From: Rhizodiscina lignyota
Lineage: Eukaryota
Length of the DNA: 64,000 nt
Direction: 5' to 3'
Assembly: GCA_010015805.1 (NCBI GenBank)
Contig: ML978122.1
Location: 62,001 to 126,000 of the forward strand
The notes under the pieces are model-generated. The model did not search any database. It was not told the origin of the DNA and was given only the letters and a program-made list of their open reading frames with translations. Shown here in pieces: positions 1 to 64,000 of this stretch. A program made the translations under genes and the position numbers. Position 1 is the first letter of the stretch; the number at the start of each line of letters is the position of its first letter.

Positions 1-623
1 ACTGTAACTTCAAGAGCGAGACTCCGCTCTGCGGCAGCGTAACGTAGAATTTCTAGCGAACTAAGAGAGAATTTTGACAATGACGCCATACTGTTTGTCT
101 CATAGCCGATCACGGAGAATGAAGAACGAAACTATGTTATCATGGTATGCTTCTTTGCGGGCGCAAAACCTCCCTTGACACGTTGATCGCGGCACTCTTT
201 AGCGCGGCCTGTAATTTTCATTTTTTACACTCTTATAAACAAAGATTTACAAAAGTTTATGAATTTTTCAGCGCGCTAACCCCTGATTATATTACACTAT
301 CCGCGAACACCGTCCTCGTTCAGCACTTAGCAGTGTTGTCGATGGCTCACGTTCACTTTGAATGTCCACAAGCGCTCTGTCTTCATTTCTAGTACCTCTT
401 CCGTCTTTGGATGAAATATTGAAGAGATGGGCTATTCATCCACGAGGATGTAAGAGACGTGGGTGGTCATGCAATGCGAAGCCTCTGTACTAAATTTTGC
501 ATTATTCACCTGCTGAATCAGGTAAGATTGTATATCACAAGAGACTAGAGATAGGAGAGGGGATCAACTAGATCAGTATTCGACATTGAGATGGATTATG
601 ATAACTCATGAAGACATATCTAC

Positions 624-1755
624 TTACACTTTCTCTAGTGCTTGCAAGTATCCCAGTACTCTCCCAACTAGATCCTTCCGTGGCCCAGCTTGATCATCAT
701 TACTTAACGCGTGGGAAGCGCCGGGTATGACTCCACTATGGTCTTGATCCCATATCTGGGTTTCTCCATCGTGATCAGTTGCATTCTTCCACCTCAACAA
801 GTTGTTCTCTTTGTTAACCCAATCGGGAACTGCCTGGTCCGCCCCTGAAGAGAGTACCATCAACTTGTACTTCAACAGTCCCCGCTTCTGAATCATTCCA
901 AAGGTCTCTCCCAGCCGTTCGTCGCTCAGGTCTGAACTGAACAAGTCATCCTCCTGAGGTGATTGGGGACTTTCCGGACTGTTGAGGCTTAGGAACCTTC
1001 GGCAGCTCAGTGGAGTATTGGATGGATAGCCAATCTGAGAAGTCATCCACAAAGGCAGCATGGTATCACGGGATTGATCGTGACGAACAGCTTCCTTCGC
1101 CATGGCTTCCACCTTCTCATACAATACTCGAACCTCGCTTGGCGACTTGCCCCCGATACCCATCTTTAAGACCCAGAGAATGGCTTCTCTGTCGGACACC
1201 GGTGCTTGCATGATGGCTCCATCGATCGCCGGACGTTTAATGTGTTCGAGCTCAGGATCAAAGGCCGGAGTGCTTGTGTGGGGATTCGGCCGATATAGAT
1301 AATGCAAGACATCTTGACTCCCAGTAGAGTGGCCCATGAGGACAAACTTGCCCGGCCCAAATTTGGTTTCCTTGTAATCTTTGAGATACTGTACACATTG
1401 AGCAATCTCATCCGTGTCTCTGTCAAGATGTCCAAGGCCCCATGCTTGATAGGAAGACGTGAGATTCAGGGTGAAGATAGACCATTCGGTTGGCTGTAAC
1501 GCATGCGCGAGATCAGCCATATAAGATGTCGTAGCAATGCCATCTCCCAAACCGCCAACAAAGAGAAGACTGTGAGGTTTGCGGGTGGTGTTGGAAGTAA
1601 ACTCAAATGTTACGAGAGTCTCCGTCTACACCTCCCACGCATCGGATATCTTGTTAGCTACACCTTCACGATTATAGATAAGCGCGGAACCCGAAACATA
1701 CGTAATGATGTAAAATACCGGGGAGACCTCCCTTGGGCCAGAATTTGGAACACAT
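624..1755 (-). CDS. sidJ: Fusarinine C esterase SidJ-like alpha/beta hydrolase (DUF1749 family)
   Basis: Exon 1 MCSKFWPKGGLPGILHHY starts at ATG 1755. GT-AG intron at 1701-1626, then TETLVTFEF...LLFVGGLGDG, nucleophile motif GHSTGSQD and IPGASH. Lies within a siderophore cluster. Confidence 0.85.
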
Positions 1756-2144
1756 ATTAAAATGGAAATACTGAGTATTCAGGACTCAGCAGAATCGATG
1801 GAATGACCGAGGAAAGAAACAAAAGGCACTTTAAACTGCCCAGTGAGAAAAAATTCAATGGCGGTCGCATGCTGGCAGGGGTCCAGGGGGTTGCGACGTT
1901 CGCTAGCCCTGTTTAGATGTAGGAGGATTTTGCTGTAATGTTTCAAGCTGTACATATGTACTGTACCCTGCAGCTTTAACGTGCGTTGAATGTTCGGCGA
2001 TATATTCCGGCAACAAGGCCGTGACAGGCGGAAGCTAGAATAAAGTAGGAATAATCTTCTGCCAAGCTTGGGTCTTCGACACGGTAGTAGTGCTGCAGCT
2101 ACGCTACGCTAGCCAGCAATGAGCAGGGGCATGGACACTAGAAG

Positions 2145-2390
2145 ATCTGATTAGATTATTACCGGTTCTGGTAATGTGGGCCGTCGCTTATGCAGTAGGA
2201 TGAGACCACCAATGCAAAGTGGGAGCACCCAATTTCGCGCCAATAGTGCGAGCAAAAGATGCTGTCGGATGAAGATCCACTTTGAGATTAAACCTTAGCT
2301 TTAATATGACCAAGTGGAGCCAGTCGGAGAGAGAGCTTGGTAGTTACCCCCACGTCTGCATCATATTATCGATAGATCATCAGATTAGAT
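2145..2390. promoter_or_regulatory. SreA-like GATA motifs in the divergent sidJ/sitT promoter
   Basis: ATCTGATTAGAT at 2145-2156 and ATCAGATTAGAT at 2379-2390. Each is one mismatch from ATCWGATAA, the known motif of fungal iron-responsive GATA repressors. Confidence 0.55.
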
Positions 2391-2759
2391 GATTAATAGT
2401 TACCTAATTTGGCGAGCGTCGACAATATGCCATGGTACTAGCAGTGCACTCTGTAATTCAGCAGATGTACGTTACGGCAATGCAAGACTCATCTATCTTT
2501 ACAAAACGGCTAGGTTATGTCGTGCTTGTGTCGTGCCCGGTATTGCTATACCCCATAGCTTCCGACAAGATTTTCTAGAGCGACCTCGGAATCGAGTGAC
2601 ATTTCACGAGGCATATGAAGCATTTCTACTCGACGTAACTGCGATCTTGCAGCCTAACGCTATCAGCGAGATATTGGCCACCACGAGCATTCTATAATTC
2701 AGATACAGGACAGCAGCAATCACAACACTGCAAGCAGACGGCGTCAACTTCGAGTCACT

Positions 2760-5700
2760 ATGGGGCCCAGCCAGAAGCTTGTGGGCTATTCCTCTATGCT
2801 TTTGGCCGGAAACCCTTCAAAGGTCGATCTGGCCACGTTACTAATAGGTATACTATGTGCAATAGTATCTGGCATCCCGTTTCCATTGATTGGAATTCTG
2901 TTCGGTCAGCTCCTGAACGATTTTAATGCGGCAACATGTGATTCATCTGACGCTTCCGGCTCCGGAAACCAATATCAAGACTACGCCAACGACAAGATCC
3001 TGGTGATATTGTATCTGGCCATTGCTCAATTTGTTACGATCTACGCTCACCTCTCATGCTGGAGTCTGTACGGTGCTCGGCTGGCGCAGAGACTGCGAGA
3101 AAGTTATCTGCAGAACTTGCTACGTCAAGAGCCGTCGTACTTTGACAATCTGCCCCCGGGGGAAGTTGCCTCTCGACTTGATAGCGACATCCAGACAATT
3201 CGCTCGGGCACCAGTGAAAAAGTGGGAATATGCCTCGCGAGCGTGTCCTTTTTCATCACGGCGTATATCGTGGCTTTCATCAAGGATTACAGACTTGCAG
3301 CAATGCTGATCTCGTTGATTCCAGCCTATTTCTTGATGTCGTTTGTTGGAAGTCACTACATCGAAAAGTACTCCGAGCTCATGTCTGATCATGCCGCTAC
3401 CGCTGCATCAATTGCCTCAGAAGCCCTCTCCAACATCGTCGTGGTGCAGGCCTTCGGTGCAAACGCTCGGCTGGAGAACAAATTCTCCAATGCACTTAAA
3501 GCTTCAGAGAATCAGGGCCTGAAGAAAGCTACGGCAGTTGGAATCCAATCTGGCTTCTTGTACTTCATCGCTTATTCTGCGAATGGTTTAGCATTTTGGC
3601 AAGGGAGCAAACATATCGCAGATGCAGTCAGCCAACACTCTCAGGGCGGTGCCACCGTGGGTGCTACGTTTACAGTGATTTTTATCCTGGTCGAAGGTGA
3701 GCCGGATTCGTATCTTACTACAAAGTCGTACTAACACAACAGCAGCTACTTTGCTCTTAAGTCAAGTTGCACCGTTTCTCCACCTGTTTACAGCAGCCGT
3801 GGCTTCCTTCCAGAAGTTGCATAGAGACATCAATCGTCAACCGCTAGTTGACGCCACTACTGCATCCGGCCTTCGTCTCCCACAGGCAGAAGGCGGCTTC
3901 GAATTTAAAAATGTTTCGTTCAATTATCCGTCCAGGCCAGAGATCACTGTTCTCGACCACATCAACCTGCATATTCCGCCTAAGAAGCATACCGCCATTG
4001 TTGGCCTTTCAGGAAGCGGCAAGTCAACTGTTGCCGGCCTGGTCACCAGATTGTATGAGCCCACCCAGGGACAGATTCTCTTTGATGGCCACGATCTTCG
4101 TGATCTCAATGTCCGTGACTTGAGAGGTTTCCTCAGCCTGGTACAGCAAGAACCCTCTCTCCTCGACCGTTCCCTTCTGGAGAATATTGCACATGGCTTG
4201 ATTAACTCGAGCAATCCTGACCATGCGCATTTAAAGATGACACTTCTCGGTTCCGACCTTACGGACGTGGCAGGCGAAGTCAGGGAGGGCCAGGATCTCA
4301 TGACTGCAGCGGAGAAACGGGGTCCAACTGTTGCCAGCATTATTGCCTTGGTCAGAAAGGCTGCAGCTCTCGCAGATGCAGATGCCTTCATTGTTGGCTT
4401 GCAACATGGATACGGCACAATCGTGGGCTCGAGTGGGCGGCTGATCAGTGGTGGCCAGAAGCAACGAGTGGCTCTTGCTAGAGCTCTCATCAAGGATCCT
4501 GCAGTTCTCATCTTGGACGAAGCCACGGCTTCTCTGGATTCGAGAAGTGAACAGCGTATTCAGCGGGCTATATCAAGCATTGCTAGCGACAGAACTATGA
4601 TCACGATTGCTCATCGTCTATCGACGATTACCAGTGCGGACAACATCATCGTTATGCATAAGGGATGTATCCTGGAGGAGGGAAGTCATTCGGCATTGAT
4701 GGCTAAGAATGGAGCTTATGCTGATCTAGTCAAACTACAAACCCTCGGATCCGTGTCTGGAAAGGATGAAACAACAGTCGACATAGACAGTATCAGCACG
4801 TCTGGTCGGGCCTCTTGGAGAAGCACTGATATCGAGAAGGGCGAGCTGTCACGCGATGACCTTGGAATCGAAGAGAAGGCCGAGTTCACAACGAGCGAAG
4901 CTCTAGTCGCTGACTCTGCAGAAGAATTGGAAGAGCCCGAAACTCCATCTAAATCTTTGTGGGTCCTTATGCGAGGATATGCGCCGGTTTTGAGACCGCA
5001 TCTCCTCGTCATCATTGTTGCACTTCTCGGCTCGAGCGTTGTCGGTGGATCCTTCTCCGCTGAAGCTGTCATCTTCGGAAACACAGTTGGGAGTCTGAGT
5101 CCTTGCAAAAGCGCAGCTAGTATTCGATCTCGGGGCGATTTTTTTGGCCTCATGTTCTTCATACTCGCAATCATCGAGTTCTTCGCAAACCTGGTTAGTT
5201 GGTCTAGGTTCGGCTGGGTCAGTGAGAAGGTTGTCTATACTGTGAGGGTCTTATCATTTCGCTCCCTTTTCGAGAAAGACATCCAATGGCATCAGTCTGA
5301 AGGCCGGACACCCGCCTTGCTCCTCTCCTATTTGACCAGAGATGGTAATGCCTTAGCTGGCCTGAGCGGCTCTGTCATTGGCACGCTATTCTCAATCACC
5401 GTCAACCTCATCGCAGCAATCATCCTGACACACATCATTGCTTGGAAAATAGCTTTGGTCTGCCTGTCTTTAGTACCACTTCTGCTTGGAGCCGGTCTTA
5501 TGGAGCTTCGAGTGCTCGGTAAGTTTGAAGAACAGCACGAATCTGCATATACCAAGTCGGTCGATATCGGTGTCGAGGCAATCACGTCTATCAGAACAAT
5601 CGCGTCCCTTTCGCTAGAAGAGGAGACACTGGAGACCTACCGACGATCCTTGAAAGGGCCTCGCAAGGCGACGCTCAAAGTCACCCTACAAGCAAGTCTC

Positions 5701-6780
5701 TGGCAGGCAATGACATATTTCCTCGGCAACCTTGTGAATGCGCTGGCATATTGGTGGGGCGCCAAACAAATTATATCGGGCGACTACACACAGACGCAGT
5801 TCTTGATCGTGGTGTTCTCCCTTCTTGTCAGCGCACTGCTCTGGAGCCAAATGTTTGCTCTCGCACCTGAGCTTTCCAGTGCCCGAGCGGCGATGGCAAG
5901 AATTTTGGGCCTGATCGAGACAGGGTCAGACAAGATGCAAGGACGCTTGCGTAGCCCTTCACTCAATACATTTTCGAAAGAGCAGGATCTCGAAGCGACG
6001 GCCGAGACAAAACCCTCTTATCCGTCTGGCAACCAGGCATCGAGCGTACAACTCCGCGATCTCCATTTCTCATACCCTACTCGGCCAAACATGAAAGTTT
6101 TGAACGGCTTGAGTATTGATATCCAGCCAGGGAAATTCTGTGCTCTTGTTGGTCCAAGTGGTGCCGGTAAATCGACAATCATTTCATTGGTCGAGCGGTT
6201 GTACACGCCACAGTCTGGATCCATCTTGATTGATGGCGTCGACCTGACAAATTCCAGAGACATTGGTTTCCGCGACATGATTGCGTTAGTACCACAAGAA
6301 AGTGTGCTATTTGAGGGGAGTATCGAGTTCAACATTGGTCTCGGTGCGAGAGCAGGGCACGAAGTGACCCTGGACGAAATCAAAGAGGCATGTAAGCTCG
6401 CCAATATCCACGACACAATTGAAGCATTGCCAGAAGGGTACAATACCCTTTGCGGGCCAAATGGCAGCCAATTCTCGGGAGGTCAGAAACAACGGTTATC
6501 GATCGCTCGGGCGCTCGTTCGAAAGCCCAAGTTGTTGATTCTGGACGAACCAACGAGTGCTTTGGATGCCGAATCGGAGAAGCTATTGCAAGACGGGCTT
6601 GAAAAGGCAGCAAGAGGAATCACCGTCATCGCGATTGCTCATCGTCTGCACACGATAAGAAAGGCGGATGTCATCTTCCTAATCGAAGCAGGTCAGTGTG
6701 CTGATCACGGAACGCACGAAGAATTGCTCGAAAGGTCGGAAAGCTACAGGGCAAACGTCATGCATCAAACAGTAGGGTGA
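2760..6780 (+). CDS. sitT: ABCB/MDR-type full-length ABC transporter, SitT-like siderophore exporter
   Basis: TMD-NBD-TMD-NBD layout. Walker A GLSGSGKS and GPSGAGKS, signatures ISGGQKQR and FSGGQKQR, Walker B LILDE. Intron 3697-~3745 (GTGAGC...TACTAAC...CAG). The true start may lie in an upstream exon. Confidence 0.9.
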
Positions 6781-7176
6781 TAAGGGGATAGCGCTGAGGT
6801 AGAACATGATTACAATTCTAAGACAGTGCAGTAGCATTCGGGTTGCAACGCTCTATACTTTGGAAAATTTTCAGATGATTCTCCCCCTTGCGTCTTCTAG
6901 ATACTGGAAAAAGTGGAAATTTCCACCCACTATAAGTGCTCTAACTTTCTAGACGTGATTGGGAAATTACTTCAGTGCTCAAAGTAATCATTTTAACTAA
7001 TCGCATTCATATACTCTGCCCTTTTTTAAAGTCTCAATTTTATTTTCTTTTTCTTTTGCACTTTCTTTTCTCTCCGTTTCCTTGTATGCATTCAATGAAT
7101 AGGAAAGGAAAAACTCCGTATCCATAAATCAAACTCGGGTCTTACTGCCCGTTCAGATAGGTAATAGCTGCCATGA

Positions 7177-10100
7177 TCAATTCACCGGGTAGAACATTTC
7201 ACCACCAAGCAATACATCCTCTGGCCGACAGATCGCCAACTCTTGAACGTTTGCAACCAGCTCAACAAGGGTTGCATCCACAAATGCTGGGTCCCTTTCG
7301 CTTCCAACCACTCCGACATGCGTCTGTCCGCCTCTCACAAATGAGACGGCTTTCAAAGGATGAGCAGCATCCCCATGTGGATTCAGAATGTCCACCCTGC
7401 AAGTCCTATCTGCAAAAGGCATGGTGTCAAAATCCTCAACATCCTGATGATGAACGATGGAGTCGAAGAATCGTGTATCCGACGGCCATTGCGTGCATTG
7501 CTCGGATATTTTTTCGAACCCGAGGAAGTCATGTGCCGCAGATTCGGCGCTTTGTGTCTGCACGTACTGCAAGAGATCCATTGCTGTCCATTGTGGCTCG
7601 AACAAGACTCTGGTTGGGGTAAACTGGTAACACGGGCCCATGACATTCTCTGCGTACGTGAGTTCGATGTTTCGGCCGGAGGTAATGCTGCCAAATGTCA
7701 CATCCGGTTTCTGAAGACGACGGGCCAGCACCAATGCCCATGCTGCGGTGAGCAAGTTCGCCGTGGTAATCTCCATGGGGCGTTTGGAGATGTCGACGGG
7801 TTTTGCCTGGAATATCGGTTTGTCCGCAGGCTGCCCCAACATCCCGTCCAGAACGGACAGTGATGAGCCTTTCAGAAGATCGCGCCAGTAGTTGATTGCT
7901 TTGGTCTGAGTGCTCTCATCGCGAATTCGCGCCATATATGAGGGGTATGGCTCGAAATCAACAATCTTTCCTCCACTGTACAAAGTCTCCAAATCTCGAA
8001 GCAGCCTCGGCAGAGAGATGCCATCATACTGAGCGTGAGACAGGCGTATTATGAGGCACTCTTGTCCATCGTTACCTTCGACATGGATTAGTTTGAAGAA
8101 AGATGATCCTAGGTGGAAGTTTGATTCTATGTCCATCGTGCAGAGGTCGGTGACGTATTGCTCAATATCCTTGTCAGCCTGTCGCATGGTTACAGGAGCA
8201 TCCAGCTCATCCAGGACAACTTGAAAGAAGATCGATTCATGTCGGATGAAGATGGTGCGCAGAATGTCGTGGGTCTTGACAAGGTCGTTGCAGGCCCGGA
8301 AAAGATGCTCTCGATCAAGGCCCTTGTCAAAGTGCAACATGGTGTATTGTATGGACGTTCTTGGCGCCTGAATGGTTGCTCTGACATCGAGTGCTTGGGA
8401 ATCTGCCACGGGGCATACATCTTGAATAGACCAACGTGGATCGGCAAGCTTCGGTCGGACAATCTCGGTCAAAAAGGGTTCTATGTCCAAATGGCCAAGC
8501 GTCCAATATGGCCTGTAAGACTGGGCTGTCTCTTGCGGCACCTCGTCCACTTTCAACACTCTGGCCGCGTCACCCAGACGCATGTGCCGAAAGATATCGG
8601 CCACTGTCAAGTGATGCCCTTGCACACGGAGGCTTGACACCAATTTCATCGCCAAGACGGAGTCGCCGCCGAGGCGGAAAAAATTGTCATCGACGTCAAT
8701 CTGCTCCGGACTCATTCCAAGAATTTCCCCCCAGGAAACCCGCAGAAGATTCTCTGCAGTTGTAAGATTTGTTTGCGCTGAGCTCTTCGACCAAGCCTCC
8801 TTGAAGCCTTCACGAAGCTGGGTGATCACATCTCGAGGGATGCTCGACGCAAGCTGGTTCAGCACATCGTGATCAATTTGTTCGGCGCTGAGGGGCATTT
8901 TGTCCACGACCACGTACGCAGAGGGGGCCATGTATGATGGAAGAGAGTCTTGGATGAATTTGTCCAGCTTTTTCAGCGCCACAGTAAGGCTCATGGGAAT
9001 AATCGGACAAATAGTTGTCTCAAAGCTTTGCAGGCCCGACATGTCGCAAGTTATATCATGTTTCACCGACATGAGCTCAACACTGTTGTCCTGAGAATGC
9101 TGTTGTTCGATGAAGACGATCAACTCTTGCTCCAATATCTGCTGAGTGCTATCCGACGATGACTGGAATGTCGCTGGCGCGGCACGGATTGTTGATGGGA
9201 GGTGCCTTTTAAGGTGAGCTTGGAAGTCTGCGATATCCACTGCATGGCCTTGAACCGGTATGACGTTCTCCTTTCGACGAACAAATATTAAGCTGCCATC
9301 GTCTCGCAACCGCACCATGTCGCCTGTCGAGTGAACTCTTCCCGTCCGACCGACATAAGCGGAGCTTCCAGCCACGAGCCAGGCTGGAGATTTAATACTT
9401 TCGGTGGACAAGAAGCTTCCTTCAAGCCGGAGTTCGCCAAGACAGCCGATGGGCGATAACAGAGACGAGTTCCGCGGATCACACACCCATGGAACAACCG
9501 CAGGAGGATAGATCGATCCTTGCTTAATGCTTGCATCTGCTCGAAGCCTTCCCGATGACTCGTCTAAGGACAACGGAGGGATTTGGTTCCATCGCCAGAT
9601 CTGATCCAATTCCGCCTCGGGCAGGCAAGATATGTCGCCAATTCTTGTGGAAAAATCGTTTGTCAACTGCAAACAAGCCATTTCTAGCTGCGCGAGGATT
9701 CGTTCCATTTGTGCAACCTCCACGAGGCTACTATCAAAACTTGCGCAGACTCTGAAACCCCCCTTTCGCATCCCGCAGGCCAGCATAAGTGGGTACGGGT
9801 TGAAGTGGAGTGCTTCGCGTACAACATCGCCCTCGTCAAAGCCTAGTTCGCTGGTGACGTACTCTGGTTCTGGCTGGATGACCAAGCCTGTGCCGGCTTC
9901 GCATGCGTGCTGGGCATCTCGGCTGACCTTTCTGATGTTTTGCATCCCCATATGCTGATATGGTGTACGGGCCAACATGCCTCGCTGCACAGTCTGTAGG
10001 TAAGATTCGACAGAGGTCATCCGGTCGATGCGTATCCGCACAGGTAGCGTCGCAATCAATGGACCCACGATACTTTCGACTCCAGGCAACGGAATATCCC

Positions 10101-13100
10101 GACCTGTGAGCGTCTCACCGAACACGACATCGTCACTTCCCGTGTATTGAGACGCCACAAGCGACCATGCACCGCGAATTAACGTTGCCATTGTGAAAGG
10201 CGATCCGGCACTCATCCTGAGGGGTATCTGTCGCTCTAGCATGGCATCCGGAATTGGTAAGAAGTCTCTAGATGGGAGGTGCGGGAACTGAGGTCCGACA
10301 GCACCTTGCAGCTCCCGTCGCCAAAATTCCTGCATAGCGACTTCATCGGTATCACGCACATATTTGGCAAAGTCCCTCATCTGGGCCTGTATCTCGATGT
10401 GCTGCCGTTGCAACGCATTGCTAACTTTGTCCAGTATTAGTGGCTCCGACCACCCATCGTAGAGTACGTGATGAATAGTCCAGACCATGTAACGCTTGCC
10501 ATCGTTCGAATCATCGACAATAGCATATCGAGCTAGACTTTCTCCAAGATCCATCTTCTCGTTCCGATCATTCTCCAGATATTGCGTCAAATCAGTCGAG
10601 TATCTCCAGGAGATGCATTCTTTCACTAAAACTTGCAGGAGGCCAGGCTCTTGGAGCTGAGCCAAGCGAGTGCGTAGTATAGGAGTTGCTGCAACAACCT
10701 CCTCCCATGCTTGTTTCCAGGCTTCAAGACCAATATGTGACGGAATACATGCAACTCTCTGAGCGACATATGCCTCAGTGGATTTGATCGAGAAGGTGAA
10801 CAGTGACTCTTGCGTGGGTGTGCAGGGGAAGATGTCTTCAATGGTTAGCCGATCTGATCCGCAAGCATGTGACGCTTCGAGACAGACGCTTTCGACATTC
10901 CGGGAGATCATTGAAAATGCTGGCGTTTCCATCCTTGTTTGTTCCTTGCAGACGTGGATGACGCCAACCATCTCTGAGAGTGTGGGGTGTCCAAAAATGC
11001 TGGCGACAGTGAGGTCGAGACCTTCTGCTCTACAGACAGGTACAAGCCTCATTGCCATCAAGGAGTCGCCGCCCAAGGCAAAAAAATTGTCCTCAAGTCG
11101 AATGGTTTTTGGATCAAGGCTCAACGACTGGCCCCACGCCTGTCGCAGACGTTGCTCAAGATCACTTAGCTCTCGAGTGGCGTTGATCATTGCGCCTTGA
11201 TCCAACTGTCGCAAGTCGACTGTGGTACCAAACTGCCTGAGTCGTTTGCGATCAGTCTTGCCCGAAATTAGAACAGGGATGCAATTGACCGGTATATTTG
11301 CCGTTGGCACCATATATCGCGGTAATACTTTCGCCAGGTCTGCATCAGCTTCTGATAGCGTTTCGCGCAGCCCGTTGGTGAGCTGCGCCAACCTTAAATC
11401 TGTATGCTCATGTCCCTTCGTGGATTTGGACGCAATGAATGCCACTAACGTAGGTTGTCCCCCAGATCCCAGAGGCGTAATCACCTCAGCGATCACGCTG
11501 GTATCCGGAGGCAGTCTGGCCTTGAGCTGGCTCTCAATTTCACCAAGTTCAACACGTTGTCCACGCAATTTGACCTGCGTGTCTTTCCGTCCAACAAAGA
11601 CAATGCCCCCGGAACCATCAGGGTCGTATTTTCCAAGGTCTCCAGTTTTGTATAGGCGCCCGCCACGGCCAGGATAGCCTTTGTGGCCTGCAACCAGCCA
11701 TGGCGGATCTTTGATGAAGGCGGCTGAGGTCTTGTCGGGGTCATTCAAGTAGCCTTGTCCTACTATCGGGCCCTCAACCAGCAGCTCGCCTACAGCGCCA
11801 ATTGGCATTAGCGATTCGTGATCATTTGGGTCAGTGATCCAGATGGCCGCTCCATTGCCTCCCCCAATGGAGATGTAGTCTCTGCCAGTAGCGGCGCTGC
11901 TGTTGATCGTGCATCCGATGGTACATTCACAGGGACCATAGCCTATGATAATCCTGGTGTCTTGGCCCCAGATCGTAACATCCCTTGCCGAGACCGCCTC
12001 TCCTCCAAGCCCTAGTCCACTGAGCGATGATATAACATCTGGATCTAATATCCGGGCCACTGACGGGGTCAGGCCTGCGTAGTCAACCCGCATTCTTCGC
12101 ATCGCCCCATTGATGTCGTTCAACCGATCCTCGTCGGAGGGGATGCAGAGACAGCCGCCGTTTCCGAGAGTTAATAGCATACTGTCGATACTGACGTCGA
12201 AGGCGTAGGATGCAAAATCAAGAACCCTGGAGGTCTCGGTATAGCCAACTGCTTTCGCTCGAGGAATGGCGCTACTAGTATAAGTTTCGTGAGAGATCTT
12301 GACTCCTTTCGGAGTGCCCGTGCTGCCAGAAGTGAAGATTATGTACATTAGGGCAGATGGTGGCACGGCTGTTAACTCTGGAACGACTTGGGAGTTTGAG
12401 TAGTGTGCAAATGTGTCTTCTTCCACAACGATAAATTTCCCACTCGGTATGACTGACGTCGATAGGTCGCGCTGCCTGCGGGACGTCAGCATTGCCTTTG
12501 CAGTGACCTGTTCCGCCATATTTTGGAGGCGGGCGAGCGGAAGCGTAGGGTCCATAAGCACGAAAGTCGATCCCGCTTTCATCGCTGCAAGCACGGCGAT
12601 AATTGTCCATCTTGACTTCTCAAAGCAAATAGGCAGAAAATCATGCAAGTCAACACCCATTTCTTTGAGCAAGCACGCTACGTGCGTGGAATATTGGTCG
12701 ACTTGGGCATACGTTAAGCTGCCATCCCAGGATGAGATTGCCTCTTTGTCTGGGAATTTTTGAGCTCGTTCGGAAATCATGTCGTGCATGCAAAACGTGT
12801 AAGATGGAGGCAGGAGGTGGTTCCATTCCCATATCTTGTCTAGATCACGTGAATTCGGTCGAATGCAGTCCCCAATAGACGCATCAGGATTCGAAATGCA
12901 CATCTTGACGGTGTCGACCAGTGTCTCGATGTGTCGGGTTACCGCATGTTGCAGCATATTTCCCGTGTACCATACTGGGCGGACCTCGAGACGGTCATTC
13001 CTAAAGCGTATTGCGAGGTGAATGACGCCCTTTGCTCATTATAATTAGCTAATTGATAACTAGGATGGATCATTCACTCACTTCATTTCTCGCCTCCTCC

Positions 13101-13543
13101 GACGTCCGGGACAGAGAACCAGTGCTCAAGAGGAGCGAAGCGGGAAAGGACAAAGCTTCATGTTGGCTTGGTTCAACTGCCATTATGTGACGAGAGATTG
13201 CTACAGCAGCTTGTCCAACAGTACTTTGTAATCCTGTCAAGACCTCGTCCATCGATAGATGTCTATCTCCTGGCTCATGCTCAAAGCCATTCGCTCGACT
13301 TCTGTAAGCCCAATCATAAGATATCTGGCTACTTTCCCGGGTCCGTAAGAGCACGATGAGCCAGGACAGAAGCAATATTTCATCACTCATGCCTGTCGGA
13401 GAGTTGGTTTGACGAGGCACGAGACCGACGATGTCGAAAGACCTGAAGCCATCGCCATCGGGCTGTCCTGAAGACAAACTGCCGACAGATTCATCTTCAG
13501 AGGAACTCTGATCTTGTGTGCCGGCAACCTGTATATAGCCCAT
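7177..13543 (-). CDS. sidD: Fusarinine-type siderophore NRPS SidD/NPS6 (A-T-C-degenerate A-T-C), about 2104 aa
   Basis: Exon 1 (13543-13082) joins in frame across intron 13081-13030. A-domain motifs YIIFTSGSTGTPKG, GYGPCE and YKTGDL; two thiolation motifs FFxLGGDS; condensation motifs HHVLYDG and SHAQYDG; second A domain truncated. Confidence 0.95.
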
Positions 13544-13796
13544 GCTACCTGCAATCCAGCGTGTCTGGTCTTAGGGTCCTGGCGACTGGAGGTTGGGAGG
13601 AAGAGTTCGGTACCGACCTCCCGTTCCATTAACTAGAGCTTCTGCGTGCGTATAACCTCCATGGCGAGACGTGTATTATGCGGTAACGAAAACCAAGTGG
13701 TATTATGGTCAGAGTAAAGTAGAGGTGTAAACAACGTTGTATCCGACCTGCACGGCTCTGCGGACCGAGCCCGCGCTCGCATGGCGATTTGTCATT

Positions 13797-13841
13797 TCAT
13801 CTGATAAGATGAACGCCCTGCGGCTCATCTGATAAGATGAA
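13797..13841. promoter_or_regulatory. Two perfect SreA-type iron-repressor sites upstream of sidD
   Basis: 17-bp direct repeat TCATCTGATAAGATGAA at 13797-13813 and 13825-13841, each containing ATCTGATAA. Confidence 0.85.
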
Positions 13842-14053
13842 AACTCTGCACACGCTAGCGCGTAGTGCAGACATGGTTCCTTACCGTGGAAATGCAACAG
13901 CACGACATGTGTAACAGCACGACATCTGACGAGACGGAAGCCCTCCACCAGGGCGGAAGGCTCAACGCGAACACGGCTCACGCTGCAAAGCGCACAACAA
14001 GGCTCGATTAATTAGATTGATGCTTAAACCTAAAGCGGCATTGCCACGCCGTC

Positions 14054-14944
14054 TCACAGCTTCGAATTCATCCAGTGCGGCGCTCGTTTCTCTACAAACG
14101 CCTGGATCCCCTCGGAGAAATTAGGACTGTCCATCAGACGGGGATACCATTGATCAGCTAGAGTCGACACGGCCTCCTCTACGCTGCTTGCTTCCCAGCT
14201 CAACCGAATCCCTAGGCGACCAACGATCACCGCGTCGGGACTGTTTCTACAAATGTCTTGAGCGACTTGGACCGCCACGCCAGTAACGTCGGCGGCCGAG
14301 TCTACCACGCGAGTAATAAGGCCCCAATCATAGAGCGTCTGCGCGCTCACGTTTCTGCCCGTCAGCACGAGATCGGTGGTGCGTTGCAGTCCAAGAGTGC
14401 GCGTTAACCTTGGCAGACACCCGGCCACAGGCACTATTCCTCGCTTCGCTTCGGGCAGAGAGAAGGTCGCTGAGGAAGCTGCAATTACGAGATCGCAGTT
14501 GGCCACCATCTCGAACCCCCCTCCCATGCATATCCCGTTCACAGCGGCGATGATCGGCTTTTTCCCGCCTCGACGGGGTAGTCCAGCGAGGCCCGGCGCG
14601 GCCATGTCATTGACTACCCCGGCCTTGTTCATCTCGTTCCATTCTGTTCCCGTGTGGCCCTGATCAGTTCTCATCCAGAGAATTTCAATGTAAATGAGGC
14701 ACCCACAAGACGTACCTTGCAAGTCAGCCCCGGTACAGAAGGCCCTCCCAGTGCCTGTGATGATGCCAACCCATAAGCTTTCATCTCGATCGAACAGTTC
14801 CCAAATCTCTTGGATCTCCCGGCTCGTAGTCTTGTCGATACAATTCAGCTTCTCAGGCCTGTTCAACGTAACCTGGATGATGCGTTCATGCGGGAAAGAG
14901 ACATAGAAATGCCCATAGTCTCGGGATCTCGATCTCAGAGACAT
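14054..14944 (-). CDS. sidH: Mevalonyl-CoA hydratase SidH (enoyl-CoA hydratase family), peroxisomal
   Basis: Crotonase motifs LNRPEKLN, FCTGADL, KPIIAAVNG.CMGGGFE and LPE. Intron 14715-14644. C-terminal PTS1 SKL. Divergent from sidF. Confidence 0.9.
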   Translation of the reverse strand: MSLRSRSRDYGHFYVSFPHERIIQVTLNRPEKLNCIDKTTSREIQEIWELFDRDESLWVGIITGTGRAFCTGADLQGTSCGCLIYIEILWMRTDQGHTGTEWNEMNKAGVVNDMAAPGLAGLPRRGGKKPIIAAVNGICMGGGFEMVANCDLVIAASSATFSLPEAKRGIVPVAGCLPRLTRTLGLQRTTDLVLTGRNVSAQTLYDWGLITRVVDSAADVTGVAVQVAQDICRNSPDAVIVGRLGIRLSWEASSVEEAVSTLADQWYPRLMDSPNFSEGIQAFVEKRAPHWMNSKL

Positions 14945-15367
14945 GGAACAGTGGACTGTCGAGAGTGGCTTGCCCTGCAGGATGCACAATTTGCTGACTA
15001 GCTAACCAGCTTCCTCCCTCGACTTTATACTTTATCGTGCCATTTCGTGCTACCACATACGTTCCATCGGCATCCTTACTGCATTAGCTTGCAGAAAGCT
15101 CGTTTACCGAGGTACCCTTGAGTCTCCGTCAAAAGTAATAGCGATGCGGTACCGGTGTTTGTACTGATATGCAGCAACTTGCAGATCGAGGCCCAGAACA
15201 CTAACTACTTAGCTCGCTCATTTGCCCCGCAATCCAGAACAAAAATTACAGTCTACCGCTCTGAGCCTTACTGTAGTATCGTCGAAAGGTCTTGGTCTTT
15301 CACCCTGATCAACGTACGTATATCGTGTCACTACCTTCTTAAGAATCCCTACAACATTGCAATCAAC

Positions 15368-16770
15368 ATGGTATCCGGCTCGGATCCTTCGCAAAGGTAT
15401 CCCCCGGTAAAGCTACCGCACCCTTTTTTGACTACATATCGAGTACACACCATCGCCGAGAGGACGCCGTCCAGGCTTGCTTTAACACTAGATAGCCAAC
15501 CACCCATTGGACGACCTCTACCCCAACCACTACACGTCGACTCACTCTCATGGCTCGATTTATGGTTTAAACCTAAGGATGAATGCCCTCCCAGTTCTAA
15601 CAACAGCTCTTGGGCACGCGCTTGTCGAAGTCCGCAGACCATCTTCGAGTGGACGGGGAATAGCCCACCTTCTTTGGGTCAGATCTGGAATGTGATCCAC
15701 GCAATCTACCTCGCTCATCCGACGTATGAGTATTTCAGACTCACTCTGCTCGGTGCAGAGAAGGACGTCGTTCGGGACGAACTGCTTTCCGCTGGCTTGG
15801 GAATCGAGCATCCGAAGCAATGGCATCGCGTGGACAAAGCGATCGTGGATTTTGAAGAACTTTTGATTCTTCGAAGTGCATTCTGGCAAGGTGCTGGTTC
15901 ACCAGCGGGCCCTCGCCCAATCTGGGTGGTGGGGGATGGTACAGACGGACCTCTACGACAATCGTTGGCCCAATACCCGATCATGCCTGAGAACTATCAC
16001 TTCACAATGAAGTTCCCAGAGGAGGCTGTGTACACTCGTCATCCGATACGTCGCCCCAAACCACATCCAGGATCAATTGTCTACAGTCGCTACGTTCCAG
16101 ACCTTGACGAGCACTTTTCACTCGAAGTGGTTGACTGGCAAGACGAGGAGCACTTGAAGCTCTTCAACACGTGGCAAAATGATCCGCGCGTTGCAGCAGG
16201 CTGGAATGAGACCGGAACCTTGGAGCAGCATCGCGAGTATCTGCGCAAGCTGCACTTTGACCCTCACGTCCTTTGTTTGTTCGGACGCTTCAATGAATCC
16301 CGTTTCGCTTACTTTGAGCTATATTGGGCAAAGGTAACATTCTTAACCAGGTTCGATTTCCCTCAAGTACGGCGTTAATGGTTATATTATGCCCACAGGA
16401 AGATCATTATGGCGCCCATTACGACGCTGGAGACTACGATCGTGGACGCCACTCTCTCGTTGGCGACGCGTCATACCGAGGCTCGAAGAGGGTTAATGCT
16501 TGGTACTCCAGCTGTATCCATTATGTCTTCTTGGACGATCCGCGGACTGCAAACGCCGTGGGCGAGCCAAAAGCCACAGGCTCAACCATCCTGTCTTATG
16601 AGAATGCCCAAGGACTGGTCATCGGCAAGTACATCGACTTGGGCCACAAACGATCCGTCCATTCAATTTCCAGCCGCGAGAAATGGTTTCAGCTGTGTCC
16701 GCTATTTTGGGATGGGCGAGAGAGCCCATTGGAATCCGCTGACCGTGCGGCGTGGAACGCGAAACTCTAG
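15368..16770 (+). CDS. sidF: Hydroxyornithine transacylase SidF (IucB/AlcB-like), peroxisomal
   Basis: Motifs [31 protein letters not shown] and DRGRHSLVG. Intron 16334-16398. C-terminal PTS1 AKL. Confidence 0.92.
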
Positions 16771-17386
16771 CGCAAAGGAGCTACCAATCGATCTTTCAAG
16801 TATGATCATATGATGAGGAGGCGTAGCAGAGTGGGTTATGGTGGACTAGAGATAATCCGCCGAATACCGCGTGTGATGCCGCCTTCTTTGTAATAACTTT
16901 ACTTGGACACCGCCGATATTAGTAGAAATGAGCGTTTCCACCACCGTCCTTTAGGAAGCTCATGCTTCTCACAAAATAGTGTTAGAATAGGCGCTTTGTA
17001 ACGAGCCTCGAAGATATACAAAGTATTACGAAGTGTCTGAACATCTTAACTCGCGCCTTCAAAAAAAAAAAAAAAGAGGGCCTCAAGCTCAACCTCCCTC
17101 AGCCTTGTGGGGCCAAGTATATGCCAAACCCCGATTCAATCCTCTCCCTGGACATAGCCACATTCTTCAGCTAAGATATAGGGAATTGAGTCTCTAGAAT
17201 TTTAACCGAAATACCTTTTTGACTACAACCCTTTCAAAGTCGGAGGTGCCGACCGATATCCGCTGTCTGCGGGGAATCGCTGTGTTTGCGGGGCTTGGAT
17301 CTCCGTTTCATCATAAACGTCTCGTAGTATTTGACCAAGTCGTCAGAGCAATGTAAATCAAATCAAACAGAACAGCTTCTGAGAAA

Positions 17387-18371
17387 ATGGCCTCTTCAGG
17401 AAAGGAATTGGACAATGATTTCTTGCACTACCTTGCAAAGCTTCATGCGCCCGCCTCCGGATCATCGTCACGACTAAAATGGTACTTGACAGTAACAGTT
17501 GCCCTCGGAGGCATGCACTATCCAGAATTGATCCCAGACCTCTACAAGAGCCTTCTTACAGATTTTATTCTAGAGAGCGAGCATAAGGCCGAGACTCGTA
17601 AGCTACGAGAGGGATTGACGAAGGCATGTGGAATTTGGGGTGCTGCAAAGGTATGTCGAATTGTAATGACCATTTCTGCTGTACCAAGTCAATTTTTGAA
17701 TTAGCGCTGTATTGAATATAAAACATTTTCGTCCGCATCTTTGGTTAACGGGACCTTTGTAGACAGGGAGTGCAACAAGATGGCTCGCCTCCGCCATCCC
17801 GGAGCACTTGGATGACAAGACATGCTACCGGTAAGGCTCAGCTCTATCACAAGCATAACAAAACACTTAAACGCCTGTGCGAAGGGAAAACGACTCTCGG
17901 GAAGTCGCGCATAAGCGAGGCCAGGAGATGCTGGACAGCATCTATCCCAAAATCCCCGGATACGACACGGGCAAGGTGGAGAGGACAGCGCCGGATTACG
18001 CATGGATCGCTCATGGTGCGCCTCACTTTCGTCTTGTTTCACCTTCGGCGAATACAAGTAAACGAGCATTCCTGTTGAACAGTACGTGCTGATGAGCTAC
18101 AGAGCTACTCTACGGCCACGTCTTCTCTTTTCCGGCAATTCTCGGACAGCTCGAAACCGGACAGGTGATCATAACTGCGCTCGCAAGCACCGACTGTCAG
18201 GAGCAGTTGCGCAATCATATGATGGGTATGATGATCAATGGTGCGACTCGTGAAGAAGTCCAAGGGGTTCGGGCAGTGGTGATGGCTCTAGCAGAGCGTC
18301 TGGGCGTGAGATTCAAGGAGGGGAGAGAGACGATTGAAGTTCCGCACCCGCCCGGGAGCAGTAGATTATAA
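17387..18371 (+). CDS. Carboxymuconolactone decarboxylase/AhpD-like protein with PTS1
   Basis: Four exons join in frame (introns 17651-17762, 17831-17884, 18016-18102). Motifs RKLREGLTKACGIWGAAK, YGHVFS and QLRNHMMG..INGATREE. Ends in SRL. Confidence 0.75.
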
Positions 18372-19510
18372 GTGACATTGTGAAATACAGATACTTGTCT
18401 CAGTTCAGTTCGAAGTCATTTAGAACGCTTCCTCGCCCGCCTGCGCAATGCAGACAAAGCGATGAAAGGTCACAAGGTGAAAGTAGGCGAGCTGAACCTT
18501 CCCCATTTTGATTGATGTTCAACTCAGCCAAGAACTCTCTTGAGATATAAACAGCAAGAAAAAGACAGCCCGAGAATGGACACGTCGAGACACGACAATG
18601 AGGCCACACTCGGCAAGCAAAGTGCTTTCGTCCTCAATGGCAACTGCAAGGCATCGAACAACAGTTACATTGCCTTGTATTCGCGATCCTTTGTTCAGGT
18701 GTCGAACATCGATACTATCGCATCGACTTTATGGATACGGTCAATGCGGTCGATGCGATGCTGCTGTGACACCAGAGACATGATAGCATCTATTTGAAAA
18801 AGCCTGCTATGAGTGTCCACGGCCTATTCCCATGCAGCGCCGGCGCAGTTGTTCGAGCACTTTCGGACCAAAGTGGGCTTGGCGAAGGGGATTCGGCTTC
18901 CTCATCCTCGCTTGAGGTCGACGTCTTCATTTATTCGCCCTCGATTCGGACGATTCCTAGCCATTATTGCAGCGGGGTTCATCGACTGATGATGACCAAA
19001 TATAATTGTTGGAATGGTTGTAGTGGTCGGACTGTTCGACGCTTGAGCGCCGGATGTGGCAAGTATGGTGTTGGTGGTGAAGTGCCGGCGGTCGTGGTTG
19101 TGTGTGTAGAACCAGATGGTTGCTGAGAGCAGATATCTTGATGGCAGAGTACGCGTGCCTAAGTGTCTGTTGTTGTTGCGAAAAAGTTGAGGGGAGAGCC
19201 TAAGGTAAATCTAAGATTGTGCCGTGGGTGTGGATTTTGGCATCGCACGCGACATCAGGAAACTAGAGTGAGAGCGGCAAAAAAGGCTGAGATGCTATGT
19301 TAGTGAGTATGCTATAATCTGAAAATTCTCTTAAGTGCAAGTTATGCAGTGGGCGGTATTTGGGGTAAGATGGCAGCTTTAGACATGTCCTGACCAATTG
19401 CTTAATCAAAGCTTCCCACCTACGACGTAGTGCCGAAATAACTGGGAACAAAAAATAACCAAGAATGAACTGTGAGTGATGCATATAGAGAGAGAAAAAA
19501 AAAAAGGAAG

Positions 19511-19710
19511 AAAAAAAAAAGGACAGTCTTAGTTTCAGCTTTAAGCTTACTCACACCCAGTACCACGAGAAGGTGCTGTCCGTTACTGAGCACCTAAATG
19601 TTAATATTTTGATCGTTTCCGGATTCGAACGCCCTGTGACACACATTAACCGTACCCGTTCTTTTCAGTTTAATCTCTATACCGATTACCCCACAATGCC
19701 CGAAGGCGAT
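19511..19710 (-). ncRNA. Putative Pol III-transcribed structured ncRNA (about 190 nt) with an element antisense to U2 snRNA
   Basis: Read on the minus strand: TATATAA at about -28 (19738-19732); GCC-UUCG-GGC 5' hairpin (19707-19698); A-box-like TGGGGTAATCGG (19693-19682); B box GTTCGAATCC (19630-19621); 7-bp hairpin (19595-19571); T10 then T11 terminators (19520-19495). No cloverleaf. Confidence 0.75.
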
Positions 19711-21569
19711 AGTAAGTAAAACTTATTTTAATTATATAGTCATCATGAAAAATAGCTCATACAGACCGCAGGCGCATCCCCGCCCTGCACCTGTCCTCAA
19801 TAAAACACTGATTAGATTAAGGCGTTCCTTTCCTATTTTCTTCGCCCATTCTCTCCAGTTTCTTGTATCCTTTGTAATACGCAACACAACACTGATTAAT
19901 TGTTTCCAGTATAGCTCTTCAGCAGATTATATGCAGCTGTGACCTGGCTTTGAGGGAGTGACAAAAGATGCTGATCCAAGGAGCAATCGAGATTCAGTGC
20001 GGTACAAGAAATGTGCAACAACAAAAGACACTCTTTACAGCACTTTTGACAGTAAGCAAGGCATGGAGATGAATAGAGAATCAAGGTAATAGAAAGATAA
20101 TCGAGAAGCCTTACAGCGAATCTTGTCACAAAGATGCCATGCGTTTCAGCGCTCAAGCTAGAGCACAGCACATACAACATGCTCCTTGGACGATGCATGC
20201 CTCAGATCATCGCGTTCATAATGTAGTCTTCGAATCTTGATCACGACTTCTCCTAATACTTCCTCAACAGGCCTACGTTTTGCCACGCGTGCCCAAGCAC
20301 CAAGTCAAGGAGTCAGTCATTCTGCTCTTCAGCAGACTGCAATTCAATAACCCCATACCAATGTCAATCACTACAGACGTCCACCGCCGAACCGACCGTT
20401 ACGACCATCGCTTGTTCTTGCACTCGCATACGCACCCACTTCTGCAGATATCTCGAGGCGCCGCATCGATACACCAAATCCTCGAGACAGACCACCTCAG
20501 CATGTTTCAATATGCCTAAGCCCGACGAGGCTCGGTCGCATGGGGACAAAGACGAAGCAACGTCTGCAAGTAAGGTTGAGCTGTCGGTGCGCTAGGTGAG
20601 GCTATACTAGCGAAAGCGAGGTATCACGTCGAAAGGTATCGGGCGGAAGGGATAACTGATTGACGCAGTAATCGTTAGAGCAGACGACAGCGAGATGTCT
20701 GCTTATCTAAAATTAGCGTGATTGCCATTCCAATGGTTGACTTGTCACTGGGTTGCGTGGACGAGTAAGTCGTCTCCATGGGCTGAATCTGAAGCGCTAC
20801 ATTTGCACCGACGATAGCAGGGCCACCAAAAAGAAACAATAAGGTGATCACGGTCTCCTCGATATCTAGATATTGGCCATAACGAAGCAGGACAGTTAAT
20901 CAGAACAGTGATATCTGCATATGGACATAAGACGGAGGCACTCAAAGATGAGACGATGTTCGAGTGGAAAGGCGCGGATCGGAAAAAGTGCGAAAACCGC
21001 GGTCCACATGTAGGGCTGAGATCTGACTCTCTCGCGACCCAGGAGCCCACCTTCCTTGCATCAGTTCCTCTCCAACTATCTCTTCCGAAGAGCAAGAATC
21101 ATCTCTTACATGTAGCAGTGCAACGCTTTACGCTGGAGCTAACCTCATGAAAGCCCAAGAAAACACCACGGTCACGGGAGACGCCTACGCTGAGGATTAC
21201 AATCGGCCCAGGCAGGAGATGCAGACCATGATTGAACCTCAAGTCACAGCACGGCCCAAGTTGCTCTGCATTTTTTAATCGGCAGTACGAGCAAGTCACG
21301 ACCGAAGTCATAGAATCAAGGTTACGGAGTTTAGGAGGCGACAAGGCAACAACTGACCATACGAATGACATCGAATCCGTATCTGAACTGAAAGCCCCGC
21401 GAGATACATCCACCTGAATGGAAGGCAGTGGCCAGGATATTTCTTCTTACGATGCTACCTGTTCTACAAGCGCTCGAAAATATTGTCATGAACGGCTGTA
21501 CAACGCTGTGTACACCACGCCCGTGTGATATTACAATCGGAGACGCATCCCGTCAAGCCCGCTCCAGAA

Positions 21570-22534
21570 CTAAGGAAGTTTCTGATGCCAAATGCATGCT
21601 ATGGAGCCACCAAGGACTAAGCTGAGGAGGATGCTGATGTTTATCATGGATTTGAACATGCGCGCTTTCATGGACCTTTCCGCGCGACCTTGAAATTCCG
21701 GCGTCGTGTTGCCATGCGGGAAAGGTCCATCGGGTACCGGCTGCTCCAGGTACTTGCAAAGCGGCTCCCTGTAATTGTCCGTTAATACTGTCCTCATTCA
21801 AGAAAGCAACTATCGGAGCAAGCATACCAGCCCTCCTCAGCACGCCACTCCAGCGACTGCCGCCCTTGTTCATTCAACACTCCCCTCAAATGCGCATAGT
21901 GCTCTTTGTAAAGCGCTCTTCCCCTAGCATCCCAATTGGAAATCTGCCAAGGTTGAGTAAAATTCGTGCGCCAGATATGGAAATACCAGAACATCTCATT
22001 ATTAAACAGCGACAACAATGCCAAAGTCCAGCTGTTGCCAATTCGGACCAGAGTCTTCGCGATGCTTGTATGCCACGCCTCGACGTCCTCACGGAAATTG
22101 ACAATGACCTTGGCCTCCGGATAACATCGCAACAATTCATCGACAAACATAGAACACGGAAGATCGGTGACCGCTCGACAGTCTGCGAGAATCCGATCAA
22201 AGTCCTGACGCGTCAGGCCAGAGTCGAAATGCCACCATGACATGTCGTTAGGGTTTGTCGCTGGTATCAACCCGCGCTGGCGAGCGATTTGGGCCTTCCA
22301 AGTCATCAGGCGGCAGAATGCTTTGGTGTCTCCCGGATAGCTCCCGCAGACCGTTCCATGGTAGCATGTGCTGTAGCCGAGCTGCTCGAGGGCCTGACGT
22401 AGAGAGTCAGTTCCACTGCGAGAAAGACCTAAAGCCAAGACGGAGAGGGGCTTGTCAGGATGGCGGTGACGGGCTGGTTCTTTGACGGGATATATGAGAG
22501 ATAGGATGCGGTGTGAAAGGGTGGCGGGAGCCAT
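21570..22534 (-). CDS. P-loop sulfotransferase-like protein (Sulfotransfer_4 type) with C-terminal membrane anchor
   Basis: Motifs VLALGLSRSGTDSLRQALEQLGY, AVTDLP, YPEAKVI, and GW|EPLCKYL..PVPDGPFPHGN across intron 21827-21769. Hydrophobic C-terminal tail. Confidence 0.85.
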
Positions 22535-23194
22535 TGAAACTGAGAATTGAAATTCCGTCCCACTGGTACCGCTTCGGAGTAGCCCAAAGCTGGTTCAATG
22601 ACTGGATCTGGTATTTTGCTAGCGTAGATGTACTCCGGAGTGACCAGATTCAAAAAGGTTCAGGCTGTCAGCGACGATAAAAAGGGAGACAAAATGCAAG
22701 AAAGGAGTGAATCACTAGAGAGAGAATACGAAGTGAACAAGCCTCGAACTTTGCTGTTCCTTTATATCGAAATTTCGAACTGAATGATGATCTCAAATTA
22801 GCCAACCTACGCACTTCACTTGGTTCAACGGGTCAGCACCGGGGTGGCAGCTCGCCGAGCAAGCTCGCTCGAACTCGCTGTTTTTCCACGCTTGGAAAGC
22901 CAAACGCGCACTCTGGCGAAAGCATGTCAGCTGAAAAGCGAGCCAAGCAACGAAGTGTCAAGTGAATTTGGTGTGTGATGTAGACTGCAGGCAGCAGGGG
23001 TGCGTGGAAGTGATTTGCAGGCTTGGCCCAAGCTCCTCGGGCGTTTGGATGATCTTCCTCTGAACATCTCTCCACCCCAACCTCCACCTTTCCACACTCC
23101 TCCAAGCTTCATTCATCTTCCACATTCTCTTCTCAAATACACAAAGCATTTCGATTTCCACAGGGAATAGCCATAAAAGGCTGTCTTATTGGAG

Positions 23195-25561
23195 ATGCCT
23201 CCCAAAAAGCGCGCTGCTGCCAAGGCAGCTACTACAACCACTCCACGCCGTAGCGCTCGAGCCGTTGAAGCTACATCCGCGAGTTCACGACCCAAGCGCG
23301 GTGCACCTGACGCGACAATGGACTCTTCAGAGCCGAAATCGAAGAAGACGAGCGCCGCCGCTGAAAAGGACGCGAACAGTGACGTGTCAGAGATCGAGAC
23401 GCAGCCCAAACGTCGCGGCCGGCCCGCTAAAGCTGCTCCTGTAGCTGCCGAAGAACCGTCCACCAACACGACGGAGGCTGCCACTACTGCTGCTCCTGCA
23501 AAACGTGGACGTGGTCGGCCTTCTAAGAAGAAGGAAGAAGTAGAGGAAGAAGCTGTCGAAAAGCCCGAAGAGGAACCAGGAGTGGATCAAGAAGTGGATC
23601 AAGAAGAGAAGGCGCCTGCGCCAAAACGTCGTGGTCGCCCGGCAAAGAAGAGCGGTTCAACTCCTGCCCCAACAGCTGAAGCTGCAAAGACCACGACGCG
23701 AAAGGGCCGATCTGCGCCAAAGCCGGAAGAGCTACCAATTGGTGAGCAGACTCAGCAAGCAGAGGCGAGTGAACAATTGATTCAGGAACAAAAAGACGCA
23801 ATGGAGGAGGAGGAAGCAGCACCTGCGCCGAAGCGCCGAGGACGTCCACCAAAAGCGAAGACTGGACCATCTGCAAAGGCTGATGAGCCTGAACCTACGG
23901 TTGGCAAAAAGCGAGGCCGCGCAGCGAAGGCTCCCGAGACAATCGAGGACGCGGAAGAGGAGGATGAAGGTCGTGCAAAGCGCACCCGGACATCGAAGGC
24001 AGTTGCCGAAGAGCTTCCTACAAAGGAGATTTCCGCGAAGGAGACCGAATCACCATCTAGTGGACGTGGATCCCGTCGCAAGCCTGTGGCTGCTCCAGCT
24101 GCCGCCGAGACAACAATCGCTGCTGATCAAGAACCATCCGTGCCACCCAAGAAGCGTGGCCGACCGAAGAAGGTAGCACTCCCAATTGCTGACGCCGATG
24201 ATACCGCTACTGTCGAGACAACCCTCGCTGCCGATGAAGAACCACTTGTTCCCAAGAAGCGTGGCCAGGCAAAGAAAGCAGCTGACTCAACCATCGAAGC
24301 TGATGATGCAGACGAGCAGGACGAGTCAGCCACAGCAAAGGGCAAAAAGCGCAAGATTGAGACAGCTCCGACAGCAGCTGAACCCGCGCCAAGCAAGCGC
24401 GGCCGCAAGTCTGCGTCTGCTGTTAAAGAGGATGATAAGGTCGTTGCTGAGACTGTTGATATGGATGATGAATATGGTCGACATTTCTGGCTCATGAAGG
24501 CTGAGCCCGAATCACGCATGGAGAAGGGCAAAGACGTCAAGTTCTCCATTGACGACCTCCAAGCTTGCATGGAGCCGGAGCCTTGGACCGGTGTCCGAAA
24601 TGTCGTTGCTCGAAACAACATGATGGCCATGAAAGTCGGCGACCTGGCTTTCTTCTATCACTCCAACACCAAGACACCCGGTATCGCGGGCATCATGGAG
24701 ATTGTGGGCGAGGCCACCGTTGACGAGACTGCCTTCGACGAGAATGATCCCTACTACGACACAAAATATCAGAACCGCGAGCTTCCGAAGTGGTTCCACG
24801 TGCATGTGGAATTCAGGCAGAAGATGCCCAAGTATCTTGGTCTGCCCGAGCTTAAGGAGCACAAGGACGGCAAGCTCAGCCAGATGCAGTTGTTCAAGCA
24901 GAGCCGTCTGAGCGTCTCCAAGGTTAGCAAGGAAGAGTGGGACTTCATCATGGAGCTCTGTGGTGCAGAGCCGGTTCCCCCAACTGATCGCGGCCCAACT
25001 ACGCGCAATGACTCTGCCGAGAAGAAGGATACTCAAGCAGCCTCATCTTCGAAAGCGAACGGATTCCTGTCTGCCAAATCTGGACGCAAGACTTCGCGTG
25101 CGGCGTCTCTCGGCCCAACCTTGCAAACACCAGCTCCAACGTCCAAGCTTCGCTCCAGTTCCGCCCAGCCTTCCTTCGACCCTGCTCTTACCCAGTCTTC
25201 TGTGCTCGCCAGCGTTGCTGAGGACGATGTGGCTGGAACTGTCCCTCCGGCTTTCGTGCTGAGGAGCAGCCCGCCGGCACCTGGTGCTGGAACCGAGCAA
25301 GCTAACGGAAATCCCGCCGCTACAAATGAAGCTGCTGGACAGGATGGTGCCAACTCCGTAAAGGAGTCTGCTTGGCTCGCGGGCCTGGTTCCCTCTATGG
25401 GCGCAGGCGAACAAACACTAGCTGGTGCAGAGCCAGACATGACGATGACGATGGGAGATATGAGCGCTCCTCCAGTTCCCGGCATCGCTTTCCCCAAGAC
25501 TCCTGTGGAGGAGGCCATGAAGCAAGCACAGGGAGATATGGAGAGCAGCTTCACTATGTGA
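23195..25561 (+). CDS. AT-hook and EVE (DUF55/THYN1-like) domain protein
   Basis: At least five RGRP AT-hook cores in a low-complexity N-terminus. EVE motifs WLMKAEP, WTGVRN, GDLAFFYHS, DPYYD and SRLSV at about 24480-24960. Confidence 0.88.
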   Translation: MPPKKRAAAKAATTTTPRRSARAVEATSASSRPKRGAPDATMDSSEPKSKKTSAAAEKDANSDVSEIETQPKRRGRPAKAAPVAAEEPSTNTTEAATTAAPAKRGRGRPSKKKEEVEEEAVEKPEEEPGVDQEVDQEEKAPAPKRRGRPAKKSGSTPAPTAEAAKTTTRKGRSAPKPEELPIGEQTQQAEASEQLIQEQKDAMEEEEAAPAPKRRGRPPKAKTGPSAKADEPEPTVGKKRGRAAKAPETIEDAEEEDEGRAKRTRTSKAVAEELPTKEISAKETESPSSGRGSRRKPVAAPAAAETTIAADQEPSVPPKKRGRPKKVALPIADADDTATVETTLAADEEPLVPKKRGQAKKAADSTIEADDADEQDESATAKGKKRKIETAPTAAEPAPSKRGRKSASAVKEDDKVVAETVDMDDEYGRHFWLMKAEPESRMEKGKDVKFSIDDLQACMEPEPWTGVRNVVARNNMMAMKVGDLAFFYHSNTKTPGIAGIMEIVGEATVDETAFDENDPYYDTKYQNRELPKWFHVHVEFRQKMPKYLGLPELKEHKDGKLSQMQLFKQSRLSVSKVSKEEWDFIMELCGAEPVPPTDRGPTTRNDSAEKKDTQAASSSKANGFLSAKSGRKTSRAASLGPTLQTPAPTSKLRSSSAQPSFDPALTQSSVLASVAEDDVAGTVPPAFVLRSSPPAPGAGTEQANGNPAATNEAAGQDGANSVKESAWLAGLVPSMGAGEQTLAGAEPDMTMTMGDMSAPPVPGIAFPKTPVEEAMKQAQGDMESSFTM

Positions 25562-26818
25562 TCGGCTGAATACAGGACTTACTGATTTTTCGGATTCTGG
25601 TGGGGTGAGGAGTTTTCACATCACAGGTACATGGTTTTTGCGATCGTGCTGGGTGGATCTAAGTCTCGGAGAAGGACTTCTCCATAGTACATGGTTTTTG
25701 CGATGGTGCCCCGACGGATCTGGGGTCAACTTTCGGATATCTATGATCGAAACTGCGAACTGATCGCCTATATATCGGGCTACTGGGCCCTGGCTGGGAT
25801 TAAATTGCTTTCGGGGTGGGGATATCATGCGAAGGACACTGGATGGACTGCTTCAGCGACCAACGCTGACATTGTCTTCGATGCTTCATAGTCGAAGCAT
25901 TTAGTCGAAGCATTGCCCCTCTACTATCCTGACAGAGCCAAAGGCGTTTTCAATGATACATTCTCTCTGCTGGCAGGAAACAACTATGATACAATTACAC
26001 TACGGTCCAAGTTTTGATTTTAGTCTTGCAATGAGCCTTGGCGGCCTAAAGTATTGATATGTCTGATGTCTTGCCTCGATGGAATTGCACCAGCCACTAT
26101 GACACTTGAAGCTCGGGTCAATGCAATGACCGCTGTCCACCCTCAAGTTTGTCTTATTTTAGTGCTTCAGGAGTCTAGCGTGATCTCGTTTTGCTCTTGC
26201 TCCGCCCTTCTAAGGAGTCAGCTCTCTGTGATCACAAAAGCTCTCTTCTCAGTCAAAATAACAACACAGGCAGACGCAGTCAACGATTCGAGTGCTTTTT
26301 CTCCGAGAGCGAACCTGGCTCTTGCTCGTGAACAATTGATAAGACAGCGGCGGAGCCACTGAAGCCACCGGATAGAGAAAGGAAGGATCCGAACCCTAAG
26401 TAACACTTTTGTAGTGTGAACTGTTACTTGCTAGGGTTTCAAAGCCCTGAAAAAGCTCAGCGTGGGTAGAAATTTCGCACGCTAGGGTTAGGGGGTTTCA
26501 ATGCTCAATATATTTTGCTTACTCAGACAAGGAGATCTGATAGGAACTCTCTTGTCTCTTACGGCAGAATGTAATTTCTGGGATGAAATCTTTTGAGATA
26601 CATTGAAAATCTCCTAAGATGTACACAGTGAGAATAGCGCATTCATAATGATATTATAGCAACACTAAAATCGAAAGTCATCCTGAATGATTGGGGAATC
26701 AAACACGAATCAACACTGCCGCATTTTTACATCAGGTCTCCAACAGCGCCCCAAATTACCTCCCAACGCCATCACAAGCCAATTACAATATCCAAACTCC
26801 ACTCCGACAGGCAAATAA

Positions 26819-29800
26819 CTAAACTGAACCTTGGCTTCTCAACGCCCTGCCCCCCCTCCTCCCACTACTTCCTCCCTGCCCAATGCTCGCACTAAAGCTC
26901 GAAGCGCCGATAGGCACATTCTCTCTATCTCCCATACCCAACCCGGCGACAGTCATCCTTGACGCACTCTTCTTCAGCGGCAGTTTGCTCATGTTCCTGG
27001 GCGAGAGCATCGCCGATCCAGTCGTGTTCTGGCGCTTCAATGGCGGCATGCCTGGATAAGCTGGCTCGCTCAATGCTGTCTCGCTGCTATTTGTACCGGC
27101 ATTGACGACGTTGATGTCCAGCTCGCGCAGACTGCTACCTGCATTTGAGCTTGAGCTCGTGGGTCTGACGCTTGCGCGGGCAATAGACATCGAAAAGGAC
27201 GATTGGCCTGAGGCAACATCGTCGGTCTTCTCGTCAGTGAAGACAGTCGTCTTGCTCGGACTACTCCTCAGCTCCAGCGCAGTCTCTACAACCTCGGACG
27301 ACGATGCCTTGGAGGGTGACTTGCTCTTCATTTTCGCCAACAAAGCATCATAGCTCTCCGTCCTTGGCAACGTCATGGGGAAATCGTACGCCACGCGCTG
27401 GGGCGTCTCGCCTGTCTGCACGTATTCGTGCAATTGCGACTCTTGAATCTCATTCCTAAGATCGTGCAGAGGCTTGCGGAGGTCTGTGTCGACGTCGGGT
27501 CCGAGCTGTGGGAGAGTTTGGCGCAAATTCTTGATACCCTGCTCTTGTACGTCGTGTTCGAAGGATTCGATGCGGGCGAAGGATTCGCTAAATTGTGCAC
27601 CAATGGTGTCATATGATGCTTGAACGGTCGAGGACAGGGAGGAGAGGGATTCAATGTGTGCTTCATGGTGGGTGTTGTTTTGCGCTCGGAGGCGGGTGAC
27701 GATGTCGTCCAGTGAGTGCAGCTGTGTATCAAGGTGTGTGAGCTGGTCGGCTACGATTTGAGTTGTTGAGTCGTGAACCGAGGAAGTCGTTTCTCGAAGC
27801 GTTGCACAGTGATCGTTGGCGGTTGCAAAGTCGCCCTTTATCTTCGCCTTGATGCTGTCACGAGTTTTGCTGACACCATCTACAGTATCAAGCGCCTTGC
27901 TCGTCCATGTATCCATGGCTTCGCCGTATGTAGTTTGAGCTTCCTCATGAATGTCCTCCGCCGGTATTGTGTCCTGTTTATAGGTGTCAAGAGCAGCCGA
28001 TAGTCGCTCATTATGGGCTTTCGCATTTGTATCAACAAGGGAGGTGATTTGAGCGAGCAATGCCGCACGTTCTTCATCCGCCCGTTTCCTTTCTTCTTCC
28101 ACGGAAGAGGTAAGGGTTGAGATGGCACTCGCTCTTGTAGCCTTTAGAGTGGCATTTGCTTTTAACATCTGGCGGCTGAGTTCGTTTGCTTCTAGCTGTT
28201 GGGCACTCAATTGCTTCAACAGGTCGTCGAATGCACCCTTGAATTCGCGACCCAGAGATGCATAAGACGAATGCAGCTGCATATGGGTTAGCAAGACTCA
28301 CTTTTGTAGCGTGAGATGTTGCACTTACTTGTGTCTGAAACCCTTCTATTTCAGCCATAATGCCAGCTGATATGCGCTGTGCCGCAGCAGAAAGACCATT
28401 CAATCCAGCCCCGACCTTTTCCTTGACATCCTCGCGAAGAGTCACTACCTCCTCTAGAACAACATTCATCTCATCCCTGGTCTTGGCCGTTTGTTCGTTG
28501 ACCTCCGCTTCTGATTTCTTGAACGATTCGACATTTTCCTGCAGGAGGTCCTGCGATGCGCCAAGTTTCGCAAGCTCATCCTGCACAAAGCTCTGCATAC
28601 GGGATGAGAGAGTTGAAATCAGTGTCTCTTGACTCGATCGGAATCCATCCATACGCTCTTCAACCAGGGAGGTCGCCTCTGACACTTTGTTCTGAGATGA
28701 AACCCAGTGTTTTCGATTCGTTGACTGAAGGTCTGATCTCCGTCTCAGCTTTGAATGGAGACCATCGATATCTGTTGTCGTCCGCCCAAGCGTCGAAATT
28801 AGATCATGTCCAATCTCTGCAAGGTTGCTCTCCGTCGCTTCATGAGCTTTTCGCAGCTTTGTTTCTTGTGACAAACTGTTTTTCGTATGCGCGAGCACAA
28901 CCTCCGTCTTTTCGAGAATGCTCCTCGTCCCGTCCAACACGAGCTTTGTGGCCTCATTATCCTTCTTCAGGCTATTAAAATTCGTCGTCAATGAGAACAG
29001 CTCCTGCACTTTGTTCCGAAGATTGGTCTCGAGCGTCTCAATCTTATCCCGCTGCTCCTCGGACAGAATTCGCCGAGATTCGCTCTCCGTCGTGATTTGC
29101 TCGTAGCTCTCCTCAGTTAGGTAGACGCCGTTTCGCTGTCGAGTCGCGATTAATTCACTCTTGAGCCTCTCAATCTCAGACGTGAATTCCTTCAACAACG
29201 TCTTCTTAGACACCATCTGGTTGACTTGAGGCTTGTTGCGGATATTCTTAGCCCGGAAAGCGTAATCCAGCGTTGAAATCGTCTCTTCCAGGTTGCTCTT
29301 CGCTGGCGAAAGCGTGGCAATGATACAAGTCTTAGTCCGCCCGCCCAATGAGTCTTGCAGTAAGCGAGTCAGTTTTGACTCTCGGTACGGGATATGTGAG
29401 CCCTTGTCTACAAGCGCATTGATAACACGTCCAAGTGTAAGCAAGCTCTTGTTTATCAATCCAGCCTCCGCTGCGCGCTTATTCTCGGCTCCGCTGCGCT
29501 GGATGTTCTCGCTTCCTGCAAGATCGACAAGATTCAACTTCCCAGCACTGACAAAGTCCTCCCCGGTATCAGTTGGCCTCTTCATGTACACAGTCACTGT
29601 GAAAACAGTGTGACTTCTTGAGCTCAGATCATTGCATTTCGTCGCGGCGACTTGGCGCTTGTGACTGCCTTCTCTTAACAGCTGAATTCCTTTAACGGCC
29701 GTCTTGATATGGGTCTCTTCCATTCCTTGCACAATTGTAGCAACATTCCCCTTCTTGCTGTTGTCCTCGAAGATTTTAAGTTTGACATGGTCGTCCGGAG

Positions 29801-30526
29801 CCAGAAGGTCTCGGAGTTCTTCGTTGTAGAGTTCAATGAAAGAGCACTTGACCGAGTTCTCGAAGTCGTCGCTCTCCAGTTTCGAGAATAGCGCGTGTAA
29901 GACTCGTGGAATGATCCCAGCAGCGTCGGGAAGCGGTAGCTGATCAGAGATGTCTCCGGACATTGTATATGTCTTTCCCGTGCCCGTTTGACCATATGCG
30001 AAAATTGTACAATTGAATCCAGCAAGGACCTGTCTTTTAATTAGCTGCAAAATGTATTTGGCGACTCTCTGCAACGCACCTCGTCCAGAATCGGTGAAAC
30101 AACTTCATCGAACACCATATTCTGGTCTGCTGCAGGGGAAAAGACCTTGTCAAAATTATACGTCTTGTTGCTGAGCGCAGTTGGCCCCATCGACAGCTGC
30201 ACCGAATTTCCCTTTATCCCGTTCGTAGACACCACAACGCCGCTGTTCTCGCGAACCTCGCGCTCGTTGCGCCCTCTGCATCGCACGACAACATTGATAT
30301 TCGTCTCCTCTCCAGCATCGCTCTCAAAGTCCCGTTGCTTCCGCTTCGTACCGCCATGCTGTGACCCAGGTGACAATATTCGTGAGACGACCGAGTCTGC
30401 TGGGGAACTTCGCCCTGTTGGCGCTGGCGTGGCAGATTGGGCGCGCATTGCGGATGGTCGAATTCTTGGTGGTGGCATATTTGATAGCTTCTTCGTTCGC
30501 GCGTCGAGACGCGGTCGGCTTGCCAT
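26819..30526 (-). CDS. bimC: Kinesin-5 (BimC/Eg5) spindle motor
   Basis: Motor motifs GQTGTGKT, SSRSH, LVDLAGSE and HIPYRESKLT; BimC box TGETPQR. Introns 30079-30030 and 28328-28277. Confidence 0.96.
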
Positions 30527-30985
30527 TGTGACGGCAACTTGTATTGTGGCCGCAAATTATATTGTGGTAAATGGCGGTGAAGTGATGAAGCAGCGACCGA
30601 CTAAGGTCAAGGCGCGTGGTGGGTGGAGATAGGGTTCAGGGTTTGTACGCAAAGGCGTCGTCACAGCAACGTGCCGTAGACGGCCTAGCACCACTTCGTC
30701 CCAGCTCCCACCTCGTGCCCCACCATCGCAAGCGGTGGACGTCAACGTCAAGCTCCAGTGTCACCTCTTACTCTTTTTCAAGAAAACAAATACGCATTCC
30801 AAACGATAAGACAGTTTGCTCGGCATGTGGACATGAACGGAACATTCTCCTCCAACATGGTCTAAGCCCAAGCGCTCCGGCCCCGTGAACACAGCACGTG
30901 GAGCCAGCAAGCAACCTAAGCCAGCTTTCTTTAGCTTCGTCTTTGCTGTCCTTCCTCTCAATATCCTTCTAAGCCATGTCCAAAT

Positions 30986-32592
30986 ATGAGCGCGATAACC
31001 ACTTCTATGAACGTCTCTCCCGGGCGATGTATTGGCTTTATCAGTAAGTTCATCCGCACTCCAAACGTCCGCAGGCATCAATAACCGCCTCAACAGCGCT
31101 GGGAGTGTCCCTCCATGACATCCTCACTCGCCTCAAGGCGCATCCACAGATTTACCCTTCCATAGACCTCTCCTACTCCTCCACCGAACCCATCTCAATG
31201 CCCGTCATCGTCACCCTTCCTCAGAATGGCCTACGGCTACGCTTTGACGGGCCAGACCAGAGACTGCGCCTCATCGAGGTGATAGATTTCACAAGGACGA
31301 AGCTAGTATATCGAGAGGATGAGATATTCAAAGCTGCAGAACCTGGTGCTTTCGATGCGCCATACGGTCCCAACTTTAGGCACATCTACAAACTCTTTGG
31401 TCCGCCTCAGCCTGGAGAATATGTACCTCCGCCAGACGACGCGGAACTTAAGGGGACATATGTCCTATCATATCCTGGCATCGCATTCTCCTTCCCACTG
31501 CTAAACTCGGCTTGGTCACAAGGAGGAACAGATTCCGCGAAAGCCACAGCGTTGCTGATGAGCTCCGCTGCGTCACCTGCTGTCTCGATGGCGCTATTCA
31601 GTGGACATTCCTGGCCAGATTCGAGGGGAGCGCTGTTCACCGCCGAGCCTCCAAATCCAAGGTCACTTGCACTGTCACAAAAAGGCAAAGAAGTCCGACC
31701 AGCAGAGATTGAGATTGCCAGAATCCACGGAGAGGGGCGCGTCGAGCTTGTGCGAAAGCTGGCTGATTCGTTCTGGATTACGCTCAGCGAGACGACTCCT
31801 CAAGACTTGATTACGGAGCTTGGCCCACCAGATGCAATATACAAGAAGGTTGACTGGCGGCTAGATATTCATAAGGAAGAAGCGGTGGGAGTGCGCTCGA
31901 ACAGCGTGAGCCCAGCAAGGGGTGAAGATTCTTCAGAGACAGGTTATTCGTCCTCATCTCACACCGAGGAGACCGATGAATCAGACGTTGACAATGAGAG
32001 AATCGTGTCCGAAAACCAAAAGGAACTAGAATCCGCGGAAGTCTTCTACAACTATTTCAGCCACGGTTTTGACATTCTGATTTCGAAACCGACGTCAACA
32101 TCTCCACCTTCTCCAACGGCACCAAAAAGGAACAAACAGGAAGCACCTCGGACAGCTGCGCCTCCTGCAAATCATCTCACGGCCACAAAGGTCATTTTCC
32201 ATGGCAACATACCCGGATCGTACACTTTCAATCGGCACCGGCGATCTAGATGGACTCTCGAGCATGTCCCAAGCCAGCACTACACTGAGGCTCTGACATC
32301 AGAGATGAAGTTCAAGGATGTCCGCGGCCGTCTCGAAGAGGTCTTCAAAGATTCCTACGCACCAGAGGACCCTGTGAATGTCTTTCGAGAAGTTGGTGAT
32401 AGCCCTAGCAGTAGCATTGAGCTCGTCGGTGGACCAATGGAAGGAATGAATGTCGGCTCAATGGAAGGGACTGTTGCGGGCTTGGGCAATGCTACGGATA
32501 AGGTTATGGGGAATACGCAGATTTTCCCGTTTCCGGGTATGCTGTTTGAGGTTCTGAAGAATGACGCGGTAAGCGCTTTGACAGTTTTCTAA
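30986..32592 (+). CDS. PHAF1/UPF0183 family protein
   Basis: Exon 1 MSAITTSMNVSPGRCIGFI, intron 31044-31096, then GLRLRFDGPDQRLRLIEV, TPQDLITELGPP, FYNYFSHGFDIL and HGNIPGSYTFNRHRRSRW. Confidence 0.85.
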
Positions 32593-32827
32593 CGCTGCAT
32601 TTTGGGAAGTTGTAGGGAATTTGGGACTAGAGCGCATCTCGGTTGCATACGGAAAATCCATGGAGCCCCTGAAATGATTGTCTAAGATTACAGACCTTGC
32701 TGCTTTTGCATTGTTGGTTTGTTTGAAATTTAAGTATTTACAGTGAAAGAAGAGAATCCGCGCTGCCCCGTCAATGTCCTCCTCTGCAAGATGCAATCTT
32801 TCCCCTTCCAAGGACTGCACTCCAAGC

Positions 32828-34188
32828 TTAACAGCTTGCACCAGTCGGGATGCCGGTGCACTCATCCGACGTCTTCCCGCCAGTAACTGCAACATCCGTC
32901 CATGTCCAGTCCGAGCACGATGCGCACAAGATATAAACATCCGTAGCATCGCTCTCCACCGTGCCCGTGATGTCCTTCAGCGTCAACCCCGTGATCGGCA
33001 CACCATCCGTCGGCGTACCCGTAGGGCTGCCATTCTCGTAGTCCTGCTCGATCACGACGCCGTAGTCGGTAATTCCGGAAAGTTTGATGTTGCTGTATGT
33101 GATATCCTTGACGCTGCCAGTCGCGCCGGAGACGGTCTTGATGCGTACGCCGTTCTGCGAGTCGGACACGGTGCAGTCCTGTACGTTGACATTGGAAACA
33201 TCGTTGTCGTCGCGGCCGCCTACTGAGCCGATGGAAATGCCGTGTCCGCCAGAGCATACGTTGTTGGTGAAGGTGATGTCGGAGCCGGAATTAACAGCCA
33301 TGCAGTCATCCTGGTTCTTAATAGTGCATCCAGTAATGGTAACACCGGTACTGCTGCCAATATCGAACGCATCAGTGTTGTGCCCGCCATCATCCCCATC
33401 ACCAGCAGAGTCATCAATCATGACGCCGGACACGGTCAGGTTGCTCGCGCCGTTGATGGACATGCATTGCACGGGCGTGTTGAGGATGCTGAGGTTCTCG
33501 ATGGACGAGTCGGTCAGGTCATGTGCCTGGAACATCTTGGGCTTTGTCTTGCCGCCATTGGAGCCCTGGCCGTCCCACCAGGCGGCACCGTTCCCATCGA
33601 GGGTGTGGCCGCTTGCGCCGGAGACCTTGATGCCAGTGCCGGAGACGGCGAGGAGGGGACCTTCCCATTCTTGGAAGGCCCAGGTTGTTTTGCCTTGGAA
33701 TTGGACCTGGGGGTTGTTAATATACTGATATGATTAAGGAAGAGTGTACGTACAACAGTGTTGTCAGCCAGGTCGGTAAGGTCGAGAGTCTCGCCTGCTG
33801 GGACGGTCATGGCACTGATGACAATTGTACTGCAGCTCTTCTTGCCATCAGCCACATCGGAGAAGTCGGTGAACGTGCAAGCAGAGGATGCGGAGACAGT
33901 AGCACTGGATTCTCCAGAACTAGCGGCTGGTGCAGCGGCGACTGCAGAGGATGCCACGGATACACTCGTTGCGTTGGACGAGGAAGTAGGAACGGCAGAG
34001 ACGGAGGAAGAGGTCGTTGCAGATGCCGCATCCACAGCTACTGGAGTTGCCTTCGAAGCTGCCGAAGTTGATTTTGTTGTCTCGGTAGACTTCGTCGAAG
34101 AGGAATCGTGCGCTTTGCATGGCGAGGCGTTGACAGCTCCAATGGAGAGAAATAAAGCCGCAAGGGCTACAAGCTTCGAATTCCGCAT
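32828..34188 (-). CDS. Secreted endopolygalacturonase (GH28)
   Basis: Signal peptide, Ser/Thr/Ala-rich linker, intron 33753-33707, and catalytic motifs HNTD, QDD, GHG and RIK. Confidence 0.95.
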
Positions 34189-35048
34189 CTTGGCGAAGAA
34201 GAACAAATCGATTCAAGGAATGTATGGACAAGAAATGGAGGCTGAAAGAGAGACAGAGAAGGCAAGCTCTTGAGAACGAGTGACAAGAGAATCCAAACCT
34301 GTTGGAAGAAGTAGATATACGACCAAGAATCAAAAGCCTCGAAGGTGAAAGCTTGTGGTTTCAAACAAACGTACCGACGCTGCCTATAAACGAAATATAA
34401 ACAGCACTTTAGCGGTAAAGGGGAGTCCGTGCCGGGCTAATTGTCATTAATTTGTTGGTGAGCAGGGTGGCTTGCCCGGCCGCTACAGATGAAACAGCTG
34501 TCCCGGCGCGTGGGAGTGGCACGACAGATCTCCCACATGGTACTCTTCTACGCGAAGCAGAGAGGGATGACTGTGGATGCCGGTGGGTGCGGCTGCGCGT
34601 CCTTTGAGTCTAGGCAATGTAGACGGTGATGCTTGGCGGTTGAGGCGAAGTTTGAGATAGACGCAGCCGTTCCGCTCCGGAAATGAAGATGGTGATGAGG
34701 TCGGACGCGAGCCGAAGAGCCCTAAGGACATTGTTCCACGTATAGGAGATTTTATCCCAGATTGGTCAGGCCACATTCAACCATATCATCTTCAATTTCT
34801 AGAAGCCTTCGTCGTCCGAAGTCGCGGAATTGCCGAGTTGATGTGAGTGGTACGTTCAAGGAGGTGGTAGATCCACACTATGGAAGCGCTGCATCCGGTT
34901 TGACATCGATTAGTTTTGAGTAGGTGCTATAAGACATTATCCATCTGTGGCGACTAATGACGTTCAAGTCTTTAACTTGATACTGTTGCTCAGTTTACCA
35001 GTGGACGTCTGTTGGCTCGAGTGGTACGCCGAGGGAGGCGTGTGACAT

Positions 35049-35180
35049 TTAGGGTTAAGGACATGCGAACCCTACCAGACATTTTTTTCAGCGAAAAGCG
35101 GGCAGAGAGAGGGTTGGAGGCTCGCAAACCCTAAATGCCAATCTTGAGTACTACACAGTCAGTAAATAGGGTTAGGGTTA
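35049..35180. promoter_or_regulatory. Cluster of TAGGGTT/AACCCTA (telobox, Tbf1-like) motifs upstream of IleRS
   Basis: TTAGGGTT at 35049, AACCCTA at 35068, AAACCCTAAA at 35126 and TAGGGTTAGGGTTA at 35167, in mixed orientations. Confidence 0.5.
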
Positions 35181-35279
35181 CACCCTCGCTCCCCAGCTTC
35201 TGAGCTCCGCAAAGTTCAAAATTTAATTGAAGCTGTCCAGCGCCGCAAAATGCCACGATAACCAGTCCGCTGTCCTTCA

Positions 35280-38200
35280 ATGCGGCTGAAACCTACCCGG
35301 ATACTCTTTGCCTCGTCATCGGCAAAGAAGTCATGGTCGGGCACTCTCCACCTCCCGCGCTCTGCCTTTCCTGCTCGTCCACAGCGCCAGCAGCAAGCCC
35401 CGCTCCTTCGTGCAGTTACCAATGATCTGTACAAGTATAACATCTCCCGGCCTGAATGCGAAACGACCGGTACTTTTGTCCTCCACGATGGCCCTCCGTA
35501 CGCGAATGGCCCGTTACATATCGGCCATGCGCTGAACAAGATATTGAAGGATGTGGTCAATCGGTTTTGGCTGAGCCAGGGGAAGAAGGTGAAATACGTG
35601 CCTGGGTGGGATTGCCATGGCCTCCCAATTGAGATCAAGGCTCTTCAGAGCCAGTCAGAGTCGGGAGAGCAGATGGAACCCGTCGCAGTACGGCGTTCCG
35701 CACGAAAACTGGCAGAGATGACGGTAGAGAAGCAGATGGAGGGATTTCGAAATTGGGCGGTAATGGGAGACTGGGAATCTCCTTATAAGACCATGGACAG
35801 AGACTTTGTGCTGAGGCAATTGGAGGTCTTCAAGGCCATGCTAGAAAAGGGTACGAGAGCATCACCAGAGAGCTGAGGGCCGCTTCGATAGTCATTCACG
35901 AGGTCAGTCTCACGGCCCTTCGAATTGCATCGTTGCGGTCCTCCAACTCCGATAGGCTTAAGATGCAGACGACTGACATCATCAAGGTCTTATCTACCGC
36001 CAGTACAAACCAGTGTATTGGTCGCCTTCCTCTGGCACAGCATTGGCTGAAGCAGAGCTGGAATATGAAGACGATCATCGCTCCACCGCAGCGTTTGTGG
36101 CATTTCCGTTAATGGAGAGGGCTCCTGCCTTGCGGAGAACACCACTGTGGAGTAATGTATATGCTGTCATTTGGACAACTACACCGTGGACTCTACCAGC
36201 GAATATGGCAATTGCTCTCAATTCAGGTCTGTTCTATCAGGTCATTGAGGTCACCCACTCAAGTGGAAGGTGAGTATTCTTTTAGTCGCCACGGTGTGAA
36301 TCCCGAAGACATCTGACAGGCCGTAGAGTACAAAAGCTGCTCGTTGAGGAGTCTCGTGTCAAGCATCTGATTGAGCACCTCGACGATGTCCAGACAGTAA
36401 CAGTACTTATATACTCAATCTCGGGCCAAATAATACTCGGGACGAAGTATCACAACCCGCTGGTCCCAGGTTCCATCCAAGAAATCGTGCATGCCGACTT
36501 TGTAACCTCCTCCTCTGGAACTGGGCTTGTACACCTGGCTCCAGGGCACGGAATGGAGGACTACGACGTCTGTTCCAAAATTGGTATTTCTGCATATGCC
36601 CCTGTCGATGGAAATGGTAAATTCGACGGCTCCGCACTGCCATACAATCTTGCATCGCTCTCGGCGAAGACCGTTCAGGGCGAGGGAGTCATTGCAGTCT
36701 TAAATCTTTTAAATGATTTCGGCAAGCTTTCCCAAGAAAACTTCTTGTTAGCATTTCATGAGTTTCGACACAAGTATCCGATTGACTGGAGGACGAAACA
36801 ACCCGTCATCATTCGCGCCACGGAGCAATGGTTCGCAGATGTCGATGGCATCAAAGAGAGCGCGCTCAAAGCTATCGAGGAAGTTAAATTTATCCCGCCG
36901 ACTGGACGCGCTCGACTGGAAAGTTTCACAAAGAGCCGAGCGCAGTGGTGCATCTCTCGTCAAAGGTCCTGGGGCGTGCCTATTCCGGCGCTGTATCGCA
37001 TATATGAAGACCGTCAAGAGGCCGTCATGGATTCAGAGATAGTGTCCCACATAATGAATGTCATGCGTGAGCGCGGAACGGATGCTTGGTGGACTGACGC
37101 TGAGAGTGATTCAGCCTGGATACCAGATTTTCTGGTTGGCAAATATGCTCGCGGGAAGGATACCATGGATGTTTGGTTCGATAGCGGGACAACTTGGACA
37201 TTACTCGACAAATCCGACTTGCCCGCAGACGTCTACTTGGAGGGAACAGATCAACATCGTGGATGGTTCCAATCCTCTCTGCTCACATACGTCGCAGATC
37301 AACAAGAGCCTGGACGGCCTACGACAATTTCCGCTCAAGCACCATTCAAGACCTTGATCACACACGGATTTACGCTTGACCAAGACGGCCGCAAAATGAG
37401 CAAATCCCTCGGTAACACCATCTCGCCCGATGAGATTATAAACGGCAGCTTGCTCCCTCCACTCCAACTCAAGAAGAACAAGAACAAGGCCCGGCCAGAT
37501 AAGGGACTGGAGACCCCTTCGTACGATGCAATGGGCATCGACGCTCTACGCTTATGGGTCGCAAGCAGCGATTACACACGAGACGTCGTCATCGGCACAC
37601 AAGTACTACAATCCGTTAATTCGAGCCTACGGAAATTGAGAATCACGTTCAAATGGCTGTTAGGTGCATTAGCAGACTACGATCCTGATGCATGTCTTCC
37701 AGGTCCTCCTCTCGATGATACACTAGCTGATCAGATTGCTTTCCGGCATCTACAAGATGCGTCACACTCCATTCACCAGTCATACCAGAACTACGAGTTC
37801 TTCAAAGCCATGCAGAGACTGGACAACTACATCAACAACGATCTGTCCGCGTTCTACTTCGAAGCCATCAAGGACAGGATATACGCCGGCATTTCAGCAG
37901 ACCGCAGAATCGCGCAGGAAACCCTGCACGCCATCTTCCGGGAGCTGCTCTTCATTCTCGGCCCAGTGACGCCAACGATGGTAGAAGAAATCTGGTCCCA
38001 CATCCCCCCAAAACTAAAATCATCCCATCCATTACAGACACGCTGGATCCCTTTGTCGCCTAATGGTGCATCGAAAGAGCTTTCTCGCAAGATGGCAGAA
38101 CTCGCACCCGCTCGCGAAGCATTCCTCGTTGTCGCCGAGCAAGCCCGCCGCTCCGGCAAAATTGGGAGCGCGCTCGAGTGCGACGTTGAGATCGTGTTGC

Positions 38201-38562
38201 CTGCGTCATATCCTCAGGAGATACATGAGCACCCAGCGCTCTTCACTTCTGACAACATGGCTGACCTGGCGGCTATATTTGTCGTTTCGGACGTGCGGAT
38301 TTGCGAGGAAAAGAGCGAGGAGCAGCTGCTGCACCTCGGACAGAAAGAGTGGAGCTTCGAGGCGCCGTTCACGATACCCCCTGAAGCTGGGTCTGGGTCT
38401 GAGAGAGCGAAGCAAGGGAAAATCGTGGTGAGGAAGGCGATGAGGTTCAAGTGTGATCGGTGTTGGCGGTATGTGGCGGAGCAGGAAGAGCAATTGTGCG
38501 AGAGGTGTGAGGAAGCTGTCTGGGAGGTGCAAAGTTCGGACGCATCTAGGCATGGAAGCTAG
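35280..38562 (+). CDS. ISM1: Isoleucyl-tRNA synthetase, mitochondrial (bacterial-type)
   Basis: HIGH, GWDCHGLP, WTTTPWTLP, GTGLVH, WCISRQR, KMSKS and a C-terminal CDRCW...CERC zinc finger. Basic N-terminal presequence. Introns 35851-35986 and 36270-36326. Confidence 0.93.
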
Positions 38563-38866
38563 TCCGGGAGGCACAGGTGAATATGTACGATATTAGACGA
38601 GAGTCGCTATGCCATTCCCTGTACTTATAGGTCTTAATGCCATCTACCCTCACGCCATGCGTCGAACGAGAATGAAAGGCAACTGGCAAAGGCGCATAAC
38701 CAAACCCAAGCAACATCCGCCAATAACTGCGGTGACACCTCCATCAATAGCCGCAGGAAAGGATAGGGGAAAGTAAAGTAAGAGGAAAGAGGAGGGAGCA
38801 GAATCGAAAGGGGTATCTAGATCTATCCATTGCATCGACACCTTTCGCTATGAAGTGTCTCGAATT

Positions 38867-40746
38867 TTACTGAGTCTTGTCGGACGAACGGTTGAAGAAG
38901 TGCCCGTGATGAGCATTCGAGCCCTCCTTCTCCTTGTCGACAGAGCTCGAAGAGTGTGACGGATCCTTGGACCGCTTGGACTTCTTATCCTTCTCTTTGT
39001 CCTTCTTTGCGGCGGCTTCGGCCATGAGCTGTTCGAAAGCCATGAAATCGCCCTCTTCGTCAGGATCGCGCTCAGCCTGTTCACCAAATCAGCCATATTT
39101 CAGACCAGATATTGAATCGAAAACAGAACGACGGAAAACATACCTTCGCAAAGATTTCTCCAACAATCATCAATGCCTGCGCCCTCTCAACTCTCTTCTC
39201 CAGCTTGACCGCCTTGTCCTCCAGCACCTTGTTACACACATCCCTCAGCACGCCCTGAATCTCGTACTTGCTGCCTCTCCATGCCGCCGCAAGAATCTTC
39301 CCCGTAACCTTCTTCTCATACTCCGCCTTCTTCTCGTCCGTCCAGTCCTCGCCACCACGCTCCTCCATCTTCGCCATCTCCTCCATCGTCATCTGCGCGT
39401 CTATCGCCGTGCTGATCGTCGTCCACGTCTCCTTCGCCAATGTGCCCTTGTCTTTTAACCTGCTAAAGAAACCGCTGATGCCGAGGAACTTCTGTGACTT
39501 GAGGAAGCTCGTGGCCTTCTGTATGTACGTCGCGCCGATGGCGTGCAGGATCTCGATGCCGAATGACTCCATCTTGAGGTTCTCAACCTCGAGCGTCGTC
39601 TTGTCCTTGAAGGCTTTTGTCACGTCAGCGCCTTTGTCGGTCTCGGTCCACAGGCTGATGCGGTTGACGAGCTTCTCGGCGAGTGTAGCGACGCGCTCAT
39701 CGCGAATCTTCTTGCGCTCCATTTCGTACGCGTAGAGCTCTTCTCGTTGTTCCTTTGAAAGGCCGCCTTTTCGCTTCTGCTTCTCGCGAAGCTCCTTCTC
39801 GCCTTCTGTGACGCCGGCAGCGTCAAGGCGGGCCTCTTCTTCTGCTGCTGCGGACTTGTCCATGATGGCGGGGCGAACCGGTATCCCTCTGGGCGTGTTT
39901 GTACCTGAGTGCGATGGTGAAGGTGAGCCGGAGGGTTTGGGGCTGAAGCTGGCGCTGGCGCCGGCGCCATCCTGCTGGACAGGCGTTGATGCAGCTTCCG
40001 GCGTGTCGACGGATACGGATGGAGGTGGTGGTGCAGGATGTGCAGAAGATGCTGCAGCTTCAGGAGCATTAGCTTCAGCAGCCTTGCCTTCCGGAGCCTT
40101 GTCTTCCTCCACTTTGGCAGCTTCCTCGGCTTTTGCAGCCTCCGCTTGCTCTTCCTGGCTCATTGTTATATCCATCGTCTTCGTGAGGTCTTTCATGAGG
40201 GAGATTTCGCCGATCCTATTTCCACATCAGTGAACAATTTATGCGGCTTGACTCGCTGCAGTCTTTCCGTACCAGTCATTGAATGCATCGCCACCAAAAA
40301 TCATCGAAAAGAACTCCGCCGGATCCTCTGCGCCGCATTAGCCAAATTCTCGCAAGTCCCAAGCATCTCATCCATACCAAACCCAGATTGTGGAACAGCT
40401 CCTTCCTTGCCATATTTGTCGTAATTTGACCGCAGGCCTTTATCGCTCAGTACTTGGTATGCTTCTCCGATCTAATTGAAGTTAGTAGCTGAGAAGGCGT
40501 CTGGAGCTCGGAGTGCGCATAGGGAACGTACGGCTTGAAATTTCTCATGTGCAGTCTCATCGCCCGGGTTCTTATCTATCATGTACTTTAGCACCAACGC
40601 AGCTCAAGTCATCTTTGTGATGTTGTTTGCGAGGCCGTACCTGGATGGAGCTTTATGGCGAGCTTGCGGTAGGCCTTCTTGATTTCGAGCTCTGAGGCTG
40701 TCGGAGGCACCTGTAGCGCGTCGTAGTAGGCCGTGTCGACAACCAT
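38867..40746 (-). CDS. DnaJ co-chaperone with DnaJ-X domain (Djp1/Caj1-like)
   Basis: N-terminal J domain [11 protein letters not shown]...[14 protein letters not shown], split by several introns. DnaJ-X motifs [15 protein letters not shown] and [23 protein letters not shown]. Confidence 0.9.
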
Positions 40747-41301
40747 TTTGAATTTTGCGTAGGAGAAAGATGCAGTAGGGGCGGAGCGGGGCGGAGGTGA
40801 AGATGTTTAAATGTTGTTGCATGTGCTGGGCAGAAACATCACCCGATGACGCTGTCTGTGGCTTGGCGGCTCGTGCAAGAGCGAAAGGCAAGGCTGAAGC
40901 ATTACGTTCAAGGCAAAATCTGCGTAGGCCCTCAAGACACTACGTAATGAGTAGCTAGGCAAATTGAGACGATGTTGGACCCGGTTCGCAGAATACACTT
41001 TGATTTTTATTATGCGCCTGGTGAAAATCTACTATCGTACAGATGCCATCCAACCAGCACGCAAGAGTAACTTTCAAAATCAGGTATCCTATGCTGGGTC
41101 CATAGAGCCCCACATTGAGGGAGCTAAGCAAGTCGACGCTTGCCGAAAATAATCCAGATAAAACACCGCTGCGTGCAAAAGGAGCATTCAGAGGGCCACA
41201 TGTTCCACCTCTGATATCATTATGCTCGTGTGTCGTGATAGAAGGAACAGCCCTTGTTCCCCATGCCGTGAGAACCCATAGCAAGAAACAGACGCAATCG
41301 C

Positions 41302-42215
41302 TTAGACAGTGAACTTGGCCTTTGCGCGCGTGCTACCGGAGTGGGCAGCATCCGCGTGTCCGGAGAACTCGACAACGTCGCCGTCACCAACGGAAAGGGC
41401 CTCCTTGAAGCGCTTTCCAATCTTCAGGAGAGTCTCCGCATTTCCGGCCTTTCCAGCATTCGCATTCTTGCCACGCTCCGGTGAGCCGGTCGTCCTCGTC
41501 CAAAGACCGATACGGTAGAAGCCCTTGCGGACATTGACAACCACACCCATGACCTCACTGTCGTTCTCGTCCTCGAGAGTCTCGCCGATTGCAGCGAGCA
41601 TGACGTGGAGCCAGAGCGCATCGATGTTGATAGTCTTCTTGTCCTTGAACTGGAATGCCCACTTGCCACCGTGTTTGTTCTGCGAGTCCTCCCACTCCGG
41701 TCGGACGCCAGTCTTGAAGAGGTGATAGTCGGACTTCATCGCGAGTTCGGAGGCAGGCGTGATGTTATTCTAATGATGACAAGGTCTTAGTGTCTCGCAC
41801 AAAGATAACTCGCGGACCTACGTGGAGGACTTACGTAGATGCCCCAGAACTCTTCCACAGAGTCGAAGCTGATGACCTCCTTAAGAAGCTCGTTCCAGTT
41901 GTCGCCCTGCAATTATAAAAGTTAATCTCACTTTAATGCGGTGGGGAGATATACATAGAAGATGGCACTTCAGAACGGACATACTTTGCCACTTGGAGGT
42001 TTGGTGAACCACAGCGTCCAGGAGTTCATAAGCGGATGCTTGACGTTGAAGTTGTCCGGGTCGTGAAAGACCGTCACCGGCTCGCCATCAACATACTCCG
42101 ACGGCTGGCCATCTGCGCCAGTGATGCCACCTTCTGGCGAGACGGGGATGGTGTCGAGGGGAACAGGAGAGGCTGGGTTGACCGCAGCTGGGCCAGGAGA
42201 AGCCAGACTAGCCAT
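41302..42215 (-). CDS. Eukaryotic translation initiation factor 4E
   Basis: KHPLMNSWTLWF, (V)EEFWGIY, DYHLFK.GVRPEWED..N..GGKW and RIGLW. Two introns. Confidence 0.96.
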
Positions 42216-43214
42216 TGTGAGTAGTGGAGAGGGAGTCTTCTTTTTAAAGAGGGTGGCGAGAAATTACGGCGTTGAAGAAGTAGAGGTCCAGTGAGGTTGC
42301 GCCAGGCAAGTCACTGGGGAAGAGGGATGAGAATGAACGGTAGAGGTCGTCGCGTATTTGGGAGGAAGAGGAGCAAGATGTGAGAAGGCAGATGTGGGTG
42401 GAATATGAGGGGGTCCCTTTAAGTGCTGTGCTTGCTACGGAGGTGCAGTGCTCTTGCGCGCAAAGTGTGAAAAGTCGCGACTGCTTGGCGCGGAGAAGGC
42501 AAGGTCTTTCGGGCAGCCACAACGCACATCGGGACAGTTGCATCTCCACCTCAGCATCGGGCAGCACATTGATTGGCATTATTCGACACGCTGTTCTACG
42601 AAGACACCAAGAGAGTGAGTCCATGTTGGACTTGAGAAAACCGATAGAAAGGGGAAGCAGATCCTTCACGAGGTCAGTCTGGCCAGCTGTTTCCAACATT
42701 TCCCACGCATCAAATAGTAGACCTGTCCACGGCTTCATAGATGGCGCCAAAAGTGAATTGAGCCTGTGCCGTAAGTTCATTCATCAACAGCCAGGTCACG
42801 GTGCACTACGCAGGTAGGTTGGACAAATGTTTCGATCGTGCCTCTGCAAGTTCCAACGAAATACGTGCATAGCCGACTTCGTCGTGACTCTGTCAATCAC
42901 CAGTCAATCGACAACCGGTACTTAATCAGATATGTTCGCATAACTGCCTCCCCAGTGCAATCAATTGCACCAACCACACCACGAAGCAGCCTCGTCGCCG
43001 AGCAATGCGACTCCATGTAAGCACATCTTCGGCACAACCACGGCCATTGAAAAGGCCGAATTGCAATTTGACATCCGTGCTAGATGAGGATGAGGACAGG
43101 AACAGAACAGCGCAAAAGCTCATTATACGTCTGGCGTGAGAACGCGGTTACTGTGACCCGGGGGAATATGTAGGGGGTATTATGTACAGAAGGGAGGTCA
43201 ATCTTCGATGCTCT

Positions 43215-44832
43215 CTAGAGTTCCCCGTGCGCGGGAGAGGGTTCAGCACCCTTCTCCGGATATGGACCTGGCGCGTTGCCGCCAGTGAGGGTGGAGTAGA
43301 GGTGCGCAAAGGCCAAGTCGAAGCGAGCGCCAGCAAACCAAGCTACCACAACCTAGCATGTAGTCAGCCAAGTGTACATGTGAAGAGGAGGTGATAGCGA
43401 AAGACTTACCATCATGAGAGTGACAAAGAGCAGGGTCGCGCCAACTGCTATGCCCATGTAAATCATATCCCATTTGTCTTCCTCTTTCTCCTTTTGCTTC
43501 TTCGCCGCCTCCTCTGGGCTAAGATTCTTCGTATCTGCAAGTTCCTTCTTCTGGCCAGGTTTCTGCGTTGGGAAGATGGTTTCGATGAACTGCTCTATCT
43601 ATGGAAGAAATAAGTAAGCTCCCGGTACATGCTGAAGGGCGTAAGTATACGTACTTTACCACAGGCAATGCTGATTTGAAGGAAGTTTGGATCTCTCGGA
43701 TCGTTCTTCTTGTGGATCAACTTGACATATCGCTTGAAAACGTCGCATAGCACCTGCAGGTTTTGGGAGGAGTCGACCATGAGCTGGCATGCTGCGCCCT
43801 TTGTGATCTTGATATTTCGCTCGAACATGGTGGGATTTCGGAAGCAAAGTTCGCAGGTAGCGATAGCCATGGACTGCGGAATTGCAGCGAAATTGAAGAC
43901 ACTCTGGTCACGGATACCAGCCAGATAGTGAAGACACTCTGGAACGCGGTTCAAGCCAAGGAGAATCATTTCGGAGGAACAATTCATTGCGGCGTCCTTG
44001 TTTTCCGGCTTGATGAGGTCCTCGAAGTTGTCGACGTACTTAGACCAGACTTCCTTTGGCCAGAACCGACGCTTATCGTCAAAATCTTCTCTGATGTCAC
44101 GTATGATATTGACCTGTTGCAAAAATTGTCCCATTGACTCGTGGAGGTCTGGTCGCTGCAGCAGCATCGGGTTGGCAAGCTTGCTCTCGACGAACAATCG
44201 GGTCAGGCCCTCGCCGACGAGGCCGGCAACGTAGTGACAGTACATTTCATAGTCCTTGATGGTGATTGCCCAATCCGGGTTCTTCTCCGTCCTTTGACAG
44301 CTCTCAGCCATACCCTCGCCCATCCTCTTTGCAATATCTTTAATGATGACCTGATACGGCTCCTTGATCTTCTTGAACTCTGTGACGACCACTGAGAATT
44401 CCAGCAACAGATCTCTGTCTTTCTCTTTAGCATGATTGCCGTCGTATGTCCAGCCGTCCTGATACAGTCTCTCGTGGAAGGCGCGAAGCTCGGGGCATTT
44501 GCTGTCTAGTGGGATTGTCATATCATCTTCAATAGTATCCAACCCTCTCAAGACCAAGTAGAATAGGCATACGGGGACAAGAAGCTCGGGATTGAGCTCC
44601 TTGATGACCGCAGAGAAGCTTCGGCTCGTCTTGTCGAGGAAGTAGAAGCATCGTTGAAGCTCCTTGGACTCCTTTGTAGGATCACGCTCATGAACTGGCA
44701 TGTGCCATACCGTCCTAACTAATGTCAATTGTCATGCATTCGCTAGAGGAAGCGTGAGGAGTACCATTGTATGATCGAACGCAACTCGCTGGGGTGGAAG
44801 GTATAGTAGGCGATACTCTTCAAGCTAGGCAT
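43215..44832 (-). CDS. ERG9: Squalene synthase
   Basis: [40 protein letters not shown] and [10 protein letters not shown], plus a C-terminal TM helix. Three introns; protein ends HGEL. Confidence 0.96.
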
Positions 44833-46976
44833 CTTGAATTCGGCGCAGAGAACCTTGCGCAAGGGGTTTTCGGGTGATAGATTGGTGGAAAATTATCTCG
44901 AGGGTCTTGACGTCCTCATCACTGCCTCATTGAAGTTCGTACAGTTCGTTTGAGCGCAGTGCAGGTGTGTGGAAGAAAGTCCCTGCAGATGCGCGTCGCT
45001 CTCCGCATTTCGACTGGACCGTGCCTTGGCTTGGCGTTCATGAGTCGTGACTTCGCCGCCCATGTCAGGCTCGGCATCTCTCCTTAACGGCTCTTAGGCG
45101 ATCCAGTTCATCTCTCCTCACTCCCTCCCCCTTTCCACCTCTCTTCGTACCGTTGTGCAGCTCATGGCCCTATTCACTGTGCTTCACTCTTCCCTGTCTA
45201 CGTATAGGCTCGGGGACGGCCACATCGTATGACATTGAATCAGCTAGTGGACATACTTTGTTCTTTTCACGTTCAATTGGTTCCATCAGTGACTATGCAT
45301 GAGGTCCTCCAATGTATTTCATAGTATCAGCTACTGGAGCTCATCACAATTAGTGGATGTAAGGTAAGTTGCCGTTCGGTCCTACTCTCATTGTGCGGCA
45401 AGACGGGGCTTTGAAATGTGACGGCCACATTCAATTTCGCGAGAAGCCGAGATGAGAGCAATGGAATGAAGCAATTCTTGGGAATCCAGAGGTAGCCGCC
45501 ACCGCTATCTCGCACGAGAAAACAATCTTTTGCACAGCAGCCGCTGATCCGATTCTGGTCTTGCTAGCGAGTTGCGCAGCGAGGCAATCCCGAGTTTCTT
45601 TCCTCCAGTTATCGAAAACACCAGCGAGGTTATCTCCAGGCGAGTATAGCCTTATTGCTTCGTTAAGTGACAGCGACAGCAGCAATCCATCTGCAAAGCA
45701 TTTGACAACGCGCAAAAGAGAGGAGATCGGAAGACAGACGGGAAGAATGTTGCGGATAACGATCAAGGGTACGGAGTACTCTACCGTGAATGGAAGTCTC
45801 TCGATGTCATGAAGCCACAAGTGCTCCACCACTATTGCCGCGTTCGAGTGTCGCGCGGCTCGAAGGCTGTACGCCCGGGATTGACCGATCAAGAAAGCTT
45901 CTACGTAGTTGTAGACCTCTATCGGGCTTGGTCGTTGTAAGATATACGAATATTCTCTTCTCAGCTCTCCATCTTGAGACATCGCGGCCATCGCCGGCAT
46001 GCAAGGCGCCCTTCTAGATGGTCCACCGGCGGAATGCGGATGCATCCATCAACACAGCATTTGAGATATCCCCACAAACTGGAACTAAGCGCCGATTGAT
46101 GTCTTGGCTGTTCATATTGCAATGCAATTACTTTACTCTATTTTTGTGCAACCGAAATGAATCCGCGACCCATCCAGCGACATGAAGCGCAACCGTTATA
46201 GACTTCAAGTTCCTTTACATGAATGATTTGTCTAGTGGCACAGAGATCCAAGACATCTGTTGCTTTTCACCGGCAACAATAATAGCAATATGCAGGTACA
46301 TGTTGTTCTCCTGGAGCTCTAGATCTCCAGAACAGGGATCTGACCCCAAAATTCGCGTCTTCCAAGCACATCGGATTGTGCGCATTCACTTTTACAAATG
46401 ATCGTAAAGTACTGAGTAAGCCGTACGACGGCCGCTTCTACAGCATGTCAGCTTATATAGACATATCTGCGAGCAACCGCCAATGCCTTGTCGAATACGT
46501 AACAGATACAATGTGTGATTGGAAGCAGCTCCGATCGATACCAACCGTACCTGGCTCCCTCATGTCCTCATATTGCCCATTCGGGACAAATTCTTTACCT
46601 CTCCCGTACATGCCATCTCAGTTTTTGGAATATTAAACCGCCATAGTCCTTTTTCGGCGCCGTGATTAGGATTTGCGCCCCTACGAACAACATCTCTTGC
46701 TCCTTTTCGCAGCCTTCGCCGTTCCGCGGAGGATTCATTCGTTCAAACTTGCCGTGTTGTTCAATCTTCTCAGCACTTCAGTATTGTGACAAATTTCTTC
46801 ATTTGATCTGACAACGGTGAGAGCGGCTGCAGTTGGATCACGATGGTATTCGGCAGCATGTTCATTTCGAGTCGTGATATAAACTTATAAAGGGCCAAGG
46901 GAACAGTCAATAATCAGGTTCAGCAAGCGCATACTAATCATCTCGTCGCTCATTCTATTTCTAAAAGTCATTCACC

Positions 46977-47447
46977 ATGGTCGGAATCTCAGGTCTCCTC
47001 AAATTCTCTGCCCTCTTCCTCCTTTCGGTTGGCATCAACCACGCCGCCGCTCAGAGCGACGATGACGGCGACATCATCAACTGCGTTCCCGCCGGCCGCT
47101 TCGGCAAGGCGATTGACAACAAGAAAGCCGAGGCCATTGTCGACGAGTACTTCCGCCTCATCTGTCAGAGCAACGCCGACGCACCATTCTCTCTGAAGGC
47201 TTTCGAGGGTGTCGATGTCACCTTCGACGGCCTCCTCCTTACCTTCGTCAACGAAGAAGACAGTGTCGCCACTCCTCCAAACTGCGGCGAAACTGTCGAC
47301 GACTTCAAGAAGCTTCTCGCCAAGTGCTTCAGCGGGAAGACGAGGAGTGTCAAGGGTAACCTGATTGAGACTGCTGGTGGCCTTGGGAGGAGCAACTACG
47401 TCATCGAGTCACTTCCACTTGCTCTCGAGGAGTTGCAGCATGCTTAG
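46977..47447 (+). CDS. Small secreted Cys-containing protein (156 aa), effector candidate
   Basis: Hydrophobic signal peptide ending AAA-Q, four Cys, upstream TATAAA, CACC-ATG start context and C-rich third codon positions. Confidence 0.75.
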   Translation: MVGISGLLKFSALFLLSVGINHAAAQSDDDGDIINCVPAGRFGKAIDNKKAEAIVDEYFRLICQSNADAPFSLKAFEGVDVTFDGLLLTFVNEEDSVATPPNCGETVDDFKKLLAKCFSGKTRSVKGNLIETAGGLGRSNYVIESLPLALEELQHA

Positions 47448-47542
47448 AGGGACAAGGTGTAATTCGGTCAGTAGTATATATTGTAAATATAAATGTCAGC
47501 AGCCACAGGAGTTAATGAAGCTGTACTGAGAAATCTAGAGCA

Positions 47543-48589
47543 TCATGATTTTGCGGCCAATGCTTTTGCACCCTCTTCCATTGCCAGCGTCATACATGCT
47601 CCCACAGCAGCTATATTACCCGAAGAAATCGCCTGTGCCACTGATTTGTATGGTGTTGTCGTATCTCCTGCAGCAAAGATACCCTTGACACTCGTCTGAT
47701 TGAACTGGTCTTTCAGAGCGACTTCTCCACCTATCTCCATCGCTTCATTAACCGGCGCTCGCTCAATTCCCAGCTGGTCAAAGAGATTATTTGCTCGGTT
47801 TACCGTCCTTGGATGATGAAACATCATGCCGCACCTCACTTTCTCGCCACCTTCGAGTTCCACTGAGATGCCATTCGCCGGGCCTGGCCCATTGTCTATG
47901 ATGCGGCGTACTCGGCGCTTCTCCACCCTTGCTCCTAATGCCTCTAACGTCCTTAAAGCTCCGAATGTTGGTTCGTCAGAGGGTGAATCACCGTTCATGA
48001 AGATTATCACGCGGTCGTCGAACCGAAGGCCTGCGAATCCATACGTCTGGTACATCGGACTTGGAAAACCCAGGATGCCGACAGAATGACCTGAGTCTTC
48101 TAAGCCATCGCAAAAAGGGCATTGGTAGCTGCCACCATCAGCGTATGGCAAGCTAGATCGCAAGGAGACTTACATGTGATGCGGCCAATTCTCTTTGTAT
48201 CCTTCAATGTCTTCGGGCATGACATCGATGGACCCAGTTGCCAAAATGACTTTCTTTCCCCTCCACGTACGGCCATTCTCATCCCGTAATTCGAATGCCG
48301 CACCAGTGTCATCACCAAGCTCGACCTGAGCTGCCGACACAACATTCCCTTCCTGGAATTCGATCGTCTTGTATCGCGACAATAGCTGTTCTCGTGCTAT
48401 TTTGCGGAAATCCTTTGGATCTGCATGGTCGAAGCCTGGGACCATGTGCATTGCATGGGCGCCAGCATTGCGATACGCCTTCGAGTCGAATACAACTGCA
48501 GAGCGACGAAGACGAACTAATGTCGCAGCAGCAGTCAGTCCAGCAGGACCACCACCGACAACAAGACAGTCGTAGATTTTCGATGTCAT
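47543..48589 (-). CDS. GliT-like FAD-dependent thiol-disulfide oxidoreductase (thioredoxin reductase family)
   Basis: GGGPAGL, VILATG, I|YQCPFCDG (CxxC) across intron 48173-48129, and TSVKGIFAAGD. Confidence 0.88.
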
Positions 48590-51500
48590 GGTACGATGTG
48601 GAGTCTCGTGGATGATAGATAAACAGAAAGAGCCCTCGATCGCGATGCCAATGGGAATTCGAAGACAGAAAAGAGTTTATATACGACCATTTCAAGATAT
48701 TGGATATCCGTTTGGAGACAAGACAGCGGAGCGTTGCATACATATGTCTCCGCCCACCAAAACGCAGCAACGGAACCTTCACCAAAAACTCTCCGAGAGC
48801 GAGAGCCATTGCAGACGAACTTGACGAAGACAGAACCAATCGGAACAAAGGAGAAGATTCAAGACAGAGAAAGGAGATGATGAACTTTCGCAGATGGAGG
48901 CATTACTGAGAATATGTCACGATATTAGAGCCTACCTGCTTCAAGTCGATAAGGCGAAAACCTTCCGCTTTTGTTGACATCGCCATTAGAAAAACGCTAG
49001 ATCGAAAGTACACTAGCAATTTTTACTAGCACAAATCCGGGGCGACTAGACCCAAACAGGGAATCATTCTAACGTTAAGATTTGAAGTTTGCTTCACTTC
49101 AAGAAAAATCTACTTCCCCACTGAATCTCGAGGGATCAGAAACGCTACAAAAATGATCAAGTAAGTATTGCACACAAGAAACATCTTGGCTGGGGTGCTA
49201 TGCAAATATGCACTCAAGCCCAGAGTGGCCCGGGAAGAGCTTAGCATGAACTGGAAGCCTCTGCATAAGCCTCGACAATGGAACATGGCACTAAGCTTGG
49301 AGAAAGAAAGGCAAAAAGGATAGGAGATGTTATTAGACGCTGCGGAGTTTCCAAAGCTTACCGGCAAGAACCGGGTGCGAACGGCATTATATACGGAATG
49401 CGGATATACGCGACAGAGTAGCGGACGACCTTTGCAGTCAATTGCTAGAGAGCTGAAAGTGTTAGTGATCGAAAATAGAAGAATAGACTATGACGGGAAG
49501 TTCAGATGGGAGTAGATTGGAGTTTGTTCGAGATGTTGCGATACCGGCAAAGGGTTTCACTTTCCCGAAAAATGAGGCGAACATCCGGGGTTTGTGGCGT
49601 CGTCGATAGGATTCTTACCCATCTGGCAACAAACAAGGAGTACCAATCAAGAGAGAATTGCTTCTCGTAGTGCAATGCAAGATGAACAGTGTGGCGCATG
49701 GAGCCTATTGTCTAGACCCAAGCCGTCAAATGCGCGATATTGGCCGCGTCGCCCCCAGTTTCGACCAATACTGAACAGGGACACTGCAGCCGAGCAGCGA
49801 CTTGAAAGGGGGTAGATGCATCTTGAATACACGGTAGAGCCTGAGAGTAAGGCTTACGGGGTGCGATCCTTATCGTTGTATCTCGTGGAATTCGGCCGCA
49901 ATTGCACCATGAATGCAGTCGACATCGTCACACCGTGTGACGCAAACGGATTGGACCCGCAATGCTTCAGCCCTGTACCAAGAATCCAGTCCGTCAATGT
50001 TTCTGTGTTGCACCGTATCCGCCCGCGGCTTCCGCAATGTCATCACGGCGGCTGCCCGGATTGAGGAGTTGCTGCTTTGGCCCAGAGAAGCGTACGGATC
50101 GGTGAGCGGATTTTGTGGATTCATCCCACTTAAAAGAGTCAAACGGAGTGCTGAATGAGCTAGACAGAAAGCGCCATCCACGTGAAGGGCCTTGATTGTG
50201 AGAGAAGAATGAGGCTCCGCAGAGCACTGGTTGATGCCGCTTGTAAGCAAAGGACGCAATATGTGAGCTTATTCATATTGATGGATTGCCAGGAGCTGAA
50301 TAGCCACTGCTCTTAGGAATGAGTGCCGAGTGTGCACCCAAGTGTCGCAATGAGTGAATGAGCCATTGGGAAGACTTGAGAGCCCTTCGGTACGCGCATG
50401 CTCCAGGCGCCTGCGGGCAGGATCGCAGTCAAATCTCACGGTTCCTGCCTTACTTGCCGCAAACGACATCCTAAAGCCGTCTTGTGAGGCTGGTGGGACA
50501 GTGGTTATTGGTTGCTTTCCTTTGAGCCACCATAATTGACTTCCGGCTCTTGCAGAAGCATCTATCCTTAGATAGATATTTAAAGGAGACTGGAGTCCAG
50601 GTCCACAATGGAGGTATCCAAACATCCCCGGACACTGCTCAAAGATTTTGAAAGGAACTCGTTTTCCATTTTTGAGTACTGCTATCGTCACTTCGTCCAA
50701 CTCCAGTTTCAAGTGGCCAACGCTGGTGGCAGGTACACAAGGCTGAAGACAGGTCAGTTTTGCAGTATTGGTTGTGAGGGTCCTAAGCGTAGGTTGTATC
50801 TTGCATCATACTGCAGCAGGAACCAGCGAAGACTGACCCAATGTGAAAGGTAACTATGGGGAGTAACGGTCAAGGCTCGGCGAATCCCAGTTGGCCCGAA
50901 GATGTCCACAATGGCAGCGGATGGCATTCTGTTCCCCGCACATGGAATAAAAGGGAAAACCGATGCGGAATACCTCAATCGCCAACTTCAGTCGAGGTTG
51001 CGAAGCACCTTGGCAGCCGTCTGGAACACACGGAAAGGGGTGTAATGGTGGGCTACTGGCTAAGTCTAGAGCAAGACGATTGCTCTTTCGATGCGATTGC
51101 CTTTTTTCCTAAGAATAGAGAGCAGCATCGAGCGAACGATTGCGATATCACAGTTTGTGATAATAGCAGTCCGATCGAGTCAGGGGTGGAAAAGAGTGTG
51201 TTGTTGGCGGTGGCGTGGTATCCCGCATAATTACCGTAGCTTAAAGCTACGTGTAAGCTGAAAACAAACATCCTGGCTAGTGGATGCTGGAGGACGGTTG
51301 TACAGTATGTTAACAGGGTTGCGGGGATGTACCAAGTCGATCTTCTTTGTTATGCAATGTCACTGCCACCGCCTATCCGTCGTTTGTAAGAGGTTTGAGA
51401 GATTTGGCTATCCAAACATCGCTGATCGGAGTTTTGACAATTTTCATGGGGATCGACTTTATCCGTCGTGGCGTGGGATTACATATTGAGGCGTTCTGTC

Positions 51501-53361
51501 GGCTAATGGCAGATCCTAATTGGCGAGACCTCAATACCACTACGATGCGAACCGCATGCGAGCTGCATAACAAAGCCGCTCAGCCTGACCAAAAGCGAGA
51601 GACGGTTGCCTTTCGAGGCAACGAAGTTGCAAGAACTTTGCGTCTGAGCATTCCTTTCGGACTGGATCTGGCATCGGCCTCGGAACTCTCTCCTTTCTCA
51701 GAAATTGTCTCCGAGAAGTTTACGTAGGGCACTCCCTCCTCTGCTTGAAAAGAGTTCCAAAAAAGCCCTACAAAGATGATGTATGCCTTGGTCTGCAACC
51801 TCGTGGAGTTGACAGAGCCCGAGCCCTCCAAAAGTGCAGTGCAACCTCGTCTTTCTGATGAGCTCGCGAAAGACATAGGATAGATAAAGCAGGGCACGTA
51901 TTCAGTCTTTCCCAAGGGGCACTATGGCCATCCTGTCCAGCTCACAGCAGACAGAGTGTATTGCCCGAATTTTGCTAGCCTCACCTTGTCTCATGAAGCG
52001 AAATCCGAGGGGGCCTCTGTCGGGGTGAAAAAATTTCATTGGGGCACAACTTGCTGCCTCAGGATTGGAATTCGCTCCCAGTTCCTTGGGTGGACTTCCC
52101 GTCAGACTTTGCCCGTCGCCCAAGAGCAAATGCTGTCGTTCATCTTTCCACCAGTATCCCATATGCTAATCTATTTCAAGCAACAGACTCTCAGCCGTAG
52201 CTCTCTCGATCCCACGCGGCATCTCCGGATCCGAAGCTCTGGCGTCCAGACAAAGATGGAGCACCATGTCGGCACTACAAGGCAAACGCTAAAGGGCGGA
52301 GGCAAAAGCATCTCCCTCTTTAACCATCCTTCAGCGGACCAATAATGACACAATTTGGTACGCTGGCAGTCCATGATATGCACACCCCGTGAGCATTTAG
52401 ATCATATCCTATCTTTTTTCGCTGTAGAAAAGATACGCAATCGGAAGAAGGAAAAAACCCATAAGCCGTATGGTCAGTCCCAGAGAAGTCGGATTTGACT
52501 TTTGGCTCTCACACGGGATTTGGACCACTATCTTGCCAACCCAGGGAATGACCTCTGAGGGATTTGAACGCCTCGTCTTACGACAGCACTGGAGGGGCAA
52601 ATCCGTAGAGCTGGCTTGTGGCTTATGGCTTGCTTTCGATGTTCGCAGTTGGCCTCGGTCACTCCGGTGTTGCATCTAGACCCCTCCAAGGGTATCAGAA
52701 AACAGTGAACGAATATTTTCCATGAAGGCGTTGTCGTGAATGCCGGCATGGGGTATCTCGCTCATTCAAGATGAACAGACGCACGTTCTGAGTGATGCCC
52801 AACCCTCGGGACAAAAATCAGGGAGTTTACTGGATGATACGAGCACCCTGTGCCCTCTCCTCGGCGCAAAATTGTGAAAATTTCTTCCAAAAGGAGAAAG
52901 AAGAGACCTCTCACATCTATGAGCGGAAAGACTGGTGTCGCTATACAAGATATGCCTGTCGCACAGCGTGGGCGGCGCGTTGCCGAGTCGCTCGCAAACC
53001 TCCCCGTCAACCGCCCAAGTTTTATCGGGATCATGGGAAATAGTTGAAATGGTTGAAGCTCCATAATGTCTCAAAAATCTCTGCCAAACATATCAGAGAA
53101 TCGATTCAGATGCATGTTCCATAGCGGGATCGGATCCAGCATAATCGTAGCTTTGTATCCGGGCTAAATCTGTGGACCATTCACAGGTGGTGACATTTGT
53201 ATCCTTCGATCCACGAACTTTCTTAAATGCCCGCCTCTGAGGCCCAGAAATCTTGGAAAGCCTGCGGTTGGAATTCAGAAGCACGAACACTTGGGTTTAA
53301 ATTTAATGCTCAGTATACGTCCGCAGGTGCGCCGGATACATTTGCATTGCCACTTTTCGCG

Positions 53362-53845
53362 ATGAGCGCAAGCACATCGAAGTCCACAAAAGCCCAGTCA
53401 CCGGCGACAGACAACAGAACTCCAGAAGTATGCAGTTCTTTTTTCCATCATCCACATGTGCTAACTAGCACTGCAGACCAAATTAGACAGTTCGAAAGGT
53501 ACTACCAAACACACCAATGATAATGAATGGCTCCATGTGTCCCGTGGTTGGAATGGATTGCCGAACGATACCCCGGTGGCAATTGATCCCAGCAATGACC
53601 CGAAAGGTTCGGAGAGTCGCACAAAAAGACAAGAAGAATCACGGAGGATAGGCCAGTGGCTAAGCCAAGCGCAGGTTGACAGCCCATTTGACACGATAGC
53701 GTCAGTTCGAAAGAGTGAGGGTGAGAAACAGGGCAACAGTGCGGAGAAAATTGATGAGTCTGGGCGTCCGGTGGAATCGGGGACTGAGGGTGTCGAATCA
53801 GCTGCGACCGCTGCATCAACGACACAAAGCGAGACGAAGCATTAA
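53362..53845 (+). CDS. Hypothetical small hydrophilic protein (about 144 aa)
   Basis: Two exons joined in frame by a canonical intron at 53428-53476 (GTATGC...GCTAAC...CAG). No recognisable domain. Confidence 0.5.
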
Positions 53846-55488
53846 TATCCCGCAGAAGTGGCTTATGTGGTAGGCGAATTGAAATTGACAAAGGAAAGCT
53901 CTCTGGAGAGGACGCAGACAAAGGTGTCCAGCAGTACTGCTCGTCAGGGAGCATGCTACCACATCCACGCTGAATGGAGAAGTAATTAGCCAGTACTCGT
54001 TTGATACCTCGAATTTCATTTTATGCAAGCTTTCGCTCGGAGCTGTCCAAAGCAACCAAATCTTTGAAAGTGAAGGTTCCAGCCATTGGGTAGGGCCATT
54101 TTTTGATTTGTTCGATGATTGGACTGCAGTCGACGGTGTCCCGCAAGATTGCATTAGTGGTCCACATTAGCTGATCGAAATCGTTCTTCAGGTTTTGCCT
54201 TACGAGGCAACTGTAACACTGGAAACATCCGGAAGAATTGCTTTCGTGAAACGTATCCTGCTTGGAAGGGCGAATAATCGATACTCTGGGCTAAAATTCT
54301 CTAGGTATCGCGGAATGTTCGCGCTTCGGTTTGTGGAAAGTAGCCTCGAAGGAATGGAATACGCCTCACTCAGCCCCAGCGTTGTAGTCCAGCGCTGCAC
54401 CGTCGGAGGCTGAGTTTTTGATAGAGGCTCAGCTTTCACGAGGCGTAGTGCGAGAATGTTCCGCCAGTGTTTGAATATATGTACGAAGAAGCTGGACCTC
54501 ATTGACACCGATTTGCGTCAAAACAGTCTTGCTTTTTCTGCTCGGAATTTTGAGCTCAGAGCAAAGAGCCGACTGCCTCGCCTTGCCGCAGCCACTGCTG
54601 CCCAAAAAGCCCCGTGACTGCGGAACTGGGCATGTTCGAATAGCGAAAGGGCGTTCCCTCCCGATAGGGTGACCAAATATGCTGAGACGACCGTTATGAA
54701 CCGGTTAGCTCGATACATTCCCTTCTCGTATCCTGCATGCTAACTCGATGCAAAGCATAACGCTCTCCCGGCTCTTTCGTCGCTCGATGCCAAGTGTTGA
54801 GTCACGGTGTTGCCGATGCATCGACGCGTATCCTCGACGCCATATCCCCTTTTCACCAGAAACCGCTGTTCGTAAGGCAACCGTTGAGGGCGGAGGGCGA
54901 GGATGCCCTTGTCTCGTCCCCTGCTGCAAAGAGGACAGCCGAGAATGCCTCGACGCTTGCTGGTTGGTCGGTCATGCCATCGACTTTTGATGGTTGATTG
55001 GTCATGTCATCCACGTATACCACCATTGTGCTATCTCACATGCTCCCCGCATCAGTACGACAATCAAATCCTGCTTTTGCTATGCAGGATCGGACTCGAT
55101 CTAAGAGAACAGCTCACGCCTGGACGAGGTCTTTGTCGCGACGCTCAAGCCGGCGGTCGTCGGATATGCGGGGTCTGGATCGTTGTGAGCCATTTCGGTG
55201 GGATACATCCTGATGCTGGTAGACTCACCTGCGAAGGTTCTCTATATCACTGGGACGTCTGAGCACATGAAGCTCTCCTGTCCACCTGCGATCCCGAGTG
55301 CCTACATTTAAAACCTGTAGGCGAGTATAGCAAACCTATTAGTAGCGCAGCATGAAGCTCATTCAGTAAGCTTCGTTGTGTTTTCACTAGGTAATCGCTA
55401 ACGCTATCATAGATTCCGTTGCCATTGCCGCGAGTATTCTGCTGAGCCGAGCTTGCTGAGGATTGACGCCTATATTTTGACCAAGCCA

Positions 55489-57060
55489 ATGCCAGTTAAC
55501 AAATCCACCGGCCCAGTGGGACATCAAGAAGCCGTGGAGCTTCCAACCAACCTTGAAAGAAGTGCTGTTGAACTTCCAGTTGCGCGACAAGCTGTAGAGC
55601 TTGCTGGCGAAGCAAGTGATCCACCACCTAAGAAGGACTCTCTCACCAGGAAGATCACCAAGGCTTTCCGCATTCCGAGGAAGCCAGTGTCAACCAGATC
55701 GAAGCGAAGCAGTTCAACTTCGACTGAGTCGTTCCACGCTGTGTCAGCCTTTCAAAAAGAAACTCAAGACGACGACATTCCCCTGCCAGCCGAACTCGAG
55801 AGTCCCTCGATCATGACTCTTCTGGAACAAAAGGACATGGACATATTGTGTACCACAAAGGAAACACATATGACCGATGACCTCCACTCCCTCGATAGCT
55901 CGTCATTCGATGCAGTTGAAACCGAACCAAGAAGGGCACCTTCAATCAACCAGGTGTCTCCGCTAAGTGAGGTCGAAAGCCATATTAATGAGCCTCCAGA
56001 GCAAATGGTTTCTCGATCATCCACGTTCGCAACGATTTCAACAGATGAAAGTGGCGATACCGGACCAGAACCTGAGTCACCAATTACCCCGGTAGGAGTA
56101 CCTGAGTCATTATTTGTGCAAAGCGAGGGATTCAATATCATTTCGCCCTTCGAATATGATGTGGACTCTTTCCTGAGAACATACAGCAACTCCAGCATCG
56201 ACACTGTCTTGAATCAACCAAACGCCATTACAGATGATTTTGGCGGGTTTCTTCCACGCACCGGAAGTCAGTATGTAGAGGGATTTGACTCCTTTCTCGA
56301 GGTTGAGAACATCCATTTGGGTAGCAAGGCAAAAGAATTCGAAGGGGTTCCTACTACTTTGGTCGGAGCACTGGTTTCCGAGCAAGAAATGCCAGGATGG
56401 TTGCAGGTCGCTGAATCTGCCGATGCCGACGTCCTCAATCGCTCAAATTTCACTATTGGCGATGTCGATACCAATGTATTTTCCTTGTCTGGCCCATTGT
56501 TTGATGGCGATAGTGGCATGATTGCACCTTCAACCCATCAACTCAGCGTCAGTGATCAAGCAAAACCTTTTCCCCCGTTGTGGCCGGCCTCTACCCAGAC
56601 GATGGTTAAAATAACTCCCGACGGCGAGCCACAAGTACAACTCGAGCGTCAGGAGCTTGAGCTAAGCCATCAGAGTAGTTTATCGGTCCGGAAGAGGAAG
56701 TGAGTTGACAAGGATAGTAAACTTCAAAGTTCAATATATTAACATGATGGCAGAAGAAGTCCTTCTCTTACCCCTGTTGTGACTGTAGATTTGAGACCTG
56801 GATTCATCTCTTGTGAAGACTGTGGTCGAAAGTTTGTGACCACCGAAGGAGCTGCTGGACGGCGTGCTCGACACCAGAAAAGAAGCTGCCATGGAAAGAC
56901 TGGTGAGAAGCCACGTTCTCCATGCACAGTTTGTGGGGAGACATACGCAAGGCCAGATGGCCTCCTCGCGCACCAGCGGGACAGACATCCGACACTTGTA
57001 TTGAAGGAAAGGAGAAAGTATCGTAGAACGAGGGAGGTCGCTCAGGGGCCTCGAGAATGA
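55489..57060 (+). CDS. C2H2-type zinc finger protein with a long acidic disordered N-terminus
   Basis: Intron 56700-56753 joins the 5' ORF in frame to CEDCGRKF...HQKRSC and CTVCGETYARPDGLLAHQRDRH. Confidence 0.7.
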
Positions 57061-57723
57061 CGCTGGCTCCAGGACATGGTGTGGCGTTCACACGACACAG
57101 ACCGCAGAAGACGTATGTTCTCGTGATCAGCGATCATGAGATTTCAACATTCATTAATGAGATCAATGAACATTTCCTCATTCTGGATCGCAGTGTGAAT
57201 GCCTTCTCTCATCAACGCCTCCCCGCTTCTGTTCCCAAATATCCCCGAATTAAGTATAGCGTCTTGGCAGGGTATTATCGTAGCGAAGCACTAAGAGGGG
57301 CATGTTAATGATGTTATGTACTCCGTATGCACGGACAGCGAAAATGAAATCACAGGAACCTTGGAAGGAGGTTCTTTCTTTACTACTGGGAGCGATTCCG
57401 AGCTCTGCACCGAGTGCCATTGGCGCTCCTATAAGTGCCCCAGCAAGTCCAATATTAAAGGAGAGCCAAGTGACTCTAAAGATGTCCTTCGACCAATTGG
57501 TCACTTCAGCTCGAATGGATTCTCACAACGAGCGCGAAAGCTTTCGGCGGTACAGATATTCATGCGAGTCTGCGAAGGGCTACAGTATCTGTATGGCAAG
57601 CCGAGCCTCGAAGCGGCTTTGGAAGTGGAGGAAGGAATCAAGGAAACGCGGCTCACATGAGGTGAACGTCTCAAAAGCTGTGCAAGAAGGGATACATTAA
57701 CAGAGCATTAACACGAAAAGCAT

Positions 57724-57838
57724 ATCGGAGGCACGTAGCAAGCACTAAGTGGTGAATGTCGTAGATTGATTGAAGAGAGAGAAATCTCTGAAGGAGAATC
57801 CTACCTCATAATACACGAATACACGTGCTCACGCGCTA
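57724..57838 (+). repeat. Left arm of a diverged ~110-bp inverted repeat
   Basis: Aligns by eye to the reverse complement of 60747-60856. Shared blocks include TCGTRGATTRATTGAAGAGAGA, TGAAGG, ATAATAC and CACGTGCTCRCGCGCTA. Confidence 0.8.
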
Positions 57839-58150
57839 GGACGTTCTGGGCACCTCCTGACAAAGCATTGAGACTATATAAATCTTTCGCTACAGCTGAA
57901 AAGGAGCTACAATACAAGAGGATAAATGGGTTTTCTGCTTTAAGGATGCTGAAGGATGAAATGAACGCGCCCTGAAGACCTTCTTGGAACAGACGCGCCA
58001 AGGTGCCCGGATCATTCCCTAACGGCTGTTCGAGTTTGTGCAGTTAGGGACCTCTCGCTCCCAGCAATTAATGCACACGTAGTTAGGAATGTCACTGATT
58101 CAGGAGGTCTTTTAGCCGATTACTGTTGAGCGTAATATCGCTCAGTTTCT

Positions 58151-60562
58151 CTACACTAGTAGCACTTCCTCTAAGCTAGGAAGTGGAATTGACTCTTGCT
58201 CATGATTCCAGGCATATACGCCCTTCCACTCCCACGTAAAACGCTCATCACCTGAAGCTACAACCGCAACGACCGTCATGGAAGACCGCCAAACGTATTG
58301 TATCAAATGTTTCGGATTTAGGAGACTAGACGCCTGCAAAAGAGCACCCCAAGTATCATGAGAGTGCAAGAACTGTTTCGCAACTTTGCAGAGTTGGGGA
58401 GATTGCTCGCTTTCTTGCACAGCATCCGCGTATTTGAATTTTGAGATGAACCACTTAGCCCTAAGACCATCTTTCATCGGAGAAGCGTGTTCACTCTCTT
58501 TCTCGAGTGAGGGAATGTAGTACTCGGCAGCAGAACGATAGCCCGCCGTCGGAGGGGGTATGTTTGGCCTCGCGGGAGCCCAGCCAAGGCCCCTGCGGTT
58601 CTGGACTCTGGGTGCACTGGATATGAGGAACAAGGTAGAAAAGCCCCATATTGGCTTTTGCATCCACAGTTCTTCGGCGCTTTCGGTCGGAGAGGAGCAG
58701 AGAAGACCCCAAATGATATTTTCATCGCCGGGTCGCGAAGCCAGGCGGTAACTAAGCATGGCCCCGGCTTTGTCGATGTTGAAAAAACGATTAGGGCCAA
58801 GCTTGACTATTTGGGGCTCCTCAGAGGTGTATTTATAGCTTGATGGACGATATGACTGTGGAATCAGATGCGTGAAGGCTAGAAACGTGCTGGCAATGTC
58901 GATGCGTCCGTACTGCAGAACAGAAGTCAAAACATCCATCAGAGAAATGATGTGGTTATTCTTGCAAAGAATATGAAGATTTCTCCAACCCTTGGATGCT
59001 TCGAGCATAGTCCAAGCCCGTAGATTCCAGTCGCAGACTTGCACAGTCACGAGTATCAACTCGTGAATCTCTATAATGGGGGTTGATATATCGATGGACA
59101 TGAGGTCTATGTCGCAGACCAGGGTTAGTTTGCCCAGCATAAAGGTAGTATTGATATTCATGATGGCTTCTCGCCTGAGTTGATGGTCCCCGGGAATGCA
59201 GGCTGTGTCGATCCAATAAGAGTCGCACCCAGCAGCTTTTGCAATGGAAGAGTACCGAAGATGTAAACAAGTATTAAGACCAGTCTCAGGTCTGCCGCCT
59301 TGCCCGTGGCTCCAGACGTGAGAGAAAACCAGAGTGGTCTCTGAGACAGCGACATAGCGCAGGAGTGTTCCATCTGTCTGGCCTAGACTGACGGCTCGAC
59401 TTCCGATTGTGTTTCTGTATGACTGTTCGTCCCAGACTAATCTAGAGCAGGCTTTTCCAGGAACACAAAATGTAGAATCATGCATCGACTGGTCTTCTAT
59501 TCTTGCTCCAACGAATCTCTCACAGAGGTAGGGTGACGTTCCACTACATTGTCGATTCCGGTTTATCAAGCACCTTGGCAAGGAGGCTTGATAATGGGCG
59601 GCGAATCGGTCCACAAATAGTCTGTAATCCAGCGATTCTGTCCTTGGATTAGAACGCAAAAGTTCAAAGGCCCAAGCGCACATGTACTGAGGAGTCTGGG
59701 GATCTTCGAATCCAGAAGCGTTTTGTGGTCCAGTAGTCGACGGAGTTCGAAAACGAATCGTGTCAAGGATAAAGTCTTTCGCAGTAAACTGCCCAAAAAC
59801 GAACAGCCTCAGCTGCCACCATGAGAATAAGAGCAAACATCTCTGCCAAGATGTCCACAGAAATGTTTTGAGAATGAACCATTTCGTCTTCGTTGGCATA
59901 TTCGCCTCTTTTTCCATCTCAGCTGAAACCGAATCAATCAGACTTGCGAGCACCGTCAGAATACCTTGCATGTGATCACTCGCTGCAAGATGAGCCATAA
60001 AATCGTGGTCAATCGGGTGCGGCATACTCTCCGTCTCCGCAGTCAAACACACTACGAGCGCCACATGAACCACGGTGGTGCATACGAATGATGCCACTCG
60101 AAGCGGACTTGAGTCCCGAAAATGGGATCTTTCCCCTGATGAAACGTGGCAATATCTTCTAAAAGTCTCGTAGGATGCCTCGGAGCCGGACATTGGGAAT
60201 CTGAGAGAAGACGCTCGACGTGGTAGGCGAGTAACAAGGCTGAGAGCATTTCTACAAACTTTTTCAGCCTCAACGTCTATACCGTGAGAGAATTGGCCAA
60301 CGCAGATCTGGGCCAAAGACTCGCTAATGTGGTCAAGATGACGCGTGGAATCTTCAACAGATGCCAAAAGGATGCTGCAGCTCGTTTCATTCTCGTGGGT
60401 TGAGGAGTCGTGTTTTGAGAGCGAGGAAGAATTCTGTCCGTAGCCATTTGGACCCTGGGATGGGTCAAAGCGATTGAAACCGTGTTGCCAGACTCCGGTT
60501 ATTGCACCCAATTCGGCATCCTCTGTCGGCAAGTCCAGAGCATGCACCTTGGGATGATTCAT
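58151..60562 (-). CDS. HET (heterokaryon incompatibility) domain protein
   Basis: Intronless ORF of about 800 aa with the HET blocks FSHVWSHGQG, YWIDTACIP and DWNLRAWTMLE, preceded by a Cys-rich MCAWAFELLR...C region. Confidence 0.85.
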   Translation of the reverse strand: MNHPKVHALDLPTEDAELGAITGVWQHGFNRFDPSQGPNGYGQNSSSLSKHDSSTHENETSCSILLASVEDSTRHLDHISESLAQICVGQFSHGIDVEAEKVCRNALSLVTRLPRRASSLRFPMSGSEASYETFRRYCHVSSGERSHFRDSSPLRVASFVCTTVVHVALVVCLTAETESMPHPIDHDFMAHLAASDHMQGILTVLASLIDSVSAEMEKEANMPTKTKWFILKTFLWTSWQRCLLLFSWWQLRLFVFGQFTAKDFILDTIRFRTPSTTGPQNASGFEDPQTPQYMCAWAFELLRSNPRTESLDYRLFVDRFAAHYQASLPRCLINRNRQCSGTSPYLCERFVGARIEDQSMHDSTFCVPGKACSRLVWDEQSYRNTIGSRAVSLGQTDGTLLRYVAVSETTLVFSHVWSHGQGGRPETGLNTCLHLRYSSIAKAAGCDSYWIDTACIPGDHQLRREAIMNINTTFMLGKLTLVCDIDLMSIDISTPIIEIHELILVTVQVCDWNLRAWTMLEASKGWRNLHILCKNNHIISLMDVLTSVLQYGRIDIASTFLAFTHLIPQSYRPSSYKYTSEEPQIVKLGPNRFFNIDKAGAMLSYRLASRPGDENIIWGLLCSSPTESAEELWMQKPIWGFSTLFLISSAPRVQNRRGLGWAPARPNIPPPTAGYRSAAEYYIPSLEKESEHASPMKDGLRAKWFISKFKYADAVQESEQSPQLCKVAKQFLHSHDTWGALLQASSLLNPKHLIQYVWRSSMTVVAVVASGDERFTWEWKGVYAWNHEQESIPLPSLEEVLLV

Positions 60563-60746
60563 TAGGCTGAGTGTTGGCGGCAACCTGAATGCTTCAGACT
60601 TTCGAAATTCGCTATTTATTGTCAGCCCAGGGAGAGGGCAGCAGTGGCAACTATAATGAAGTGGACTGCTTCACTTCAAGTTAGGTTGTAAGAATGATGT
60701 GGCTTAGACTGTAGTAGTGTCAGGAGGTGCTTAGTACGGCATAGGG

Positions 60747-60856
60747 TAGCGCGCGAGCACGTGCACTCGTATTATAGCTTCGTTCCCCCCTTCAAAGTTT
60801 TCTCTCTTCAATTAATCCACGAGATTACTCACCTCATGCTCGCTGTGTGCTCTGAC
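60747..60856 (-). repeat. Right arm of the diverged inverted repeat
   Basis: Reverse complement matches 57724-57838. Lies about 190-300 bp upstream of the HET start codon. Confidence 0.8.
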
Positions 60857-61337
60857 AAGTGGACTGTTGCTTGAATAAGTGGACGACAATTCTCACCGGA
60901 AACACAGAACTTCAGCCTCAGCCTTGTTTGGCTACCATCATATCGCTGACTCGGTTGCCACGTCTAGTAACTTTTGAGGACATACATTACCAACAAGTTC
61001 CAGGTTATGCTATAGTGCTTTTTCATTTCTCCATTCTCTTTCCTGTCTCTCGCTTATTACACTCACGATGGGCTTGAGGGGCAGACCAGCTAGTTACGGA
61101 ACAAACTGGGTGAAGCACTCTCTGCATCGGCTTTTCGCGGAACACAATGAGCGCAGACACGCTCTTGGAATAACGCATGAATGAGAGGTTTGAAATACAG
61201 CAAGACCGGGTGCCGCACCCAGAGGATTTAATTATTCAATTTTCAAGGCCGAAGGCCGTCGACCGATGTACCCAGTGCCCATGTACCTGTCATATTAGTG
61301 CAAGTGCACTACAGATATCTACAGATGTCTATCGATG

Positions 61338-63798
61338 TCACAATAGCTCTCTTGCCGCCGTAAAGAGGAGGCATAAAATCATGACCCAATCCCACTGAGT
61401 GCCTATCATCTCAGAAGCCGCTCCCTCGAACTGTACAAACCCAGTTGTCGACTGCGGTCCCGTAGAGCCAGTCTCTACTGCATCCGTGCTAACTCCCACC
61501 GTTGTTTTCTTCCCATTTCCTTCAATCACAACACCTGTTCCCACTGCACTAACCTCTACATCATCGATCGTTACATCCTCGCCGCCCACTGTTATTGTTC
61601 TTGCAGGTTGTCCATTTACTCCCGGTATAACAAACACACCACTGCTAATCTCAACCGCCGTGACGGTCTCCGCCCTCCTCGTCCCTGACGCTGGTACCGT
61701 GAAGACCGCCGCCGTGATAGATCCAGCCGCCTCAATCGACGAGGCAACGGAACCGCCTAGCGCCGAGATAATGTAGTCGCCTATGCCAATCGTGCTTTGT
61801 GCGCTACCACTTCCCGTGCCAGACCCGGGAGTCGGAGTGGGAAGGACAGACGTGCTGCTGCCGACAACGAGAACGCTTGATCCAGCAGCGTTTGTTGTGA
61901 GTGCGACAACAGTCGTGTCGGAGCCTGATCCAACAGTTATGGGATGAGATGGGGCAAGGGTTTGACCACTGATAACGAAAGCAGTCGGGGCTGCGCCAGG
62001 AGCAGTAGCTGTAGGAGTGAACGTAATGCCTCCGACAACGATTGGTTGGGGAACGAGAGACGCGCCAGCGGGTGTTGAGCCTAGACTTTCGAATGCGCCA
62101 GATGAAAGAGTCGTCGTGCTGCCACCGATCACCAGTACGGTGTTTCCATTGCGAGATCCGCTGCCACTTCCCGAGCCACCCGAATTACCAGAACCACTGC
62201 CACCATTTGACCCACTACCATCATTTGACCCACTATCACCTTTTGGCCCGCTTCCACCACCAGAGCCACTTCCACTTCCTGATCCGCTGCCACCGGTCGT
62301 TTGAATTACGACTGGAACCGGAGAAGCGCCAGAAGATGGAGTCACAAATACTGTCGAGCCAGGTGTCAGAGTCTGCCCACCCGCCACGAGATGTCCGCCA
62401 TTGTCAGCAGAAACAGTGACGCCGTTTTGTACGATTGTCCGCGCAGGAGTAGCAGTGGGCTGGGCTGGGCTGTTCGGCGTATCCTGCGCCTGAGCTGGAC
62501 GACCAGGAGAATTTTGAGGCTGCGCGTTAGATGCGGCAGATGCAATCACTCCAGCAATACCACCGGCTTGATTGTTATCCTGACTGTCATGTGCCGCTGC
62601 AGCTGTCGCTGTGGTCTTAGGAGTTGTTGCAGTACGAGCAGCTGACGCTGCAGATGCAATTGCACCGGCTAGGCCGTCACCATTGTTTCCTTCGCTTTGA
62701 GAATTTGCCCCCTCTGAAGCCTGTCCTTTTCCACCTCCGCCTCCGCCAGCTGTCGGTTTTGTCTCCGGGCTTGTTGGTACTGTAGCTTCTGTGTGAGCAA
62801 GGTGAGGCGTCGCTCGATGGCCGCCCGAAGATGAAGTGTCTTGATCGGTTTTGCGACCCGGTGGAGGTGTCGCTGGTTCATCGTCCTCGTAAGATACTGA
62901 TGTGTCAGTTAATAGATAAGCAGTATCTAGGATAGTCGCTGGCGCTGGCAGCAACGGCCAGTTGCAGCTCTTGAATGCTGCTTCTCCTGGGAAAACTGAT
63001 TGATAAAAGTCTGTCTCATCGATTTGGTCATAATACGTCGTGTAGAAGACGCCTCTGGTGTCTCCACCCTTTGGAAATGGTATGCTGATATCTTTATTTC
63101 CAACATACGAGTATATGTCCGGCGGGAAAGTTGTTGGACCGGGTTGAGGGTGAGACGGGAGTGTCACCGTTGTGCCGTTGGGTGCTCTCTTGCAAACTGC
63201 ATCACCGCCAGTTGTGGTCGTTGCGAGTGTACCGTTGAAGCTATATGAAGAGTCATACAAGGTATATTCTGTTGGAAATGTACTGTTCTAAATTAGCAGA
63301 CCAAGGTATAAGAAGGTGCAGAGATCTCCTACATGACTGTTGTTCCATTGTTGTTGAAGTCAGTAGTCACTGTGAAAATAGCAGACCCAGCGCTATCGAC
63401 AGGCGGCCTTGTATAGCCTTCTGGGAGATCAATAAAGTGAGTCTCTGTCCTTGTTGTGTTCTTCCTCCGGTTCACAATGAGGACCACGTCTGCTGCCTTG
63501 ATCGTCTCGTTGAAGTACCGCTGCGAATAGCGTACTACATCCACAAACATGTAGGTTCCCATAGTACAATTTAATGAACATGATGGCACTGTTGGAAGAG
63601 AAGGTGCACTTGTCGGATGAGGTGCACGTGTCGTTGATGAATTAGTATACGATACAGCTGACGGATTGGTTAGGACTGTCTTGTACCATGAAGAATGAAG
63701 TTTTCCTTACTGCGGGGAGCAAATGAATGGCAGTAACAAATTGCAACGAGAGCCTGTAGTATTAAGAAACGAAAGAACATTGCCATCGCGGGTATCAT
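61338..63798 (-). CDS. Secreted, probably GPI-anchored Ser/Thr/Gly-rich (mucin-like) cell-surface protein
   Basis: Signal peptide MIPAMAMFFRFLILQALVAICYC. Introns 63710-63658 and 63332-63283 join in frame. GQTL-type repeats, a GS tract, and C-terminal FEGAA followed by a hydrophobic tail. Confidence 0.8.
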
Positions 63799-64000
63799 AA
63801 CATTTGGAAACAGAGAGTTGCACGGGAGATGTTAGGCAGAGATGAGAAGAAAGGAAATGCGCCTGCAGAAGAGCAGGCTGGAGACAACAGCGCAAATCAG
63901 ACCGTCTCCTCTTGAGGCCTTGATTTAGCTCCTCTTCCCATACACGCCAGTTCTCCCCGCTACCTTCCAGTTCATAATTAGCCTCGTGCGGCTGAGCATC

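Follow-up and report, generated by a model that had tools for sequence, protein, structure and literature searches.

The U6 snRNA genes of fungi, and of S. pombe especially, carry an upstream TATA box, a stem-loop at the 5′ end, an A block that falls in the first 30 nt, and a terminating T-run; in S. pombe the B block lies inside an mRNA-type intron, and multi-copy fungal U6 genes have also been described (PMC5855946, partial text). The Rhizodiscina lignyota locus analysed here, on the minus strand of a 64-kb window (the whole stretch of DNA under study, 64,000 nt), is reminiscent of these genes in each of those elements, in having its B block in an intron-like insert that adjoins the U2-pairing stretch and in being one of several dispersed copies in its genome. 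It differs in having no U6 sequence core and in its region of complementarity, as it would pair with U2 positions 36–63, whereas U6 pairs with the region 5′ of the branch-point-recognition sequence.

Rodents provide a second parallel. The 4.5SH and 4.5SI RNAs arose from SINEs, and 4.5SH controls splicing through an antisense stretch (PMC10137851, partial text). Their genes are lineage-restricted, multi-copy and transcribed by Pol III, with A and B boxes and a TATA-like box at −31/−24, as is proposed for the present family. They belong to another kingdom, however, are unrelated in sequence and, in the available text of that paper, have no intron-like insert, and the target of 4.5SH is antisense B1 in pre-mRNA rather than an snRNA.

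The tRNA-related SINEs of ascomycetes, such as AfuSINE2, are likewise dispersed, low in copy number, 140–493 bp long and furnished with Pol III promoter motifs (PMC5063351, partial text). By eye, our locus has no sequence in common with AfuSINE2 in the available text of that source. Unlike AfuSINE2, it has no recognisable tRNA head or target-site duplication, and the likeness between its copies includes the upstream TATA box.

The holding of U6 by U4, an analogy drawn in an earlier sequence-only reading of this DNA, is comparable to what is proposed for the locus in that extended pairing by a small RNA blocks the active fold of a spliceosomal snRNA. U4 itself is transcribed by Pol II, is conserved and has an Sm site, none of which is seen at the locus, and what the locus offers is one predicted 28-bp helix with U2.

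A minus-strand unit with a Pol III-type layout

The locus lies between a gene of the carboxymuconolactone decarboxylase family and a sulfotransferase gene. The same sequence-only reading had proposed an orphan Pol III-type gene, and its set of promoter and terminator motifs was recovered on reading the sequence: TATA box, UUCG hairpin, A-box-like motif, B box, T-runs and 7-bp hairpin are all present on the minus strand (Table 1). Their arrangement is the one that PMC5855946 gives for U6-type genes, in which a TATA box near −30 is followed by an internal A block, a B block located either downstream or in an intron, and a T-run.

Table 1. Features of the unit, in minus-strand reading order where applicable
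Feature	Position	Strand	Basis and remarks
TATA box TATATAAT	19738-19731	minus	Sequence read; −28 if +1 is the A at 19710
5′ hairpin GCC(UUCG)GGC	19707-19698	minus	Sequence read
A-box-like motif TGGGGTAATCGG	19693-19682 (+18 to +29)	minus	Sequence read; resembles the A-box consensus
U2-pairing run, 28 pairs (3 G-U)	19679-19652	minus	Core 21-mer at 19678-19658
Intron-like segment, 62 nt	19655-19594	minus	Splice-signal motifs; encloses the B box
B box GTTCGAATCC	19630-19621	minus	Sequence read
7-bp hairpin AGGUGCU/AGCACCU, 11-nt loop	19595-19589 and 19577-19571	minus	Sequence read, folding
GTGAGTAAG	19554-19546	minus	3′ edge of the shared unit
Two T-runs	T10 at 19520-19511; second at 19505-19496	minus	Pol III terminator-like
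Repeated unit	19532..19742	minus	Other loci at least 80 % alike; ends approximate

The B-box 10-mer occurs once within the 64-kb window, and the main paralogue of the unit has a different B box that is equally near the consensus. For four other copies, flank contigs align up to or through the TATA box, a resolution that stops short of identity inside the box. No difference from the paralogue is listed for the 7-bp hairpin, in a list that leaves out differences near contig ends. A further internal helix of the sequence-only reading, GUUAAUGU/AUAUUAAC, did not survive the comparison, since the main paralogue disrupts it. Where the shared unit ends on its 3′ side, the AGTAAG within GTGAGTAAG is complementary to CTTACT (19716-19711), just 5′ of the putative start.

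The same reading had denied the locus a C box. This needs qualifying, as ATGATGA stands at 19746-19740, but the heptamer lies outside the unit common to most copies. With two CTGA motifs (19668-19665 and 19538-19535) the heptamer nevertheless lends some colour to a box C/D guide RNA of the scaRNA type that would methylate U2, the CTGA inside the 21-mer acting as D′ box. We regard such a guide as highly improbable: of the four flank contigs shown, three lose their likeness to the locus at 19737-19742, which leaves the C-box-like heptamer outside, the complementarity to U2 runs through and past the CTGA in a way that a guide does not need, a terminal stem is absent, and the best snoRNA match in Rfam (SNORD97, 18.4 bits vs a gathering score of 45) falls on the T-run region.

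Comparison with known RNA classes

At the gathering score, Rfam returned nothing across the 64-kb window, and below threshold there were four chance-level matches (E 1.9–6), while a search with 19635-19715 gave none. The locus matches no Rfam family. Specifically, U6 (RF00026) had no Rfam match at E values up to 10, on 801 nt or on 81 nt (unspliced form), and U2 (RF00004) had none over its length. ARAGORN predicted 0 tRNA genes in the window and, with introns allowed and thresholds lowered, 0 in 19400-19800 and 0 in the rebuilt paralogue; six low-threshold matches in its mitochondrial mode were set aside as noise. A tRNA gene with an intron was accordingly rejected, ARAGORN finding no cloverleaf even with introns allowed.

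The predicted fold of the unit was no better than that of shuffled sequence (z +1.74, with 194 of 200 shuffles folding at least as well), and further z-scores of +0.93 and +1.17 gave the same picture. Three classes of DNA element were considered and rejected: a MITE, as the unit ends without a terminal inverted repeat; an introner-like element, as its ends are not GT...AG; and a solo LTR.

The unit belongs to a small dispersed family

We aligned the locus to contigs of a DNA run from the same organism. The flanks matched these contigs with 0 differences, while the unique contigs ended at 19573 and resumed at 19699. A 146-nt contig spanning 19567-19713 had a depth of 649, vs 141–166 for single-copy contigs, and the summed depth was 155 in the flanks vs 1177 and 982 in the bins covering 19463-19764. 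At least four contigs, from 81 to 80,240 nt long, terminate within 19684-19756 and then continue unlike the locus. With loose contig ends at 19548, 19737, 19742 and 19756, the limits of likeness are approximate: one lies within 19532-19548, the other within 19737-19756.

These data indicate about five copies, namely the present diverged one and about four with an identical core. The description of the gene as an orphan therefore fails. Agreement among copies in the flank consensus was 0.58–0.66, which is near random, so that the copies are dispersed among unrelated flanks, as SINE copies are. The contigs of the other copies part from one another at about 19715, which indicates that their putative transcribed core is identical and the 30 nt upstream of it merely similar. 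By blastn-short, no second copy of the 266-nt unit was found in the window or in the 117 listed metagenome loci described below; matches beyond the 21-mer were short and low-scoring, the best being 22 nt at 86 % identity, and mostly fell on T-runs.

The copies are alike from about the TATA box to just before the T-run and unlike beyond. Dispersed Pol III gene families show such a pattern, and the Pol III-type layout, as judged from sequence, gains support from it.

Membership of a diverged family of about five copies also makes a selfish element a serious rival. The unit might be a non-autonomous Pol III retroposon of SINE-like type with an inverted U2-derived fragment in its body, its copies being recent insertions and its complementarity to U2 having no role. 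A multi-copy, dispersed unit with sharp ends, A and B boxes and about four copies sharing an identical 146-nt core would suit such an element, and low-copy tRNA-related SINEs of 140–493 bp are on record for a filamentous ascomycete (PMC5063351, partial text). The four identical cores, in which the intron-like part is included, are equally compatible with a recent burst of a mobile element. Other features fit poorly. Copies remain alike for about 30 nt 5′ of the putative start, TATA box included, a part that a retrocopy of the transcript should lack. The one copy read, the present one, is not flanked by any direct repeat of at least 9 nt, does not begin at the transcription start and lacks an A-rich tail. 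Its head shows only A- and B-box-like motifs with no cloverleaf, a tRNA being unrecognisable even with introns allowed. The differences from the paralogue are clustered rather than spread (see below), and inspection by eye of the 13 AfuSINE sequences that PMC5063351 prints in its Table 1 showed the 21-mer in none. On balance, we consider the selfish element, the main rival, somewhat unlikely. Were the unit only such a repeat, it would be a new low-copy fungal Pol III element with an antisense snRNA-derived piece, a modest addition.

Complementarity to U2 snRNA

The 21-mer at 19678-19658 is the exact reverse complement of positions 42–62 of the U2 snRNA model, the reference here being Rfam model positions and environmental fungal U2 genes from metagenomes. 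Within the window it has one match when as many as 3 mismatches are allowed; among 100 shuffles, none matched. A metagenome scan found at least 117 loci with the 21-mer, and the U2 branch-point-recognition sequence directly adjoins it in 109 of the 117 listed; when 22 of the listed loci were submitted to Rfam, 21 exceeded the gathering score as U2. We built a profile from 91 of the U2 genes in the scan, and it had a single match in the window (plus strand, 19652-19678, E 5.6e-5). The proposed 21-nt antisense match to fungal U2 is therefore confirmed, by the flanking branch-point-recognition sequence and by Rfam. That the locus is not U2 itself was also correct, since Rfam gave no U2 match and the U2 profile aligns over 27 nt only, on the opposite strand.

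When G-U pairs are allowed, the minus-strand sequence forms 28 uninterrupted pairs with U2 (3 of them G-U), or 29 if spliced; in 100 shuffles the longest pairing run averaged 11.15 and never exceeded 15. Cofolding gave energies of −39.5 and −41.1 kcal/mol, vs −4.8 for U2's own stem IIa stretch. The 21-mer is identical in the other copies of the family, and a change in the paralogue at 19679 extends the perfect U2 complement to 22 nt. The main paralogue contains a stretch resembling the U6 ACAGAGA box, a look for which the U2 complement itself accounts.

Searches beyond the R. lignyota genome turned up no homologue: the family's flanks are absent from the 117 metagenome loci listed, nearly all of which are U2 genes, and a family-specific 27-mer had 0 matches in genome_contigs and 0 in viral_contigs. 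An 18-mer, in either strand and either alphabet, was printed in none of the papers covered by a literature search of main texts, and a search on U2-complementary RNAs or new fungal Pol III RNAs returned no relevant title.

Could the unit be an untranscribed DNA-level repeat, its Pol III-like motifs and U2 match being a chance constellation or a relic, for example a fragment of a larger element? Folding no better than shuffles would agree with this, and by our own estimate the scanning of very many windows will yield some chance 21-mer matches to snRNAs. The elements nevertheless stand on one strand in the right order and at the right spacing, with the TATA box at −28, the A box at +18, the B box some 50 nt beyond that and the T-run last. 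The likeness between copies stops at the TATA box on one side and ahead of the terminator on the other, the 21-mer appeared in 0 of 100 shuffles even at 3 mismatches and the U2 profile match in the window reached E 5.6e-5. We judge this explanation improbable.

A further alternative places the function on the plus strand, where a transcript would include 27 nt of U2 in sense orientation, whether as the relic of a pseudogene or as a stem-loop IIa mimic. The U2 profile does align in sense there (19652-19678), and the strand carries a 3′-splice-site-like TTTTCAG and a 5′-splice-site-like GTAAGT (19712-19717); the 3′-site-like motif, however, precedes the 5′-site-like one, and the likeness to U2 ends after 27 nt. 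A convincing reading frame is absent and Pfam returned nothing for 19640-19939. A plus-strand coding exon was itself rejected, hand translations of 20–90 aa belonging to no family and Pfam being empty over the same interval. In addition, the A and B boxes, TATA box and T-runs are all on the minus strand, and both departures from U2 (19654 and 19656) are T-to-C on the plus strand, that is, G-U pairs in a minus-strand RNA. A plus-strand role is very unlikely on these grounds.

An intron-like segment holds most of the paralogue differences

The segment at 19655-19594 begins with a 5′ GTACGG at 19655, continues with a branch-like TATTAAC (19606-19600) and ends with a 3′ TTTAG (19598-19594), i.e. 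it has the signals of a spliceosomal intron in the correct order within 62 nt, as compared with consensus sequences. We infer that it may be a spliceosomal-type intron that would be spliced from the RNA.

Of the 12 listed differences between the locus and its main paralogue, 11 fall within 19604-19645, a 42-nt stretch inside the intron-like segment, and 0 fall in the 21-mer. In 200,000 random placements, 36 were equally clustered, and the binomial probability for the intron span was 5.5e-4. Differences were listed only where at least about 31 nt from the aligned ends, and the count for the 146-nt contig is 12 other letters and 3 gaps; up to 3 further substitutions may hide near the ends of that contig, in which case the clustering would drop to about P 0.015 by our own arithmetic. 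One of the differences, a one-letter change at 19604, turns the branch-like heptamer into the canonical yeast-type branch sequence in the main paralogue.

A candidate family of U2-pairing RNAs

We tentatively favour, with confidence a little short of even, a lineage-specific, multi-copy family of Pol III small RNAs able to pair with U2. The locus would be one diverged copy of a small dispersed family in the R. lignyota genome, with a unit of about 180–195 bp whose plan resembles that of the U6/tRNA hybrid type among fungal Pol III genes. The TATA box at −28 and the 5′ UUCG hairpin are followed by the A box (+18 to +29), by the B box some 50 nt further along and lastly by a T-run. The B box sits within the 62-nt intron-like segment, as has been described for the S. 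pombe U6 gene (PMC5855946, partial text). Pol III would produce a precursor of about 180–190 nt, and splicing would leave an RNA of about 120 nt, nucleotides 32–59 of which are predicted to form the 28 uninterrupted pairs with U2 model positions 36–63. Within U2, the pairing would take in the branch-point-recognition sequence over its 3′ half, then the linker and the greater part of stem-loop IIa. Because the predicted duplex is far more stable than U2's stem IIa, the RNA would keep U2 unable to fold that stem or to bind the branch site, and might thereby chaperone, sequester or regulate U2 as the sequence-only reading proposed. The sequence itself shows the motifs, the repetition, how the paralogues differ and the complementarity to fungal U2, whereas transcription, splicing and pairing in the cell are what we infer from these features. 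Against this reading, splicing might be expected to suffer if an RNA with 28 pairs to U2 were abundant. The family may have originated from a SINE-like element, as did the rodent 4.5SH and 4.5SI genes.

Should the RNA be made and bind U2, no dedicated RNA partner of U2 would precede it beyond U2/U6 pairing, and its gene would be the first Pol III gene besides U6 with a spliceosomal-type intron. It would then offer a means of studying how U2 alternates between two folds, stem IIa and the branch-point-interacting stem-loop, and would serve as a natural test of the reverse-splicing origin of snRNA introns.

A more specific version seems to us doubtful: a fungal 'anti-U2' Pol III RNA family, pairing with U2 35/36–63 across half of the branch-point-recognition sequence as well as stem-loop IIa, that would hold or escort inactive U2 at or near the spliceosome and would have gained its intron by reverse splicing. 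Such an RNA would lie at the catalytic centre, which would open the way for an intron to enter by reverse splicing, an origin that has been proposed for U6 introns. The intron-like segment sits opposite U2 39|40 in the predicted pairing, and an environmental fungal U2 gene (L035) carries an intron at 38|39, one nucleotide away.

Layout and identity of the candidate locus

The candidate is laid out as a Pol III-type unit whose motifs all lie on the minus strand, each at most a base or two from where the sequence-only reading had placed it; the A-box and B-box labels are presumptive, as they come from comparison with general consensus sequences. The segment 19655–19594 (62 nt) is intron-like, with a 5′ GTACGG, a branch-like heptamer and a 3′ TAG, and it contains the B box. 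The same layout is described for the Schizosaccharomyces pombe U6 gene, whose B block lies within an mRNA-type intron; the same review credits fungal genomes with as many as 20 copies of U6 and regards reverse splicing as the likely origin of the U6 intron (PMC5855946).

Features of the candidate locus and its neighbours (window coordinates)
Feature	Position	Strand	Basis or remark
TATA box TATATAAT	19738–19731	minus	sequence reading
CTTACT	19716–19711	minus	sequence reading
Putative start, A of ATCGCC	19710	minus	sequence reading
Hairpin GCC(UUCG)GGC	19707–19698	minus	sequence reading
A-box-like TGGGGTAATCGG	19693–19682	minus	by comparison with consensus
21-mer AGAGATTAAACTGAAAAGAAC	19678–19658	minus	sequence reading
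GTACGG	19655–19650	minus	sequence reading
B box GTTCGAATCC	19630–19621	minus	by comparison with consensus
TATTAAC, branch-like heptamer	19606–19600	minus	sequence reading
TTTAG	19598–19594	minus	sequence reading
7-bp hairpin AGGTGCT/AGCACCT	19595–19589 and 19577–19571	minus	sequence reading
GTGAGTAAG	19554–19546	minus	sequence reading
T-runs (first T10)	19520–19511 and 19505–19496	minus	sequence reading
Carboxymuconolactone-decarboxylase-family match	18096–18368	+	23.0 bits, exactly on the cut-off of 23; extent of match, not of gene
Sulfotransferase gene	21797–22594	minus	neighbour of candidate

Rfam, to which the sequence-only reading had pointed, returned no family at gathering score across the whole window. 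At E values up to 10, the region 19200–20000 gave only four chance-level matches (SNORD97, TB11Cs2H1, drz-agam-1 and FuFi-1), SNORD97 scoring 18.4 bits against a gathering score of 45, and 19635–19715 gave no match; that the locus encodes a C/D guide is scarcely credible. ARAGORN found no tRNA at the candidate, with introns allowed or not and with thresholds lowered, in agreement with the earlier rejection of a tRNA. No Pfam family was found for any open frame at the candidate, nor in any frame tested over ~19123–21556.

Across the 64 kb, the B-box 10-mer has a single occurrence; so has the 21-mer, even at three mismatches, and it arose in none of 100 shuffles. The 189-nt RNA is predicted to fold at −38.6 kcal/mol vs a shuffle mean of −45.2 (z +1.74), with 194/200 shuffles folding at least as well; z-scores were +0.93 for the putative precursor and +1.17 for the putative spliced form. 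We consider it improbable that the locus is a repeat that is not transcribed or that its motifs came together by chance.

Some further features lie at the edges of the unit. A C-box-like ATGATGA (19740–19746, minus strand) is immediately upstream of the TATA box, beyond the unit common to most copies. CTTACT (19711–19717 region), 5′ of the putative start, is complementary to AGTAAG (19546–19551), which lies at the 3′ margin of the stretch common to the copies, and the RNA ends may be able to pair if the start is a few bases earlier than 19710; on the + strand, the same letters at 19711–19717 give a 5′-splice-site-like GTAAGT. A 22-nt inverted repeat (82 % complementary, 19303–19324/19533–19554) has one arm that overlaps the repeated unit at its 3′ margin.

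Complementarity to U2 snRNA

The 21-mer had been taken for the reverse complement of a fungal U2 word, and environmental U2 genes bear this out exactly: Rfam aligns the fungal sequence to U2 model positions 42–62, a stretch made up of the linker past the branch-point-recognition sequence and, from stem IIa, the 5′ strand, the loop and two 3′-strand bases. Scanning a metagenome collection with the 21-mer (one letter degenerate) yielded at least 117 loci. In 109 of the 117 listed, the U2 branch-point-recognition stretch adjoins the match on the opposite strand, and the other eight (L001, L006, L035, L047, L078, L092, L093 and L109) resemble U2 but carry insertions or variants. Rfam identified 21 of the 22 loci submitted to it as U2 above gathering score (19/20 and 7/7 in two sets sharing five loci), the exception being L078. 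The matches listed, all selected for holding the 21-mer, show it to be a common word of fungal U2, a statement that does not extend to this organism's own U2.

A profile built from 91 of these U2 genes gave one match in the window (+ strand, 19652–19678, 27 nt, E 5.6e-5), the next best having an E value of 1.2. That the + strand is the one to be read at this locus is very unlikely. The minus-strand transcript is computed to form 28 uninterrupted pairs, three of them G–U, with positions 37–64 (model 36–63) of the environmental U2 L010, rising to 29 if the RNA is spliced as proposed; the longest run in 100 shuffles averaged 11.15 (maximum 15). Cofolding of the paired stretches gave −39.5 and −41.1 kcal/mol vs −4.8 for the stem IIa stretch of U2. 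If the RNA exists, this 28–29 bp helix over U2 positions 35/36–63 would outcompete stem IIa and mask the branch-point-recognition sequence over its final three or four bases; U2 so bound could neither fold stem IIa nor pair with a branch site.

The putative exon–intron junction of the RNA would lie opposite U2 positions 39|40, and the environmental U2 gene L035 has an intron between positions 38 and 39, a suggestive coincidence rather than evidence, of the kind expected from reverse splicing into an RNA beside the U2 branch-point region. Several environmental fungal U2 genes (L035, L006, L009, L001, L093 and L047) have insertions resembling spliceosomal introns: immediately 5′ of the branch-point-recognition sequence in L001, L047 and L093, past stem IIa in L009 and L001 (63–64 nt), and within stem IIa in L006, where 63 nt replace model positions 50–65 (16 positions). 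Fungal U2 genes with introns are known from older literature.

Repetition in the genome

Contigs of X1, the one public sequencing run found to contain the stretch, show no differences to the flanks of the candidate over 17500–19573 and 19699–22000, so the run derives from the same organism and may be the source of the window. Its assembly is interrupted at the candidate, with one long contig ending at 19573 and another starting at 19699, and the summed depth, 155 in the flanks, reaches 1177 in bin 19463–19613 and 982 in bin 19614–19764. X1 has 20 records on the stretch. A 146-nt contig (19567–19713) has depth 649, ~4.2 times single copy, and a 46-nt contig (19532–19577) has depth 556. Among the records listed, four further contigs at single-copy depth (141–166; 14,201, 81, 2,690 and 80,240 nt) end within 19684–19756 with 4–6 differences and are unlike the window beyond. 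Loose ends cluster on one side at 19548; on the opposite side they do so at 19737, 19742 and 19756. The agreement of their consensus (0.58–0.66) is about that of unrelated flanks. The assembly break, depth and diverging contigs indicate about five copies, namely the window copy and about four with an identical core, and the unit is not the orphan it had been called. More diverged copies possibly exist besides, since 3/20 records are <90 % alike.

The contigs of the other copies separate from one another at ~19715, indicating one core common to all of them and, in the 30 nt upstream where the TATA box lies, similarity at a level not letter-resolved within that box. One X1 contig, possibly a family copy with an internal deletion, has single-copy depth (154) and passes from 19576 directly to 19658, leaving out 81 nt and with them all of the intron-like segment; its shorter side is just 21 letters, the length of the U2-complementary 21-mer.

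The main paralogue, rebuilt by writing the differences listed for the 146-nt contig into the window copy (length 146, as expected), has nine substitutions and three one-letter indels listed. Eleven of these 12 fall within 19604–19645 and the remaining one at 19679; equal clustering arose in just 36 of 200,000 random placements, and the binomial probability for the 62-nt intron-like span is 5.5e-4. Differences closer than ~31 nt to an aligned end are left off the list, and the summary 'other letters 12, gaps 3' may mean nine substitutions plus three indel letters or 12 substitutions with three unlisted near contig ends, in which case the clustering weakens to ~0.015 by our own arithmetic. The 21-mer, fully covered under either count, is unchanged, and the change at 19679 adds one letter to the perfect U2 complement, making it 22 nt long. 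Although altered, the B box departs from consensus by one letter, and a one-letter change turns the heptamer into the canonical branch sequence. Of two internal helices proposed earlier, AGGUGCU/AGCACCU is present in the window copy, while GUUAAUGU/AUAUUAAC is lost in this paralogue.

Origin of the family

We tentatively favour a lineage-specific putative Pol III small-RNA gene family predicted to pair with U2. The paralogues resemble one another from the TATA box until just short of the T-run and are unlike outside these limits, which is the pattern of dispersed Pol III gene families and is not expected of a transcript retrocopy. A selfish SINE-like repeat is a less probable reading. A recent burst would account for four copies whose core, with the intron-like part, is identical, and gene conversion would do so equally well. 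SINEs related to tRNA and present at low copy number have been described from a filamentous ascomycete (PMC5063351); the 21-mer was seen by eye in none of the 13 sequences printed there. However, likeness reaching upstream to the TATA box is unexpected for such a repeat, and the window copy has neither a flanking direct repeat of ≥9 nt nor an A-rich tail; it also lacks an inverted terminal repeat and GT...AG ends.

The gene-family and SINE-like readings are not mutually exclusive in origin, given the precedent of rodent 4.5SH and 4.5SI. As described in PMC10137851, these multi-copy Pol III genes derive from SINEs and combine A and B boxes with a TATA-like element at −31/−24, and 4.5SH acts in splicing via an antisense stretch. 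The sequence-only observation was largely right, the function proposed there being putative, and the candidate is a multi-copy Pol III-type small unit, a known kind. Two features are unusual: the conserved long antisense match to U2 and the intron-like insert holding the B box. Scanned with sequence specific to the family, genome_contigs and viral_contigs yielded no match, and literature searches found no paper printing the U2-complementary word and nothing relevant by topic.

Other genes in the window

A gene group at 7180–16767 comprises a 1952-aa open frame (7180–13035, minus strand), an enoyl-CoA hydratase (14057–15001, minus strand) and an intron-split Acetyltransf_8 GNAT gene (15122–16767, + strand), and we take it to resemble a fungal hydroxamate-siderophore cluster. 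A 794-aa open frame at 23177–25558 (+ strand) encodes an EVE domain (E 7.5e-44).
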